From NCBI RefSeq assembly GCF_050320075.1, contig NZ_CP190018.1: a stretch of 64,000 nucleotides of DNA; one strand, written 5' to 3'. The notes beneath the pieces were generated by a model. The model was not told where the DNA came from. It did no database searches and saw only the letters and a list, made by a program, of their open reading frames with translations. This stretch comes from Escherichia coli. GTDB taxonomy: Bacteria; Pseudomonadota; Gammaproteobacteria; Enterobacterales; Enterobacteriaceae. The translations under genes were made by a program, and so were the position numbers. This document shows, piece after piece, positions 1 to 64,000 of this stretch; the stretch's first letter is position 1, and each line of letters begins with the position of its first letter.

Positions 1-539
1 AGTGAAAGGACCATTGTTGATCGCACAGCCTGTTGGTAACGCTGAATTTGCATTGCATACAAACTGGAGTCTGCAGGTTCAAACTGTGGCGGCGGTGGTA
101 ACGCCGCCACGCAATGCAGTTCACCAAAGGGTCCAAGGATTTCGTCGTCGGTAAACGCGTACTCGTTGCCGTCGTGATTTAGCTCTTCACGCAATGCCAT
201 CAGCAGTTCCGCATCTTCGTATTCCTGGCGGTTAATGACACCCAACCCGTAAATGAGTTTTAAACGCACAGAAAGATCGCCCAGCGGACCGTCGCCGTCG
301 AGTAACGGTTCTACAGCATACTTCACCGCGTAATCGTCTTTGCGGAATACCTGAAGCACCAGAAGATTTACCGCCTCGGTCAAAAGCTCGACGGCGGTGA
401 TCAGAAAGCTTCGCACGGTTTTGCCAGCATTCAGACGCTCAAGCACACGGTTTTCAAAGGCCTGGGTTTGTTCCATTGTTGCCTGCATATCTGACAATCT
501 GTTATTCGGGCGCAGGGTATCCTGCGCCTGGTCCACCAT
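1..539 (-). CDS. mtlR: Mannitol operon repressor MtlR (3' end lies beyond window start; about 179 of 195 codons present)
   Basis: Reverse-strand translation from ATG at 537-539 gives [36 protein letters not shown]..., recognised as MtlR; start overlaps the mtlD stop (TAATG). Confidence 0.85.
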   Translation of the reverse strand, partial: MVDQAQDTLRPNNRLSDMQATMEQTQAFENRVLERLNAGKTVRSFLITAVELLTEAVNLLVLQVFRKDDYAVKYAVEPLLDGDGPLGDLSVRLKLIYGLGVINRQEYEDAELLMALREELNHDGNEYAFTDDEILGPFGELHCVAALPPPPQFEPADSSLYAMQIQRYQQAVRSTMVLS

Positions 540-1687
540 TATTGCATTGCTTTATAAGCGGTTACTGCCTCGGATACAACCTCGCTGTTGGCATCAAGAC
601 CGGAAATCTGTGCCAGCGCGGCTTGTGGGCCTTTGTCGGCAATCAGCGCTGCCAGTTCCTGAGCCTGCGGATCATCTTCACTGCGGAAGTGCATTGCAGC
701 GGCAATACCTTCAATCAGGTTTTTATGTGGCAGACCATATTCCAGCGTTCCGAGCAGTGGCTTGATCAGACGGTCGCCAGCACTCAGTTTACGCAGCGGC
801 TGACGGCCTACGCGCTCTACATCATCTTTCAGATACGGGTTCTCGAAACGACCGAGGATTTTCTGGATGTACGCCGCATGTTTGTCCGCGTCAAAGCCGT
901 AGCGCTTGATCAGTACCGCACCGCTTTCTTCCATCGCACCTTTTACCACCGCGCGGATTTTCTCGTCGAGAATCGCATCACGAATGGTCTGATGACCGGC
1001 CAGTTTTCCGAGGTACGCGGTTATAGCATGACCCGTGTTCAGGGTGAAGAGTTTACGTTCGACAAATGCCATTAGGTTGTCGGTTAACTCCATGCCTGGG
1101 ATGTTCGGCAGCGCGCCTTTGAACTGCGTTTTATCAACAATCCATTCGCTGAATGTTTCTACCGTCACTTCCAGCGGATCGTTGGTTGCAGAAGCCGAAG
1201 GCGGCACGATGCGGTCAACGGCGGAATCGACAAAGCCAACGTGTTCTTCTACCCACGCTTTGGCATCTTCCGGCAGGGCGTTCATCACATGGCCTTTCAG
1301 CTGCGTGGTGCCGCGTACCATGTTTTCACAAGCGATGATGTTCAGCGGGGATTCATTACCTTGTTCTTTACGTTTCACCAGCCCTTTGGCGATTGCCGGG
1401 GCAATACGTTCCAGCACAACCGGACCAACGGCGGTAGTGACTAAATCAACCTGAGCAATCAGATCAACGACATCATCACCAATGCTGCTGACGGCATTGA
1501 CGCCGGAAACGGTATCTACCTGCTCGGTTTCACCGACCACATGAACCTGATAGCTATGACGGGCATTCAGGGCATCAAGTACCACCTGATTGACATCGGC
1601 AAACGTCAGTTGGATACCCGCGTCTGCCAGCAGTTTACCGATAAAGCCACGACCGATATTACCTGCGCCAAAATGTAATGCTTTCAT
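539..1687 (-). CDS. mtlD: Mannitol-1-phosphate 5-dehydrogenase (382 aa)
   Basis: ORF track 539..1870 trimmed to the internal ATG at 1685-1687 ([15 protein letters not shown]..., Rossmann GxGxxG); the upstream 61 codons run through REP sequence and are not coding. Confidence 0.93.
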
Positions 1688-1699
1688 AGTATTAACCTT

Positions 1700-1915
<216 letters not shown>

Positions 1916-3829
1916 TTACTTACGACCTGCCAGCAGTTCCAGCACTTCATCCACGCTGGTGGTGTGTGCCAGACGCTCGATGACAGACTCATCATCCAGT
2001 GCATTGGTCAGGCTGGTGATAACCTGAATGTGCTCGTTGTTACGGGCAGCAATACCAATCACCAGACGGGCAATGTCATCTTCTTCTTCACCGAAGCGCA
2101 CGCCTTCCGGGTACTGGCAGAACACCACGCCCGTTTTCAGTACGCGATCTTTCGCTTCAACCGTACCGTGCGGTACCGCGATGGACTCACCCAGATAAGT
2201 CGGGGTCAGTTTTTCACGATCCAGCATCGCCTGAACGTATTCCGGCTCAACGTAACCGCCTTTCACCAGCTGCTCGCCAGCAAAACGAATCGCTTCTTCT
2301 TTGGTGGCCGCTTTACGACCGAGGAAGATGTTCTCCGCGCCTAGCTTGAACAGGTTAGCACTGGAATCATCAAAGCTGTCTTTCAGACTGTCTTTCACTT
2401 TCACTTCGTTTTCAGTATGGCGCTGGGCAGCAACCAGACGTTCGGTCAGGCTGGTGTACAGGCCGCTGTCGAGGAAGTTGGTCAGCGAAATATGCTGTGC
2501 CTGCGGAACCTGGCGCATAGCGCGTTCGGTCAGGTCACGGTGAGTGATGACCAGGTCCACATCTGGCGGCAGGTTGTTGATCGCGCTGTTAGTGACCGAA
2601 ATCTGCGACAGACCTGCATCCTGAATTTTCTTACGCAGCACACCTGCGCCCATCGCACTGGAACCCATACCGGCATCACAGGCAACGATGATTTTACGTA
2701 CGTGGCTCAGGTCGTTAGTCACATCGCCCGCAGACAGCGGAGACGCGCCTTTAGACTCAGCTTTCATGTCCTGCATACGACGAGTTGCTGCTTCAATATC
2801 ATCTTCTTCTTTCACTTTGCTGGTTTTCAGCAGAATGGCAGAGACAACGAAGGAGACAGCCATCGCCGCACACACACCCGCGATGTTAGCGAAGTATGCA
2901 CCTTTTGGTGTCATCGCCAGTACAGCAAGGATAGAACCCGGAGATGCCGGAGAAACCAGACCACCGCCCAGGATAGTCAGCGTGAACACGCCAGTCATAC
3001 CACCGAGGATAACGGCCAGAATCAGACGCGGATTCATCAGCACATACGGGAAGTAGATTTCGTGGATACCGCCCAGGAAGTGGATGATTGCCGCACCGCC
3101 CGCAGACTGTTTAGCGCTACCACGACCAAAGAACATGTACGCCAGCAGCACGCCCATACCCGGACCTGGGTTAGCTTCAATCAGGAAGAAGATGGATTTA
3201 CCCAGTTCATGGGACTGCTGAATGCCCAGCGGCGAGAAGATACCGTGGTTAATGGCGTTGTTGAGGAACAGGATTTTCGCCGGTTCAACAAAGATAGACG
3301 CCAGCGGCAGCATGTCATGGACAACCATGAAGTTAACGCCCGCAGCCAGCATTTTGGACAGGGCTTCAACAATCGGGCCAATGCCGAGGAATGCCAGAAT
3401 AGCGAGGATCATCCCGATGATGCCTGCGGAGAAGTTATTCACCAGCATCTCAAAACCGGATTTGATCTTACCGTCTACCCAGCGGTCGAAGTGCTTAATG
3501 CACCAGCCGCCCAGCGGACCTGCAATCATAGAACCTAGGAACATCGGCATGTCTGCGCCGACGATAACGCCCATGGTGGTAATGGCACCGACTACGCCGC
3601 CACGTTCGCCGCCTACCAGCTTACCACCGGTATAACCGATCAGCAGCGGCAGGAGATAAGTGATCATCGGCCCGACCAGCTTCGCCAGCGTCTCGTTCGG
3701 TAACCACCCTGTTGGAATAAATAACGCGGTGATGATACCCCACGCGATAAACGCGCCGATATTTGGCATCACCATGTTGCTGAGGAAACGACCAAAGCTT
3801 TGCACTTTGATCTTAATATCGGATGACAT
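1916..3829 (-). CDS. mtlA: PTS mannitol-specific EIICBA component (637 aa)
   Basis: 637-aa ORF recognised as MtlA: membrane EIIC domain, then EIIB and C-terminal EIIA domain. Confidence 0.95.
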   Translation of the reverse strand: MSSDIKIKVQSFGRFLSNMVMPNIGAFIAWGIITALFIPTGWLPNETLAKLVGPMITYLLPLLIGYTGGKLVGGERGGVVGAITTMGVIVGADMPMFLGSMIAGPLGGWCIKHFDRWVDGKIKSGFEMLVNNFSAGIIGMILAILAFLGIGPIVEALSKMLAAGVNFMVVHDMLPLASIFVEPAKILFLNNAINHGIFSPLGIQQSHELGKSIFFLIEANPGPGMGVLLAYMFFGRGSAKQSAGGAAIIHFLGGIHEIYFPYVLMNPRLILAVILGGMTGVFTLTILGGGLVSPASPGSILAVLAMTPKGAYFANIAGVCAAMAVSFVVSAILLKTSKVKEEDDIEAATRRMQDMKAESKGASPLSAGDVTNDLSHVRKIIVACDAGMGSSAMGAGVLRKKIQDAGLSQISVTNSAINNLPPDVDLVITHRDLTERAMRQVPQAQHISLTNFLDSGLYTSLTERLVAAQRHTENEVKVKDSLKDSFDDSSANLFKLGAENIFLGRKAATKEEAIRFAGEQLVKGGYVEPEYVQAMLDREKLTPTYLGESIAVPHGTVEAKDRVLKTGVVFCQYPEGVRFGEEEDDIARLVIGIAARNNEHIQVITSLTNALDDESVIERLAHTTSVDEVLELLAGRK

Positions 3830-3972
3830 AAAAACACCCCTTCTTATGTTTGCTGTCGCGCAGGCTGGAAGCCCGAGGTTTTTTGTTAATGTGGCGGCAG
3901 AGGTAGCCGGACCTTGTAGATACTGCGAAATCTGGCACTGAATCGGTTAACTGTCCAGTCGACGGCCTTTTG

Positions 3973-3988
3973 TGTGATATCAGTCACA
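3973..3988. promoter_or_regulatory. CRP site (TGTGA-N6-TCACA) upstream of mtlA
   Basis: Perfect half-sites tgtgatatcagtcaca; the mtl promoter is known to be CRP-dependent with multiple sites. Confidence 0.7.
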
Positions 3989-4015
3989 TAAATATAGGGG
4001 GTAGAGAGGTAATTG

Positions 4016-4033
4016 ACGTGATGCTCATCACAA
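4016..4033. promoter_or_regulatory. CRP-like site in mtlA/yibI divergent region
   Basis: cgtgatgctcatcacaaa, near-consensus. Confidence 0.45.
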
Positions 4034-4089
4034 AACTCTTGTGTAAAAAAGCAACAAGGCGGCGATTTTCGCTAAAAATGGCATTTAAA

Positions 4090-4105
4090 TGTGAGTGATG
4101 TCACA
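4090..4105. promoter_or_regulatory. CRP site in mtlA/yibI divergent region
   Basis: tgtgagtgatgtcaca, perfect half-sites. Confidence 0.65.
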
Positions 4106-4133
4106 TTTTTATTTTGATGGTTTGTTGAATCTT

Positions 4134-4149
4134 TGTGATCTGAATCACA
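4134..4149. promoter_or_regulatory. CRP site in mtlA/yibI divergent region
   Basis: tgtgatctgaatcaca, perfect half-sites. Confidence 0.65.
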
Positions 4150-4365
4150 AGATATTTTCTTACGGCGTTCACCTGATGTGATCTACAGCATGTTATGCCT
4201 TCGTCATGAAATCGTTATGTAACTAAGCAACTCATCACCTCTTAAAATTATTCTTTGGTGTTATGGCGAGAATCGCGAACCCGGATTATTGTCAAAATAT
4301 CAGCCTGACTCCCTTCTGGCTGCCAGCCAAAAAACAACACTGATAAACGTGAATCCGAGGCAGAT

Positions 4366-4728
4366 ATGTTTCTAAACTATTTCGCGTTGGGAGTGCTGAT
4401 CTTCGTCTTTCTGGTGATTTTTTATGGAATCATCGCGATACATGACATCCCTTATCTGATTGCCAAAAAGCGCAACCATCCCCATGCCGACGCTATTCAT
4501 ACGGCGGGCTGGGTGAGCCTGTTTACTCTACATGTTATCTGGCCGTTCCTGTGGATCTGGGCGACGCTCTATCAACCGGAGCGCGGCTGGGGCATGCAGT
4601 CACATGTTGCGTCGCAAGAGAAAGCGACTGACCCGGAAATCGCCGCACTTTCTGACCGAATTTCCCGGCTGGAGCATCAACTCGCCGCCGAGAAAAAGAC
4701 TGACTATTCCACGTTCCCGGAGATCTAA
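4366..4728 (+). CDS. yibI: Small inner-membrane protein YibI (DUF3302 family, 120 aa)
   Basis: ATG at 4366 preceded by gagg RBS; two hydrophobic helices; recognised as YibI; paralog of yiaW at 19625. Confidence 0.85.
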
Positions 4729-4730
4729 AT

Positions 4731-5867
4731 ATGGATCTATTGATTGTTTTAACTTACGTGGCGCTGGCGTGGGCGGTCTTTAAAATCTTCCGCATTCCGG
4801 TGAATCAGTGGACGCTGGCGACGGCGGCGCTGGGAGGCGTGTTTCTGGTGAGTGGTTTGATTTTGTTGATGAACTACAACCACCCTTACACTTTTACCGC
4901 GCAAAAGGCAGTGATAGCGATCCCCATCACGCCACAGGTGACGGGAATTGTTACTGAAGTCACTGACAAGAATAATCAGCTTATTCAAAAGGGCGAGGTG
5001 CTTTTTAAACTCGACCCGGTTCGTTACCAGGCGCGAGTTGACAGACTTCAGGCTGACCTGATGACGGCGACGCATAATATAAAGACGCTGCGCGCGCAGC
5101 TCTCTGAAGCGCAGGCCAACACCACCCAGGTTTCAGCGGAGCGCGACCGTCTGTTTAAAAATTATCAACGTTATCTGAAAGGCAGCCAGGCGGCGGTGAA
5201 TCCGTTCTCGGAACGTGACATCGACGATGCGCGGCAAAACTTCCTCGCGCAGGACGCGCTGGTGAAAGGCTCGGTGGCGGAGCAGGCGCAGATCCAGAGC
5301 CAGCTCGACAGTATGGTTAACGGCGAGCAATCGCAGATTGTGAGCTTAAGAGCGCAACTTACTGAAGCAAAATATAACCTTGAGCAGACTGTCATTCGCG
5401 CGCCGAGCAATGGCTACGTTACTCAGGTACTGATCCGCCCAGGTACATACGCAGCTGCCTTGCCGTTGCGTCCGGTGATGGTTTTCATCCCCGAGCAAAA
5501 ACGGCAAATTGTCGCCCAATTTCGGCAAAACTCGCTGTTACGTCTGAAACCCGGCGATGATGCGGAAGTGGTGTTTAACGCGCTACCTGGGCAGGTGTTC
5601 CACGGCAAACTGACTAGCATTTTACCTGTCGTGCCAGGCGGTTCTTATCAGGCGCAGGGGGTATTGCAATCATTAACGGTCGTGCCCGGCACGGACGGTG
5701 TGCTGGGAACCATTGAACTGGACCCTAACGATGATATCGATGCCTTACCCGACGGCATCTACGCCCAGGTGGCGGTTTACTCCGACCATTTCAGCCATGT
5801 TTCGGTGATGCGGAAAGTGCTGCTAAGAATGACCAGCTGGATGCATTATCTTTATTTGGATCATTGA
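4731..5867 (+). CDS. yibH: HlyD-family membrane fusion protein YibH (378 aa)
   Basis: ATG 3 nt after yibI stop; N-terminal TM helix, coiled-coil region; paralog of yiaV. Confidence 0.85.
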
Positions 5868-6324
5868 GGGGGGCGGGGGAGATTATGGAACTTTGCTCCC
5901 TGCAAGGACTAATTATTTTTGCATATTATTTCATCGGCTGTGATGATTTTTCGTTAATATCCATTATGTTAAGAAGTTCGGGATGAGTGTGAACTCATTG
6001 GATTTTTTATCCGTCTTGATCTGCCGAAGGATCAGACTATACATTGTCGAGATCGCAATGATGATATGAGTTGTTCCTCTGCCACGGCTCTAATCAAAAA
6101 AGAGCAGGAGTGCTTTTCCATCTATTGCGATGATGGCTTTATTATCTGAAGGATGACAGTCACATTTAAAAATATTTAATTTATAGATCACAATGTAGGT
6201 TCATGTAATATATGTATACAACTATTTTTCTCTTCACTTTTAATTATCGTATTCATTATAACACTAAGTTAAAAAAACTCCTGGAGAGTGAGTTATTAAT
6301 ATGTTTTTAAATATAATTAAGTTA

Positions 6325-6846
6325 TTATTCATCGATGCATTTTATAGAATCATCAATGGCTACAATAGTACTATTAACTCTCCAATTTATATTTTTATTA
6401 TCATTGCAAATATTAACTGAATCTATATCAATGATTTTTTTATTTTTATCTTTTATTTTGTTTACAGTTTCAATGCAATCAGCGACAAGTTGGTGTGGAT
6501 TTAGATTCTTCAGATATGGTCTTATGATCTTTCCCTTGCTTAATAAATAGCATGTATAGGATTCGGAAAGTCCAGCATCTATTTTGTACATCATTATTCT
6601 AGATAAGGATGTGAGAAATGCCTTGTTATCATTAGCAGCCATATATGCCAGTCCGAGTTCAGCCTCTGCGGCTTTACATGAAAAATAGCTAAGTGAACAC
6701 GCTTTTCGTCCCTCTTGGGTACTGGCTGATATTAGTGCCCATAATATTGCCTTGTCTGCCAAATCCAACTCTCTCTGAAATTGGTTTACAGTAACTGCAT
6801 TCGCAGAAATAGAGAAGAAAAGCACAATTGTTAATAACCTTGTCAT
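6325..6846 (-). CDS. Hypothetical secreted protein (173 aa) in rhs-associated AT-rich block; possible orphan immunity protein
   Basis: N-terminal signal peptide MTRLLTIVLFFSISANA; starts 4 nt after the stop of the decayed rhs-relic ORF; very AT-rich codon usage. Confidence 0.5.
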   Translation of the reverse strand: MTRLLTIVLFFSISANAVTVNQFQRELDLADKAILWALISASTQEGRKACSLSYFSCKAAEAELGLAYMAANDNKAFLTSLSRIMMYKIDAGLSESYTCYLLSKGKIIRPYLKNLNPHQLVADCIETVNKIKDKNKKIIDIDSVNICNDNKNINWRVNSTIVAIDDSIKCIDE

Positions 6847-6850
6847 ATTT

Positions 6851-7190
6851 CTAGTCCGTCACTGTTAATGTGCTATCTGGCTCTGAAAATATTAGCTCAT
6901 TTAATTTTTGCATGTCATTAGATGAACCAGTTATACAACCCTCGGAACAGAATCGAGGTCCTAAAGATGGACCAAAAGCGTTTAAACAACTATGTGTTAA
7001 AAATCCATCACGATTATACGTTTCTGTATTTGCTGACGGTACTAAACGTATACCATTAGGTTTTCTATTGGTTGCTCCAGGACTGTTAAGCAAGCCTCGT
7101 CCGGTTTGCTTCATTGAGTTCTCCACTTTAGACTATTGGACTATCTTTCAACATGGCATCGCCTTAGTATACCGCTGGTTTTCCGCTCAT
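6851..7190 (-). pseudogene. Decayed relic of an rhs/PAAR-type 5' end (frame-disrupted)
   Basis: Minus-strand frame from ATG at 7188-7190 reads MSGKPAVY*GDAMLKDSPIV*, compare intact rhs N-terminus [21 protein letters not shown]; adjacent frame (ORF track 6851..7126) has GIRLVPSANTE, compare [11 protein letters not shown] in rhs. Confidence 0.55.
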
Positions 7191-7214
7191 TGTTAATTTT
7201 CTCTTTCGTTCATT

Positions 7215-7625
7215 TCACTTAATTTTCAGTTTTTTCCAAAAGTCAATATTCCCTTCTAATAAAATTTTTTCTATGGAATCTTCATTAATTTTATTATTAG
7301 AGCATATGACATTATCTTGAACGCCATATGACACCACCCCGTTTTTATCAATATAATATCTGTCTTTACCATCAATAATATAAATCCTAACATTTTTATC
7401 ATCAAAATGGTAACACTCATTACTAGACCTGTTCAGTAACATTAATAACTTCTCACGATTTATCTGTAATAATTTTTGTGCACCATCTTTTATTGCAAAA
7501 TTTTCAATTTTACTTTTAGTGACAGGGGAATATGTTTGGATGCGAAAAGGCATCCTATAATGGAAAACATCAGCTATACAGCAAGATGAAAAAAATACGG
7601 AAATAAAATACAGACATACTTTCAT
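7215..7625 (-). CDS. Putative Rhs immunity protein (136 aa) with N-terminal signal peptide or lipobox
   Basis: Sits 57 nt downstream of the rhs stop on the same strand; strong RBS aggag 5 nt before ATG; N-terminus MKVCLYFISVFFSSCC; AT-rich. Confidence 0.6.
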   Translation of the reverse strand: MKVCLYFISVFFSSCCIADVFHYRMPFRIQTYSPVTKSKIENFAIKDGAQKLLQINREKLLMLLNRSSNECYHFDDKNVRIYIIDGKDRYYIDKNGVVSYGVQDNVICSNNKINEDSIEKILLEGNIDFWKKLKIK

Positions 7626-7682
7626 ACCATCTCCTAAACTGGTGATATATTAAAAACATACCCAAAAGCAATATAAAAATGT

Positions 7683-10600
7683 TTAATATTTCATTCTTGC
7701 TGGCAAGCCCAACTCTTTACGAAATGGGTTTTCATATTTATCAACATTAGCCATCGAGTCAGTTCCATCGTCTTTCATTCCCTTTGCATGCCCCATTTCA
7801 TGCGCAAGAACCACACTCAACAGAGTGGGTTTCATGGCACATGCTTTGTTTTTTCCTTGATATACACATGAGCTATGGTCGTTATCAATATCAATGTAAA
7901 AACTATATTCAGTATCATCGTAGCATGTTTGGTTTATGCCTTTTCTTAATCCTCTAAATATATATTCATGCTCTGATGACTCTAATTCTTCTGTTATTTT
8001 ATGTCCAAACTTTGTTTCTGCTACAGCTTTATATGCTTCTTTTAAAGTTTTTTGTGTACTTTCATCTCCCTGAAAAGACACTTTTAACCCTAATGGATCG
8101 AAACCAGATACCGGATTCAACGGATACTGATAAAAATTCCATCCCCCCTTAAGCCCAATCGGATCCTGAGTGATATACCGCCCCTGCAGCGGGTCATAAT
8201 AGCGGTGGCGGTTGTAATAGAGGCCGGACTCCTCATCATACTGCTGACCCGGCAGGCGGATGAGCTGCTGCAGCTGGTGCGGGTTCTCTTCATTCAGCAG
8301 GTTGCCCCATTCATCGTATTCTGCGCACCATTCTGTTGCCCCTTCCGTGCTGACAAGCGCCAGCGGCAGGCCGCGATGGTCGCAGTGGTACAGGTGGATT
8401 TTTCGCGCCGGCGTGTACACCGGGTCCATCTGGTTTTGTATCTGCTCCACCGTCAGGCCGCACGATGCCAGCCAGCGGCGGCTTTCCTCACTCACCCGGT
8501 CAGCCAGGATTTCACTTTCCAGCCGGTCGAGCATCTGCACCAGCACCGGCGGGAACACCACACTGCCACCGTCTTCACCGCCGGACTGCTGAAGCGCATC
8601 CGCCAGGCTGCGGCGCTGCGTTTTCGCCAGCTCACCGGTGGCAGTTTCAACTCTGATGAGTGGCGTGAAGCTCCCCGGCTGATAAACCGTCTGGATGCGG
8701 GTTCTGTCGTTCTGTATTGTGGTCAGCCGGTCGCCGTCCCAGCCGTACCAGGTCACTTCCGGTTTCCGTGACAGCGACATCCAGCCCGTCAGGTCCCGTT
8801 CACGCCGCCACACCCGTTTTGCCACCCTGCGGCCCAGCGGGTCGTAAAGATAGCGACTTTCGACCAGCGGCTCTGCATATTGTGTCCGCGTGTAGTGCAC
8901 CAGCCGGTGCCGGCTGTCGTAATGATACCGGTGAGTCCGCTCATCATCCGTGCGGATAACCCCTTCCGGGATGAGGTCGGTTTTCTCTGTCAGCCTGCCG
9001 TGACGGTCATACCGGTAAAGATAGTGCGCGTCACGGGCGATACGGTTATCCGGCCACATGCTGAGGGTGCTGTCCGGGTGCAGCTCCGGGTCGGGCAGGC
9101 GGTTGCCTGCCGGGTCCGTGGCATACGGGATGCGGATATCCAGGTTCGCTGCCGTGGTGTGGACGCCGGTCAGCCTGCCGGTGTCGCTGTAGCTGTAACT
9201 CCGGGTCTGGCGCGGGCTGCTGATGCGGATGAGTTCGCCGTTGTCGTTCCAGGTGTAATCGCGGTCATACTGCAGGCTGTTCAGGTGCTGGCTCTGTAAC
9301 TGCCCGGCAGAGGTGTAAGCGGTGGTGAGTTCATAACGGCCGAAGCTGCGCAGCGTTTCCCGGTGCAGGCGGTCGCGGGTGTACTCCACCAGCGGTGTGT
9401 CGCCGAGTTTCATGCCTGACAGCCAGCCGCTGCCGTAGGTCAGCCATTCCACGGCGGGCAGGCTGTCCGGTATACAGCGGTTCGCCAGTCCCTGCGCGTT
9501 GTAAGCGTGTCTGGTTTCATGCTGCCAGAGCAGTGCTTCCGTCTGCGGGTGATGCACCGTCTGGCGCTCACCGGTCAGGCGGCCTTTCTCATCATACCCG
9601 TAATGCACCGTCACCCGGTGGCCTTCGCTGAGATGGCTGATGCCTGTCAGCCAGCCGCGTTCGTCATACTGCCACTGCTCTGCCGGTTCACCATTCACCG
9701 TTCGCTGTGTGATGCGGTCTGCTTCGTCATAGTGCCAGTGGGTGACCAGCCCCTCATCCTCGCTGCGGATAAGTTTGCCGGTCAGGTCGTGGTGATAACG
9801 CTGTGTGCGGCCGTCAAAGCCGGTTTCCTGTATCAGCCGGTCAAGTACATCGTAACGGAAGGTGGTGTGGCTGCCGTTTTCACTGGTCAGGCGGATGACC
9901 CGCCCGGCAGCATCGTATTCCATACTGCGCGTCAGACCGCCCTGCGTGGTACGAACGGGCTTTCCCCACGCATCGTACTGTGTCCCGTTTCTGCTGCCGT
10001 CCGGGGCAATGACGGCGGTCAGGTCACCGGCGGCGTTGTATTCATACCGCGTTTCATGGCCCTGCGTGTCTTTCACCGCAATTAACTGTCCACGGCTGTC
10101 GTATGCGCGGTACTGACTCAGCCCTTCCTCGCGGTGCACCGCCGTCATCTGACCAAAACGGTCATGGTCATAACGGGTTACATAACCGGAACAGTCAGTG
10201 ACGGTCAGCAACTGACCGTAACGGCTCCATGTCATGGTTTTCCGGCTGCCGGTGGCATCCTCCGTTGCGCAGGGTAAGTCACTGTGTGGATTATCATAAC
10301 GGTAGCGGGTGATATCGCCGTTGTGTGCGGTTTCCTGAATCAGACGGCCGGATTCATCATATTCCCGGCGCAATTCCAGCCCGTCAGGCCCGGTGGCTGA
10401 CGTTAACTGGCTGTGGTGGTTATAGTAAAATGCCGATGCCCTGCCATCCGGTGTGGTGATGCGCGTGATGAGTCCCGTCACCACATCCGGGCTGTACTCA
10501 GTCGTCCGGCCTGCGGCATCCGTCTGTGCCTTAAGCCTGCCCACCGCGTCAAACTGACTCTGCGTGACGCTGCCGTCCGCGTGTTCCTTTTTCACCACCC

Positions 10601-11825
10601 GCTTCAGCCCGCCTTCGCCCTGCGTGTGCAGCACTTCACGGCGGTCCAGACTGTCGGTGATGGTGATGCGGTCTTTCTCATACTGATACGTGTAGCTTAA
10701 GCCTGCCGGGTTTAGCTGCTCTGTCACCCGCCCGTCGCTGTCGTAACGGTAACGGATTTCTGGCCGGCCCGCGCGGTGGTGCGCCACCATCCGGCCCCGG
10801 TATTTATCATCGTAAGTAAAGCTGCGCACCTGTTTGCCACTGCGGTCATACACCGCCGCCAGTTCGCCGCGTGGCGTCCAGCCATAGCGCACCAGCGGCG
10901 CGGCAGGTAAATTCTCCGGGTATTCCGGGTCGTGTGTCAGCCACACGGCAGACAGACGGATACCGTTGTCCCGGCCATATTCCGTGTAGTCCGGCAGGGT
11001 ATCAGGAAAAGCGGACGGTTCCGTCCCGCCGGAAGAGGCCTGCTGCCGGGCCTCTTCTGCCCGCTGCGCCTGCGTGGTCAGTACCAGCCGGAAGTGACGC
11101 CCGGCACCATCCGTCACGCCGGTGATTTCGCCGCTGAATTCACCGCCAGCCTCACGGTGAAACGTCTGTGTGCGCCCGAAGCGGTCCACCAGCCCGGTCA
11201 GTACCCGGTACGGCGGCAGCGGCGCGGGCAGCACCTCATCCGCTTCCGGCACCCGCTCACACCAGCCGAGCAGCCACCACGGCCCCTGCGGACTGTTTGT
11301 CGCCAGATAACGATGCGGACTTAAGCGGAGTTCTTCCGGCAGCGCCTGCCAGAGTGCGGTCAGCCGGTGACCTTCATCCAGTTTCAGGACACCGCCACGC
11401 ACCAGCCAGAGTGACTCGCTGCGGCTGTAACCGTCCTCACCGGGAAACAGGTGCTCAAAATACAGGCTCCTGCCGCCGTTATCACTGAGTATCAGTGTGT
11501 TATCGCGCAGCTGTAGGCGGATATCCGCAGGCATTTTCCAGCCGGGGCCGAGGCTCCCCACCGGCGCGGGCGTTTTTGTCCGGTAACTGCTGTAGGTGCG
11601 GGAGAGGATGAACGGCAGCGGGCCGGGCAGGGCAAGGTCGGTTTCGCCGGGAAGGACCTTCGCGCCGAGCAGCGGATTGACCGGATGGCCGGACGTCACC
11701 CCGCCGGGGCACACCGAACAGGCCACGCCGGTGGGGGCACCGATGCGCACCCCGGCTGAACCCTGGACAATGCTACCGCCATACTGCGTCATGTCGCCCT
11801 GACGCGCCGCCGGTTTTCCGCTCAT
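7683..11825 (-). CDS. rhsA: Rhs-family polymorphic toxin (1380 aa) with PAAR-like N-terminus, YD-repeat core and variable C-terminal toxin tip
   Basis: N-terminus [11 protein letters not shown]..., many YD repeats, core ends ...[28 protein letters not shown]; the gene symbol reflects locus position (next to yibF-selAB), not the toxin type. Confidence 0.9.
7686..8084 (-). other. Rhs C-terminal toxin domain (133 aa after DPLGL) with HExxHxxGxxD motif
   Basis: Motif [12 protein letters not shown] encoded at 7770-7802; sharp drop to AT-rich composition begins at the DPLGL boundary (8085-8099). Confidence 0.6.
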
Positions 11826-12053
11826 CTGCTCATCCTTGTTTTATCGGGTTATTTGTCTGCTGACAGGCGAAACCCTACAGATTTATAAGAAAGCCTTAAG
11901 TGAGATATCTGTCAGATAAGAACAATTAGGAAAATATTTATATCACCATGATAAATATGTGATTTATTGGGAAGTAACAAACCATCAACATTTTCTGCCC
12001 TTTTTCCCATCACCAGGCCATACTGATATTTTTCCTCGCACAAAGGACTCGGC

Positions 12054-12662
12054 ATGAAACTCGTCGGTAGCTACACCAGCCCGTTTGTACGCAAACTTTC
12101 TATTCTGTTGTTAGAAAAGGGCATAACTTTCGAATTTATTAATGAACTGCCCTATAACGCGGACAACGGCGTGGCGCAATTTAACCCGTTAGGAAAAGTG
12201 CCGGTGCTGGTGACCGAAGAGGGCGAATGCTGGTTTGATTCGCCGATCATCGCTGAATATATTGAATTAATGAATGTCGCTCCGGCGATGTTGCCGCGCG
12301 ATCCGCTGGAGTCGTTGCGGGTGCGCAAAATTGAGGCGCTGGCGGATGGCATTATGGATGCCGGACTGGTATCGGTGCGTGAACAGGCGCGTCCGGCGGC
12401 GCAGCAGTCTGAAGATGAATTGTTACGCCAGCGGGAGAAAATCAACCGCAGTCTGGATGTGCTGGAAGGATATCTGGTCGATGGCACACTCAAAACCGAT
12501 ACGGTCAATCTGGCGACTATCGCCATTGCCTGTGCCGTCGGATATCTCAATTTCCGCCGCGTTGCGCCAGGTTGGTGTGTCGACCGCCCACACTTAGTCA
12601 AACTGGTCGAAAACCTGTTTAGCCGCGAAAGTTTTGCTCGCACCGAACCGCCAAAGGCTTGA
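12054..12662 (+). CDS. yibF: Glutathione S-transferase-like protein YibF (202 aa)
   Basis: 202-aa ORF recognised as YibF; divergent from rhs. Confidence 0.88.
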
Positions 12663-12759
12663 TGCGCGATATGTCCTCCTGACCCATCTCACGTTACAAT
12701 CCGTGGTTATGTTAAACGCCCTTCTCCGTGTGAGAGGGCCTTGATCAGCCAGGTTTCCT

Positions 12760-14151
12760 ATGACAACCGAAACGCGTTCCCTCTATAGTCAACTTCCGGC
12801 TATTGATCGCTTATTGCGCGATAGCTCCTTCCTTTCTTTGCGTGATACTTATGGTCACACCCGCGTGGTGGAATTGCTGCGTCAGATGCTTGACGAAGCG
12901 CGAGAAGTGATTCGTGACAGCCAGACGCTGCCCGCATGGTGTGAAAACTGGGCGCAAGAAGTCGATGCCCGACTGACGAAGGAGGCGCAGAGCGCGCTGC
13001 GTCCGGTGATCAACCTGACGGGAACCGTGCTGCATACCAATCTTGGGCGAGCTTTACAGGCAGAAGCCGCAGTGGAAGCCGTTGCGCAGGCTATGCGTTC
13101 GCCAGTGACCCTCGAGTACGATCTGGACGACGCCGGACGCGGACATCGCGATCGGGCGCTGGCGCAGCTGCTGTGCCGCATTACGGGAGCGGAAGATGCC
13201 TGTATCGTTAATAACAATGCGGCGGCGGTGTTATTGATGTTGGCGGCCACTGCCAGCGGGAAAGAGGTGGTGGTATCTCGCGGCGAACTGGTGGAGATTG
13301 GCGGCGCGTTTCGTATTCCTGATGTCATGCGTCAGGCAGGCTGCACCCTACACGAAGTGGGGACCACCAACCGCACGCACGCTAATGATTATCGTCAGGC
13401 GGTGAATGAAAATACCGCGCTGTTGATGAAAGTACATACCAGTAACTACAGCATTCAGGGATTCACCAAAGCGATAGATGAAGCGGAACTGGTGGCGCTC
13501 GGCAAAGAGCTGGATGTTCCCGTAGTGACTGATTTAGGCAGTGGCTCGCTGGTTGATCTTAGCCAGTACGGTTTGCCGAAAGAGCCAATGCCGCAGGAGT
13601 TGATTGCGGCGGGTGTCAGTCTGGTGAGCTTCTCCGGCGACAAGTTGTTAGGCGGGCCGCAGGCAGGAATTATTGTTGGTAAAAAAGAGATGATCGCCCG
13701 CCTGCAAAGCCACCCGCTGAAGCGTGCATTACGCGCGGATAAAATGACCCTCGCGGCGCTGGAAGCCACGTTGCGTCTTTATTTACACCCTGAAGCACTG
13801 AGTGAAAAATTACCGACCCTGCGCCTGCTTACCCGCAGCGCAGAGGTCATTCAAATCCAGGCACAACGTTTACAGGCCCCCCTTGCCGCACATTACGGCG
13901 CGGAGTTTGCGGTACAGGTTATGCCATGTCTTTCGCAGATTGGCAGTGGTTCGCTGCCGGTTGATCGCCTGCCGAGCGCGGCATTAACGTTTACACCCCA
14001 TGATGGACGCGGTAGCCACCTTGAGTCATTAGCCGCCCGCTGGCGTGAATTGCCAGTGCCGGTGATTGGTCGTATTTATGACGGACGATTGTGGCTGGAT
14101 TTACGCTGCCTTGAAAATGAGCAACGGTTTTTGGAGATGTTGTTGAAATGA
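12760..14151 (+). CDS. selA: L-seryl-tRNA(Sec) selenium transferase (selenocysteine synthase, 463 aa)
   Basis: 463-aa ORF recognised as SelA; overlaps selB start by ATGA. Confidence 0.93.
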
Positions 14152-15992
14152 TTATTGCGACTGCCGGACACGTTGACCACGGCAAAACAACCTTATTGCA
14201 GGCGATTACTGGCGTAAATGCCGACCGTCTGCCGGAAGAAAAAAAGCGCGGCATGACCATCGATCTCGGTTATGCCTACTGGCCGCAGCCGGATGGTCGC
14301 GTGCCTGGTTTTATCGACGTACCCGGTCATGAAAAGTTTCTTTCCAACATGCTGGCGGGCGTTGGTGGTATCGATCACGCGCTGTTGGTGGTGGCGTGCG
14401 ATGACGGCGTGATGGCTCAGACTCGTGAGCATCTGGCGATTTTGCAGCTGACCGGTAACCCGATGCTGACAGTGGCGCTGACCAAAGCCGATCGCGTGGA
14501 CGAAGCGCGTGTTGATGAGGTTGAACGCCAGGTAAAGGAGGTGCTGCGGGAATACGGTTTTGCTGAGGCAAAACTGTTTATCACCGCAGCAACCGAAGGT
14601 CGGGGAATTGATGCCCTGCGCGAGCATTTGCTTCAGTTACCAGAACGTGAACACGCCAGCCAACATAGTTTCCGCCTCGCGATCGACCGTGCATTTACCG
14701 TAAAAGGTGCCGGGCTGGTCGTCACCGGTACGGCGTTAAGCGGGGAAGTGAAGGTAGGCGATTCACTCTGGCTGACTGGTGTAAATAAACCGATGCGTGT
14801 ACGTGCGCTGCATGCACAAAACCAGCCAACAGAAACCGCCCATGCCGGGCAGCGTATCGCGCTTAACATCGCGGGTGATGCGGAAAAAGAGCAGATTAAC
14901 CGTGGCGACTGGCTGCTTACCGATGCGCCGCCGGAGCCGTTCACACGGGTGATTGTCGAGCTTCAAACCCATACACCGCTGACCCAGTGGCAGCCGCTGC
15001 ATATTCACCACGCCGCCAGCCACGTCACGGGACGCGTTTCGCTGCTGGAAGATAACCTTGCCGAGCTGGTATTCGACACGCCGCTGTGGCTGGCGGATAA
15101 CGATCGCTTAGTGCTGCGCGATATCTCGGCCCGCAACACGCTGGCGGGGGCGCGTGTGGTGATGCTTAACCCGCCGCGTCGCGGTAAGCGTAAGCCGGAA
15201 TATCTGCAATGGCTGGCGTCTCTTGCACGAGCGCAGAGCGATGCCGATGCGTTATCTGTTCATCTGGAACGCGGAGCGGTTAACCTTGCAGATTTCGCCT
15301 GGGCACGGCAGCTCAACGGCGAAGGGATGCGCGAACTGCTGCAACAGCCTGGCTATATTCAGGCTGGTTATAGCTTGTTGAATGCGCCGGTTGCCGCCCG
15401 CTGGCAGCGGAAAATTCTCGACACATTAGCGACTTATCATGAGCAACATCGCGATGAACCTGGTCTTGGGCGCGAACGTCTGCGACGTATGGCGTTGCCA
15501 ATGGAAGATGAAGCGCTGGTACTGTTGCTGATTGAAAAGATGCGCGAAAGCGGCGACATCCTCAGTCATCACGGTTGGCTGCATCTGCCGGATCATAAAG
15601 CGGGCTTCAGCGAAGAGCAGCAGGTCATCTGGCAAAAAGCAGAGCCGCTGTTTGGTGACGAACCGTGGTGGGTGCGTGACCTGGCAAAAGAGACGGGAAC
15701 CGACGAGCAGGCAATGCGCCTGACGCTACGCCAGGCGGCGCAGCAGGGGATAATTACCGCGATCGTTAAAGATCGTTATTACCGTAACGATCGGATTGTC
15801 GAGTTTGCCAATATGATCCGCGATCTCGATCAGGAGTGTGGTTCAACCTGCGCGGCGGATTTCCGCGATCGCTTAGGTGTAGGCCGAAAGCTGGCAATTC
15901 AGATTTTGGAATATTTTGACCGCATTGGCTTTACGCGTCGTCGTGGAAATGATCATTTATTGCGCGACGCATTATTATTTCCGGAAAAATAA
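14148..15992 (+). CDS. selB: Selenocysteine-specific elongation factor SelB (614 aa)
   Basis: N-terminal GTPase motifs [23 protein letters not shown]; C-terminal winged-helix region. Confidence 0.93.
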
Positions 15993-16051
15993 GGAAATGA
16001 TTAATTAAGTTTTAAAATAAATTAATACAAAATTCTTATGAATTTAAAAAA

Positions 16052-16086
16052 AGCACATTGTTTAATGAATACAATGTGCTTTTTAT
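16052..16086 (+). terminator. Rho-independent terminator after selB
   Basis: Hairpin agcacattg...caatgtgct followed by a T-run. Confidence 0.6.
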
Positions 16087-16181
16087 TAGATTAATTTTGA
16101 TAATCAATAATACTGATCATATTTTCAAATGAAAATCCTCAGTAAGCTGCCCGCCCTTTTTTACACTTTCAGGAGTGTGTT

Positions 16182-17333
16182 ATGGCAGCTTCAACCTTTT
16201 TTATTCCTTCCGTGAATGTTATTGGTGCTGATTCATTGAATGATGCAATGAATATGATGGCAGATTATGGATTTACCCGTACCTTAATTGTCACTGACAA
16301 TATGTTAACGAAATTGGGTATGGCGGGTGATGTGCAAAAAGCACTGGAAGAACGCAATATTTTTAGTGTTATTTATGATGGCACCCAACCTAACCCCACC
16401 ACGGAAAACGTCGCTGCAGGTTTGAAATTACTTAAAGAAAATAATTGCGATAGCGTGATTTCCTTAGGCGGTGGTTCTCCACACGACTGCGCAAAAGGTA
16501 TTGCGCTGGTGGCAGCCAATGGTGGCGATATTCGCGATTATGAAGGCGTTGACCGCTCTGCAAAACCGCAGCTGCCGATGATCGCCATCAACACCACGGC
16601 GGGTACGGCCTCTGAAATGACCCGTTTCTGCATCATCACTGACGAAGCGCGTCACATCAAAATGGCGATTGTGGATAAACATGTAACTCCGCTGCTTTCT
16701 GTCAATGACTCCTCTCTGATGATTGGTATGCCGAAGTCACTGACCGCCGCAACGGGTATGGATGCCTTAACGCACGCTATCGAAGCGTATGTTTCTATTG
16801 CCGCCACGCCGATCACTGACGCTTGTGCACTGAAAGCCGTGACCATGATTGCCGAAAACCTGCCGTTAGCCGTTGAAGATGGCAGTAATGCGAAAGCGCG
16901 TGAAGCAATGGCTTATGCCCAGTTCCTCGCCGGTATGGCGTTCAATAATGCTTCTCTGGGTTATGTTCATGCGATGGCGCACCAGCTGGGCGGTTTCTAC
17001 AATCTGCCGCACGGTGTATGTAACGCCGTTCTGCTGCCACACGTTCAGGTGTTCAACAGCAAAGTCGCTGCTGCGCGTCTGCGTGACTGTGCTGCTGCCA
17101 TGGGCGTTAACGTGACAGGCAAAAATGACGCGGAAGGCGCAGAAGCGTGCATCAATGCCATCCGTGAACTGGCGAAGAAAGTGGATATCCCGGCAGGCCT
17201 GCGTGACCTGAACGTGAAAGAAGAGGATTTCGCGGTACTGGCCACCAATGCCCTGAAAGATGCGTGTGGGTTTACTAACCCGATTCAGGCAACTCACGAA
17301 GAGATTGTGGCAATTTATCGCGCTGCGATGTAA
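16182..17333 (+). CDS. yiaY: Iron-containing alcohol dehydrogenase family protein YiaY (383 aa)
   Basis: 383-aa ORF recognised as YiaY (Fe-ADH family). Confidence 0.9.
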
Positions 17334-17533
17334 TCATCATTCCCCCAATGGCTGGCTAATTGTCAGCCATTTTTTTAACTATCTCAAAATTTGCGATTTT
17401 TGAGAGAGTTTTAGTTATCTCTGTAATCCTTGCCCGTAAATTCGTGATAGCCGTCGTAAAGCTGTTACCGACTGGCGAAGATTTCGCCAGTCACGTCTAC
17501 CCTTGTTATACCTCACACCGCAAGGAGACGATC

Positions 17534-19072
17534 ATGACCAATAATCCCCCTTCAGCACAGATTAAGCCCGGCGAGTATGGTTTCCCCCTCAAGTTAAAAG
17601 CCCGCTACGACAACTTTATTGGCGGCGAATGGGTAGCCCCTGCCGATGGTGAGTATTACCAGAACCTGACGCCGGTGACCGGGCAGCTGCTGTGCGAAGT
17701 GGCGTCTTCGGGCAAACGAGACATCGATCTGGCGCTGGATGCTGCGCACAAAGTGAAAGATAAATGGGCGCATACTTCGGTGCAGGATCGCGCGGCGATT
17801 CTGTTTAAGATTGCCGATCGGATGGAGCAGAACCTCGAACTGTTAGCGACCGCTGAAACCTGGGATAACGGCAAACCCATTCGCGAAACCAGTGCTGCTG
17901 ATGTGCCGCTGGCGATTGACCATTTTCGCTATTTTGCCTCGTGTATTCGGGCGCAGGAAGGCGGTATTAGTGAAGTGGATAGCGAAACTGTGGCTTATCA
18001 CTTCCACGAACCGTTAGGCGTGGTGGGGCAGATTATTCCGTGGAACTTCCCGCTGCTGATGGCGAGCTGGAAAATGGCTCCCGCGCTGGCGGCGGGCAAC
18101 TGTGTGGTGCTGAAACCCGCACGTCTTACCCCGCTTTCTGTACTGCTGCTAATGGAACTCGTCGGTGATTTACTGCCGCCGGGCGTGGTGAACGTGGTTA
18201 ACGGCGCTGGTGGGGAAATTGGTGAATATCTGGCGACCTCGAAACGCATCGCCAAAGTGGCGTTTACCGGCTCAACGGAAGTGGGCCAACAAATTATGCA
18301 GTACGCCACGCAAAACATTATTCCGGTGACGCTGGAGCTGGGCGGCAAATCCCCAAATATCTTCTTTGCTGATGTGATGGATGAAGAAGATGCCTTTTTC
18401 GATAAAGCGCTGGAAGGCTTTGCACTGTTTGCCTTTAACCAGGGCGAAGTTTGCACCTGTCCAAGCCGTGCTTTAGTGCAGGAGTCTATCTACGAACGCT
18501 TTATGGAACGCGCCATCCGCCGTGTCGAAAGCATTCGCAGCGGTAACCCGCTCGACAGCGTGACGCAAATGGGGGCGCAGGTTTCTCACGGGCAACTGGA
18601 AACCATCCTCAACTACATTGATATCGGTAAAAAAGAGGGCGCAGACGTGCTCACCGGCGGGCGGCGCAAGCTGCTGGAAGGCGAACTGAAAGACGGCTAC
18701 TACCTCGAACCGACGATTCTGTTTGGTCAGAATAATATGCGCGTGTTCCAGGAAGAAATTTTTGGTCCGGTGCTGGCGGTGACCACCTTCAAAACGATGG
18801 AAGAAGCGCTGGAGCTGGCGAACGACACGCAATATGGCCTGGGCGCGGGTGTCTGGAGCCGCAACGGTAATCTGGCCTATAAGATGGGGCGCGGCATTCA
18901 GGCTGGGCGCGTGTGGACCAACTGTTATCACGCTTACCCGGCACATGCGGCGTTTGGCGGCTACAAACAGTCGGGCATCGGACGCGAAACCCATAAGATG
19001 ATGCTTGAGCATTACCAGCAAACCAAGTGCCTGCTGGTGAGCTATTCGGATAAACCGTTGGGGCTGTTCTGA
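17534..19072 (+). CDS. aldB: Aldehyde dehydrogenase B (512 aa)
   Basis: ORF track 17360..19072 trimmed to ATG at 17534 with aggaga RBS ([17 protein letters not shown]...); ALDH family, catalytic Cys region. Confidence 0.92.
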
Positions 19073-19104
19073 TATAAGAAGCTGGTCGCATTGGGTATTC
19101 ATTG

Positions 19105-19187
19105 CCTGATGCGACGCTTACGCGTTTTATCATGCCTACGGGGACCTGACCGTAGGCCGGATAAGGCGTACACGCCGCATCCGGCAT
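19105..19187. repeat. REP elements downstream of aldB
   Basis: gcctgatgcgacgcttacgcg and gtaggccggataaggcgtacacgccgcatccggca palindromic units. Confidence 0.75.
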
Positions 19188-19624
19188 AAACAAAGCGCAC
19201 GTTGTTACAATTTACGTTTTAAACCTACGTGCGCAATAACCCAATAACCCAGACTACGCCAACAGAAGTGCGTTTCTGGGGCGTGTTTTGCCAGGAGTTT
19301 AATCTCGCGTTTCGATGGTGAGCGGGCGAACCAGACCATAAATCACCATTGGCGTTCCGAGGCCAATCAGCAATAAACGGTAGATAATTGAAGGTTTAAT
19401 ACGCTTAATCTGTACTGTGGATGTTTTACTGGAGTTATTCATTAGTTTGGCCAATAGTTCCATTATTTCAATATGATAAGCCTCGCACTGTTGAAAAGCC
19501 AGGCTGCACATTTCAGAAAGTATATAAAAAACAATATGTCGTTATATAAATAAGGAAATTGCACCGCATTATGGTATTTCATAATATGCGTTAATTGTTC
19601 TTTTCTATATTCTCTGAGGGAAAT

Positions 19625-19948
19625 ATGTTCCTGGATTATTTTGCATTGGGAGTGCTTATTTTTGTATTTCTGGTGATATTCTATGGGATTATTATTTTAC
19701 ATGATGTTCCCTACCTGATTGCTAAAAAACGTAATCATCCACATGCCGACGCCATTCATGTTGCTGGTTGGGTAAGTCTTTTTACGTTACATGTTATCTG
19801 GCCATTTTTGTGGATTTGGGCCACGCTTTACCGCCCGGAGCGGGGATGGGGAATGCAAAACCATGACTCCTCCGTTGTGCAACTACAACAGCGTATTGCC
19901 GGGCTGGAGAAACAGCTCGCCGACATCAAATCCTCTTCTGCCGAGTAA
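19625..19948 (+). CDS. yiaW: Small inner-membrane protein YiaW (DUF3302 family, 107 aa)
   Basis: ORF track 19595..19948 trimmed to ATG at 19625 ([10 protein letters not shown]...) with gaggg RBS; roughly 90 percent identical to YibI by eye. Confidence 0.85.
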
Positions 19949-19953
19949 TACTT

Positions 19954-21090
19954 ATGGATTTACTGATTATTTTAACCTATGTGGCTTTCGCATGGGCAAT
20001 GTTTAAGATCTTCAAAATTCCTGTAAATAAATGGACCATTCCCACAGCGGCCCTGGGTGGCATATTTATTGTCAGCGGTTTAATTCTGTTAATGAACTAT
20101 AACCATCCGTATACCTTTAAAGCGCAAAAAGCGGTTATTTCTATTCCTGTTGTCCCACAGGTGACAGGCGTGGTGATCGAAGTGACGGACAAGAAAAATA
20201 CGCTGATTAAAAAAGGTGAGGTGCTATTTCGACTGGACCCGACGCGTTATCAGGCGCGGGTGGATCGGCTGATGGCGGATATCGTTACCGCAGAACATAA
20301 ACAGCGGGCGTTGGGCGCAGAGTTAGATGAGATGGCGGCGAATACTCAGCAGGCAAAGGCCACGCGGGATAAATTCGCTAAAGAGTATCAGCGTTACGCA
20401 CGCGGCAGTCAGGCGAAAGTAAACCCGTTTTCAGAACGTGATATCGATGTGGCGCGGCAAAATTATCTGGCACAGGAAGCCTCCGTAAAATCAGCGGCGG
20501 CGGAACAAAAACAGATCCTGAGCCAGCTGGATAGCCTGGTGTTGGGTGAACATTCTCAAATCGCCAGCCTGAAAGCACAGCTCGCGGAAGCAAAATATAA
20601 CCTTGAGCAGACGATAGTGCGTGCGCCGAGCGATGGTTATGTGACCCAGGTACTGATTCGTCCGGGTACCTATGCCGCGTCGCTGCCGCTACGTCCGGTG
20701 ATGGTGTTTATACCCGATCAGAAACGACAAATCGTGGCGCAGTTCCGTCAGAACTCCTTGCTGCGACTGGCTCCTGGCGACGATGCGGAAGTGGTGTTTA
20801 ATGCTCTGCCAGGTAAGGTATTCAGCGGTAAGCTGGCAGCCATTAGTCCAGCCGTTCCCGGCGGAGCTTATCAGTCGACCGGCACCTTACAGACGTTAAA
20901 CACAGCGCCGGGTTCAGATGGCGTTATCGCGACCATTGAACTGGATGAGCATACTGATTTGAGCGCATTACCAGACGGTATTTACGCCCAGGTGGCGGTC
21001 TACTCTGATCATTTCAGCCATGTCTCGGTGATGCGCAAAGTACTGTTACGCATGACCAGCTGGGTGCATTACCTTTATCTCGATCATTAA
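19954..21090 (+). CDS. yiaV: HlyD-family membrane fusion protein YiaV (378 aa)
   Basis: Paralog of YibH with the same length and architecture. Confidence 0.88.
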
Positions 21091-22061
21091 TCTTCGCTTT
21101 CCGCCGTTTGTTCAGGCCGCAGTTGCTGCGACTGAGCAAGCTGGTGGCGAATTTCACGCAGCATTTCATCCAGCACATACTGGACCCGCCAGGGCTGGTA
21201 TTCCCGTTTACGGAAGATAGCCATCAGATCCAGCCACCATTCATACGGGTGCTGAAAGCAGGGCACCAGCGTGCCGTCTTGCAGGTCGCTCTGCACACTT
21301 TTGTCTGGCGCAAACACAATCCCCAGGTGATTTCGTGCCAGCTCCAGCGCAGATTGCGTGTTGTCGCAAACGTAATTTCCCTTCACGCGATAATCCCGCA
21401 CCTCTTTACTCCCGGCGACGTTGAAGCGCCAGATATTCGCGTCGTCGATCATCATCGAGTCGATCAAAATACAGGAGTGATGTTCGAGTTCGTCAGGACG
21501 GCTAATGGGATGTTTCTCAAGATAGCGCTGGCTGGCATAAGCGGTTACGGCATATTGGGTAATAAAACTGGCAACCAGCGATTCATCTTTTGGTTGGGCG
21601 TAGCTGATTAAAACATCACAATCATCGGGAAATTCGACGCCTTCATAAAAGGCATTACGCTCAAGATTGCAGGTTTTTAGCGATAAGGTGATATCACCGA
21701 TATCTTTAATTTTATCGATTACATGTTTGGATAAATAGGTAATTATGCCGGTTGGTGCATAGATAGTGACCCGACCACGTTTCTCATGCTTATAATCTGC
21801 AATAAAATTATTAAGCTGCTCGTTTCTGTCCAGCATGTCGTTGATGTACGGTAACAGCACGGTGCCAAAAGGTGTGAGCATCAGCTGTCGGGTGGTTCGG
21901 TCAAAGACTTTTAAACCCACTTTTGATTCAAAATCAGCAAGATATTTGCTGACGTTGGCCTGTGCGATGCCAAGTACAGTCGCGGCATGGCTGATATTTT
22001 CACTGGCAGCGATTACCGAGATAATTTTTAACTCCCGGTACTTAAGTTGTAATTTTGTCAT
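21087..22061 (-). CDS. yiaU: LysR-family transcriptional regulator YiaU (324 aa)
   Basis: N-terminal HTH ([36 protein letters not shown]); convergent 4-nt overlap with yiaV. Confidence 0.88.
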
Positions 22062-22184
22062 CGCAACAGCCCAATTATATATAATTTTATATATTACTAT
22101 ATAAATATGAATCTTGCACCGGATAAATTGTAAGCATTACTATGCCGACTCTTTTTTATCTTATTTTAAAATGGAATACCGGAC

Positions 22185-22925
22185 ATGTTAATTAACCGCA
22201 ATATTGTGGCGTTATTTGCGTTGCCTTTTAAGGCAAGCGCAACTGCTTCTGAATTATCCATTGGTGCTGGTGCGGCTTATAATGAATCGCCTTATCGCGG
22301 TTATAATGAAAATACAAAGGCAATTCCGCTGATTAGTTATGAAGGTGATACTTTTTATGTTCGTCAGACCACGTTAGGTTTTATTCTGTCGCAAAGTGAA
22401 AAAAATGAACTTAGCCTGACCGCATCCTGGATGCCGCTGGAATTTGACCCTGCCGATAATGACGATTATGCCATGCAACAGCTTGATAAGCGTGATAGTA
22501 CGGCTATGGCGGGGGTTGCCTGGTATCACCACGAGCGTTGGGGAACCGTGAAAGCCTCTGCGGCTGCGGACGTTCTGGATAACAGCAACGGCTGGGTGGG
22601 GGAGCTATCGGTATTCCACAAAATGCAGATAGGTCGCCTGTCGCTGACACCTGCGCTGGGCGTTCTCTATTATGACGAGAATTTCAGTGACTATTACTAT
22701 GGCATTTCAGAGAGTGAGTCCCGTCGTAGCGGTCTGGCAAGTTATTCCGCGCAGGATGCCTGGGTGCCCTATGTCAGCCTGACGGCAAAATACCCGATAG
22801 GAGAGCACGTCGTATTGATGGCGAGCGCAGGATACAGCGAGCTGCCGGAAGAGATTACCGACAGCCCGATGGTTGATCGTAATGAGAGTTTTACCTTTGT
22901 CACTGGCGTGAGCTGGCGTTTTTAA
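22185..22925 (+). CDS. yiaT: MipA/OmpV-family outer-membrane protein YiaT (246 aa)
   Basis: Signal peptide, beta-rich sequence ending in terminal aromatic (F). Confidence 0.85.
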   Translation: MLINRNIVALFALPFKASATASELSIGAGAAYNESPYRGYNENTKAIPLISYEGDTFYVRQTTLGFILSQSEKNELSLTASWMPLEFDPADNDDYAMQQLDKRDSTAMAGVAWYHHERWGTVKASAAADVLDNSNGWVGELSVFHKMQIGRLSLTPALGVLYYDENFSDYYYGISESESRRSGLASYSAQDAWVPYVSLTAKYPIGEHVVLMASAGYSELPEEITDSPMVDRNESFTFVTGVSWRF

Positions 22926-22929
22926 TTCA

Positions 22930-23054
22930 CCGGTGGATGTCGGTGCGGCTGGCCTACGCTCTCGCACCGACTTGTAGGCCTGATAAGACGTGTTAAGCGT
23001 CGCATCAGGCAATGTGCACCCTACGGTGGATGCGGCGCGAGTGCCTTATCCAAC
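22930..23054. repeat. REP cluster between yiaT and the GH127 gene
   Basis: gtaggcctgataagacgtgttaagcgtcgcatcaggca and cggtggatgcggcgcgagtgccttatcc units. Confidence 0.75.
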
Positions 23055-25025
23055 CTACGGATGGCAATGCTTTTCCTCATTCACCCAGATCCGCATTTCG
23101 CCTTCACCCCGGTTGGCCCAGCTAAACCACGGGATAAACGTCAGAATTTGCGGCTGGCGTTTGGCTGGCGCGCTGTCGTAATGCCACAGCGGTTGCTGCT
23201 CTGGATTGCTCTGTTCATACCGGTAACCCGGTGCCTGGATTAAGATCTTATGGCTGAACAATCCCTTACCTTCAAATGTCGTAAATGGCGCATCGGCGGG
23301 CAGCCACAGGTTATGCAGTGACTCGCCGTTGTCGGCCTGTTCCAGGCAATACACCAGCGGGCCGCGCTGAATCGCCACTTTTCCGGCGACGTGACGCACC
23401 AGAGGGTTACCGTAAACGCGGCGTACCGGCATCGGCAAAGTCAGATTCAGCGTATCGCCCTCCTGCCATTCGCGGGTAATGTGCAAATACCCTTTACGAA
23501 TATCCTGCTCGACCTCTTCCCCATTCAATATGATCTGCGGCTGTGTGCACCAGTCCGGCAGACGTAAAGCCAGCGTATGACGCACCGGCTGGGGCGATTC
23601 AACCGCAATTGTCACCTGTTCCTGCCACGGATAGTTCCCGCTAACCCGCAGGCGCAACGTGCCATTTTCTACCGGCACTTCCATGCTGTTTCCTGCGTAG
23701 ATGTTGATATACAACGCATCTTCACGCGGTGTGTAGAGATAATGACCAATCGAGGTCAGCACGCGGGCGATATTTGGCGGACAACAAGCGCAGCCAAACC
23801 AACGCTGGCGGATCGGTTTAACGTGATCGTAGATATGGTTGAATTTCAGCGATTTTGGATGTACTTCCAGCGGATTCACATAGAAGAAATGTTTGCCATC
23901 CAGTGCCATGCCGCCGAGCACAGTGTTGTACAGTGCGCGCTCCATCACATCGGCATATTGACTGTCGCCTTCCATTTCCAGCATTCGTCGGGCGAACATC
24001 ATCAGGCCGATGGAAGCACAACTTTCGGCGTAAACCGTGTCATTCGGCAGATCGTAATCGCTGCTAAACGCTTCGCCGCTGCTTTGTGAGCCAATGCCGC
24101 CGGTAATATATAACTGACGCTGGGCCATATTGTTCCACAGCCGCAGGCAATCCTGACGCTTGCTTTCATCGTGACTTAAACGCGCCAGATGTGCGACGCC
24201 AGTCATCAGGTAGACAAAGCGTACTGCATGTCCGATGGCGGTTTGTTGCTGTGCGATGGGCAAATGCGCCTGGCTGTAGGCTTTATCTTTCACCATCCAC
24301 GCCGGGCCGTAGGTGTGCCAGTGCGAGGTCTGCCCGCGCTTTTCATATTCCTGGTCGTAATAGTGCGGTTGCGCACCACGCTGTTCGACAAAATAGTTCG
24401 TCAGCGCCAGGTAGCGCGGCTCTTCGGTCACTTCATACAGGCGCATTAGTGCCAGTTCAATTTCCGGGTGACCAGGATAACCGTGTAACTTACTTTCACC
24501 TGGACCAAATACGCTGTCGATATGATCGGCCAGACGGCAAACCACTTCCAGCAAGCGCCGCTTGCCCGTGGCCTGGAAGAAGGCGACTCCGGCTTCAATC
24601 AGATGACCGGCGCAGTAAAGTTCATGACACTCCGCCAGATTGCTCCAGCGTTCTTCGGGCGCTTTTACCGTAAAGTAAGTATTGAGATAGCCATCTTCGC
24701 ACTGGGCGGAGGCGATCAGTTCAATCACCTCGTCAGCAGTTTTTTCCAGTTCGGCATCCGGCTTCTGGCACAGCGACCAGGCTACCGCTTCCAGCCATTT
24801 GGCGACGTCGCTGTCCTGAAACACCATCCCGTAAAATTCACCGTCTTGCAGTCCTGCGGCAATGCGAAAGTTTTCAATCGCATGGCTGGGTTCCGCTTCT
24901 GGGATACGATCGTTCAAGGCGTCCCACTGATAAGGAATCACCACATCGCGGACCAGTTGTTGGTACTGACCGAGGAACGGATCGCTGACCGTCAGTTTAT
25001 GCAGATCGACTTCCGAAATGTTCAT
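23055..25025 (-). CDS. Glycoside hydrolase family 127 (DUF1680; beta-L-arabinofuranosidase-like), about 656 aa
   Basis: ORF track 23055..25073 trimmed to ATG at 25025 with aaggag RBS (MNISEVDLHKL...); motifs YAESCASIG and WFGCACCPPN match the GH127 Zn/Cys site as I recall it from HypBA1. Confidence 0.8.
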   Translation of the reverse strand: MNISEVDLHKLTVSDPFLGQYQQLVRDVVIPYQWDALNDRIPEAEPSHAIENFRIAAGLQDGEFYGMVFQDSDVAKWLEAVAWSLCQKPDAELEKTADEVIELIASAQCEDGYLNTYFTVKAPEERWSNLAECHELYCAGHLIEAGVAFFQATGKRRLLEVVCRLADHIDSVFGPGESKLHGYPGHPEIELALMRLYEVTEEPRYLALTNYFVEQRGAQPHYYDQEYEKRGQTSHWHTYGPAWMVKDKAYSQAHLPIAQQQTAIGHAVRFVYLMTGVAHLARLSHDESKRQDCLRLWNNMAQRQLYITGGIGSQSSGEAFSSDYDLPNDTVYAESCASIGLMMFARRMLEMEGDSQYADVMERALYNTVLGGMALDGKHFFYVNPLEVHPKSLKFNHIYDHVKPIRQRWFGCACCPPNIARVLTSIGHYLYTPREDALYINIYAGNSMEVPVENGTLRLRVSGNYPWQEQVTIAVESPQPVRHTLALRLPDWCTQPQIILNGEEVEQDIRKGYLHITREWQEGDTLNLTLPMPVRRVYGNPLVRHVAGKVAIQRGPLVYCLEQADNGESLHNLWLPADAPFTTFEGKGLFSHKILIQAPGYRYEQSNPEQQPLWHYDSAPAKRQPQILTFIPWFSWANRGEGEMRIWVNEEKHCHP

Positions 25026-25035
25026 CTTGTGCTCC

Positions 25036-26436
25036 TTAAGGCTGTACATGACGCTGACGCAGGTCGCTAGCAATGCGTGACATCATAGGGTTATTGAGTT
25101 TGCAAAAGCGGATCGCCATCGCCAGCAGCAGGTGGAATAGCGCAGGCAGCAATGTTTCCATTGCTGTGATCCCGCCAAGCGAACTGGCGGTCTGGTTTTC
25201 CACGCCTGGCTGGTAGGCGACAAAAATAAACAGCAGGCTGATGATCCCGGCGCTGGAGGCCCAGGCCAGCTTGATGAAAAACAGATTGAAGGCGAAGTTC
25301 ATGCCGGAAGAACGTACGCGGGTTTTCCACTCGCCGTAGTCATCGGCAAAGGCCATCAATGAGAAGTGCAGTGGCAATGTGAAGCCAAGAATCACGCCAT
25401 TACCGAGGATCACCGCCAGCCACAGCGTTTGATAAGCCGGGCCAGAGGGCAGGAACCACATCAACACCGCCAGCGCAGCGAGGAGCAGGTTGGTGTAGTA
25501 GTAAATTTTGACGGTATCGAAACGCCGCGTTAATGGGCTGACAATCACCGAGCCGATAATGGAGGCGAAGGTGACCATGGTGAAGAACAGCGACGTGTAG
25601 CCCGTACTGCCTTGTAAGACGTAGGTAATGAAGTACATATACCCACCGCCGCGAATGTTAAAGACGTTAATCAGCAGGAAAGACATGACCAGCATCAGCA
25701 GTAGTTGGTCGTTGTTTCGCAGCCCGGCAAGATGTTCGCGCAGGGTAAATTTCCCCATTGTGGAGAGTGGCACCCGTTCACGAACCCAGAAGAAACAGCA
25801 CAGGAACATCACCACGGCAATGGCGCACAATACGCCGACGCCCAGTTGATAGCCGCGCGCGGCATTACCCTGACCGAAGAGATCTACCATCCACGGTAAG
25901 CCTACCGAAACCAGAAATCCCGCCACGCCGCAGAGAACGAATCGCCAGGACTGGCAGGAGATCACTTCATTGTGGCGGGTGGTCATGGTGTTGATCAGCG
26001 CGCAGTACGGCACGTTGATGGCGGTATAACCGACTGAAAGGAGCAGGTAAGTGCCGAACGCCCAGGCGATTTTTACTCCCATGCTGGCATCTGGCACGGT
26101 GAACGTCAGGATGCCGATAATGCCGATGGGAATGGCAATCCACAACTGCCACGGACGAAAGCGCCCCCAGCGACTTTGCGTCCGGTCGGCAATGACGCCC
26201 ATCACCGGGTCGGAGATGGCATCAAACACGCGCAGTGCAATAAACAGCGTGCCGACCAGCGCCGGAGTTAAGCCAAAAACGTCGGTGTAGAAAAAGGTGA
26301 GAAAGTTCATGATCAGGCAAGTTATTACGGTGCCGCCTGCGTCACCCAGGCCGTAGCCTATTTTTTCCCGTACAGATAACGCATCGTCAATTTTACCTTT
26401 AGCGATATCAGCGGTAGTAATCGGTGTAGAGGTCAT
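25036..26436 (-). CDS. GPH-family (MFS) glycoside-pentoside-hexuronide:cation symporter (466 aa)
   Basis: 12-TM-like hydrophobicity, N-terminal motif GYGLGDAGG, conserved D/R pattern typical of MelB/GusB-type symporters; 10 nt upstream of the GH127 start (operon). Confidence 0.8.
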
Positions 26437-26661
26437 AGATATTCCTCGTGAATAGGGAGCAATTTTTAGTTTTATTGCAATGACCTGATTAATTCTGCCG
26501 TGAACGGGAATATCAACAAGGCGAGAAAAGAGTAAAAAAAGGTGACGATTCCGACCTGAATTTAAAAGTGTGAAATGGATCAGGTGAAATTAATGTTTTT
26601 GATTAATAATCAAAAGGTAATGTGTTTAATCATTAATGAATAAGCGGGAAATTACATATCA

Positions 26662-27477
26662 ATGCTCGAATTATCCATGACGTTACCGATTAAAGTGCAA
26701 AATGGTGGATTATTTATTTCCCGTGGCGTAGGGAGGCATCCGGCAAGGCGGCTGGAGTCATGGGAAATTATCTTTGTCGAAAAAGGTCGATTAGCGATTC
26801 AGGAAGAAGAGCGGATATTTCTGGTCGATGCGGGAGAGAGTTTATTACTCTGGCCGAACCGACAGCATGTTGGGGTAGAGGATTTTCCCGCCGATCTCAA
26901 ATTTTACTGGCTGCATTTTGAGGTTAAAGCGCCGGATAGCGACCCGCGCTGGCTCACTCATCTTAGCGTGCCGCAACAAACGAAGGTTGCCGATCCGCAG
27001 GCGCTGGTGGCCCTGTTTCGCCAGTTCTTAAGCGAACAGGAAAAGCATCAACGCACTCCGGCGCTGGAGTTTATTGTGCTGCTGATTTTGCAGCAGCTCA
27101 CCCGTGACGCGCGTCTTGATGAACAGGCCGATGCCGCAGGTACCACGCTTGCCTGGAAAGCGCAGAAACTGATCCGCACGCAATATCATCGCCCGCTTTC
27201 TACGGCGCTTTTAGCCCGCGAGCTGTACTGCAATGCCGATTATCTTGGGCGTGTCTATCGGCGGGTGTTTCATCTGACGTTAACAGAAGCAATTCATCGC
27301 CAGCGAGTGCGCGAAGCCGAAAAGCTGTTAATTAGCGAAGCGCGATCGCTCACTGAAGTGGCGGCGTTGTGCGGGTTTAATGACGTTGGCTATTTCCGGC
27401 AGATTTTTCGCAAACACACCGGTTTAACGCCAGCTGCGTGGAAGCGACGTTACAGCAAGGAACATATCAATTCGTAG
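26662..27477 (+). CDS. AraC/XylS-family transcriptional regulator (271 aa)
   Basis: N-terminal cupin-like sugar-binding region; C-terminal dual HTH (...EVAALCGFNDVGYFRQIFRKHTGLTPAAWKRR); divergent from the transporter-GH127 operon. Confidence 0.82.
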   Translation: MLELSMTLPIKVQNGGLFISRGVGRHPARRLESWEIIFVEKGRLAIQEEERIFLVDAGESLLLWPNRQHVGVEDFPADLKFYWLHFEVKAPDSDPRWLTHLSVPQQTKVADPQALVALFRQFLSEQEKHQRTPALEFIVLLILQQLTRDARLDEQADAAGTTLAWKAQKLIRTQYHRPLSTALLARELYCNADYLGRVYRRVFHLTLTEAIHRQRVREAEKLLISEARSLTEVAALCGFNDVGYFRQIFRKHTGLTPAAWKRRYSKEHINS

Positions 27478-27478
27478 T

Positions 27479-27500
27479 GCCGGGGCAATGAAGCCCCGGC
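27479..27500. terminator. Hairpin between convergent AraC-family gene and sgbE (bidirectional terminator candidate)
   Basis: gccggggc-aatgaa-gccccggc perfect 8-bp stem. Confidence 0.5.
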
Positions 27501-27508
27501 GTGAGGGA

Positions 27509-28204
27509 TTACTGCCCGTAATAGGCATTGGCCCCATGCTTACGCAGGTAGTGCTTATCCAACAGTTCGTTTTGCATCGCAGGAAGCTGCGGCGCAAGCT
27601 GACGCGAGAACAGGCCCATATAGGCACACTCTTCCAGCACCACGGCGTTATGCACCGCATCGGCGGCATTTTTTCCCCAGGCGAACGGGCCGTGAGAATG
27701 TACCAGAACCGCCGGGATTTGCGCTGGACTCCTGCCGCGTTCTTCGAGGGTTTCAATGATCACTTCGCCAGTCTGGTATTCATACTCGCCGTTGATCTCT
27801 TCTGCGGTCATCAGGCGCGTGCAGGGGATGGCTCCATAGAAGTAATCGGCGTGCGTGGTGCCCCAGGCGGGGAGATCCAGCCCGGCCTGTGACCAGATGG
27901 TGGCGTGGCGCGAGTGGGTATGCACAATGCCACCGATTTCGGCATAGCAACGGTAGAGCGCCAGATGCGTTGGCGTGTCGGACGAGGGCTTTTTGCTGCC
28001 TTCCACCACCTTACCGCTGGCTATCTCAACCACCACCATATCGTCGGCGGTCATCACGTCGTACTCGACGCCGGAAGGTTTGATTACCATCCATTGCCGC
28101 GTTTCGTCTACCGCGCTGACATTGCCCCAGGTGAACGTCACCAGATGGTGAGCGGGAAGTGCCAGATTTGCCGCCAGCACGTCGGCTTTCAGTTGCTCTA
28201 ACAT
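27509..28204 (-). CDS. sgbE: L-ribulose-5-phosphate 4-epimerase (231 aa)
   Basis: Class II aldolase/epimerase fold, AraD-like; recognised as SgbE. Confidence 0.9.
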
Positions 28205-29058
28205 ATAAATCCAGCCTCCTGCATACGCGCTTCAATCCAGCGCCGCGCCTGAATAATCTCCAGCACCGGCTCTTTGGCTTTTTCGGTCCACATCTCAATC
28301 AGGAAAGAACCGCGATAGTTCAGTTCATGCAGCGTTTTGAAGATGCCAACGAAATCGACGCAGCCTTCGCCAAACGGCACATCACGGAACTGTCCGGGGC
28401 TTTGCCCGGTGACTGGCCGGGTGTCTTTCAGGTGGATTGCGGCAATACGGTCAATGCCCAGTTTCAGTTCGGCGGGAACATCATTGCCCCAGGCGCTGAG
28501 GTTGCCGACGTCCGGGTAGACGGTGAACCACGGCGAGGCGAGCATCTCGTCCCATTTTTTCCATTTGCTGATGGAGTTCATAAACGCGGTGTCCATAATC
28601 TCCACTGCCAGCATGACTTGTGATGCCGCTGCCTGTTCAACCGCCCACGCCAGCCCTTCAGCAAACCGTTGCTGGGTGCCTTCGTCATGGTCCTCGTAAT
28701 AGACGTCGTAACCTGCCAGTTGAATAGTACGAATGCCGAGATCGCGCGCCAGGCGAATCGCTTTACTCATGATCTCCCGCGCCCGCTGGCGCACGGCGTC
28801 GTCCCGGCTACCAAAAGGAAAACGACGATGTGCGGACAGGCACATTGACGGAATAGCAACACCCGTTTCGATCATCGCAGTGACCAGCGAAGCACGTTGT
28901 GCGGCGCTCCAGTCAAGACGTGACAGACGCTCGTCAGTTTCATCCACCGACATTTCGACAAAATCAAAGCCGCAGCTTTTTGCCAGCACCAGCCGCTCCG
29001 GCCAGGAGAGATCTTTCGCCAGCGCTTTTTCATAAATCCCTAACGGATGATTACGCAC
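28198..29058 (-). CDS. sgbU: L-xylulose/L-ribulose-5-phosphate 3-epimerase (286 aa, GTG start)
   Basis: ORF track 28198..29148 trimmed to GTG at 29056-29058 ([13 protein letters not shown]...); overlaps sgbH stop. Confidence 0.82.
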
Positions 29059-29713
29059 GCGCGCCTCCCCAGATAGCGTCGATTTGCGCATGGAAATCGC
29101 CAGCCACCTGCACCGGATTTGCTGCGCCTGCCAGCGCCCGTCCGGCAATAAACGCCTTTACGCGGATATCTTTAAACAGTGGCAGATCAGCAGGAGTAAT
29201 ACCGCCGGTAATGGAAAGCTCAAGGCCGATATCGGAAAGCGCCTTCATGCGTGCAAGATCGGCTTCGCCCCACTGTTGCCCGCTGGCTTGCGCGTCGCGA
29301 CCGCGATGATAAATCGCCTGCCGCACGCCAATACGATGCCAGTCGCGGGCGTCGTCCAGCGTCCAGTTACCGAACAGCTCTATCTGAATTTCACCGCCGC
29401 AGCGTTGCGCCATCGCGTGGCCTTTTTCCACCGTCGCGAGCGGTGCGGCGCAGATGATGGTCATCCAGTTAGCACCTGCGGTAAATGCTTGTTGAGCGAG
29501 CGTTTCACCGGCATCGGCGACCTTCCAGTCAGCGACGATGATTTTGTTCGGGCACTGTTCGCGCAAGGCTTTCACTGCGCCAAGCCCTTCGTTTAAACAG
29601 AGAATGGTGCCCGCTTCGACGATATCGACGCTGTCTTTTAACAGCATCACGTCGCGCTGTGCGTCTTCAAGTGATGAGTGGTCGAGGGCCAGTTGCAGAA
29701 GTGGTCGGCTCAT
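29051..29713 (-). CDS. sgbH: 3-keto-L-gulonate-6-phosphate decarboxylase (220 aa)
   Basis: OMP-decarboxylase-like; recognised as SgbH. Confidence 0.9.
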
Positions 29714-31206
29714 AATGTGTGCTCCTTGATGCGGGCGTGAAAGCCCTGAAGTGCGGCAATGAGATGCTGATAGCGTTGGTATTTTTGTTGGTAAAGCTGA
29801 TGGGCGGTCATATCCGGCAGCAGGGTGCGTACCGGGTGCTGTAAATCACGTTGGGCTTCGCTGAAATCGCGATAAACCCCGGTGCCGACGCGGGCGGCAA
29901 GCGCCGCGCCAAAACAGCCGGTTTCTTCCACCTGCGGCAGTTCGATACGCAGCCCGCTGACGTCCGCCAGCATTTGCATCCAGACATCGGAATGCGCCGG
30001 GCCGCCAGTGACGCGCAGGGTGTGCACATCAGTAAAACGTTCGCGCATTCGGTTGAGATGGGTCATATGGCTGAACACCACGCCTTCATAAATGGCCTGC
30101 AACAGGTGTGCGCGGGTGTGAATGGCCTGCATCCCGTAGAAACCGCTGGTCATCTCGAGTCCGGCGTTGCTGCCGTACAGGAACGGCAGGAAAAAGAGAT
30201 CGCCCCCGGCCTTCGGCAAGCTGGCAACGGCCTGGTTAATCTCATCAAACGAGATTTCTCCCCACTGTGCGGTAAACCATTCGAGGTTGCCGGAAGAGGT
30301 GGGGCTGGCTTCGTGAACGATAAATTGACCATCGTTAACGTAGCGACCATAGACATACGGATGCGCTTCACCGTCACGTAAACCACGGGTTATTCCGCTG
30401 GTCACCGCCCAGGTGCCCATCACCGCATTAAGGGTAAATTCGTCTTCGATCCCGGCACAGAGTGCGGTGGAAACCACATCAAACAGGCCGCCGACAACGG
30501 GCGTACCCGCTTTCAGACCGGTCAGTGCGGCTGTCTGAGCGGTGATTTCCCCGCAGATTTCGGCAGATCCGACAACAGGCGGCAGGGCGTGGTTGATTTC
30601 AGCGATCCCCAGCCAGTCGGTGAGACACGGGTCATATTCCCCAAGACTCATGTTGTAGAGATTGGACTCGGAAATATTGCTCTCTTCACAGCCTTTGACG
30701 CCAGTTAAACACCAGCGCAGGTAGTCGTGCGTCATCATCACGCAGCCAATTTGCGCGTAGCGTTCTGATTCGTGCTCTTTCAGCCAGCGTAACAGCGACA
30801 CCGGATGCCCGGTCCACAAGGTTTGTCGGGTCAGCGGGTAGAGTTTTTCCGGGATGCCATCTTCCTGCCAGCGACGAACGATTTCCATCGCCCGGCGGTC
30901 CGAGGACAAAATAGCATTCCCGAGCGGCTTGTCGTTTTTATCCAGCAAAAACAAGCCCTTTCCCTGTGCGGAGATGCCGATACCGACTATTTGTTCCCCG
31001 CTAACACCAGAATGAGTAAGCAGGGGGCGAATGACAGCCATGCAGCATTGCCACAGTTCTGCCATATCGCGCTCTGCCCAGCCTGGCTGCGGGCTTAATG
31101 CGCACAGAGGCAGGCGTTGCACGCCTGCCTCCCGGCCTTCGCGGTCATACAGCCCGGCTTTCAGCCAGCTACCGCCACAATCTAACCCCAGCCAGTATTG
31201 CGTCAT
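29710..31206 (-). CDS. lyxK: L-xylulose kinase (498 aa)
   Basis: FGGY sugar kinase family; recognised as LyxK. Confidence 0.9.
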   Translation of the reverse strand: MTQYWLGLDCGGSWLKAGLYDREGREAGVQRLPLCALSPQPGWAERDMAELWQCCMAVIRPLLTHSGVSGEQIVGIGISAQGKGLFLLDKNDKPLGNAILSSDRRAMEIVRRWQEDGIPEKLYPLTRQTLWTGHPVSLLRWLKEHESERYAQIGCVMMTHDYLRWCLTGVKGCEESNISESNLYNMSLGEYDPCLTDWLGIAEINHALPPVVGSAEICGEITAQTAALTGLKAGTPVVGGLFDVVSTALCAGIEDEFTLNAVMGTWAVTSGITRGLRDGEAHPYVYGRYVNDGQFIVHEASPTSSGNLEWFTAQWGEISFDEINQAVASLPKAGGDLFFLPFLYGSNAGLEMTSGFYGMQAIHTRAHLLQAIYEGVVFSHMTHLNRMRERFTDVHTLRVTGGPAHSDVWMQMLADVSGLRIELPQVEETGCFGAALAARVGTGVYRDFSEAQRDLQHPVRTLLPDMTAHQLYQQKYQRYQHLIAALQGFHARIKEHTL

Positions 31207-31209
31207 GGT

Positions 31210-32196
31210 TTATTGCACCTCATCCACGGCTTTCAGCAGATCAGCTCCCTGCGGCACATCTTTAACAAACATGTCGCGAACCTGATTCCCCAGTGCGTCG
31301 CTAAAGGCTTTGCGGTCGAGATCGGTGATGACTTCCACGCCCGCTTCTTTCATGCCGTCGATGATTTTTTGCTGATCTTCGGCAACCAGTTTGCGCTGGT
31401 AGTTACCCGCTTCCTGCGCAGATGAGATCAGCGCCTGCTGGAACTCCGGGGTTAAGCCGTCAAACTTCGCTTTGTTGATCACCACCAGAAGTGGCGAATA
31501 GGCGTGGTGTGTCAGAGAAAGGTACTTCTGTACTTCGAAAAATTTTGCTGACCAGACGACGTTGATCGGGTGTTCCTGAGCGTCGATAGTGCGCGTTTCC
31601 AGCCCGGTATAGACTTCGGCAAACGGCATCGGGATCGGGTTAGCGCCAAAGACTTTGAATGCGGCGATATTCATCGGGCTATTGTTGGTGCGGATTTTCA
31701 ACCCTTTCAGGTCTGCGGGGGTTTTAACTGGTGCGCGGGAGTTGGTGACATCGCGCCAGCCGTTTTCCCAGTAGGCAAGTACTTTCAGTCCTTTACCTTC
31801 AAGTGAGGCTTTCAAATCATCACCGACTTTGCCGTCGAGCGTTTTATGCGCGTGGGCGGTATCGCGGAACAGGAAAGGGACATCAAGCAAGTTCATCACT
31901 GGTGATAACCCAGCAAAGTTATTCGAGCCGGACATTTCCATATCGATGGTGCCGCCACGTACGCCGCTGATCATCGCCTGCGCGTTACCGAGAGTGCTGT
32001 CCGGGAACAGTTTTAATTTCAGCTCGCCTTTGGTTCTCTCCTGCAATAAATCATTGAATTTTTTCGCCGCAATATGTTGCGAGTCGGTTTGTGAGGTTTC
32101 ATAACCGAAACGTAAAGACTGCGCCGCCATTGAAGATGTACTAAATGCAGCCAGGCCAGCAATGAATAATGCGTAGGTTACAGAGCGTAATTTCAT
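31210..32196 (-). CDS. yiaO: TRAP transporter substrate-binding protein (2,3-diketo-L-gulonate), 328 aa
   Basis: Signal peptide plus DctP-family sequence. Confidence 0.9.
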   Translation of the reverse strand: MKLRSVTYALFIAGLAAFSTSSMAAQSLRFGYETSQTDSQHIAAKKFNDLLQERTKGELKLKLFPDSTLGNAQAMISGVRGGTIDMEMSGSNNFAGLSPVMNLLDVPFLFRDTAHAHKTLDGKVGDDLKASLEGKGLKVLAYWENGWRDVTNSRAPVKTPADLKGLKIRTNNSPMNIAAFKVFGANPIPMPFAEVYTGLETRTIDAQEHPINVVWSAKFFEVQKYLSLTHHAYSPLLVVINKAKFDGLTPEFQQALISSAQEAGNYQRKLVAEDQQKIIDGMKEAGVEVITDLDRKAFSDALGNQVRDMFVKDVPQGADLLKAVDEVQ

Positions 32197-32208
32197 AATA
32201 TTTTCCTT

Positions 32209-33486
32209 TTAATTAATCCATTTCAAAGGGAGGATGATGAGATCGGGAATAAAAACAAATACGACTAATAATGAATATAAAACCAGGACGTAAGGGAAAA
32301 CGCCTCTGACTGCATCATCGAATTTGAGTTTTGCCACCCCTGAAATAACGTTAAGCACATTACCGATAGGCGGTGTAATTAAGCCGATTGAGCAGTTAAT
32401 GATAAACATGACACCGAAATAAATCGGATCGATTCCTGCCTCTTTAACTAAAGGCATTAATACCGGGGTAAGAATTAATACCGTCGGCGTTAAATCCATG
32501 ACCATGCCGACAATCAGGATAGCCACCATAATGACGATAAACAGCAGACGCGGTGAATCGACCAGCGGTTGCAGTAAATCAGAAACCATCATCGGCAGTT
32601 CAGCAATGGTGATCAGCCAGGCGGAAACTTGTGCCGAGGCCACCAGAAACATCACCACTGAGGTCGTTTTCGCTGCGCCAATGAGCACATGCCAAAGTGT
32701 GGCGAAGGTCATTTCACGGTAAATAACTGTGGCGACAAACAGCGCATAGAAAGCAGCAACGGCCCCGGCTTCGGTAGGGGTAAACAGACCGGAGCGAAAC
32801 CCGCCAATAATGATGACTGGAAGAAACAGCGCCCAGATACCGGAGACAAAAGAGTGCCAGATTTCCTGCATCGTTGCTTTTTGCTGGCGGGGTAAATTAA
32901 GGCGACTGGCCTGCCACCACCAGGTAAGCATCAGCGTTGCGCCCATCATCATGCCAGGGGCAATGCCCGCCATAAACAGCTTACTGATGGATAATCCGCT
33001 GGAAACGCCGAAAATAATAAACGGAATGGAAGGGGGAATAATTGGCGCGATAATGCCGCCAGAGGCAATCAGCCCCGCCGCCCGGTTGACCGGGTAGTTG
33101 GCGCTGCGCATCATCGGCACCAGTAGAGCGGCAACGGCGGCGGTATCCGCAACGGCAGAACCAGAAAGGCTTGCCATAATCATAGCCGCCAGCACGCCGA
33201 CGTAGCCCAGCCCGCCTGGTTTATGCCCCACCAGTTTCATCGGCAGGTCAACAATGCGTTTTGACAAGCCGCCCGCATTCATGATTTCACCCGCCAGCAC
33301 AAAGAACGGAATCGCCAGCAGGGAGAAGCTGTCGGCTCCGTTCACCAGCGTTTGTGCCATGATCTGGACATCAAACATGTCCAGCCAGAACATTAACGCC
33401 GCTCCGCACAACAACAGTGCCCAGGCAATAGGCAAACCGATAGCAATACCACCCAACAGACAGCCCAGAAAAATCAGCACAGCCAT
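32209..33486 (-). CDS. yiaN: TRAP transporter large permease (425 aa)
   Basis: DctM-family polytopic membrane protein. Confidence 0.9.
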   Translation of the reverse strand: MAVLIFLGCLLGGIAIGLPIAWALLLCGAALMFWLDMFDVQIMAQTLVNGADSFSLLAIPFFVLAGEIMNAGGLSKRIVDLPMKLVGHKPGGLGYVGVLAAMIMASLSGSAVADTAAVAALLVPMMRSANYPVNRAAGLIASGGIIAPIIPPSIPFIIFGVSSGLSISKLFMAGIAPGMMMGATLMLTWWWQASRLNLPRQQKATMQEIWHSFVSGIWALFLPVIIIGGFRSGLFTPTEAGAVAAFYALFVATVIYREMTFATLWHVLIGAAKTTSVVMFLVASAQVSAWLITIAELPMMVSDLLQPLVDSPRLLFIVIMVAILIVGMVMDLTPTVLILTPVLMPLVKEAGIDPIYFGVMFIINCSIGLITPPIGNVLNVISGVAKLKFDDAVRGVFPYVLVLYSLLVVFVFIPDLIILPLKWIN

Positions 33487-33488
33487 GA

Positions 33489-33962
33489 TTAAGCTCCTTG
33501 CGGTGGCGACGTTAGAGAATTGCTACGCGTGATGAGTTGATATAAATGACGCAGTTCAAAGAATGCGATAACGAGGCTGGTGGGCAGACAAGCGGCATAC
33601 ATCAGGCCGATAGGCAAACCGAGGATCGGTGAATAATCGCTCCAGTCCTGAATTGTTTTTAGCGTTGCGCCCCAGGCCAGTGCGCCACAAATAAATAAGA
33701 TTAAGGAATGGGTAACCAGAGCGACTCGTCGCTGCCATGCGGGGGAGAGTTTCTCCACCAGAAAGGTGACCTGAACGTGGGCGTTATCCATAAAAGCCAC
33801 AATCGCGCCAATAAATGTTAACCAGACAAATAAATAACGTGACAATTCATCTACAGATAAAATGCTTGTCTGAAAACCATATCTTAAAATAATGTTTATA
33901 AACACAATACAGGAAAGTACGGCGAGATTAATCGCCAGTATTGCTTCAAGTATTTTTTTCAT
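33489..33962 (-). CDS. yiaM: TRAP transporter small permease (157 aa)
   Basis: DctQ-family 4-TM protein. Confidence 0.88.
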
Positions 33963-34079
33963 AGCTATTCCTTGAGGCTATGTCTGTCATAATTCAAGTT
34001 GCATGTGCAGCAACCTAAATTATTAATATAGTTAGAGCAATAACATTACCCAGGCGTTCTGGCGTAGACGATTATTCGA

Positions 34080-34550
<471 letters not shown>

Positions 34551-34558
34551 TTATCTCC

Positions 34559-35557
34559 TCATAACGCCTGGATTTTGGCCCACACGCTGTCATCAACGGT
34601 GATGCCGTTACGGCGGTTTTCGGCCAGCAGGGTAGTAAATTCGTGGCCGGGTAAGCGGATGGCCTGGTTTTCGTCAGCGCGTTCAGCGGTAGTAACGTAA
34701 TCCATGATGCGTTGCAGCTTTGCATCGCGGGTGGGGCCGTCGATCAATTTATCCACTTCGATGGCGATAAAGATTTGCGAAACGCCGTATTCGTCGCTGT
34801 TGTCCTGGGTGACTTCGGCAACCGATGCGCCGTCGGAAAGGAGAGTGGCGATCATATCCAGCACAATCGACATGCCAGAACCTTTCCAGTAGCCCATCGG
34901 CAAAATGCGGCGATTCTTCTCGATAACGCCAGGTTCTTTGGTCAAATTGCCCTCATCATCAAAGCCACCATCAACCGGGAGCTGACGACCTGCCAGACGG
35001 TTAACTTCTAACATGCCGTAAGAGAACATCGACATCGACATATCGACCATGGTGATTGGGGTAGAAGGAATGGCGACGATCAGCGGGTTGGTGCCGATGC
35101 GACACTCTTTTGCGCCCCACGGCGGCATTACGGCGATGGAGTTGGTCCAGCAAATGCCAATATAGCCTTTTTCCGCCGCCTGCCAGCCGTAGCTGCCGCC
35201 GCGCATCCAGTGGTTGGCATTACGTAGTGCCACCAGACCAATACCATGATCGGCAGCCAGTTCGATGGCGCGATCCATCATCTTTTTCGCTGTCAGGTTA
35301 CCGATCGAACGCTGGGCGTCCCACTGTTCAATTGCGCCGAGGCTGGTTATACGTTTGGGTTGGGCATCAGGAATGATATCGCCGTTTTCCAGTTGTTGAA
35401 TGAAACGAGGGAAACGGTTGACGCCGTGAGAATAAACGCCGGATTCGGTGGTGCGGGCGAACATCTCGGCACAGGCATCAGCCGTTTCGCTGTCAACGCC
35501 GCGTGAAATTAAGACTCGATTAAAGGCTGCTTTTAACTGCTCAAATGTCACTTTCAT
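34559..35557 (-). CDS. yiaK: 2,3-diketo-L-gulonate reductase (332 aa)
   Basis: Malate/L-lactate dehydrogenase 2 family; first gene of the yiaK-sgbE operon. Confidence 0.9.
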
Positions 35558-35757
35558 CCCTGGCTTCCTTGTTTTTTTGATCGCTTTTTTGGCTTAAAAT
35601 TTCAATATGCGAAATCTGATTTCAAATATATCGATCGCTTTTTAACAAAGCAATCTGATTGATGAATTTCAAAAAACTTAAAAATCAAGTGGTTATAAAT
35701 TATCTGTCGAGATCGTGAACTACGACACACTTTGCGCTACCATCAGGACGCGACAAA

Positions 35758-36606
35758 ATGGGGAAAGAAGTGATGGGAAAAAAAGAGAACGAGATGGCGC
35801 AGGAAAAAGAGCGTCCAGCCGGAAGCCAGAGTCTGTTTCGCGGGTTGATGCTGATTGAGATTTTGAGCAACTATCCAAACGGTTGTCCGTTGGCGCATCT
35901 TTCGGAGCTGGCTGGTTTAAATAAGAGTACCGTCCATCGCTTATTGCAGGGATTACAGTCCTGCGGCTATGTGACCACCGCGCCCGCCGCAGGGAGTTAC
36001 CGCCTGACTACCAAATTTATTGCCGTCGGGCAGAAGGCGCTGTCTTCGCTGAATATCATTCATATCGCCGCTCCGCATCTTGAGGCACTGAACATCGCCA
36101 CTGGTGAAACCATTAACTTCTCCAGCCGCGAAGACGATCACGCTATTTTGATTTATAAGCTGGAACCCACAACCGGGATGCTGCGAACCCGTGCCTATAT
36201 AGGCCAGCATATGCCGCTCTACTGTTCCGCAATGGGCAAGATCTACATGGCGTTTGGTCACCCGGACTACGTGAAGTCATACTGGAAAAGCCATCAGCAT
36301 GAGATCCAGCCGTTAACCCGCAATACCATTACCGAGCTGCCCGCGATGTTCGACGAACTGGCGCACATTCGTGAAAGCGGAGCGGCGATGGACAGAGAAG
36401 AAAACGAACTCGGCGTCTCCTGTATTGCTGTTCCGGTGTTTGATATTCATGGGCGGGTGCCGTACGCCGTGTCGATTTCTCTTTCGACATCACGTCTGAA
36501 ACAGGTGGGGGAGAAAAATCTCCTGAAACCACTGCGTGAAACCGCGCAGGCTATTTCTAATGAACTGGGATTTACTGTCAGGGACGACCAGGGCGCGATC
36601 ACATAA
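35758..36606 (+). CDS. yiaJ: IclR-family repressor of the yiaK-S operon (282 aa)
   Basis: N-terminal HTH, C-terminal IclR effector domain; divergent from yiaK. Confidence 0.88.
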   Translation: MGKEVMGKKENEMAQEKERPAGSQSLFRGLMLIEILSNYPNGCPLAHLSELAGLNKSTVHRLLQGLQSCGYVTTAPAAGSYRLTTKFIAVGQKALSSLNIIHIAAPHLEALNIATGETINFSSREDDHAILIYKLEPTTGMLRTRAYIGQHMPLYCSAMGKIYMAFGHPDYVKSYWKSHQHEIQPLTRNTITELPAMFDELAHIRESGAAMDREENELGVSCIAVPVFDIHGRVPYAVSISLSTSRLKQVGEKNLLKPLRETAQAISNELGFTVRDDQGAIT

Positions 36607-36707
36607 CGCTTTGGACAAGTGCCAAAACTTTAACATTTCCTTCGTTGGATCAAAGCAGTAGAGACGCGCTCTCTGGCACTCTGCTGTTTTAGTGCAAAGG
36701 AGTGATC

Positions 36708-37181
36708 ATGAACCGGTTTATTATTGCGGATGCGACGAAATGTATCGGTTGCCGTACCTGTGAAGTGGCTTGCGCAGTGTCGCATCAGGAGAATCAGGAT
36801 TGCGCTGCGTTGTCACCAGACGAGTTTATTTCCCGTATTCGTGTCATTAAAGACCACAGCTGGACCACGGCGGTAGCCTGTCATCAGTGTGAAGATGCAC
36901 CGTGCGCGAATGTCTGCCCTGTTGACGCGATAAGCCGCGAACATGGGCATATTTTCGTTGAACAATCACGTTGCATTGGCTGTAAAAGCTGTATGCTGGC
37001 TTGCCCGTTTGGTGCGATGGAGGTCGTTTCTTCGCGCAAAAAGGCGAGGGCGATTAAGTGCGATCTGTGCTGGCATCGGGAGACGGGGCCGGCCTGTGTT
37101 GAAGCCTGCCCGACAAAGGCGTTGCAGTGCATGGATGTCGAGAAAGTGCAGCGGCATCGGCTACGGCAGCAGCCTGTTTGA
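36708..37181 (+). CDS. ysaA: 4Fe-4S ferredoxin-type protein YsaA (157 aa)
   Basis: Multiple CxxCxxCxxxCP clusters; ATG at 36708 with aaggag RBS (ORF track starts at GTG 36702). Confidence 0.85.
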   Translation: MNRFIIADATKCIGCRTCEVACAVSHQENQDCAALSPDEFISRIRVIKDHSWTTAVACHQCEDAPCANVCPVDAISREHGHIFVEQSRCIGCKSCMLACPFGAMEVVSSRKKARAIKCDLCWHRETGPACVEACPTKALQCMDVEKVQRHRLRQQPV

Positions 37182-37228
37182 AACGTTTTCCGGCGTTTCT
37201 CAACGCCGGAATAGTGCGCTTTGTTTAT

Positions 37229-37327
37229 GCCGGATGCGGCTAAAACGCCTTATCCGGCCTACAAATTCTACCAAATTCAATATATTGCAGAAATCATGTA
37301 GGCCTGATAAGCGTAGCGCATCAGGCA
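37229..37327. repeat. REP/BIME elements between ysaA and avtA
   Basis: gccggatgcggctaaaacgccttatccggcctaca and tgtaggcctgataagcgtagcgcatcaggca; near-identical to the mtlA-mtlD REP units. Confidence 0.8.
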
Positions 37328-37331
37328 ATTT

Positions 37332-38585
37332 TTAGTGACTTTCAGCCCAGGCTCTTTCTATCTCTTCTGCCAGAATCTTCACACCCGCCTCAATTTTATC
37401 CGGCTCCGGCACGTAGTTCATGCGCATACATTGATGTGTATGTGGCCACGGTTTATCCAGCCCTAGGAAGAAGTTGTGCCCCGGCACCATCAGCACGCCG
37501 CGTGCTTTCAGGCGCTGATAGAGCTGCTCGGTCGTAATGGGCAAATCCTTAAACCATAGCCAGAGGAAAATGGCTCCTTCCGGTTTATGAATCAGGCAGC
37601 GATCTTCCGGTAAATAGCGGCGAATGATGGCGATAGTTTCCTGAACACGCTGGTAGTAAAACGGTTTGATGACTGTTTCAGACAGGCGCAGCAGATCGTT
37701 ACGCTTAATCATTTCACACATCACCGCCGGACCAATACCGCCAGGTGCCAGGCTGATAATGCCGTTCATATTGGTGATGGCGGTGATGATTTTTTCATTG
37801 GCGATGATAATGCCGCAGCGGGAGCCAGGTAGACCCAGCTTGGAAAGACTCATGCACAGTACGATATTCGGATTCCACAGCGGGCGCGCTTCGCTGAAGA
37901 TGATACCCGGGAACGGGACGCCATAAGCGTTATCAATCACCAGCGGAATGCCATGTTGATTCGCCAGCGCGTCAAGCTTCAGCAACTCTTCGTCAGTAAT
38001 CACATTGCCTGTTGGATTCGTCGGCCGGGAGACGCAAATCATCCCGGTTTCTTCGCCAATATGCAGATGCTCAAAATCGACGTGGTATTTAAACTGGCCT
38101 TCCGGCAGCAGTTCAATATTCGGACGCGCAGAGACAAACAGATCTTCTTCCAGTCCGGCGTCAGCGTAGCCAATGTACTCCGGTGCCAGCGGAAACAGCA
38201 CTTTTTTGACCCGACCATCGGCACGGCGTCCGGCGAACAGATTAAATAAGTAGAAAAACGCGCTCTGGCTGCCGTTTGTTAGTGCAATATTCTGTGGTTC
38301 GATATCCCAACCCAACTTATCGCGCAGCATTCCGGCAAGCAGTGTGAGTAGCTCCGTTTTCCCCTGTGGACCGTCGTAATTGCACAGTGCATCAGTCGCT
38401 TTGCCACTTTCCAGCATGTCGGTCAGTAGCGTCTGGAAGTAGTCCTGCATTTCCGGGATCTGCGCTGGATTACCGCCGCCGAGCATAATCGCGCCAGGCG
38501 TGCGTAAACCGTCGTTCAGATCTTCCATCAGCAGCGTAATGCCGGAGTGGCGGGTAAATTTGTCACCAAAAAGGGAGAATGTCAT
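37332..38585 (-). CDS. avtA: Valine-pyruvate aminotransferase (417 aa)
   Basis: ORF track 37332..38690 trimmed to ATG at 38585 (MTFSLFGDKFTRHSG...); PLP aminotransferase class I. Confidence 0.9.
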   Translation of the reverse strand: MTFSLFGDKFTRHSGITLLMEDLNDGLRTPGAIMLGGGNPAQIPEMQDYFQTLLTDMLESGKATDALCNYDGPQGKTELLTLLAGMLRDKLGWDIEPQNIALTNGSQSAFFYLFNLFAGRRADGRVKKVLFPLAPEYIGYADAGLEEDLFVSARPNIELLPEGQFKYHVDFEHLHIGEETGMICVSRPTNPTGNVITDEELLKLDALANQHGIPLVIDNAYGVPFPGIIFSEARPLWNPNIVLCMSLSKLGLPGSRCGIIIANEKIITAITNMNGIISLAPGGIGPAVMCEMIKRNDLLRLSETVIKPFYYQRVQETIAIIRRYLPEDRCLIHKPEGAIFLWLWFKDLPITTEQLYQRLKARGVLMVPGHNFFLGLDKPWPHTHQCMRMNYVPEPDKIEAGVKILAEEIERAWAESH

Positions 38586-38762
38586 AGCGGGATATCTGTC
38601 GAACTCTGTAGCAAGGAAGGTAACAATAACGCTACATTTGCTGGGGTGCAAATCGCTCTGTTGAAGAGTGAGCGGTGCTTTATCCTGCAACGCTGATTAG
38701 CTCTGACATTTTATCCTGGTTGGCGGCTTCCCGAGGTACTGACGAACGGGAAGCCGGAAAAG

Positions 38763-40793
38763 TCACTGTTGCCCAGCCCAGATGACCAGCACTTTATCGT
38801 CGCCATGCTCACGAACAAAGCCGTAGCCCTGCTTCAGCGAAAGTGTCGTTTGTTTGCCCGCGCCAATTGCGGGATGGCGGGCGCGGAACTGGCTGATTTT
38901 CTGCCAGTGCGCGACGCTGGCGGCAGATTTACCGCTAACATCCTGCCAGTTCATATCCGAACGCGTACCTTGCAGCGGATCCGAACCGGTGGGGCCGAAC
39001 GGACGCGAGGATTCATCACCATAAAAGATTTGTACCGCGCCTGGCGCTAATAATAATAACTCTGCTGCTTTGTCGCCCCCTTCACGGAACAGGCGGGTAT
39101 CATGCGACGAGAGGTAGCTCAACACGTTGAAATCCTGCAATTTCTCCGCCATTTGCTGCCAGGTCGTATCCATCTGCGCCAGACAATCGACTGCTTTAGC
39201 CGCCTGCTCCTGATAATCGAAATTGATCATCGCATCGAAGCCGTGGCGATAGTAGTCACTTTGCATCACGCCGTGGCCCCAGGCTTCACCGGTCATCCAG
39301 AAAGGTTTGTCATCTAATGCTTTGTCGGGGTTAGCTTTTTTCCATTCGCGAAGCGCGGCGCTGGCTTCGGTTTTCAGTTGCTGCCAGGCGGGCAACTCAA
39401 CATGTTTGGCGGTGTCGACCCGAAAACCATCAATCCCATAGTCGCGGACCCACTGACTTAACCAGTGGGTTAAGTAATCGCGAGGGGTAAAGCCGTCGAT
39501 GACTTTAGCGTGGGTATCCGTTTTGTTTTTATAGAACACCGGCAGACCAGAAGCGGTCGTTGATTCGGTTTTGATATCCGGCAAAAAGGCCAGCGACATA
39601 GTGAGATCGTCGAATCCCGGATTGTCGTAATCGCCGATATCGGTTCTGATCCAGTTTTTTCCCCACCATTTATCCCAGCCTGTTTTGTCGCTGAAATTAA
39701 TGTAATCGTTAAAGCTATGCCAGGTTTGCCCGGCGGCAGGTTTCCAGTCGCTCCAGCGTTCACCCAACGTTTTTTTCACTTCGTCACCAGAAAGATATAA
39801 CGCGCCAAACTGATACTCCTGCATATCCGCCAGTGTGGCATAGCCGGTGTGGTTCATCACGACATCAAAGAGAATACGAATACCGCGCTGATGCGCGCTA
39901 TCAACCAGTGTCCGTAGATCGGCTTCACTGCCCATATTGGCATCAAGATTCGTCCAGTCCTGTGTGTAATAACCGTGGTAGGCATAATGCGGGAAATCGC
40001 CTTTTGTACCGCCGCCGACCCAGCCGTGAATTTGCTCAAATGGGGCACTTATCCATAAAGCATTGACGCCCAGCTGCTGGAGGTAATCCAGTTTGTTGGT
40101 CAGGCCGCGTAAATCGCCGCCGTGAAAAGTGCCAATTTCTGCCATACCGTCTTTATGACGTCCGTAACTCTGGTCATTACTGGGATCGCCGTTTTCGAAA
40201 CGATCTGTCAGCACAAAGTAAACCGTGGCGTTATGCCAGTCGAAAGGGGCAGGGGCGTCAGTTTCTGCCCGTTCCAGCAGGAGTAAACCGTTGCTGGTGG
40301 CAGCGGGTTGTAACGTTATTTGACCGTTCTTCACTATCGCAATTTGCTGGCTGTAATAATCCCGGACTGCGGCTCCCTCCGGAAAAGTGGCGCTGACATC
40401 CAGTGTGAGCGGTAATCCATCCCATTTCGGGCATTCACGGACCAGGCTTGCTACCGGTTCGACGGCGTTCTGGATGGAAATCATCAATGTTGGTGTACCG
40501 GAGCGGGTGTCTAGTTGCAGCGTATATTCGCCGTCCCTGAACAATCGCCATTGAGGTGGCGTGTTGCTACAAGGTTGCAGGGAAAGCATCTGATTGAGTT
40601 TTATCGCATCCGCAGGCTGCCAGCACTGTTGGTCAAAATTTATCGTTAGTGGACGCGTACCTTTGGGCAACTGCGCGTGGCTGACAAATGTTCCCGTCCC
40701 CTGTTCGCTAAAGGCGGGAAACCCCGGAGAAGTCCAGCTGGCGGCAACGGCGAAGCCAGGAAGGAGCGTCAGAAAACAGGCGGCGAGTTTCAT
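38763..40793 (-). CDS. malS: Periplasmic alpha-amylase (676 aa)
   Basis: Signal peptide plus GH13 catalytic motifs (GFRVDTAKH, MTGEAWG, SSHD). Confidence 0.93.
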   Translation of the reverse strand: MKLAACFLTLLPGFAVAASWTSPGFPAFSEQGTGTFVSHAQLPKGTRPLTINFDQQCWQPADAIKLNQMLSLQPCSNTPPQWRLFRDGEYTLQLDTRSGTPTLMISIQNAVEPVASLVRECPKWDGLPLTLDVSATFPEGAAVRDYYSQQIAIVKNGQITLQPAATSNGLLLLERAETDAPAPFDWHNATVYFVLTDRFENGDPSNDQSYGRHKDGMAEIGTFHGGDLRGLTNKLDYLQQLGVNALWISAPFEQIHGWVGGGTKGDFPHYAYHGYYTQDWTNLDANMGSEADLRTLVDSAHQRGIRILFDVVMNHTGYATLADMQEYQFGALYLSGDEVKKTLGERWSDWKPAAGQTWHSFNDYINFSDKTGWDKWWGKNWIRTDIGDYDNPGFDDLTMSLAFLPDIKTESTTASGLPVFYKNKTDTHAKVIDGFTPRDYLTHWLSQWVRDYGIDGFRVDTAKHVELPAWQQLKTEASAALREWKKANPDKALDDKPFWMTGEAWGHGVMQSDYYRHGFDAMINFDYQEQAAKAVDCLAQMDTTWQQMAEKLQDFNVLSYLSSHDTRLFREGGDKAAELLLLAPGAVQIFYGDESSRPFGPTGSDPLQGTRSDMNWQDVSGKSAASVAHWQKISQFRARHPAIGAGKQTTLSLKQGYGFVREHGDDKVLVIWAGQQ

Positions 40794-41112
40794 GGCGGAT
40801 GAGTCCTTATTGCTGCGATTTCAGACAGTTTGCCAGCGATAAGCCAGACAAAACTCATCCCTGAGCGGTAAGTCCACAGGATGAGAAGCAAGGGTGAGCG
40901 ATCGCGCGCAAAAAACGGCTGAATTTTGCGATAAACCCCACATTTTCTGCGATTTAGCGCCAATCTGAATCGTTAACTCGTGACATAGTTTCAGATTTGG
41001 ACTATTCCTTGGGGTGCTCTTGACAGCTATTTTTGATATGATTTGAGATTCAACTCTCAAATTTGTGAAAAATATAAGGTGTTGGAATGATTAAATCCGA
41101 CCAGGAGACCTG

Positions 41113-41937
41113 ATGATTTTGACTCCCATACGACGATATGGGGCGATGATTCTTATGTTACTCACTCTGGTGTTTTCGAGTGAGGTGTTAGCGAAGACGC
41201 ACACAACAACAGCGAGTCAAAAGTCCCACTTAACTAAAGCTAGTAATAAACAGGTAAGCAGTAAACAAGAGTATTCTCGCAATAGTGCAAAGAGTAGTTC
41301 ACTTCCTGATTTGCGAAAATACCCTTCCGGAACACCAAGGAAAAAGGCGTTTCTCCGGACTGTAATGCCTTACATTACCAGCCAAAATGCGGCCATTACT
41401 GCGGAACGTAACTGGCTCATTTCAAAACAGTATCAGGGCCAATGGTCACCTGCTGAGCGTGCGCGTCTGAAAGACATCGCCAAACGCTACAAGGTGAAGT
41501 GGTCTGGTAATACGCGCAAAATCCCGTGGAATACCTTGCTTGAACGCGTAGACATTATCCCCACTAGTATGGTGGCGACGATGGCTGCAGCAGAAAGCGG
41601 TTGGGGAACGTCGAAGCTGGCGCGCAACAACAACAACCTGTTCGGCATGAAATGCATGAAAGGACGTTGTACTAATGCGCCGGGTAAAGTGAAGGGGTAC
41701 TCACAGTTTAGTTCTGTCAAAGAATCGGTGAGCGCCTATGTCACTAACCTGAATACTCACCCGGCTTACTCTTCGTTCCGTAAATCGCGTGCACAGCTGC
41801 GTAAAGCGGATCAGGAAGTGACTGCCACAGCGATGATTCACAAACTGAAGGGCTACTCGACCAAAGGGAAGAGTTATAACAACTACCTGTTCGCAATGTA
41901 CCAGGATAACCAACGGTTAATCGCGGCGCATATGTAA
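41113..41937 (+). CDS. bax: Bax protein, glucosaminidase-domain protein (274 aa)
   Basis: Recognised as Bax. Confidence 0.88.
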   Translation: MILTPIRRYGAMILMLLTLVFSSEVLAKTHTTTASQKSHLTKASNKQVSSKQEYSRNSAKSSSLPDLRKYPSGTPRKKAFLRTVMPYITSQNAAITAERNWLISKQYQGQWSPAERARLKDIAKRYKVKWSGNTRKIPWNTLLERVDIIPTSMVATMAAAESGWGTSKLARNNNNLFGMKCMKGRCTNAPGKVKGYSQFSSVKESVSAYVTNLNTHPAYSSFRKSRAQLRKADQEVTATAMIHKLKGYSTKGKSYNNYLFAMYQDNQRLIAAHM

Positions 41938-42044
41938 TTGCATTTCCTCGAGCCTTATCCGACTTGTCAGTCGGATAAGGCTTTTGCTCGCATCAGGTGG
42001 TTGTGCTGAGTTACCTGATGCGACGCCGACAATTCTCATCATCG

Positions 42045-43223
42045 CTACAACATGACCTCGCTATTTACATCGCGATACTCTTTTGGCGTCGTGTCATATG
42101 CTTTTTTAAAAACAGAGTAGAAATATTGCAGCGATGGATAACCGCACATTTGCGATATCTCATTGATTGACAAGGTGGTTGAAATCAGCAGACTGCGCGC
42201 TTTCTCCAACTTCTCGGCATGAATCATGGCATGGATGGTTTCGCCCACCTCTTCTTTAAAACGCTTCTCAAGATTGGAGCGCGAGATCCCGACCGCATCG
42301 AGTACCTGATCCACTTTAATCCCTTTACAGGCGTGATTACGAATGTAATGCATGGCCTGAATAACGGCGGGATCGGTCAGCGAGCGGTAATCTGTTGAGC
42401 GCCGTTCAATGACGCGAACTGGTGGGACCAAAATCCGCTGTAGCGGCATTTCTTCTTTATCTAATAATCGATGCAACAGTTTTGCCGCCTGATAGCCCAT
42501 TTGCCGCGCGCCCTGAGCGACCGAAGAAAGGGCGACACGCGACAGATAGCGGGTCAGTTCTTCGTTATCGATGCCAATCACGCATAATTTTTCCGGTACG
42601 GGAATATGTAGATGTTCACATACTTGCAGAATATGCCGCGCCCGGGCGTCAGTAACGGCAATAATCCCGGTTTGCGGTGGCAGCGTTTGTAGCCAGTCTG
42701 CCAGCCGATTTTGCGCGTGTTGCCAGTTCTCTGGCGCGGTTTCTAACCCCTGATAAACCACTCCGCGATACTTTTCTTCGGCGACAAGCTGACGAAATGC
42801 ATATTCGCGTTCAGTGGCCCAACGTTTACCGCTTGATTCCGGAAGACCATAAAAAGCAAAGCGGTTAACGCCTTTCTCTTTTAAATGCAAAAATGCGCTT
42901 TCAACCAGCGCATAGTTATCGGTGGCAATGTAATGAACGGGTGGGTAACTTTCGGCAAGGTGATACGAGCCACCAACCCCAACAATGGGGACGTCGACAT
43001 CAGCCAGCGCTTGCTCGATTTGTTTGTCGTCGAAGTCGGCAATGACGCCATCTCCTAACCAGTCCTTGATTTTATCAATGCGGGCGCGGAAATCTTCTTC
43101 AATGAAAATATCCCATTCCGATTGTGACGCCTGTAAATATTCCCCTACGCCTTCTACTACCTGCCGGTCATAGGCTTTATTGGCATTGAACAGTAATGTG
43201 ATGCGGTGACGTTTAGTAAACAT
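42045..43223 (-). CDS. xylR: Xylose operon activator XylR (392 aa)
   Basis: Periplasmic-binding-protein-like N-domain fused to C-terminal AraC-type HTH. Confidence 0.93.
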   Translation of the reverse strand: MFTKRHRITLLFNANKAYDRQVVEGVGEYLQASQSEWDIFIEEDFRARIDKIKDWLGDGVIADFDDKQIEQALADVDVPIVGVGGSYHLAESYPPVHYIATDNYALVESAFLHLKEKGVNRFAFYGLPESSGKRWATEREYAFRQLVAEEKYRGVVYQGLETAPENWQHAQNRLADWLQTLPPQTGIIAVTDARARHILQVCEHLHIPVPEKLCVIGIDNEELTRYLSRVALSSVAQGARQMGYQAAKLLHRLLDKEEMPLQRILVPPVRVIERRSTDYRSLTDPAVIQAMHYIRNHACKGIKVDQVLDAVGISRSNLEKRFKEEVGETIHAMIHAEKLEKARSLLISTTLSINEISQMCGYPSLQYFYSVFKKAYDTTPKEYRDVNSEVML

Positions 43224-43300
43224 GGTTCTTTTCCTGCTGAATCATGCAAAAACTCAAAACCGGTAATACGTTACCGGCTTTGAGAAAATTTTTATCAAAA

Positions 43301-44482
43301 TCAAGAACGGCGTTTGGTTGCGGAGTCCATCCATACTGCCAGCAACAGAATCGCACCTTTAACGATATACTGCCAGAAGGTCGGTACATCCATCATACTC
43401 ATACCGTTATCCAGTGAAGCCATGATGAATGCCCCCATTACCGCTCCGGCAACGCTTCCCACACCGCCAGCCAGACTGGTGCCGCCAATCACGCATGCGG
43501 CAATTGCGTCCAGTTCGGCGATATTTCCCGCAGAAGGTGAACCAGCGCCAAGTCGAGAACTGAGGATTAATCCGGCGATAGCGACCATTAATCCGTTAAT
43601 AGCGAATACGGCAAGTTTGGTGCGTTCAACGTTGATCCCGGAGAGACGTGCTGCTTCCAGATTGCCGCCGATGGCATAAATGCGTCGTCCAAATGCCGTC
43701 CGCGTTGCCATAAACATTCCGCCGAGTAACAGCAACGTCAGCAGCAGAACAGGAGTGGGAACGCCACGGTAATCGTTCAACAGCCAGATTGCGCCTAAGA
43801 CGATAATCGCCGTTAATGCCTGGCGACCGACAACTGCGGTAGAGGCCGGAGACTGCAAACCCAAAGCCTGACGGCGCATTCTTCCGCGCCATTGCCAGCC
43901 AACAAAAGCCATTAAGCCAAGCGCGCCAATGATGAAGCCGGTGCTGGCGGGTAGATAGCTTTGCCCGATTTGTGACATCGCGGCGCTGGTGGGGGAAACA
44001 GTCGTGCCGTTGGTGATGCCAATGAGTATGCCGCGAAATGCCAACATGCCCGCGAGGGTGACAATAAATGAAGGGACTTTGCGGTACGCGACCCACCATC
44101 CGTTCCAGGCACCGAGAAGCAGTCCCAGAACCAACGTCACAATGATGGTAAGTGGCAAAGGCCAGCCTAGCCAGACGTCACAAATCGCCGCGACGCCACC
44201 TAATAGCCCCATCATTGAGCCGACGGAAAGGTCGATTTCAGCAGAAATTATGACGAACACCATTCCTACCGCGAGGATGCCGGTAATCGCGGTCTGGCGT
44301 AACAGGTTGGAGACGTTACGAGCGCTTAAGTAGGCACCATCGGTGGTCCAGGTAAAGAACAGCATGATTGCGATGATAGCTGCAATCATCACGAAGACCT
44401 GCAAATTCAGTGACTTCAACCCGGAAAAGCCACCGGATGTCGGTACGGCCAATTTCACTTCAGACGGATTGCTTTTCGACAT
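43301..44482 (-). CDS. xylH: Xylose ABC transporter permease (393 aa)
   Basis: Recognised as XylH. Confidence 0.93.
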
Positions 44483-46001
44483 GATGTTCGCTCCTCAATG
44501 CGGCTTCCATCACCTGCTCCTGAGTCAGGTTATGATTTATCAGGTTGGCTTTTAGTTTCCCTTCATGCATCACCAGTACACGATCGCTAAGGCCGAGCAC
44601 TTCAGGTAATTCGGAAGAGATGACAATAACGGCAATACCCTGCTGGACGAGTTGGTTAATTAATTTGTAGATCTCGTATTTCGCGCCAATATCGATACCC
44701 CTGGTAGGTTCATCAAGAATGAGAATGCGCGGGTTGAGTAACAGACAGCGAGCGAGGATCGCTTTTTGCTGATTGCCGCCGCTCAAACGTCCAATAGCAA
44801 GGTCGGGGGACGACGTTTTAACTTTGAGTTGCTGGATTGATTCCAGAATACATTTTTGCTCTGCCGCGTCATCAAGCTGGCTAATACCGCCGGTAAATTT
44901 ATTGAGTGCGGCGAGGGTAATATTTTTACCAACCGCCATTACCGGAACGATGCCGTCGCGCTTTCTGTCTTCGGGGACCATCGCAATCCCCTGGGCGATG
45001 GCTTGCTGACAGTTACGAATATCTACCTGTTTGCCATCAATATAAATTTTTCCTTCCCATTGTCCGGGCCACACGCCAAACAGGCACTGAATGGTCTCGG
45101 TACGTCCGGCACCAACGAGTCCGGCAATACCCAGTATTTCGCCACGTTTCAGGGAAAACGAGACATCATTAACTCGTTTAATATGACGATTAACCGGATG
45201 CCATGCCGTCAGATGTTCAATACGTAATATTTCATCTCCGGTGGTATGTGGTTCATTAGGGTAAAGCGCGGTTAACTCTCGCCCGACCATCATGGTGATA
45301 ATATCGTCTTCACTCATTCCGGCAGCATCACGCGTACCAATGTGCTGACCGTCGCGAATAACGCAAATCGTATCGGAAATCGCTTTGACTTCGTTGAGTT
45401 TGTGCGAAATATAAATACAGGCGATACCGTGCTGTTGCAGATCGCGAATAATATCCAGTAAAACCGACGTTTCCTGCTCAGTTAATGAGGCTGTCGGTTC
45501 ATCGAGAATTAACAAACGCACCTGTTTATTAAGTGCCTTGGCAATTTCAACCAGTTGTTGTTGCCCAAGCCCTAAATCGCCAACGCGGGTATCGGGTGAA
45601 ATGGATAAACTGACCTGTGCGAGCAGCTTCTGACAGCGTAGTGTCATCAGGTCATAATCCATAATGCCATTGTGGGTTATTTCGTTACCCAGGAAGATAT
45701 TTTCCAGCACAGTCAATTCTTTCACCAGGGCCAATTCCTGGTGAATGATGGCGATACCTTTGCGTTCGGTATCGCGGATGTGACTCGCCTGAATCTCTTC
45801 TCCCGCAAAAATAATTTCGCCTTCGTAGGAGCCATGGGGATAAATACCACACAGCACTTTCATCAGCGTTGATTTACCAGACCCATTTTCCCCACAGAGT
45901 GAGACGATTTCGCCAGCATTCAACCGCAAGCTGACGTTATCAATCGCCTTCACACTGCCGAAGGTTTTGGTAATGTTCTTCATTTCAAGTAGATAAGGCA
46001 T
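44460..46001 (-). CDS. xylG: Xylose ABC transporter ATP-binding protein (513 aa)
   Basis: Two ABC cassettes with Walker A motifs GENGSGKST and GLVGAGRTE. Confidence 0.93.
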
Positions 46002-46078
46002 AACGACTCCACCTAAGCCAATTCATTCACGCGGCATGGAGAGAAATCACGCCCCCGCTCCCCGCCGGGGCGTAACGC

Positions 46079-47071
46079 TTACAGCTCGCTCTCTTTGTGG
46101 AATCCGTCTTTAACTACCGTTTCTTTGATGTTGTTTTTATTCACATCGATCGGTGTCAGCAGGCGGGAGGGAACATCTTTCAGACCATTATTCAGAGTGG
46201 TATCTGCTTTTGGTTCCTGACCATTGCCCAACTCAACGGCAATTTCTGCGGCAGTATTTGCCAACAATGTAATAGGTTTATACACCGTCATAGTTTGCGT
46301 ACCGGCAGCAATACGTTTAATACCTGCGAGATCCGCATCCTGGCCGGAAATTGCTACTTTCCCTGATAAACCTTGCGCACTTAATGCCTGAATTGCCCCA
46401 CCTGCGGTGGCATCGTTTGAGGCAACTACAGCATCAATTTTGTTATTATTGGCGGTTAGCGCGTTTTCCATAATTTTCAATGCGTTTTCCGGTAACCAGC
46501 CATCAACCCATTGGTCACCAACGACTTTAATTTTTCCGGAATCAACGTAAGGTTTTAACACTTTCATTTGCCCGGCGCGGAACAGCTTGGCGTTGTTATC
46601 TACCGGCGAGCCGCCCATCAGGAAGTAATTACCTTGCGGAACAATATCGACCAGGGCTTTTGCCTGCAGTTCACCGACTTTTTCGTTATCGAAAGAAATA
46701 TAAAAATCGATATCCGCATCGTTAATCATACGGTCGTAAGCTAATACTTTAATACCTTCTTGTTTGGCTTCTTTTACAACGTTACTTAATACCTGACCGT
46801 TATACGGAATAATGACAAGAACATCGACGCCCCGGTTAATCATGTTTTCAATCTGCGACATTTGTGTTTCTTCATTGCCATTTGCAGACTGTACAAATAC
46901 TTTCGCGCCGAGAGATTCTGCCTTTTTCACAAAAATATCTCGATCTTTTTGCCAGCGTTCAAGACGGAGATCATCAATCGCCATACCTATTTTGACTTCT
47001 TTGGCGTGTGCCGCAACGTTGGTAAGCAGAAGTGAGGTGCAAAGGGTGAGTAGAATGTTCTTTATTTTCAT
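46079..47071 (-). CDS. xylF: D-xylose ABC transporter periplasmic binding protein (330 aa)
   Basis: ORF track 46079..47149 trimmed to ATG at 47071 (MKIKNILLTLCTSLLLTNVAAHA signal peptide). Confidence 0.92.
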   Translation of the reverse strand: MKIKNILLTLCTSLLLTNVAAHAKEVKIGMAIDDLRLERWQKDRDIFVKKAESLGAKVFVQSANGNEETQMSQIENMINRGVDVLVIIPYNGQVLSNVVKEAKQEGIKVLAYDRMINDADIDFYISFDNEKVGELQAKALVDIVPQGNYFLMGGSPVDNNAKLFRAGQMKVLKPYVDSGKIKVVGDQWVDGWLPENALKIMENALTANNNKIDAVVASNDATAGGAIQALSAQGLSGKVAISGQDADLAGIKRIAAGTQTMTVYKPITLLANTAAEIAVELGNGQEPKADTTLNNGLKDVPSRLLTPIDVNKNNIKETVVKDGFHKESEL

Positions 47072-47436
47072 GGTGTAGGGCCTTCTGTAGGTAGAGGACA
47101 GCTTTAATAAGTAACAATCACCGCGATAAACGTAACCAATTTTTAGCAACTAAACAGGGGAAAACAATTACAGATTTTTATCTTTCGATTACGATTTTTG
47201 GTTTATTTCTTGATTTATGACCGAGATCTTACTTTTGTTGCGCAATTGTACTTATTGCATTTTTCTCTTCGAGGAATTACCCAGTTTCCTCATTCCATTT
47301 TATTTTGCGAGCGAGCGCACACTTGTGAATTATCTCAATAGCAGTGTGAAATAACATAATTGAGCAACTGAAAGGGAGTGCCCAATATTACGACATCATC
47401 CATCACCCGCGGCATTACCTGATTATGGAGTTCAAT

Positions 47437-48759
47437 ATGCAAGCCTATTTTGACCAGCTCGATCGCGTTCGTTATGAAGGCTCAAAATCCTCTAACCCGT
47501 TAGCATTCCATCACTATAATCCCGACGAACTGGTGTTGGGCAAGCGTATGGAAGAGCACTTGCGTTTTGCCGCCTGCTACTGGCACACCTTCTGCTGGAA
47601 CGGGGCGGACATGTTTGGTGTGGGGGCGTTTAATCGTCCGTGGCAGCAGCCTGGTGAGGCACTGGCGTTGGCGAAGCGTAAAGCAGATGTCGCATTTGAG
47701 TTTTTCCACAAGTTACATGTGCCATTTTATTGCTTCCACGACGTGGATGTTTCCCCTGAGGGCGCGTCGTTAAAAGAGTACATCAATAATTTTGCGCAAA
47801 TGGTTGATGTCCTGGCAGGCAAGCAAGAAGAGAGCGGCGTGAAGCTGCTGTGGGGAACCGCTAACTGCTTTACAAACCCTCGCTACGGCGCGGGTGCGGC
47901 GACGAACCCAGATCCAGAAGTCTTCAGCTGGGCGGCAACGCAAGTTGTTACAGCGATGGAAGCAACCCATAAATTGGGCGGTGAAAACTATGTCCTGTGG
48001 GGCGGTCGTGAAGGTTACGAAACGTTGTTAAATACCGACTTGCGTCAGGAGCGTGAACAGCTGGGCCGCTTTATGCAAATGGTGGTTGAGCATAAACATA
48101 AAATCGGCTTTCAGGGTACGTTGCTTATCGAACCGAAACCGCAAGAACCGACCAAACATCAATATGATTACGATGCTGCGACAGTCTATGGCTTCCTGAA
48201 ACAGTTTGGTCTGGAAAAAGAGATTAAACTGAACATTGAAGCTAACCACGCGACGCTGGCAGGTCACTCTTTCCATCATGAAATAGCCACCGCCATTGCG
48301 CTTGGCCTGTTCGGTTCTGTCGACGCTAACCGTGGCGATGCACAACTGGGCTGGGACACCGACCAGTTCCCGAACAGTGTGGAAGAGAATGCGTTGGTGA
48401 TGTATGAAATTCTCAAAGCAGGCGGTTTCACCACCGGCGGTCTGAACTTCGATGCCAAAGTACGTCGTCAAAGTACTGATAAATATGATCTGTTTTACGG
48501 TCATATCGGCGCGATGGATACGATGGCGTTGGCGCTGAAAATTGCAGCACGCATGATTGAAGATGGCGAGCTGGATAAACGCATCGCGCAGCGTTATTCC
48601 GGCTGGAATAGCGAATTAGGCCAGCAAATCCTGAAAGGCCAAATGTCACTGGCAGATTTAGCCAAATATGCTCAGGAACACAATTTGTCTCCGGTGCATC
48701 AGAGTGGTCGCCAGGAGCAACTGGAAAATCTGGTAAACCATTATCTGTTCGACAAATAA
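47437..48759 (+). CDS. xylA: Xylose isomerase (440 aa)
   Basis: ORF track 47425..48759 trimmed to ATG at 47437 ([15 protein letters not shown]...). Confidence 0.93.
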
Positions 48760-48830
48760 CGGCTAACTGTGCAGTCCGTTGGCCCGGTTATCGGTAGCGA
48801 TACCGGGCATTTTTTTAAGGAACGATCGAT

Positions 48831-50285
48831 ATGTATATCGGGATAGATCTTGGCACCTCGGGCGTAAAAGTTATTTTGCTCAACGAGCAGGGCGAGGTGG
48901 TTGCTGCGCAAACGGAAAAGCTGACCGTTTCGCGCCCGCATCCACTCTGGTCGGAACAAGACCCGGAACAGTGGTGGCAGGCAACTGATCGCGCAATGAA
49001 AGCCCTGGGCGATCAGCATTCTCTGCAGGACGTTAAAGCATTGGGTATTGCCGGCCAGATGCACGGTGCAACCTTACTGGATGCCCAGCAACGGTTATTA
49101 CGCCCTGCCATTTTGTGGAACGACGGGCGCTGTGCGCAAGAGTGCGCTTTGCTGGAAGCGCGAGTTCCGCAATCGCGGGTGATTACCGGTAACCTGATGA
49201 TGCCCGGATTTACTGCGCCTAAATTGCTATGGGTTCAGCGGCATGAGCCGGAGATATTCCGTCAAATCGACAAAGTATTGTTACCGAAAGATTACTTGCG
49301 TCTGCGTATGACGGGGGAGTTTGCCAGCGATATGTCTGACGCAGCTGGCACCATGTGGCTGGATGTCGCAAAGCGTGACTGGAGTGACGACATGCTGCAG
49401 GCTTGCCACTTATCTCGTGACCAGATGCCCGCATTATACGAAGGCAGCGAAATTACTGGTGCTTTGCTACCTGAAGTTGCGAAAGCGTGGGGTATGGCGG
49501 CGGTGCCAGTTGTCGCAGGCGGTGGTGATAATGCAGCTGGTGCGGTTGGTGTAGGAATGGTTGATGCTAATCAGGCAATGTTATCGCTGGGGACGTCGGG
49601 AGTCTATTTTGCTGTCAGCGAAGGGTTCTTAAGCAAGCCAGAAAGCGCCGTACACAGCTTTTGCCATGCGCTACCGCAGCGTTGGCATTTAATGTCTGTG
49701 ATGCTGAGTGCAGCGTCGTGTCTGGATTGGGCTGCGAAATTAACGGGCCTGAACAATGTCCCAGCTTTAATCGCGGCTGCTCAACAGGCTGATGAAAGTG
49801 CCGAGCCAGTTTGGTTTCTGCCTTATCTTTCCGGCGAGCGTACACCACACAATAATCCCCAGGCGAAGGGGGTTTTCTTTGGTTTGACTCATCAACATGG
49901 CCCCAATGAACTGGCGCGAGCAGTGCTGGAAGGCGTGGGTTATGCGCTGGCAGATGGCATGGATGTCGTGCATGCCTGCGGCATTAAACCGCAAAGTGTT
50001 ACGTTGATTGGTGGCGGGGCGCGTAGTGAGTACTGGCGTCAGATGCTGACGGATATCAGCGGTCAGCAACTCGATTACCGCACGGGGGGGGATGTGGGGC
50101 CAGCACTGGGCGCAGCAAGGCTGGCGCAGATTGCGGCGAATCCAGAGAAATCGCTCATTGAGTTGTTGCCACAACTGCCGTTAGAACAGTCGCATCTACC
50201 AGATGCGCAGCGTTATGCCGCTTATCAGCCACGACGAGAAACGTTCCGTCGCCTCTATCAGCAACTTCTGCCATTAATGGCGTAA
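48831..50285 (+). CDS. xylB: Xylulokinase (484 aa)
   Basis: FGGY kinase; recognised as XylB. Confidence 0.93.
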   Translation: MYIGIDLGTSGVKVILLNEQGEVVAAQTEKLTVSRPHPLWSEQDPEQWWQATDRAMKALGDQHSLQDVKALGIAGQMHGATLLDAQQRLLRPAILWNDGRCAQECALLEARVPQSRVITGNLMMPGFTAPKLLWVQRHEPEIFRQIDKVLLPKDYLRLRMTGEFASDMSDAAGTMWLDVAKRDWSDDMLQACHLSRDQMPALYEGSEITGALLPEVAKAWGMAAVPVVAGGGDNAAGAVGVGMVDANQAMLSLGTSGVYFAVSEGFLSKPESAVHSFCHALPQRWHLMSVMLSAASCLDWAAKLTGLNNVPALIAAAQQADESAEPVWFLPYLSGERTPHNNPQAKGVFFGLTHQHGPNELARAVLEGVGYALADGMDVVHACGIKPQSVTLIGGGARSEYWRQMLTDISGQQLDYRTGGDVGPALGAARLAQIAANPEKSLIELLPQLPLEQSHLPDAQRYAAYQPRRETFRRLYQQLLPLMA

Positions 50286-50381
50286 ACGTTATCCCCTGCC
50301 TGACCGGGTGGGGGATAATTCACATCTATATATATCAGTAATTAATTAATATTTAGTATGAATTTAGGTAATGACTCCAAC

Positions 50382-50885
50382 TTACTGATAGTGTTTTATG
50401 TTCAGATAATGCCCGATGACTTTGTCATGCAGCTCCACCGATTTTGAGAACGACAGTGACTTCCGTCCCAGCCTTGCCAGATGTTGTCTCAGATTCAGGT
50501 TATGTCGCTCAATGCGCTGAGTGTAACGCTTGCTGATTACGTGCAGCTTTCCCTTCAGGCGGGATTCATACAGCGGCCAGCCATCCGTCATCCATACCAC
50601 GACCTCAAAGGCCGACAGCAGGCTCAGAAGACGCTCCAGTGTGGCCAGAGTGCGTTCACCGAAGACGTGCGCCACAACCGTCCTCCGTATCCTGTCATAC
50701 GCGTAAAACAGCCAGCGCTGACGTGATTTAGCACCGACGTAGCCCCACTGTTCGTCCATTTCAGCGCAGACAATCACATCACTGCCCGGCTGTATGCGCG
50801 AGGTTACCGACTGCGGCCTGAGTTTTTTAAGTGACGTAAAATCGTGTTGAGGCCAACGCCCATAATGCGGGCGGTTGCCCGGCAT
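50382..50885 (-). CDS. insB: IS1 InsB reading frame (167 aa; transposase made as InsAB' by frameshift)
   Basis: Recognised IS1 InsB sequence overlapping the insA 3' end. Confidence 0.9.
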
Positions 50886-51079
50886 CCAACACCATTCATG
50901 GCCATATCAATGATTTTCTGGTGTGTACCGGGTTGAGAAGCGGTGTAAGTGAACTGCAGTTGCCATGTTTTACGGCAGTGAGAGCAGAGATAGCGCTGAT
51001 GTCCGGCAGTACTTTTACCGTTACGCACCACGCCTTCAGTAGCTGAGCAGGAGGGACAACTGATGGAGATGGAAGCCAC
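50804..51079 (-). CDS. insA: IS1 InsA (91 aa)
   Basis: [43 protein letters not shown]... zinc-finger/HTH protein of IS1. Confidence 0.92.
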
Positions 51080-51146
51080 GGGAGCACCTCAAAAACACCA
51101 TCATACACTAAATCAGTAAGTTGGCACCATTACCCCGGGCTTTTAT

Positions 51147-52142
51147 TTAACTCACTAGTCTGTTTCTGTCGATTCGTTGTACCAGCATAGAAAGTAACAA
51201 ACTCGCTGCCAACGTCGCGCAAAAGATCCAAATAATATCGAGTATTGGCCAGTTTTTAAGCTCAATCCCCCGGGTGCGCAGTGCATGGATAATCAAGGCG
51301 TGGAATCCGTATATACCCAACGAATGGCGGGAGATTAAGCCAAGTCCGCGAACGGTACGCGTATCAAGCGTGTTTTTAACCAGAGTCAATAGCGTGATTG
51401 CGCAGATAAAAACCATCGGCCCACAGTAAAGATACCAGGTATCGGCAAAATTTCCGCGCCACTGCAATTCATATAATGTCCCGCGAGAGATAATAAAAAC
51501 CCCCGTCGCAAACAGTGCGGCGCTCCCCCACGACAGTGCTTTATGCTGTGTGTCCATCATCCCTATAGCGCGGCCCAACATGCCATAAAGGATGTAGTAA
51601 AAAGTATCGCCATTGATATATAAGTTAATTGGCAGCCATTCAAAACCGTCAATTTTCTGCGGCACTGTGTTTGGGTTAGCGATAATACCAATCACCACCA
51701 TTAGCACCAGCAACATTTTTCCGCCGACGTTCTTCACCTGAATCAGCGGTGAAACCAGATAAATCACCGCAATCGCGAAGAAAAACCACAAGTGGTAAAA
51801 CACTGGCTTTTGCAGCAGGTTTTTCAGCGCTAACTCCACATTGATGGAGGTAGACAGCGCAATGTAGAGCAGTGCGATTGCGCTATAAAAAAGCAGACAT
51901 AAGCCGATACGTAAAAAATGGCGCGGCTGGGCGCTGCGTTCGCCAAAAAAGAGATAGCCGGAAATCATGAAAAATAGCGGCACGCTGACACGAGAGGCAG
52001 AATTCAGAACATTGGCGATATCCCAGGTGACGGGGCTAACACTATGAGCATTGGTCACATACCAGGTAGTGGTGTGAATCATCACCACCATTAAACACGC
52101 TATCCCTCGCAGGTTATCAATCCAGTAAATTTTGGGCTGCAT
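51147..52142 (-). CDS. wecH: O-acetyltransferase WecH (acyltransferase-3 family membrane protein, 331 aa)
   Basis: 10-TM acyltransferase-3 profile; stop codon 12 bp from the IS1 end. Confidence 0.88.
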
Positions 52143-52316
52143 CTGTGTCTCTGTATCTGGTTAAAAAAAGTCTGACCGATAAATCATTCGGTTGGCGCAC
52201 TGGAATAATCTGAGTTTTATCACTACAGCTTATAGAGGCTTAAGGAAATTCGTAAGATATCAGCCACTATACCGATATAAATAATAAGACTCACCTGCAA
52301 ACCAGACGGTAATTTA

Positions 52317-52625
52317 ATGATGATGAACTCTTTCTTTCCGGCAATGGCGCTTATGGTGCTTATGGCGCTAGTGGGTTGTTCTACACCGCCACCCGTGCAG
52401 AAAGCACAACGGGTAAAGGTTGATCCTCTGCGTTCGTTGAATATGGAAGCGTTATGCAAGGATCAGGCGGCAAAACGTTATAACACCGGCGAGCAAAAAA
52501 TCGACGTCACTGCTTTTGAACAATTTCAGGTAAGCTATGAAATGCGCGGTTATACCTTCCGTAAAGAGCAGTTTGTCTGTTCTTTTGACGCAGATGGCCA
52601 TTTTTTGCATCTTTCCATGCGTTAA
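52317..52625 (+). CDS. ysaB: Lipoprotein YsaB (about 99-102 aa; start codon uncertain among three consecutive ATGs)
   Basis: Signal peptide with lipobox LVGC; recognised as YsaB. Confidence 0.8.
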   Translation: MMMNSFFPAMALMVLMALVGCSTPPPVQKAQRVKVDPLRSLNMEALCKDQAAKRYNTGEQKIDVTAFEQFQVSYEMRGYTFRKEQFVCSFDADGHFLHLSMR

Positions 52626-52719
52626 GCCCTGCTTTTTCCCGTTTCGTACTGTATATCTTCCATCCAGCGGGTATACTGATCCCTTCCTTTAAATCCACAC
52701 GTATCCAGCACGAAATAAT

Positions 52720-53631
52720 ATGCAAAAGTTTGATACCAGGACCTTCCAGGGCTTGATCCTGACCTTACAGGATTACTGGGCTCGCCAGGGCTGCACCATT
52801 GTTCAACCATTGGACATGGAAGTCGGCGCGGGAACCTCTCACCCAATGACCTGTCTGCGCGCGCTGGGGCCAGAACCGATGGCGGCTGCTTATGTTCAGC
52901 CTTCTCGTCGCCCGACCGATGGTCGCTACGGCGAAAACCCCAACCGTTTACAGCACTACTATCAGTTCCAGGTGGTCATTAAGCCATCGCCGGACAATAT
53001 TCAGGAGCTGTACCTTGGTTCTCTGAAAGAGCTGGGCATGGACCCGACCATCCACGACATCCGTTTCGTGGAAGATAACTGGGAAAACCCGACGCTGGGT
53101 GCCTGGGGGCTGGGCTGGGAAGTGTGGCTGAACGGCATGGAAGTGACGCAGTTCACTTACTTCCAGCAGGTTGGTGGTCTGGAGTGTAAACCGGTTACCG
53201 GCGAGATCACCTACGGTCTGGAACGTCTGGCAATGTACATTCAGGGCGTAGACAGCGTTTACGACCTGGTCTGGAGCGACGGCCCGCTGGGTAAAACCAC
53301 CTACGGCGACGTGTTCCATCAGAACGAAGTGGAGCAGTCCACTTACAACTTCGAATACGCGGATGTGGACTTCCTGTTCACCTGCTTTGAGCAGTACGAG
53401 AAAGAAGCGCAGCAGCTGCTGGCGCTGGAAAATCCGCTGCCGCTGCCAGCCTACGAGCGTATTCTGAAAGCCGCCCACAGCTTCAACCTGCTGGATGCGC
53501 GTAAAGCCATCTCCGTCACCGAGCGTCAGCGCTACATTCTGCGAATTCGCACCCTGACCAAAGCAGTGGCTGAAGCATACTACGCTTCCCGTGAAGCCCT
53601 CGGCTTCCCGATGTGCAACAAAGATAAGTAA
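52720..53631 (+). CDS. glyQ: Glycine--tRNA ligase alpha subunit (303 aa)
   Basis: Recognised as GlyQ. Confidence 0.95.
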
Positions 53632-53640
53632 GAGGCGGCT

Positions 53641-55710
53641 ATGTCTGAGAAAACTTTTCTGGTGGAAATCGGCACTGAAGAGCTGCCACCAAAAGCACTG
53701 CGCAGCCTGGCTGAGTCCTTTGCTGCGAACTTCACTGCGGAGCTGGATAACGCCGGCCTCGCACACGGCACCGTTCAATGGTTTGCTGCTCCGCGTCGTC
53801 TGGCGCTGAAAGTAGCTAACCTGGCGGAAGCGCAACCGGATCGTGAAATCGAAAAACGCGGCCCGGCGATTGCTCAGGCGTTCGACGCTGAAGGCAAACC
53901 GAGCAAAGCGGCAGAAGGCTGGGCGCGTGGTTGCGGTATTACCGTAGACCAGGCTGAGCGTCTGACTACCGATAAAGGTGAATGGCTGCTGTATCGCGCC
54001 CACGTGAAGGGCGAAAGCACCGAAGCACTGCTGCCGAATATGGTTGCGACTTCGCTGGCGAAACTGCCGATCCCGAAACTGATGCGCTGGGGCGCAAGCG
54101 ACGTGCACTTCGTGCGTCCGGTGCACACCGTGACCCTGCTGCTGGGCGACAAAGTCATTCCGGCTACCATTCTGGGCATTCAGTCCGATCGCGTGATTCG
54201 CGGCCACCGCTTTATGGGCGAGCCGGAATTCACTATCGACGATGCCGATCAGTATCCGGAAATTCTGCGTGAGCGCGGTAAAGTCATCGCCGATTACGAA
54301 GAACGTAAAGCGAAGATTAAAGCCGATGCTGAAGAAGCGGCGCGTAAGATTGGCGGTAACGCTGACTTAAGCGAAAGCCTGTTGGAAGAAGTCGCTTCGC
54401 TGGTGGAATGGCCGGCTGTGCTGACCGCAAAATTCGAAGAGAAATTCCTCGCGGTGCCGTCTGAAGCGCTGGTTTACACCATGAAAGGTGACCAGAAGTA
54501 CTTCCCGGTGTATGCGAACGACGGCAAACTTCTGCCGAACTTTATCTTCGTTGCCAACATCGAATCGAAAGATCCGCAGCAGATTATCTCCGGTAACGAG
54601 AAAGTCGTTCGTCCACGTCTGGCGGATGCTGAGTTCTTCTTCAATACCGACCGTAAAAAACGTCTGGAAGATAACCTGCCGCGCCTGCAAACCGTGCTGT
54701 TCCAGCAACAGCTGGGTACACTGCGTGACAAAACTGACCGCATCCAGGCACTGGCTGGCTGGATTGCTGAACAGATTGGCGCTGACGTTAACCATGCTAC
54801 CCGTGCGGGCCTGCTGTCTAAGTGCGACCTGATGACCAACATGGTCTTCGAGTTCACCGACACCCAGGGCGTTATGGGGATGCACTACGCGCGTCACGAT
54901 GGCGAAGCGGAAGATGTTGCAGTGGCGCTGAACGAGCAGTATCAGCCGCGCTTTGCCGGTGATGACCTGCCGTCTAGCCCGGTAGCCTGTGCGCTGGCGA
55001 TTGCTGACAAGATGGATACTCTGGCGGGTATCTTCGGTATCGGCCAGCATCCGAAAGGCGACAAAGACCCGTTTGCGTTGCGTCGTGCCGCACTTGGCGT
55101 ACTGCGTATTATCGTTGAGAAGAACCTCAACCTTGATCTGCAAACGCTGACCGAAGAAGCAGTGCGTCTGTATGGCGATAAGCTGACTAATGCCAACGTG
55201 GTTGATGATGTTATCGACTTTATGCTCGGTCGCTTCCGCGCCTGGTATCAGGACGAAGGTTACACCGTTGACACAATCCAGGCGGTACTGGCACGTCGTC
55301 CGACGCGTCCGGCAGATTTTGATGCCCGTATGAAGGCAGTATCGCACTTCCGTACTCTGGATGCGGCAGCGTCACTGGCGGCGGCAAACAAGCGTGTATC
55401 TAACATTCTGGCGAAGTCTGACGAAGTGCTGAGCGATCGCGTGAATGCTTCTACTCTGAAAGAGCCGGAAGAAATTAAACTGGCGATGCAGGTGGTTGTG
55501 CTGCGCGATAAACTGGAGCCGTACTTTGCTGAAGGTCGTTACCAGGATGCGCTGGTCGAACTGGCAGAGCTGCGTGAGCCAGTTGATGCTTTCTTCGATA
55601 AAGTGATGGTCATGGTTGATGACAAAGAATTGCGTCTCAACCGTCTGACCATGCTGGAGAAACTGCGCGAACTGTTCCTGCGAGTTGCGGATATTTCGCT
55701 GTTGCAGTAA
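53641..55710 (+). CDS. glyS: Glycine--tRNA ligase beta subunit (689 aa)
   Basis: Recognised as GlyS. Confidence 0.95.
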
Positions 55711-55725
55711 TAACGTCGTTATTAA

Positions 55726-55754
55726 AAAGCCTGCCATCTGGCAGGCTTTTTTTA
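55726..55754 (+). terminator. Rho-independent terminator of glyQS
   Basis: agcctgcc-atct-ggcaggct stem followed by TTTTTTT. Confidence 0.8.
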
Positions 55755-56007
55755 TCGCTAAATAATACAGCAACCTTTAATAATCTTCTGATGAATAAAG
55801 ATTATCTCATATATTAATTTTATGAGATTTTTTTAGGATTATATCAAGGAGAAGAAACGAACTTATTAAGCTAGAATAGCCACGGGTGCTTGAGACTGTT
55901 TGTCTCAGGTATTCACCGAAAGGCAGACAGAGAAAAGCCCCACCTGACTATAAATCAAAGTGTACTGCACCCATTTTGTTGGACGATGAAATGGAATAGC
56001 CCCTAAT

Positions 56008-56529
56008 ATGTCAAAGCCAAAATACCCTTTTGAAAAGCGCCTTGAAGTCGTGAATCACTACTTCACAACTGATGATGGTTACAGGATCATCTCGGCACGT
56101 TTTGGTGTCCCCCGAACCCAGGTCAGGACATGGGTTGCCCTCTATGAAAAACATGGAGAAAAAGGTTTAATTCCCAAACCTAAAGGCGTTAGTGCTGATC
56201 CAGAGTTGCGTATTAAGGTCGTGAAAGCTGTGATCGAGCAGCACATGTCCCTTAATCAGGCTGCTGCTCACTTTATGCTTGCTGGTAGTGGTTCTGTAGC
56301 CAGGTGGCTGAAGGTCTATGAAGAGCGCGGAGAAGCTGGTTTACGCGCGCTCAAGATTGGCACCAAAAGAAACATTGCAATATCAGTTGATCCAGAAAAA
56401 GCGGCATCAGCATTGGAGCTGTCAAAAGACCGACGCATTGAGGATCTTGAAAGGCAAGTTCGATTTCTTGAAACGCGGCTTATGTATCTAAAAAAGCTGA
56501 AAGCCTTAGCTCATCCCACGAAAAAGTAA
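56008..56529 (+). CDS. insJ: IS150 OrfA (InsJ, 173 aa)
   Basis: HTH protein ending ...LAHPTKK; stop overlaps the A-rich slippery run. Confidence 0.92.
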   Translation: MSKPKYPFEKRLEVVNHYFTTDDGYRIISARFGVPRTQVRTWVALYEKHGEKGLIPKPKGVSADPELRIKVVKAVIEQHMSLNQAAAHFMLAGSGSVARWLKVYEERGEAGLRALKIGTKRNIAISVDPEKAASALELSKDRRIEDLERQVRFLETRLMYLKKLKALAHPTKK

Positions 56530-57377
56530 AAGTACTCAACGAGCTAAGGCAGTTTTATCCTCTTGATGAGCTTCTCAGGGCTGCGGAGATACCGCGCAGT
56601 ACGTTTTATTACCATCTAAAGGCTCTCAGCAAGCCTGACAAGTATGCGGACGTTAAAAAGCGTATTGGTGAGATTTATCACGAGAATAGAGGCCGATACG
56701 GATACCGTAGGGTAACGCTGTCTCTTCATCGAGAAGGGAAACAGATTAACCATAAAGCTGTTCAGCGCCTGATGGGAACCCTCTCACTTAAAGCAGCGAT
56801 TAAGGTCAAGCGATACCGCTCTTACAGAGGAGAGGTAGGGCAAACCGCCCCTAATGTTCTCCAAAGAGATTTCAAGGCTACGCGGCCAAACGAGAAGTGG
56901 GTTACCGATGTTACTGAATTTGTAGTCAATGGGCGCAAGCTGTATTTGTCTCCAGTAATAGATCTCTTCAACAACGAAGTTATTTCTTACAGCCTTTCGG
57001 AAAGACCAGTGATGAACATGGTTGAGAATATGCTCGATCAGGCATTCAAAAAGCTTAATCCTCACGAGCATCCTGTTCTGCACTCTGACCAGGGATGGCA
57101 GTATCGTATGAGAAGATATCAAAATATCCTTAAAGAACATGGTATTAAACAAAGCATGTCCAGAAAAGGCAATTGTCTGGATAATGCTGTGGTGGAGTGT
57201 TTCTTTGGAACCTTAAAGTCGGAGTGTTTTTATCTTGATGAGTTCAGTAATATAAGCGAACTGAAGGATGCTGTTACGGAATATATTGAATACTACAACA
57301 GCAGAAGAATTAGCCTGAAATTAAAAGGTCTGACTCCAATTGAATATCGGAATCAGACCTATATGCCTCGTGTTTAA
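56526..57377 (+). CDS. insK: IS150 OrfB (InsK) transposase frame, expressed as OrfAB fusion by -1 frameshift
   Basis: -1 frame relative to insJ beginning at AAAAAG run (56521-56526); DDE integrase core (...HSDQGWQY..., ...[17 protein letters not shown]...). Confidence 0.88.
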
Positions 57378-57763
57378 CTGTCCAACTTTTTGGGGTCAGT
57401 ACAAAGTGAGGCCCCTCTATGCATAGACACCATAAGGTTAGCCTCTTACTCGTTGGAAATCAACACAGGGGGCTGGGAATGCCGCAGAAATATAGATTAC
57501 TTTCTTTAATAGTGATTTGTTGCACGCTTTTATTTTTCACCTGGATGATAAGTGATTCACTGTGTGAATTGCATATTAAACAGGGGAGTTATGAGCTGGC
57601 GGCATTTTTAGCCTGCAATTTGAAAGAGTAAGAGTCTTCGGCGGGAAGTTATTCCCGCCTTTCTTACGGCGTTGCGCATTCTCATTGCACCCAAATTTAT
57701 TTTTCACAAAAATAATAATAGATTTTATTACGCGATCGATTATTTATTTCCTGAAAAACAAAT

Positions 57764-57790
57764 AAAAAAATCCCCGCCAAATGGCAGGGA
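57764..57790 (-). terminator. cspA rho-independent terminator
   Basis: On minus strand tccctgccatttggcgggga followed by a T-run. Confidence 0.7.
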
Positions 57791-57818
57791 TCTTAGATTC
57801 TGTGCTTTTAAGCAGAGA

Positions 57819-58031
57819 TTACAGGCTGGTTACGTTACCAGCTGCCGGGCCTTTAGCGCCGCTTTCGATGGTGAAGGACACTTTCTGACCTTCGTCCAGA
57901 GATTTGTAACCATCGTTCTGGATAGCAGAGAAGTGTACGAACACGTCTTTAGAGCCATCGTCAGGAGTGATGAAGCCGAAGCCTTTGTCAGCGTTGAACC
58001 ATTTTACGATACCAGTCATTTTACCGTACAT
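57819..58031 (-). CDS. cspA: Major cold-shock protein CspA (70 aa); codon 2 is TAC (Tyr) here
   Basis: [70 protein letters not shown]; RNP motifs KGFGFI and VFVHF. Confidence 0.93.
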
Positions 58032-58173
58032 AGTGTATTACCTTTAATAATTAAGTGTGCCTTTCGGCGATATGGCGTGCTTTACAGATTTTGAAGCGTT
58101 AAAGGAATGTGCACTACGAGGGGTATCAACGATAACTCTTGAAGGGACTTGCCTTACTACACTGCTTTAATGG

Positions 58174-58184
58174 TCTGTACGTCA
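58174..58184 (-). promoter_or_regulatory. cspA 5'-UTR cold box
   Basis: Minus-strand tgacgtacaga within the long cspA leader. Confidence 0.65.
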
Positions 58185-58311
58185 AACCGTTGATGTGCAT
58201 TAAGCCACGCATTGGCGGGTGATGCAACAATTATTTTTCATATTTATGATTAATCGGTTGGAAAACGGTCCTGTCATCAGGACCGTAAACAGCAATAAAG
58301 TGGATAAAAGT

Positions 58312-58602
58312 CTATTCCATCAACTGCTTACTTAATGCCGGGTTGGCTTGAATCAAACGCATCAATTTTAGTTCGGCACTTGAAGGCTTCACGCGTCTGG
58401 ATTCCCATTCCTTTACCATGGCGACTGATACGCCCAAAACCCGGGCGAAATCATCGATTTTTAATCCTGTCCCTTTTCGTAACTGCTCAATTTCGGTACA
58501 GGATGTTGTTCTGTGCGTCAGGGTAATTTTCTGCGTTTCATCTTTAAAAACAATCTGTTCCAGGCTGCTCAACAGCTCATGCATTGGATCTTTATATTCC
58601 AT
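58312..58602 (-). CDS. yiaG: XRE-family HTH protein YiaG (96 aa)
   Basis: Cro/C1-type HTH (IDDFARVLGVSVAMVKEWESRR). Confidence 0.85.
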   Translation of the reverse strand: MEYKDPMHELLSSLEQIVFKDETQKITLTHRTTSCTEIEQLRKGTGLKIDDFARVLGVSVAMVKEWESRRVKPSSAELKLMRLIQANPALSKQLME

Positions 58603-59035
58603 TGAAAACTCCTCAAATCACACTGCGGGATCGTGAATTGCATCGAAGCTCATTAAGAATAGTCGGGAAAAGCAGACACAGCGGGGTGAAGTCAGGGCAT
58701 GCTCTGGCTATGATTCGATTCAGCCAGTCATTTAGCGTGACTTATAGCCACCTAACGATCTGATAAATGCCGATATATCTCTTACCACTCCCGGTTTGTA
58801 AAGATTTCGAAAATCTAACGTTCTGCGAAGGCGTAAATCTCGGTCTACAAAAAAAGCAACGGCACTATCATTTATTAACAATGAAACAACAAATTAACCT
58901 TGTTTCATTTTCTCCATGATTTTACCAGGAAGATTACGTAGAAAGGGTATCCTGCAAGCCTGTCCTGGACTATCCTTGTCACGTCAGACACGCGTGTGTC
59001 GTTGTGCGCTTTTTTTGGGTGAAAGGAGTAAGAAA

Positions 59036-59746
59036 ATGGCGACAGGAAAGTCCTGCTCTCGCTGGTTTGCGCCTCTTGCGGCGTTATTAATGGTAGTTAG
59101 CCTGAGTGGGTGTTTTGATAAAGAAGGCGATCAGCGTAAAGCGTTTATCGACTTCCTGCAGAATACAGTGATGCGTAGCGGTGAACGTCTACCAACCCTG
59201 ACTGCCGATCAGAAAAAACAGTTTGGTCCTTTTGTCTCTGATTACGCGATTCTGTATGGTTATTCTCAGCAGGTGAATCAGGCGATGGATTCCGGTCTGC
59301 GCCCGGTCGTAGACAGCGTTAACGCAATTCGCGTACCGCAGGATTACGTTACGCAAAGCGGCCCACTGCGTGAAATGAACGGTTCTCTGGGCGTACTGGC
59401 GCAACAGCTGCAAAATGCGAAGTTGCAGGCCGATGCTGCGCACTCTGCGCTAAAACAGAGCGATGACCTGAAACCGGTCTTTGATCAGGCATTCACCAAA
59501 GTGGTAACGACGCCAGCTGATGCATTGCAACCGTTGATTCCGGCGGCACAAACTTTCACGCAACAACTGGTGATGGTTGGAGACTACATTGCCCAACAAG
59601 GTACTCAGGTGAGCTTTGTCGCAAATGGCATCCAGTTCCCGACGTCACAGCAGGCAAGTGAATATAACAAACTGATTGCGCCATTACCGGCACAGCATCA
59701 GGCGTTTAATCAGGCCTGGACTACAGCAGTTACTGCAACCCAATAA
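59036..59746 (+). CDS. yiaF: DUF3053 lipoprotein YiaF (236 aa)
   Basis: ORF track 58916..59746 trimmed to ATG at 59036 with aaggag RBS; lipobox LSGC. Confidence 0.85.
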   Translation: MATGKSCSRWFAPLAALLMVVSLSGCFDKEGDQRKAFIDFLQNTVMRSGERLPTLTADQKKQFGPFVSDYAILYGYSQQVNQAMDSGLRPVVDSVNAIRVPQDYVTQSGPLREMNGSLGVLAQQLQNAKLQADAAHSALKQSDDLKPVFDQAFTKVVTTPADALQPLIPAAQTFTQQLVMVGDYIAQQGTQVSFVANGIQFPTSQQASEYNKLIAPLPAQHQAFNQAWTTAVTATQ

Positions 59747-59795
59747 AGAGTAAAAGCCCGAGCGATTATCGGGCTTTACTCCACGCAGTCGCGGC

Positions 59796-60770
59796 TTAGT
59801 CCGCGACGTGCGGATTCACACAGTTCTTCTCAACCTTTCCTTGTAACGCATCAATCAAATTATCCACGGCACAGGCGGCCATGCCATAACGCGTCTCATG
59901 GGTGGCAGATCCAATATGCGGTACTGCGACGACATTTGCCATTGAGAGCAACGGCGAATCTACGGAAAGTGGCTCTTGTTCGAAGACATCCAGCCCGGCG
60001 GCGTGAATTTCGCCTTTCTGCAATGCAGCAATCAGTGCATTTTCATCAACCACCGGGCCACGTCCGGCATTAATGAAAATGGCGGAGGATTTCATTTTGC
60101 CGAATTGTTCTGCGCCAAATAGATGATACGTCTCATCAGTTAACGGCAGGATCAGGCAAACGAAATCTGACTCTTGTAACAGTGTATCCAAATCGCAGTA
60201 GCGGGCGTTGAAGCGTTCTTCTGCTTCTTTATGGTGGCGGCGCGCGTTATAGAGGATGGGCATGTTGAAACCAAAGTGCGCACGTTGTGCCAGCGCCATA
60301 CCGATCCGTCCCATCCCGACAATGCCCAGTGTTTTATGGTGAACGTCAGTGCCGTACCAGTCCGGGCCTATGCTCGCGGTCCATTCGCCTGCTTTTACCC
60401 GTTCTGCTACCTCCACAACCCGACGAGCGGTAGACAACACCAGCGCCATCAGCGTATCGGCGACGGTTTCTGTTAATACGGTTGGCGTGTGCATCAGCAG
60501 AATTTTTCGGGCGGTAAGCGCATCGACATCAAAATTGTCATAGCCGACAGAGATCGTTGATGTGGCACGCAGTTTCGGCATTTTTTCCAGCAATGCGGCA
60601 TCAACATTCTCGTTTGAACCCAGTAAACCTTCAGCTTCGGCAAAAATTGCTGCATTTTGTTCGACGGTTTGTGGGCTGAGGTTTGCCACCTGGTGAACGG
60701 TGAAATGCTCTTGCAGGCGTTGCAGTAAATCATCAGGTAAGGCTTTGTAGAGGATAACGGACGGCTTCAT
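59796..60770 (-). CDS. ghrB: Glyoxylate/hydroxypyruvate reductase B (324 aa)
   Basis: D-isomer 2-hydroxyacid dehydrogenase, NAD-binding GxGxxG (GIVGMGRIG); start trimmed to MKPSVILYK. Confidence 0.9.
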
Positions 60771-60873
60771 GCTTCTCTCCATTCACTGATAAGGCGATCA
60801 CCTTAGCCTGAAATATGATGAAGGAAAACTGAAGAATGCCAGGTGATTTCTGCATCACCTGGCATGAAAGGGA

Positions 60874-61533
60874 TTACAGCGGGCTTAAGGTAATTTCTAC
60901 ACGGCGGTTTTGCGCCTTACCTTCTGCAGTGCTGTTGCTGGCGATTGGGTTAGCCGGGCCAAGGCCCTGAGTACGGATGCGGCTGGCGTCCACGCCCTGG
61001 GTGATCAACGCGCTGGCAACGGAATCCGCACGCTGCTGGGAGAGACGCATGTTCAGGTCGTGACCACCCGTGCTGTCGGTATAACCAATCACGTTAACCG
61101 CCGTTTTCGGATACTCTTTCAGCACCATTGCCACGCCGGTCAGGGTGTTAGCGCCTGCCGGTTTCAGGGTCGCGCTGCTGCTGTCGAAGGTCACATTGTT
61201 CGGCATATTGAGGATAATGTTATCCCCGCTGCGGGTTACGCTAACACCAGTGCCACGCATTTTGTCACGCAGCTTCGCTTCCTGCACATCCATGTAATAA
61301 CCCACGCCGCCGCCCAGAGCTGCACCCGCTGCTGCGCCAATCAGCGCGCCTTTACCGCGATCTTTCTTCGAAGAAGAGAGCGCACCAATACCCGCGCCAA
61401 CGAGAGAGCCCAGACCTGCGCCGATAGCAGATTTACCTGCTTCGCGTTCGCCGGTGTAAGGGTTAGTTGTGCAGCCAGATACCGCCAGAGCGCCACTCAC
61501 TACGGCGGCAATAAGATAAACACGTTTCTTCAT
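60874..61533 (-). CDS. yiaD: OmpA-domain lipoprotein YiaD (219 aa)
   Basis: Lipobox VSGC, Gly-rich segment, C-terminal OmpA-like domain. Confidence 0.88.
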   Translation of the reverse strand: MKKRVYLIAAVVSGALAVSGCTTNPYTGEREAGKSAIGAGLGSLVGAGIGALSSSKKDRGKGALIGAAAGAALGGGVGYYMDVQEAKLRDKMRGTGVSVTRSGDNIILNMPNNVTFDSSSATLKPAGANTLTGVAMVLKEYPKTAVNVIGYTDSTGGHDLNMRLSQQRADSVASALITQGVDASRIRTQGLGPANPIASNSTAEGKAQNRRVEITLSPL

Positions 61534-61685
61534 TGTTAATCCTTAATAACCTTTTTATTCTTTGCCACGGGTTCCGTGGCGGGAGATTATGCCGCGTGAA
61601 CATGAAGATTATTCCTGGGAATACTCGGAAATTTGTAAGTAATATTTAACTGCTCAATACATCTAACCTTTCAGGAGTCTTCGGT

Positions 61686-64000
61686 TTGGCCAACTCATCC
61701 TCACGATATTCCGTTCTGACTGCCGCCCACTGGGGGCCCATGCTGGTTGAAACTGACGGCGAAACCGTGCTTAGCTCGCGTGGCGCGTTAACCACAGGAA
61801 TGGAAAACTCCTTGCAGAGCGCGGTTCGCGACCAGGTTCACAGCAATACGCGGGTACGATTTCCAATGGTGCGCAAAGGCTTTCTCGCGTCACCGGAAAA
61901 ACCGCAAGGCATTCGCGGGCAGGATGAATTTGTTCGTGTGAGTTGGGATGAGGCGCTGGAGCTTATTCACCAACAACATAAACGCATTCGTGAGGCTTAT
62001 GGTCCGGCATCGATTTTTGCTGGTTCCTACGGCTGGCGTTCAAACGGCGTGCTGCATAAGGCCTCGACATTATTACAACGCTATATGGCGCTGGCAGGCG
62101 GTTATACCGGGCATCTGGGGGATTATTCGACCGGTGCAGCACAGGCGATCATGCCGTATGTCGTGGGGGGCAGCGAAGTTTATCAACAGCAAACCAGTTG
62201 GCCCCTGGTGCTGGAACATAGCGATGTCGTGGTGCTGTGGAGTGCTAATCCACTCAATACGCTGAAAATTGCGTGGAATGCATCCGATGAGCAGGGGCTT
62301 TCTTACTTTTCCGCACTGCGTGACAGCGGGAAAAAGCTGATCTGCATTGATCCAATGCGATCGGAAACCGTCGATTTCTTTGGCGATAAAATGGAGTGGG
62401 TGGCACCGCACATGGGCACCGATGTTGCGCTGATGCTGGGGATCGCCCATACGCTGGTGGAAAATGGTTGGCACGACGAAGCGTTTCTGGCGCGTTGCAC
62501 CACCGGTTATGCCGTCTTCGCCTCTTATTTGCTGGGCGAGAGTGACGGAATAGCCAAAACCGCCGAATGGGCGGCAGGGATTTGTGGAGTTAACGCAGAG
62601 AAAATCCGCGAGCTGGCGGCTCTTTTCCACCAAAACACGACCATGCTGATGGCTGGCTGGGGAATGCAGCGTCAACAGTTTGGTGAGCAAAAACACTGGA
62701 TGATCGTCACGCTGGCGGCAATGTTGGGGCAAATCGGCACACCCGGCGGCGGTTTTGGTCTTTCTTATCATTTTGCCAATGGTGGTAACCCCACGCGGCG
62801 TTCTGCGGTGCTCTCTTCCATGCAGGGCAGCTTGCCTGGCGGCACCGATGCGGTAGATAAAATCCCTGTTGCCCGCATTGTTGAAGCACTGGAAAACCCT
62901 GGTGGCGCATATCAACACAACGGTATGAACCGACATTTCCCGGATATTCGTTTTATCTGGTGGGCGGGCGGTGCCAACTTTACTCATCATCAGGATACCA
63001 ATCGCCTGATCCGTGCCTGGCAAAAACCGGAGCTGGTGGTGATCTCTGAATGCTTCTGGACGGCTGCGGCGAAACACGCGGATATCGTTCTGCCTGCGAC
63101 CACTTCGTTTGAGCGTAATGATCTCACCATGACCGGCGATTACAGCAATCAGCATCTGGTGCCGATGAAACAAGTGGTGCCGCCACGTTATGAAGCGCGT
63201 AATGATTTTGATGTCTTTGCCGAGTTGAGTGAACGTTGGGAGAAGGGCGGCTATGCGCGGTTTACGGAAGGAAAAAGTGAGCTGCAATGGCTGGAAACGT
63301 TTTATAACGTTGCCCGGCAGCGCGGGGCAAGCCAGCAGGTTGAATTGTCGCCATTTGCTGAGTTCTGGCAAGCCAACCAGTTAATTGAGATGCCGGAAAA
63401 CCCGGACAGTGAGCGGTTTATTCGCTTCGCCGATTTTCGCCGCGATCCGCAGGCGCATCCATTAAAAACCGCCAGCGGTAAGATTGAAATATTCTCGCAG
63501 CGTATTGCCGATTATGGTTACCAGGATTGCCCTGGGCATCCGATGTGGCTGGAGCCGGATGAGTGGCAGGGCAATGCCGAACCAGAACAGTTGCAGGTAC
63601 TTTCTGCTCATCCGGCACATCGTCTGCACAGCCAGCTGAATTACAGTTCTCTGCGCGAATTGTACGCGGTGGCAAATCGTGAGCCTGTCACCATTCATCC
63701 TGACGATGCCCAGGCGCGCGGCATACAAGATGGCGATATTGTTCGGTTGTGGAACGCACGCGGGCAAATTCTTGCCGGAGCGGTCATTAGCGAGGGAATT
63801 AAACCTGGCGTGATTTGTATTCATGAAGGGGCATGGCCGGATCTGGATTTAACCGCTGACGGTATTTGTAAAAACGGCGCGGTGAACGTTCTGACCAAAG
63901 ATCTCCCCAGCTCGCGGCTGGGGAATGGCTGTGCGGGTAATACGGCACTGGCATGGCTGGAAAAATACAACGGTCCGGAACTGACACTTACAGCGTTTGA
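61686..64000 (+). CDS. bisC: Biotin sulfoxide reductase BisC (molybdopterin oxidoreductase); 3' end beyond window; apparent TTG start
   Basis: Open frame from TTG at 61686 ([25 protein letters not shown]...) to the window end; absent from ORF track only because no stop codon is reached. Confidence 0.85.

Follow-up and report, generated by a model that had tools for sequence, protein, structure and literature searches.

The window analysed here, a stretch of 64 kb of Escherichia coli DNA, carries a single IS1 element, which is located in the spacer between xylB and wecH. On the left side, an intact xylB gene (xylulokinase, 484 aa; 48831..50285, plus strand) was taken from the ORF list and has the Pfam domains FGGY_N and FGGY_C, and the 81 bp kept 3′ of it (50286..50366) are the same as in the intact relative MRSN346647 up to the IS1 junction. 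The last 8 bp of these 81 bp, tgaattta (50359-50366), are the surviving copy of an IS1 target. A complete IS1 of 768 bp follows (50367..51134), with its transposase genes on the minus strand, and a remnant of 12 bp (51135..51146), whose junction was mapped against the intact relative, leads from the element to the stop codon of wecH (O-acetyltransferase, 331 aa, intact; 51147..52142, minus strand; ORF list, Pfam Acyl_transf_3). Both xylB and wecH are annotated at the corresponding positions in two other genomes, Ec-U3 and YZLc1-3, which are sequence-identical to the window there. The boundaries of the element were set by three 100% identical copies elsewhere, of which one is bordered by a clean target duplication, and the original prediction, in which a complete 768-bp IS1 is separated from xylB by 81 bp and from the wecH stop codon by 12 bp, was confirmed in all these points.

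The element begins on the xylB side with its right inverted repeat (IRR) GGTAATGACTCCAACTTACTGAT (50367..50389, plus strand) and ends on the wecH side with its left inverted repeat (IRL) GGTAATGGTGCCAACTTACTGAT on the minus strand (51112..51134), which differ from the IRR and IRL of K-12 IS1A at one and two positions, respectively. The two ends match each other at 20 of 23 positions, so the few differences between them that had been pointed out in the original prediction do exist; imperfect inverted repeats are normal for IS1, and the ends of K-12 IS1A differ in a like manner. Between the ends, we found insA (91 aa; 50804..51079, minus strand), with the Pfam domains Zn_ribbon_InsA and HTH_Tnp_IS1, and the insB frame (167 aa; 50382..50885, minus strand), with DDE_Tnp_IS1 (E = 1e-74), both from the ORF list; the scores were 74.8 bits for PF03811, 106.6 bits for PF12759 and 249.1 bits for PF03400, all far above the cut-offs. 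The insB frame overlaps insA in the −1 frame and, as read from the sequence, is expressed as InsAB′ by a −1 frameshift; a script search located the A6C slippery motif, AAAAAAC on the minus strand, at 50822..50828, and this motif serves the programmed −1 frameshift in IS1 (PMC12903888). A promoter-like site inside the element (51127-51100, minus strand) coincides with the usual insA promoter region.

All of this agrees with the IS1 family, i.e. a length of ~768 bp, imperfect ends of ~23 bp starting with GGT(A/G)ATG, insA followed by insB in the −1 frame with A6C in the overlap, and Zn-ribbon, HTH and DDE domains. Compared with K-12 IS1A, the element aligns without gaps at 93.2% identity (52 base differences), and the proteins differ by 2 residues in InsA and 10 in InsB, whereas the copies in Ec-U3 and YZLc1-3 are 100% identical to it over all 768 positions. 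The window element is a known IS.

IS1 makes target duplications of 8 or 9 bp (PMC12903888), and one identical copy in YZLc1-3 has such a duplication, with the 8-bp sequence tgaattta on each side. The 9-mers abutting the IS1 of the window are atgaattta on the left and ccgggcttt on the right, and neither the 8-mers nor the 9-mers match; the window IS1 therefore has no target-site duplication (TSD). Upon re-inspection of the flanks, no 8- or 9-bp repeat and no misplacement of the element boundaries was found, in agreement with the original prediction, which had reported the same differing flanks. The direct repeat of 8-9 bp and the uninterrupted host sequence of a simple insertion are both absent at this element.

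The gene order in K-12 MG1655 is xylB-yiaB-yiaA-wecH, and yiaB and yiaA, whose products are small inner-membrane proteins of PF05360, are both absent from the window, as had been predicted, with the added detail that it is yiaB that adjoins xylB. MRSN346647 served as a better intact reference, the flanks of which are almost identical to those of the window and in which yiaB and yiaA are both intact. The two flanks of the window lie 940 bp apart in MRSN346647, so 940 bp were lost in the window, including all of yiaB and yiaA; the alignment to related strains thereby confirmed the loss of both genes and mapped its endpoints. The lost stretch runs from just past tgaattta, 81 bp 3′ of xylB, to the middle of the terminator hairpin between yiaA and wecH. 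In the intact relative, this terminator consists of an 11-pair hairpin, AAGCCCGGTCA-GTCCAATG-TGACCGGGCTT, followed by TTATTT, located after yiaA and facing wecH. Of the hairpin, the window keeps just the final 8 nt of its right arm (CCGGGCTT), together with the T-rich tail, at 51135-51146, and a scan of 50200-51300 found no remaining terminator-like site. Deletion of this sequence leaves wecH without most of the downstream hairpin that it formerly had in common with yiaA; with the hairpin mostly lost, wecH transcripts may read into the IRL of IS1.

We searched 5,426 complete E. coli genomes for the window arrangement in one aligned piece, and it was found in none of them. Two of these genomes match the window flanks perfectly, namely Ec-U3 (GCF_060473275.1, human urine, Burkina Faso) and YZLc1-3 (GCF_025583585.2, chicken, China). 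In Ec-U3, the IS1 has the same junction on the wecH side as the window but 206 bp more on the left, which include the start of yiaB and its codons 1-40; its left junction is ggcgtgtta|IS1 (L001 3174), and 734 bp are missing compared with MRSN346647. In YZLc1-3, which also keeps yiaB codons 1-40, the IS1 of the Ec-U3 type is accompanied by a second identical copy in the same orientation, located exactly at the left junction of the window. The two copies (L002 2522-3289 and 3504-4271) have 214 bp between them, and the left copy is bordered by tgaattta at L002 2514-2521 and 3290-3297. Among the complete genomes, the right junction of the window (120 bp in one piece) was matched at 100% only in Ec-U3 and YZLc1-3, and the left junction at 100% only in YZLc1-3, with a further match of 98.3% in the genome H32. 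Exact matches of the WecH protein in large assembly collections showed only the intact arrangement wecH-yiaA-yiaB-xylB, in the 24 longest-contig blocks of 7,640.

Outside IS1, five SNPs were counted over 63 kb in the three genomes, of which four are private to the window, one to YZLc1-3 and none to Ec-U3, so that Ec-U3 and YZLc1-3 differ from the window by 4-5 SNPs. Since there are only five SNPs over this length, the three genomes must be very recent relatives. There is no derived SNP common to the window and YZLc1-3 over the 63 kb, i.e. the pattern is a star, and Ec-U3, having no private SNP, looks like the ancestral state in this region. By position, the private SNPs of the window lie at 8568, 11360, 15466 and 30768, and coordinate mapping with the annotation of YZLc1-3 assigned two of them to the RHS core gene and the other two to selB and lyxK, one each; the SNP private to YZLc1-3 is at window position 61382.

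From these comparisons, the IS1 of the window is, as judged by its sequence and that of its relatives, an intact element on the scar of a stepwise IS1-associated deletion, and at least two steps appear to have been involved in the loss, an early one of 734 bp and a later one of 206 bp. In the first step, IS1 would have entered the yiaB-yiaA-wecH region, and an IS1-associated deletion would have taken 734 bp, between yiaB codon 40 and a point midway through the hairpin of the yiaA/wecH terminator, giving the state that is kept in Ec-U3. The element could have landed in yiaB with a rightward deletion, or in the terminator with a leftward deletion, and the precursor would have had this IS1 variant followed by ggcgtgttaatgac, or gtgaccgggcttt followed by this IS1 variant. 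Such a precursor, with this IS1 variant, its TSD and intact yiaBA, was not found in the 5,426 complete genomes or in the 24 longest-contig blocks with this WecH. In the second step, another identical IS1 would have inserted in the same orientation into the very AT-rich sequence tgaattta, 206 bp upstream, with an 8-bp duplication, and this state corresponds to the extant genome YZLc1-3. In the third step, homologous recombination between the two direct repeats of 768 bp would have removed one IS1 together with the 214 bp between them. The left flank of the remaining element would come from the newer insertion and its right flank from the older one, hence there is no target duplication. As the net outcome, yiaB, yiaA and most of the shared terminator would be gone, and xylB and wecH would stay intact.

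Recombination between two direct IS1 copies is the final step that we favour, and we consider it the probable one, because it takes a single transposition at tgaattta, which is seen in a sister genome, followed by an easy recombination event. The outer junctions of the two copies in YZLc1-3 are the same as both junctions of the single IS1 in the window, and when the 982-bp unit delimited by corresponding points in the two copies was removed in silico from YZLc1-3, the window sequence resulted at 100% over 7,255 bp. Because the two copies in YZLc1-3 do not differ at any position, the place of a crossover cannot be located, and given the star pattern of the SNPs, nothing shows that the lineage of the window passed through the two-copy state. 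Missing TSDs are usually due to recombination between IS copies or to adjacent deletions (PMC11708052). The original prediction had named these two processes, as opposed to a simple insertion, and it is supported by the presence of both precursor states in near-identical genomes.

The second of these processes, a direct adjacent deletion, yields a product identical to that of recombination. Here the IS1 of the Ec-U3 state would have transposed intramolecularly into tgaattta, 206 bp to its left, deleting the 206 bp and leaving one target copy beside the IRR, and YZLc1-3 would be a separate simple insertion at the same hot spot. Removing the 206 bp from Ec-U3 in silico also gave exactly the window sequence, over 6,701 bp, and the single-IS precursor of this explanation exists in Ec-U3, which has the same right junction, only the left one having moved; the window also has no TSD, as such a deletion would leave it. 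The absence of private SNPs from Ec-U3 over 63 kb is what one would expect of the common ancestral state, tgaattta is a recurrent IS1 site that was hit independently in the unrelated H32, where the orientation and the 8-bp duplication are the same, and the same spacer contains independent TSD-less IS1 deletions in the genomes ZH177 (451 bp) and 730V1 (243 bp). Moreover, adjacent deletions that grow stepwise have been documented for IS elements (PMC11708052). On the other hand, two independent events at one nucleotide in two sister strains would be required, whereas recombination needs one transposition and then a frequent event of the RecA type between 768-bp repeats that are 214 bp apart. We therefore regard direct deletion as a possible but less likely course, which is by no means far-fetched because the SNPs show no shared YZLc1-3 insertion and tgaattta is a hot spot.

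An assembly artefact, in which the true arrangement is that of YZLc1-3 (IS1, 214 bp, IS1) and was collapsed to one copy, would give a sequence equal to the one observed, and the absence of the window arrangement from the complete genomes would suit it. However, the window is contiguous across both IS1 and IS150, which implies repeat-spanning reads that would span the 982-bp unit too; the unique 214-bp segment would need to be dropped entirely, and the deletion itself is biologically easy and expected, so that we consider such an artefact very unlikely. A simple insertion of IS1 into a lineage in which yiaB and yiaA had never been present here, with subsequent decay of the target duplication, for which no supporting evidence was found, is virtually impossible and by sequence already refuted by the comparison with MRSN346647, since yiaB and yiaA are present at this position in K-12 and in this near-isogenic strain, codons 1-40 of yiaB are kept in Ec-U3 and YZLc1-3, the window flanks are positions 940 bp apart in the intact sequence, and the flanking 8-mers and 9-mers show no resemblance.

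IS1 was found in the 1-kb xylB-wecH spacer, in the orientation of the window, in ~20 complete genomes. In H32, an IS1 of this orientation lies exactly at tgaattta, the 8 bp of which are again duplicated (copies of tgaattta at L004 2653-2660 and 3429-3436), and yiaBA is intact. The IS1 variant of H32 is 95.3% identical to that of the window and its flanks are 97.6-97.9% identical to the reference, i.e. it belongs to a different background. That tgaattta twice gave a duplication of 8 bp and not 9 bp is a hint that the length of the duplication is determined by the target. Within 60 bp around the tgaattta site, the G+C content is 18%, and no IS1-end-like sequence above background was found near it (the best 17-mer matches at 11/17 and the best 23-mer at 13/23).

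The second recurrent site is the left junction of Ec-U3. In HCP17S3_I4, an IS1A (93.2% identical; L010 2768-3535) lies exactly at this junction; its orientation is the same, and the 9 bp ggcgtgtta are duplicated. This site in yiaB overlaps GTTAATGACAGCAACTT, which matches the IRR of IS1 at 14 of 17 positions and is located in MRSN346647 at L011 2646-2662 on the minus strand, around yiaB codons ~39-44. A match of 14/17 to the IRR is expected 0.01 times in the 5-kb MRSN346647 locus, and none of the 126,432 background 17-mers in the window reached this score. In two unrelated lineages, one with Ec-U3 and YZLc1-3 and the other with HCP17S3_I4, IS1 inserted 4 nt into GTTAATGACAGCAACTT. We considered formation of the Ec-U3 left junction by a homologous crossover between the IRR and GTTAATGACAGCAACTT and rejected it, since the junction and the mimic are out of register by 4 nt and HCP17S3_I4 has a true 9-bp duplication there; the offset of 4 nt thus points to target choice and not to homologous crossover.

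The sequence caccggcct at the beginning of yiaA is a third recurrent site, occupied in two genomes. In 2018-11-1BCC, an IS1B is located there with a 9-bp duplication (L014 2369-3136), and in MZ1211 a complete, inverted IS1A and a 295-bp fragment of IS1 adjoin each other at this site (L015 2368-3430). In CB7286, an IS1B bordered by a 9-bp duplication of gcccggtca interrupts the left arm of the hairpin of the yiaA/wecH terminator (L005 1893-2660), ~20 bp from the right junction of the window. The TSD-less deletion in ZH177 (IS1 at L012 1922-2689) covers the coding sequence of yiaB plus the beginning of yiaA, and that in 730V1 (IS1 at L013 1493-2260) lies inside yiaA.

By these sequence comparisons, the left-hand endpoints of both the window and Ec-U3 coincide with recurrent IS1 target sites. 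We suppose, about as readily as not, that the spacer has nucleotide-exact and orientation-specific IS1 hot spots at tgaattta, ggcgtgtta and caccggcct, with a near-deterministic choice of target and with deletions stepping between hot spots. If this stepping is true, the window would form, together with Ec-U3 and YZLc1-3, a complete natural series in which one IS1 nibbles its surroundings. Galas, Calos and Miller reportedly linked IS1 hot spots to homology with the ends of IS1 in 1980. A preference of IS1 for A+T-rich DNA is indicated by the titles of Meyer, Iida and Arber 1980 and of Matsutani 1997 as cited in PMC12903888. Like the A+T-rich and the end-like hot spots of IS1, tgaattta is located in DNA of low G+C content and ggcgtgtta at a mimic of the IRR, the two sites here having been recognised by genome comparison; in a literature search, the tgaattta and ggcgtgtta sites were not found described as IS1 hot spots. 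The three candidate hot spots are offered for the study of IS1 target choice.

The event in the window is of an already known, ordinary kind of IS-associated deletion. As in other TSD-less deletions associated with IS elements, an intact IS is located where sequence was lost, one junction is as in the precursor and the deletion grew stepwise, and deletions at IS150 in the long-term evolution experiment also grew in steps (PMC11708052). The mechanism is no different from these known cases, and the locus is unusual only in that natural isolates keep both precursor states; it is a clean example of how a TSD-less IS originates, with both precursors in sequenced isolates, and has little significance beyond strain annotation. 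Since yiaB and yiaA were lost here, both genes are dispensable in a natural E. coli lineage. The ~20 genomes with IS1 in the spacer, together with the deletions in ZH177 and 730V1, indicate that IS1 has repeatedly removed or disrupted yiaB and yiaA and that this is evidently tolerated; on the function of the two genes, a literature search found only an example of mutant Lrp binding.

Two further regions of the window were noted. At ~7683-12500, homology with the annotation of YZLc1-3 places a gene for an RHS element core protein and, after it, several small ORFs, among them an immunity gene of the Imm57 family. In the region ~55884-57631, an IS150 is located between glyS and hokA, with its transposase frames at 56008-56529 and 56772-57377 and with hokA just after it; an Rfam match to the sok antitoxin (55884-56037) extends into the start of IS150, and the arrangement glyS-IS150-hokA is common to the window, Ec-U3 and YZLc1-3.

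Follow-up and report, generated by a model that had tools for sequence, protein, structure and literature searches.

An IS150 insertion within the Escherichia coli hokA/sokA locus, independent of the K-12 insertion at the same hotspot

Described systems and the present locus

The hok/sok system of plasmid R1 and the hok loci of the Escherichia coli chromosome have in common a 50-aa Hok toxin, an overlapping mok reading frame, an antisense Sok RNA and pairing between the 5' and 3' parts of the mRNA. Insertion of IS150 into such loci has been described in REL606-derived lines, where hokB (trg/mokB), hokC and hokD are hotspots. IS150 sites of the LTEE also fall in hokB and hokD, and in mutation-accumulation lines, in which selection is weak, trg/mokB was struck ten times and in both orientations. 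The experimental hokC site at 16,972 reads ATCA ACC CGAGGCC, on the assumption that REL4536 and REL606 coordinates are equal; from the REL4536 study we used positions 16,972 and 16,989 only, those beyond the first tens of kb being unmappable to REL606 (hokB and ldr are swapped).

Here we analysed a 64,000-nucleotide stretch of E. coli DNA (the window) in which IS150 has inserted within hokA/sokA, a type I toxin-antitoxin locus that lies in the glyS-cspA interval. This locus has the features shared by R1 hok/sok and the chromosomal hok loci, but it is split by a 1.4 kb IS and, judging from its sequence, is presumably non-functional. Its insertion resembles those of the REL606-derived hotspots in the element involved, the 3-bp duplications and the use of both orientations. 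The REL606-derived insertions occupy either the homologous column of the Sok stem (hokC 16,972) or its opposite arm (hokC 16,990; hokB 1,462,266), and natural hokB alleles lie at the homologous column. The difference is that those were laboratory events, in an E. coli B background and in other paralogues, whereas the window holds a natural hokA allele. The element and the hotspot are both already known. Considering the evidence as a whole, we assign a probability of roughly 85% to the reading that an intact IS150 has split hokA/sokA independently of the K-12 insertion, at a hotspot that carries a target motif.

The element and its frameshift signal

The element and its borders comprise the following features:

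55958-55960, no strand: left copy of the AAG target duplication (junction comparison with the empty site)
55961-55991, plus strand: IRL, left terminal inverted repeat (repeat search)
56008-56529, plus strand: orfA, 173 aa, HTH DNA-binding protein (HTH_28, 4e-23; stop codon TAA at 56527-56529)
56490-56496, plus strand: programmed -1 frameshift heptamer A AAA AAG, predicted from the X XXY YYZ rule
56496-57377, plus strand: orfB part of the OrfAB transposase, in the -1 frame, with HTH_21 and rve DDE domains
56503-56550, plus strand: putative frameshift-stimulating stem-loop, with a perfect 10-bp stem (56503-56512/56541-56550) and a 28-nt loop
57373-57403, minus strand: IRR, right terminal inverted repeat (repeat search)
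57404-57406, no strand: right copy of the AAG target duplication (junction comparison with the empty site)

Positions 55961-57403 (plus strand) are a complete IS150 (IS3 family, IS150 group) of 1443 bp; the ends are exactly those of the original prediction, and many RefSeq copies with the annotation 'IS3-like element IS150' match it at 100% identity. Alignment to the K-12 MG1655 copy gave 4 mismatches, with matching ends and an undisrupted orfB frame. Each of the terminal 22-mers occurs once in the window, against a chance expectation of 0. Both imperfect terminal inverted repeats that had been noticed at the outset were recovered, as 31-nt arms that are 71% complementary and both begin TGTACTG. 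The same is true of the continuous -1-frame orfB with its DDE core, which is uninterrupted from 56472 to the stop at 57377 (rve, 1.3e-28). The 456-aa OrfAB fusion carries a DD(35)E triad (D301, D361, E397) and matches the full NCBIfam profile NF033516, 'IS3 family transposase', with 413 bits. Length and identity, inverted repeats, the 0/-1 phase of orfA and orfB, the DDE triad and the target duplication are all those of IS150. The copy is intact and presumably transposition-competent, and it may currently be mobile. In strain NMBU_W05E18, hokB holds an IS150 that is 100% identical to the copy in the window, and the hokA region of that strain, compared over 2,050 nt, likewise shows 100% identity to the window.

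A simple transposition flanked by an AAG direct repeat had been proposed, and this was borne out by the empty allele of strain 3059. The flanks of this strain are 100% identical to those in the window, with no IS and a single AAG, which shows that the second AAG in the window arose by target duplication and did not stand there by chance. The range of duplications for IS150, 3 bp and at times 4-5 bp, agrees with the LTEE table. Entry would have followed the usual IS3-family route, with a circle intermediate and a 3-bp staggered cut.

The sequence A AAA AAG at 56490-56496 is the only X XXY YYZ heptamer within the orfA/orfB overlap, and it lies 6 nt upstream of the putative stem-loop, whose fold has an MFE of -18.3 kcal/mol and a z-score of -3.1 (0 of 200 shuffles equalled it). 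We take it to be the IS150 frameshift heptamer of Vogele et al. 1991. A AAA AAG is cited as the IS150 frameshift site (PMC2246112), and we place the predicted site at 56490-56496 on three grounds: conformity to the heptamer rule, the distance from the stem and this secondary citation. The original prediction had pointed instead to a slippery run, AAAAAG, at 56521-56526. That run does exist beside the orfA stop, but as a frameshift site it was misplaced by ~30 nt, for the orfA frame reads it as G AAA AAG, which does not conform to X XXY YYZ, and it sits in the loop of the stem-loop. HMM scores of the alternative fusions were nearly equal (413.2 bits for a slip at 56496 and 412.6 bits for one at 56526).

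The divided hokA/sokA locus and its alleles

The original prediction set the element between the glyQS and cspA terminators, which is literally right but overlooks that the insertion lies inside hokA/sokA, the parts of which are as follows:

55884-55960, plus strand: 5' part of the hokA mRNA leader, with the predicted mRNA start, 5' pairing element and first stem-loops (Rfam RF01794)
55927-55960, minus strand: 3' two-thirds of the SokA antisense RNA gene, stem-loop/terminator (homology)
57407-57413, plus strand: TGAGGCC, the IS150 target motif Y-G-R-G-G-C-Y, adjoining the right AAG copy; these bases also form the 3' arm of the conserved Sok stem
57407-57429, minus strand: 5' 21-23 nt of SokA, the target-recognition end, with probable boundaries from SokB homology
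57419-57631, plus strand: mokA reading frame, 70 aa, in frame with hokA and intact (ORF; the K-12 version is truncated)
57479-57631, plus strand: hokA toxin gene, 50 aa, intact (Pfam HOK_GEF, 7.9e-21)
57640-57692, plus strand: hokA mRNA 3' region, with a stem-loop at 57640-57659 and GCACCC at 57687-57692 (folding)

The left flank matched positions 1 to ~82 of RF01794 (sok/hok leader) with 88.2 bits, above the gathering score of 59, and the alignment decays into the IS. The match of the right half (57404-57481) scored 37.9 bits, below gathering because the IS splits the model. The sequence at 55927-55960 is that of the 35-nt sokA pseudogene annotated in K-12 and is homologous to SokB nt 24-57; in hokB the homologous IS150 cut falls 23 nt into SokB, counted from its annotated 5' end. 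HokA scored 122 bits against the NCBIfam HokA equivalog (cutoff 89) and differs by 4 aa from K-12 HokA; mokA begins 15 bp and hokA 75 bp from the right end of IS150. In the MFE fold of a reconstructed, IS-free hokA mRNA of 368 nt, the 5' GGGTGC pairs with the 3' GCACCC (57687-57692). The locus has the Hok/Gef ORF of ~50 aa, the sok RNA family leader and the mRNA 5'/3' pairing that characterize hok/sok. A simple consensus promoter scan, which also missed the obvious glyS terminator, did not find the hokA and sokA promoters; these were placed solely by homology, by which the SokA promoter probably lies to the right of 57407-57429.

In this anatomy, the loop of the conserved Sok stem-loop is cut at its 3' edge. 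The insertion severs the hokA mRNA 77 nt from its predicted start, parting the promoter and 5' regulatory element from mokA/hokA, and divides SokA ~21-23 nt from its 5' end, leaving the 3' part cut off from its promoter. Since the mRNA leader and SokA are both cut, toxin transcription and antitoxin would be disrupted together, with the mokA and hokA reading frames kept whole. The anatomy and reports on K-12 suggest that hokA/sokA function has been lost.

K-12 does have an IS150 near glyS, as the original prediction stated (insJ/insK, between hokA and glyS), and the prediction held it to be probably the same insertion. The two resemble each other in the 1443 bp of the element, the inverted repeats, the orfA/orfB frameshift layout and the hokA/sokA target. 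If they went back to one ancestral event, their differences would be later noise, and the shared element, the shared intergenic region and glyS-side junctions just 2 bp apart speak for this; yet the junction sequences contradict it, and we regard a common origin as scarcely credible. Relative to glyS the K-12 element is in the reverse orientation, and its glyS-side junction (CAAAGT T/IRR, the slash marking the junction) is 2 bp further in. The K-12 allele has no target duplication. Some 37-39 bp of hokA/sokA leader, among them the mokA start, are missing from it and retained in the window. Among the 4 base differences between the elements, a G at IS position 568 in K-12 creates the GTG annotated as the insK start, where the window has GTA; the OrfB proteins differ by two amino acids (Gly/Ser and Val/Ala). 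The empty site of strain 3059, with flanks identical to those of the window, also argues against a shared insertion. We know of no mechanism that would invert an IS in place and preserve a perfect AAG duplication. An 'IS150-del' event has two steps, an insertion of IS150 (as at the hokC hotspot) and a subsequent loss of the DNA next to one of its ends, after which no duplication remains; deletions of 72 bp and 1,027 bp have been reported at hokC (Ngan et al. 2024, PMC11708052). Such events would explain the K-12-type allele, whereas the copy in the window represents the simple, undeleted state with the duplication intact.

We then considered the hokA site among 5,426 complete E. coli genomes, of which ~2,817 had it empty, ~901 had IS150 in the forward orientation and ~1,640 had it inverted. 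A 105-nt diagnostic query separated the inverted alleles; a 218-nt junction query could not distinguish the K-12 type from the ST131 type, because the deletion still left >80% coverage. The forward allele, that of the window, is thus present in ~17% of sequenced genomes; two IS variants and a minimum of two flank backgrounds occur with it. A reported outward promoter at the 3' end of IS150 faces the intact mokA/hokA in forward alleles. The alleles distinguished were:

Window: forward, carrying IS variant 1 between flanks like those of empty strain 3059
CRE10 and GN02461: forward, carrying the K-12-like IS variant between flanks like those of empty strain DC71
ST131: inverted, with AAG duplicated, in at least 95 genomes
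AW1.7: forward; 5-bp AAGTG duplication
K-12 and CE-O153H30: inverted; with deletion

These sequences indicate at least three or four independent IS150 insertions within 2 bp of one another at hokA. It is rather unlikely that the forward alleles on different flanks (window versus CRE10/GN02461) descend from one insertion spread by homologous recombination. They share orientation and AAG duplication, and E. coli recombines; a single event, carried along by recombination and accompanied by conversion of the IS, could in principle underlie both the window and the CRE10 allele. However, their flanks diverge no more than 10-20 bp beyond the right IS end, an empty allele matching each background exists, and 4 sites distinguish the IS copies. 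Even with a shared forward event, the inverted ST131, 5-bp-duplication and K-12-type alleles would represent at least three independent events. The same trinucleotide is used in the other orientation too, and therefore IS150 in the glyS-cspA interval is a homoplastic character. The value as a strain marker that the insertion had been credited with is weak, given ~901 of 5,426 genomes, at least two flank backgrounds and two IS variants.

A probable target preference and alternative accounts

At hokA the duplication is directly followed by the motif (AAG/TGAGGCC; a 3-bp duplication, then Y-G-R-G-G-C-Y), and all chromosomal hok/sok paralogues carry the motif in the arms of the Sok stem. The natural hokB site, ATCAAC/IS/AAC CGAGGCC, lies in the column homologous to the hokA site. 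The motif is also found at unrelated natural IS150 sites, namely in pcoA (CCC/TGAGGCT, palindromic), yeeJ (AAG/TGAGGCT), APEC O1 (GAA/TGAGGCT) and iroN (GTT/TGGGGCT). For the LTEE sites a strict TGAGGCT 7-mer was too narrow and was replaced by a positional GGC / N-R-R-GGC test against a simulated background. Of the 18 LTEE sites sampled, 11 had GGC at +4 to +6 from the duplication, against a background of 4.0% (p = 1e-11), as did 7 of the 14 non-hok sites (p = 5e-7). LTEE clones are under selection, and the natural sites are survivors. The motif was missing from ~40% of the LTEE sites sampled, which makes it a preference rather than a requirement. The hotspot would then arise because this position carries a short target motif, presumably recognized by the transposase. 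By eye, there was no convincing similarity between TGAGGCC and the IS ends, TGTACTG(A/C)CCC, that would suggest mimicry of the ends by the target.

Recognition of a hairpin or cruciform formed by the Sok stem-loop, rather than of sequence, would also place insertions here. IS1397 and ISKpn1, likewise of the IS3 family, insert specifically into palindromic units (REP) and provide a precedent, since their transposases confer a strong specificity for short GC-rich palindromes (PMC1525189); they differ in their target sequences and in a near-absolute specificity, where IS150 shows a preference (~60% of sampled sites) for a 5-7-bp half-site. In hokB and hokC the imperfect Sok palindrome has received insertions at either loop-stem junction, terminator-like palindromes contain several of the LTEE sites (3268052, 3270443), and the pcoA site is a perfect palindrome. 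At yeeJ, APEC O1 and iroN, however, the motif is one-sided with no obvious palindrome, and a half-site appears to suffice, so we judge targeting by structure to be unlikely. G-R-G-G-C is itself typical of GC-rich stems, and sequence and structure are confounded to that extent.

The recurrence might also reflect selection rather than target preference, if hok/sok inactivation increases fitness and this is the only position at which toxin and antitoxin are safely killed together. Authors of an evolution experiment read hok/sok insertions as adaptive loss of redundant toxin-antitoxin systems (PMC5419217), a population survey takes the same view of adaptive inactivation (bioRxiv 10.1101/527788), and mokB structural variants recur across LTEE populations. 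Selection, on the other hand, predicts neither single-nucleotide precision in both orientations nor the motif at the non-hok sites in pcoA, yeeJ, iroN and other places or at 7 of 14 non-hok LTEE sites, and the hotspot is seen in mutation-accumulation lines as well. It is unlikely as the main source of the recurrence, though it may still help the alleles to persist.

A broader form of the motif reading, to which we give even odds, is that IS150 makes its 3-bp cut just 5' of Y-G-R-G-G-C-Y, usually on the IRR side, which marks both Sok-stem arms of all chromosomal paralogues, and that hok/sok 'inactivation' is accordingly mainly mutational bias and not adaptive. As part of the same proposal, the outward promoter at the IS150 3' end in forward alleles may drive a 5'-truncated toxin mRNA that escapes hok/sok control. 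We did not find a description of the motif in the papers accessible to our search, and Y-G-R-G-G-C-Y may be a new detail.

For annotation, the frameshift site, the split hokA/sokA and the intact mokA/hokA need correct labels, and the allele is not to be equated with that of K-12. For typing, the presence of IS150 between glyS and cspA is an unreliable lineage marker when scored without regard to orientation, duplication and IS variant. A defined motif would aid the prediction of IS150 hotspots in evolution experiments, and it would make the long-noted link between IS150 and hok/sok testable as a matter of mutational bias versus selection.

The IS150 element and its coding frames

Both the element described here and the hotspot in which it lies are known already. 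The bounds of the element had been correctly set in the original prediction, which described a 1443-bp IS150 with both ends and an AAG duplication, an anatomy borne out by the terminal sequences and by an empty strain. The coding features are as follows.

55961-57403, forward: IS150, 1443 bp, starting TGTACTGCACCC and ending GGGGTCAGTACA
56008-56529: orfA, 173 aa, with HTH_28 and related helix-turn-helix domains
56472 to a stop at 57377: orfB, the -1 frame, open throughout, with HTH_21, rve and rve_2 domains
57419-57631: mokA frame, intact, 15 bp from the IS end
57479-57631: hokA, 50-aa ORF (Pfam HOK_GEF 7.9e-21; NCBIfam HokA equivalog 122 bits), intact, 75 bp from the IS end

The terminal 22-mers of the element each occur once in the 64-kb window, where none is expected by chance, and its terminal inverted repeats are 31 nt long and 71% complementary. 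Both ends are flanked by AAG. Since strain 3059, which has flanks 100% identical to those of the window and lacks the IS, carries one AAG only, the 3-bp duplication is real. By megablast, 2,864 of 5,426 complete E. coli genomes contain the element, and many RefSeq copies, annotated as "IS3-like element IS150 family transposase", are 100% identical to that of the window. Alignment to the K-12 MG1655 IS150 likewise returned a 1443-bp element, with four base differences (IS positions 568, 652, 707 and 963). The first (window position 56528) is A in the window and G in K-12, giving an orfA stop of TAA instead of TGA. The annotated GTG start of K-12 insK (OrfB) reads GTA in the window variant, which therefore offers no start codon there from which OrfB could be made on its own. 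Compared with K-12, OrfB has Gly for Ser and Val for Ala, owing to positions 707 and 963.

The continuous orfB frame with its DDE core stood up to analysis: the 456-aa OrfAB fusion matches the whole NCBIfam "IS3 family transposase" equivalog profile (413 bits), with D301, D361 and E397 as its DD(35)E triad. The frameshift site had been misplaced. The AAAAAG at 56521-56526, first taken as the slippery run, is G AAA AAG when read in frame. With the orfA frame applied, the orfA/orfB overlap (56472-56529) contains a single X XXY YYZ heptamer, A AAA AAG at 56490-56496, and a perfect 10-bp stem, GCCTTAGCTC/GAGCTAAGGC (56503-56512 / 56541-56550), starts 6 nt 3' of it; the AAAAAG run falls within the 28-nt loop of this stem. 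The region folds at -18.3 kcal/mol (z = -3.1), and 0 of 200 shuffles were as stable. The fusion proteins from the two alternative sites score nearly equally against the IS3 model (413.2 vs 412.6 bits). Vogele et al. in 1991 reportedly described A AAA AAG, plus a downstream stem-loop, for IS150. The motif is also cited in this form in PMC2246112.

The hokA/sokA locus and its alleles

The original placement of the element, with the glyQS terminator on one side and the cspA terminator on the other, is literally correct (glyS has its stop at 55710, and the Rfam cspA thermoregulator match, 493 bits, spans 57764-58191 on the minus strand), but it misses a type I toxin-antitoxin locus in that interval, hokA/sokA. 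Rfam RF01794 (sok/hok leader) matches twice, once on either side of IS150: the first match (55884-56037, 88.2 bits) aligns well as far as the IS border and no further, and the second (57326-57481), whose end is the hokA ATG, does so only past the IS. Removal in silico of the IS and one AAG yields a 368-nt RNA whose 5' GGGTGC pairs with GCACCC at 57687-57692, the pairing of 5' and 3' ends expected of hok-family mRNAs. To the left of the IS, 34 nt (55927-55960, minus strand) match the sokA pseudogene annotated in K-12, and in hokB, a paralogue, the homologous cut is 23 nt away from the SokB 5' end as annotated. Because of these matches, the reconstructed RNA, the pseudogene identity and the SokB homology, we place the cuts 77 nt from the predicted start of the hokA mRNA and about 21-23 nt from the 5' end of the antisense RNA SokA. 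HokA of the window differs from that of K-12 at four residues. The anatomy of the split locus suggests that hokA/sokA has lost its function.

Three further observations concern this interval. A small ORF at 57576-57707 (minus strand), antisense to the hokA 3' end, occupies the place of the 23-aa YsaE annotated in K-12 and of short hypothetical proteins in RefSeq annotation of other strains. The cold-shock gene beside hokA (57819-58031, minus strand) is labelled "cspE" in several RefSeq genomes and "cspA" in others, which looks like an annotation inconsistency; the window copy lies under the full-length cspA thermoregulator match. Sub-threshold Rfam STnc370 matches at 55718-55785 and 55670-55756 (41 and 31 bits vs a gathering score of 54) fall on the bidirectional glyS terminator hairpin and are probably just that terminator.

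Allele states at the hokA site in 5,426 complete E. coli genomes
Empty site: 2,817 genomes
IS150 forward, like that of the window: 901 genomes
Inverted IS150, all: 1,640 genomes
Inverted IS150 keeping the 39 bp that are missing from the K-12 type, with an AAG duplication (ST131 and relatives): at least 95 genomes; the remaining inverted class is K-12-type

Junction states at the hokA site
Window: forward, with AAG duplicated; the IS is variant A568/C652/G707/T963 and the flanks are identical to those of empty strain 3059
CRE10 and GN02461: forward, with AAG duplicated; the IS is a K-12-like variant and the flanks are identical to those of empty strain DC71
ST131: inverted, with AAG duplicated
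AW1.7: forward, with 5 bp (AAGTG) duplicated
K-12 and CE-O153H30: inverted and carrying a deletion

Since recombination cannot alter orientation or duplication length, these states represent at least three, and probably five, insertion events within 2 bp. The insertion is not that of K-12, with which it had been equated. MG1655 has the order cspA, hokA, IS150 (insJ, insK), sokA remnant, glyS, its IS running opposite to glyS, whereas that of the window runs with it. The aligned K-12 junctions (...CAAAGT T-IRR...IRL-TACTCG...) show no duplication, and about 37-39 bp (GAGGCC...GCCTCT), including the mokA ATG, are absent. CE-O153H30 shares this deletion, with the junction ...CAAAGTG-IRR and an IS copy differing from the window's at 17 sites. 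Ngan et al. (PMC11708052) reported two IS150 events with deletion at the hokC hotspot (16,974-17,045 and 16,975-18,001), both without duplication, in which insertion came first and the adjacent deletion only later; by analogy, the K-12 allele fits such a two-step history. Further elements also occur at this site: ST131 strain 2019_APHA has an IS1 nested in its inverted IS150 (locus 284-2502; composite 2,219 bp), and ECSC054 and PSS-13 have an extra IS3 inside or beside theirs.

In the window the IS150 3' end faces mokA/hokA. An outward-facing promoter has been reported at this end, with downstream transcription raised at 12 of 55 insertions in the LTEE (long-term evolution experiment) (PMC11101190). 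Between the stop of orfB and hokA no plus-strand terminator was predicted. A 5'-truncated hokA mRNA may be made from this promoter. On the minus strand, a hairpin at the right end of the IS (57326-57360) has 15-bp arms and a T-rich tail, resembling a terminator, and would stop transcription entering from the hokA side, such as a truncated SokA; this hairpin, which on the plus strand is at the orfB end, has no T-run there. The forward allele is evidently tolerated, because 901 genomes carry it.

IS150 at hok paralogues and a proposed target motif

An intact hokB/sokB interval is absent from about 900 genomes, many of them split at one position. In NMBU_W05E18 and B-JRPT-4119 the split is caused by IS150 (...TATCAAC-IS-AAC CGAGGCC), in the same column of the hokA/hokB/hokC alignment as the hokA junction (...ATCAAAG-IS-AAG TGAGGCC). 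Across the 2,050-nt hokA region compared, NMBU_W05E18 and the window are 100% identical; this strain has IS150 at two places only, and the copy in hokB has the same sequence as the IS of the window. PSS-13 has a second natural hokB/sokB site, at the extreme 5' end of the hokB mRNA (GGGTGCC-IS-GCC TGAGACT), likewise adjoining a TGAG-type half-site. In lines derived from REL606 (E. coli B), IS150 inserted at hokC 16,972 (ATCA-ACC-CGAGGCC in the hokC sense), at 16,989/16,990 in the other arm of the stem, and beside hokD; mutation-accumulation lines acquired trg/mokB insertions ten times, in both orientations. LTEE insertions 1,619,834 and 1,619,926 (REL606 1,619,700-1,620,100) lie just upstream of hokD, each directly 3' of GCCTCA, and 1,462,266 (REL606 1,461,900-1,462,600) falls within the SokB stem, on its 5' arm. 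IS150 therefore hits four of the hok paralogues (A, B, C and D).

Other, unrelated natural IS150 sites, written from IRL to IRR (left to right terminal repeat)
pcoA: ggcctcaCCC-IS-CCC TGAGGCT, perfectly palindromic about the duplication
yeeJ: AAG-IS-AAG TGAGGCT
APEC O1: GAA-IS-GAA TGAGGCT
iroN: GTT-IS-GTT TGGGGCT
Second hokB site (PSS-13): GCC-IS-GCC TGAGACT

As an independent test we took LTEE coordinates from Table S1 of PMC11708052, selected solely for clustering, and read the REL606 sequence at each. On one strand, 11 of 18 sites have GGC at +4 to +6 past the duplication, vs a 4.0% background (binomial p = 1.2e-11), as do 7 of the 14 non-hok sites (p = 4.7e-7). N-[GA]-[AG]-GGC was present at 8/18 sites vs 0.6% (p = 7e-14). 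Over 19 oriented sites the consensus reads Y G R G G C Y. The motif adjoins IRR in all natural alleles examined with an intact duplication, except in ST131, where it adjoins IRL. Both strands of the conserved Sok-stem arms (GCCCCR ... YGAGGC) contain the motif, which accounts for there being two hotspots per hok locus.

Published work already links IS150 with hok/sok loci and usually interprets the link as adaptive inactivation (PMC5419217; bioRxiv 10.1101/527788); the latter, a population survey, also lists homologues of hok/sok close to hotspots of mobile elements in E. coli and K. pneumoniae. Selection may indeed contribute to the hotspot, as may DNA structure, for which the palindrome-specific IS3-family elements IS1397 and ISKpn1 provide a precedent (PMC1525189). 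We favour sequence-directed targeting as its main cause. A search of the searchable papers, a scope that does not extend to the older IS150 literature, found no description of an IS150 target motif. The only possibly new point is this explicit motif, together with what it implies for the frequent insertions in hok/sok loci.

Follow-up and report, generated by a model that had tools for sequence, protein, structure and literature searches.

The mRNA of cspA in Escherichia coli has been described as a thermosensor whose cold form and 37 °C form differ in how well they are translated (Giuliodori et al. 2010, cited in PMC9947658). The first nine codons of the gene are required for translation at low temperature (PMC6386945). 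Fragments of cspA mRNA shorter than 190 nt reportedly fold alike at 37, 20, and 10 °C, and a fragment of 187 nt is reported to resemble closely the full transcript in its cold form (PMC6386945, PMC9947658). PMC9947658 also places CspA binding site 7, with a strong cross-link and footprint, at nt 170-186 of the cspA mRNA. With regard to the protein, methionine aminopeptidase takes off the initiator methionine only when a small residue follows it, namely Ala, Gly, Pro, Ser, Thr, or Val (PMC1397820, PMC3154147). The solved CspA chains 1MJC and 3MEF have 69 residues with Ser2 first, while 7OT5 is a solved 66-residue construct beginning at Met5.

The reference for this study is CspA of E. coli K-12 (also called CS7.4; b3556; UniProt P0A9X9). 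To our knowledge, serine at position 2 is the rule in the CspA/B/G/I group. Other cold-shock proteins begin differently: E. coli CspD (MEKG...) and Bacillus subtilis CspB (MLEG..., PDB 1CSP) naturally keep the initiator methionine.

The cspA allele and its locus

The 70-codon open reading frame (plus stop) at 57819..58031 on the minus strand of the window, which is the whole stretch of 64,000 nucleotides analyzed, is cspA, and in the list of open reading frames it begins ATG TAC GGT AAA ATG. The translation has a PF00313 cold-shock domain at residues 5-69 (113.5 bits, Pfam cut-off 27), both the RNP1 (KGFGFI) and RNP2 (VFVHF) motifs are unaltered, and the top NCBIfam family is NF007679 CspA, with 169.4 bits for the Ser2Tyr protein and 172.2 bits for the wild type (cut-off 130). 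The gene order bisC-yiaD-ghrB-yiaF-yiaG-cspA-hokA-IS150-glyS matches that of K-12 and places the gene at the orthologous cspA position. The original prediction, in which the gene was called cspA and its second codon TAC, is thus borne out by the reading frame, the family matches, and the locus; in RefSeq annotation the product of this allele is WP_106475260.1.

Codon 2 (58026..58028, minus strand) is GTA when read directly on the plus strand of the window and TAC, for tyrosine, in the sense of cspA. Sequence comparison gives TCC at this codon in nearly all E. coli, including K-12 MG1655 (NC_000913.3, b3556), so the serine codon that the original prediction had given for K-12 was the right one. 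The change from C to A is at 58027, corresponding to nt 164 of the mRNA and to +5 of the cspA reading frame, and gives Ser2Tyr. When the yiaG-cspA-hokA region was aligned with K-12, this was the sole difference from the 5'UTR through codon 28; the second difference within cspA, at 57945 in codon 29, is synonymous. The two proteins have 69 of 70 residues the same, with residue 2 as the sole change.

The whole cspA mRNA (57764..58191, minus strand) matches Rfam family RF01766, the cspA thermoregulator, from end to end (model positions 1-428), scoring 493.4 bits against a gathering threshold of 78. The transcription start is placed at 58190 (minus strand) by the offset between transcription start and ATG and by comparison with K-12, which has the same 159-nt 5'UTR. 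The Shine-Dalgarno sequence AAGG (mRNA nt 147-150; 58041..58044, minus strand), read directly, is also the same as in K-12.

The names given to this gene in public annotation are less consistent than its sequence. In most complete E. coli genomes, re-annotations of K-12 included, PGAP names cspA [quoted passage not shown] On NF049933, the equivalog model for CspE (cut-off 120), CspA reaches 123-124 bits, compared with 169-172 bits on the CspA subfamily model. It appears that the equivalog match outranks the better-scoring subfamily model and results in systematic misnaming, which is unrelated to Ser2Tyr.

The region downstream of cspA has some features of its own. An IS150 copy (55961-57405) lies beside hokA/sokA in the orientation opposite to that of the K-12 copy, and a 41-nt segment of the hokA leader (57406-57446) is kept in the window and absent from K-12. 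The right-hand junctions of IS150 in the window and in K-12 are 1-2 bp apart, and the window-type junction is a common configuration, shared by 882 of the 5426 complete genomes. This points to one of two histories: separate insertions at a hot spot, or an inversion accompanied by a deletion in the line leading to K-12. A 23-codon reading frame at 57608-57679 on the plus strand, annotated here as a hypothetical protein (WP_212734940.1), corresponds to ysaE of K-12; by annotation it is antisense to hokA, overlaps the hokA 3' end, and lies downstream of cspA.

Carriers of the Ser2Tyr allele and their lineage

Exact matches to a 61-mer around the cspA start codon were counted in complete E. coli genomes. 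Comparison with other E. coli confirmed the contrast drawn in the original prediction, since the K-12-type 61-mer with TCC is exact in 5011 of 5422 genomes while the window type with TAC is exact in 2 of 5421 (about 0.04%). These two complete carriers are Ec-U3, from human urine in Burkina Faso, and YZLc1-3, from chicken feces in China, and RefSeq annotation gives the CspA product of both as WP_106475260.1. A collection of 15 billion proteins has the exact Ser2Tyr protein on 112 contigs, which come from NCBI, ENA, and Logan; counted by index blocks, it has 199 (about 0.2%) versus 116,619 for the wild type. Searches of the literature for the Ser2Tyr (S2Y) cspA allele or for strains YZLc1-3 and Ec-U3 found no mention of them. 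The allele is already public as WP_106475260.1, yet it is undescribed in the literature searched.

A single-base difference that is present in just two of 5421 complete genomes could be a sequencing or assembly error, in which case the true base would be C and the TAC codon an artefact. However, the same base is found in two independently finished genomes that differ in laboratory, host, and continent of origin, in no fewer than three other NCBI assemblies, and on the 112 contigs, which include Logan re-assemblies of raw runs. The allele is always on one flanking haplotype, and window position 58027 is outside any homopolymer. An error at this base is very improbable. The original prediction had offered polymorphism and sequencing error as the two explanations; the first stands, with the same allele and flanks recurring in independent assemblies, and the second is discarded.

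The flanks of the allele are nearly uniform. When assemblies GCA_052874255.1, GCA_038716935.1, and GCA_003007875.1 are compared with the window over 6.2, 3.7, and 3.7 kb, respectively, they show 0, 0, and 1 differences, so the haplotype around Ser2Tyr is the same, with at most one difference, in the assemblies examined; the corresponding comparison of K-12 with the window has 69 mismatches over 4.6 kb. Between the window and Ec-U3 there are no substitutions in the regions compared, and between the window and YZLc1-3 there is one substitution over 12 kb. Ec-U3 and YZLc1-3 also have one lineage-specific glyS allele, WP_106475261.1 (about 53640-55710 in the window). Its accession is the next after WP_106475260.1, and it is likely another allele that was first registered from the Ser2Tyr lineage. 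Because the base agrees across laboratories, platforms, and re-assemblies, and always on one haplotype, the change is best regarded as a clonally inherited substitution. Judging from these sequences, Ser2Tyr most probably arose once. A close relative lacking the substitution was sought among complete genomes for polarizing the mutation, and the next complete genome, with only 97.8% identity over 20 kb, is too distant for this purpose.

Members of the lineage can nevertheless be told apart. The one substitution in the 12 kb is at window position 61382, inside the annotated yiaD coding sequence, where the window and Ec-U3 have G and YZLc1-3 has A, and the yiaD protein accessions of Ec-U3 and YZLc1-3 differ (WP_000747625.1 versus WP_085461392.1). 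Next to an IS1 end, 203 nt that are present in Ec-U3 are missing from the window (50364-50368, with the IS1 end from about 50368); the missing segment falls in a truncated yiaA/yiaB pseudogene. YZLc1-3 is about 980 nt longer across the same 20 kb. These differences look like nested IS1-adjacent deletions in the yiaA/yiaB remnant that are still arising within the clone. An indel on the IS1 side sets the window apart from both finished genomes, so the window represents a third genome of the lineage and an independent assembly.

Tyrosine at codon 2 could also have been imported, through recombination or gene conversion, from a csp paralogue or from another species that has Tyr2. Several paralogues in E. 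coli resemble cspA at their 5' ends, and the surrounding 20 kb are distinctive, as the 97.8% identity of the next complete genome indicates. However, over the 461 bp of cspA with its UTRs, most genomes have a single mismatch to the window (99.8% identity), and a one-base departure from the common E. coli sequence over this length leaves no conversion tract. Furthermore, all other orthologues and cluster members that were examined have serine at position 2. Import is extremely improbable.

Predicted effects on the protein and on the mRNA

Because Tyr2 is not among the small residues that allow methionine aminopeptidase to act, the initiator methionine is predicted to be kept. The computed average mass of the wild type with methionine removed (69 residues) is 7272 Da, and that of the Ser2Tyr protein with methionine kept, as predicted (70 residues, beginning M-Y-G-K), is 7479 Da; were the methionine removed, the Ser2Tyr protein would have 7348 Da. 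Residue 2 is in the N-terminal tail, the domain match begins at residue 5, and the RNP motifs are unaltered; RNA binding by Ser2Tyr CspA is thus expected to be intact. Since other cold-shock domain proteins keep their methionine, a kept methionine is also unlikely to be harmful here.

The original prediction had noted that the part of the mRNA with the change has been tied to the efficiency of translation in cold shock, and this description holds, since the base is both within the nine codons needed in the cold (PMC6386945) and paired in RF01766. The RF01766 consensus and ViennaRNA have a 5-bp hairpin 3' of the AUG (mRNA nt 164-179; 58012..58027, minus strand), which starts 2 nt past the AUG and has the pairs C164-G179, C165-G178, G166-U177, G167-C176, and U168-A175 around the loop AAAAUG; the C164-G179 pair is predicted by ViennaRNA independently. 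With the A allele, A164 opposite G179 is the sole non-standard pair in the 428-nt match, and the closing pair of the hairpin is broken. The mRNA of the window is still a member of RF01766, as one broken pair costs little score. Site 7, converted through the transcription start at 58190, corresponds to 58005..58021 (minus strand; nt 170-186 in PMC9947658). It shares the loop and 3' arm with the hairpin and thereby contains G179, with which base 164 pairs in K-12.

The predicted energetic consequences depend on how much of the transcript is folded. The isolated hairpin is predicted at -4.8 kcal/mol with TCC and -2.4 kcal/mol with TAC at 37 °C, at -8.4 and -5.35 kcal/mol at 15 °C, and at -9.2 and -6.0 kcal/mol at 10 °C. 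In a cold-like 190-nt fragment, TAC is predicted to lower the energy for opening nt 140-178 by 2.5-2.8 kcal/mol at 10-15 °C. For the full-length mRNA at 37, 15, and 10 °C, the gap between alleles in ensemble and opening energies is 0.03-0.24 kcal/mol by equilibrium prediction, a type of folding that does not represent the co-transcriptional cold form of cspA mRNA. A structural switch caused by C164A is not claimed, as the full-length values are near zero and the response is confined to the isolated hairpin and the 190-nt fragment. In these folding models, any effect of C164A would run toward a slightly more open initiation region.

Conservation at the site was examined in cspA loci of E. coli, Salmonella (with cueP downstream), a locus type with an ABC transporter downstream (protein source names Raoultella and Klebsiella), and Buttiauxella, for a total of 10 distinct but related sequences. 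Nucleotide +5 is C in all other cspA examined from these four groups. Synonymous variation is present in 1 of 11 degenerate codons among codons 2-14 and in 28 of 56 among codons 15-70 (Fisher p = 0.018). With 10 related sequences, this pattern is no more than suggestive of constraint at the RNA level on codons 1-14 (57990-58031). In the Buttiauxella gene (MSNKM..., beside the DUF3053/yiaF gene), only three of the five hairpin pairs are possible, so conservation does not demand the complete hairpin.

From this evidence it could be proposed that the mutation is adaptive, with a weaker hairpin, a new codon 2, or both shifting the initiation of cspA translation or its dependence on site 7, and with selection acting on altered CspA levels in cold shock or early growth. 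The substitution is within the nine codons needed for cold translation (PMC6386945), it breaks a curated RF01766 pair, and the former partner G179 is in the strong CspA cross-link site at nt 170-186 (PMC9947658). The lower opening energy of the 190-nt fragment at 10-15 °C, the otherwise invariant site and neighbors, and the wide geographic spread of the lineage would also fit. However, the allele seems to have a single origin and gives no signal of convergence, the full-length mRNA prediction differs by only 0.03-0.24 kcal/mol, and the Buttiauxella gene at the same locus does with three of five pairs. A widespread clone can also carry neutral hitch-hikers. Adaptive change of this kind is unlikely. 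A related proposal treats C164A/Ser2Tyr as naturally occurring regulatory variation in the cspA thermosensor, which would open the hairpin containing the first codons and site 7, alter codon 2 and the processing of the N-terminus, and in this way measurably change CspA output after a shift to cold or during early growth. This is also rather doubtful.

Interpretation and comparison with known cold-shock proteins

The explanation that is very probably correct is a genuine Ser2Tyr substitution of single origin, clonal and nearly neutral, with the window as a member of the lineage. According to this explanation, the change from C to A at +5 would have arisen once and been inherited in a single E. 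coli lineage, whose known hosts are humans and poultry from different continents. Tyr2 would block removal of methionine and give a CspA of 70 instead of 69 residues, as predicted from the rule, and A164, unable to pair with G179, would leave the hairpin without its closing pair and, as predicted, slightly loosen the initiation region and site 7. Fitness and cold-shock induction would, on balance, be affected slightly or not at all. Near neutrality, with little or no phenotype, is the most likely outcome, although the invariant +5 nucleotide, the scarce synonymous variation, and the nine required codons mean that C164A may have a measurable effect.

As it stands, the allele has little significance beyond that of an ordinary strain polymorphism in one of the best-studied bacterial genes. 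Ser2Tyr can serve as a single-base marker of one E. coli clone in poultry and human urine. It is also a ready natural point mutant in the otherwise invariant first codons of cspA, and such a mutant could test the role of the post-AUG hairpin, of Ser2, and of methionine removal in cold-shock expression. If the regulatory proposal were true, a globally dispersed E. coli clone would have a different cold-acclimation behavior.

Compared with K-12 cspA, the gene in the window has the same yiaG-cspA-ysaE/hokA locus and the same 159-nt 5'UTR, and both mRNAs are full-length RF01766 members; the window gene differs by C164A/Ser2Tyr, with loss of the closing hairpin pair and predicted retention of the initiator methionine, and by the synonymous change in codon 29. 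Other rare CspA variants in the same 90% identity cluster, such as D46E, D46N, L45P, A62V, I8S, and S27F, are likewise one-residue changes to a 70-residue protein that is otherwise invariant, and they occur sporadically in surveillance genomes; however, each of these is on 3-10 contigs, while Ser2Tyr is on 112 and is fixed in a dispersed clone. Among the variants listed, no other lies at residue 2, and none but Ser2Tyr also reaches into the translation initiation region. CspD and CspB resemble Ser2Tyr CspA in having a bulky or charged residue 2 on a working cold-shock domain, from which it is clear that the fold tolerates a kept methionine, but they differ from CspA in being other paralogues or orthologues with shorter N-terminal tails.
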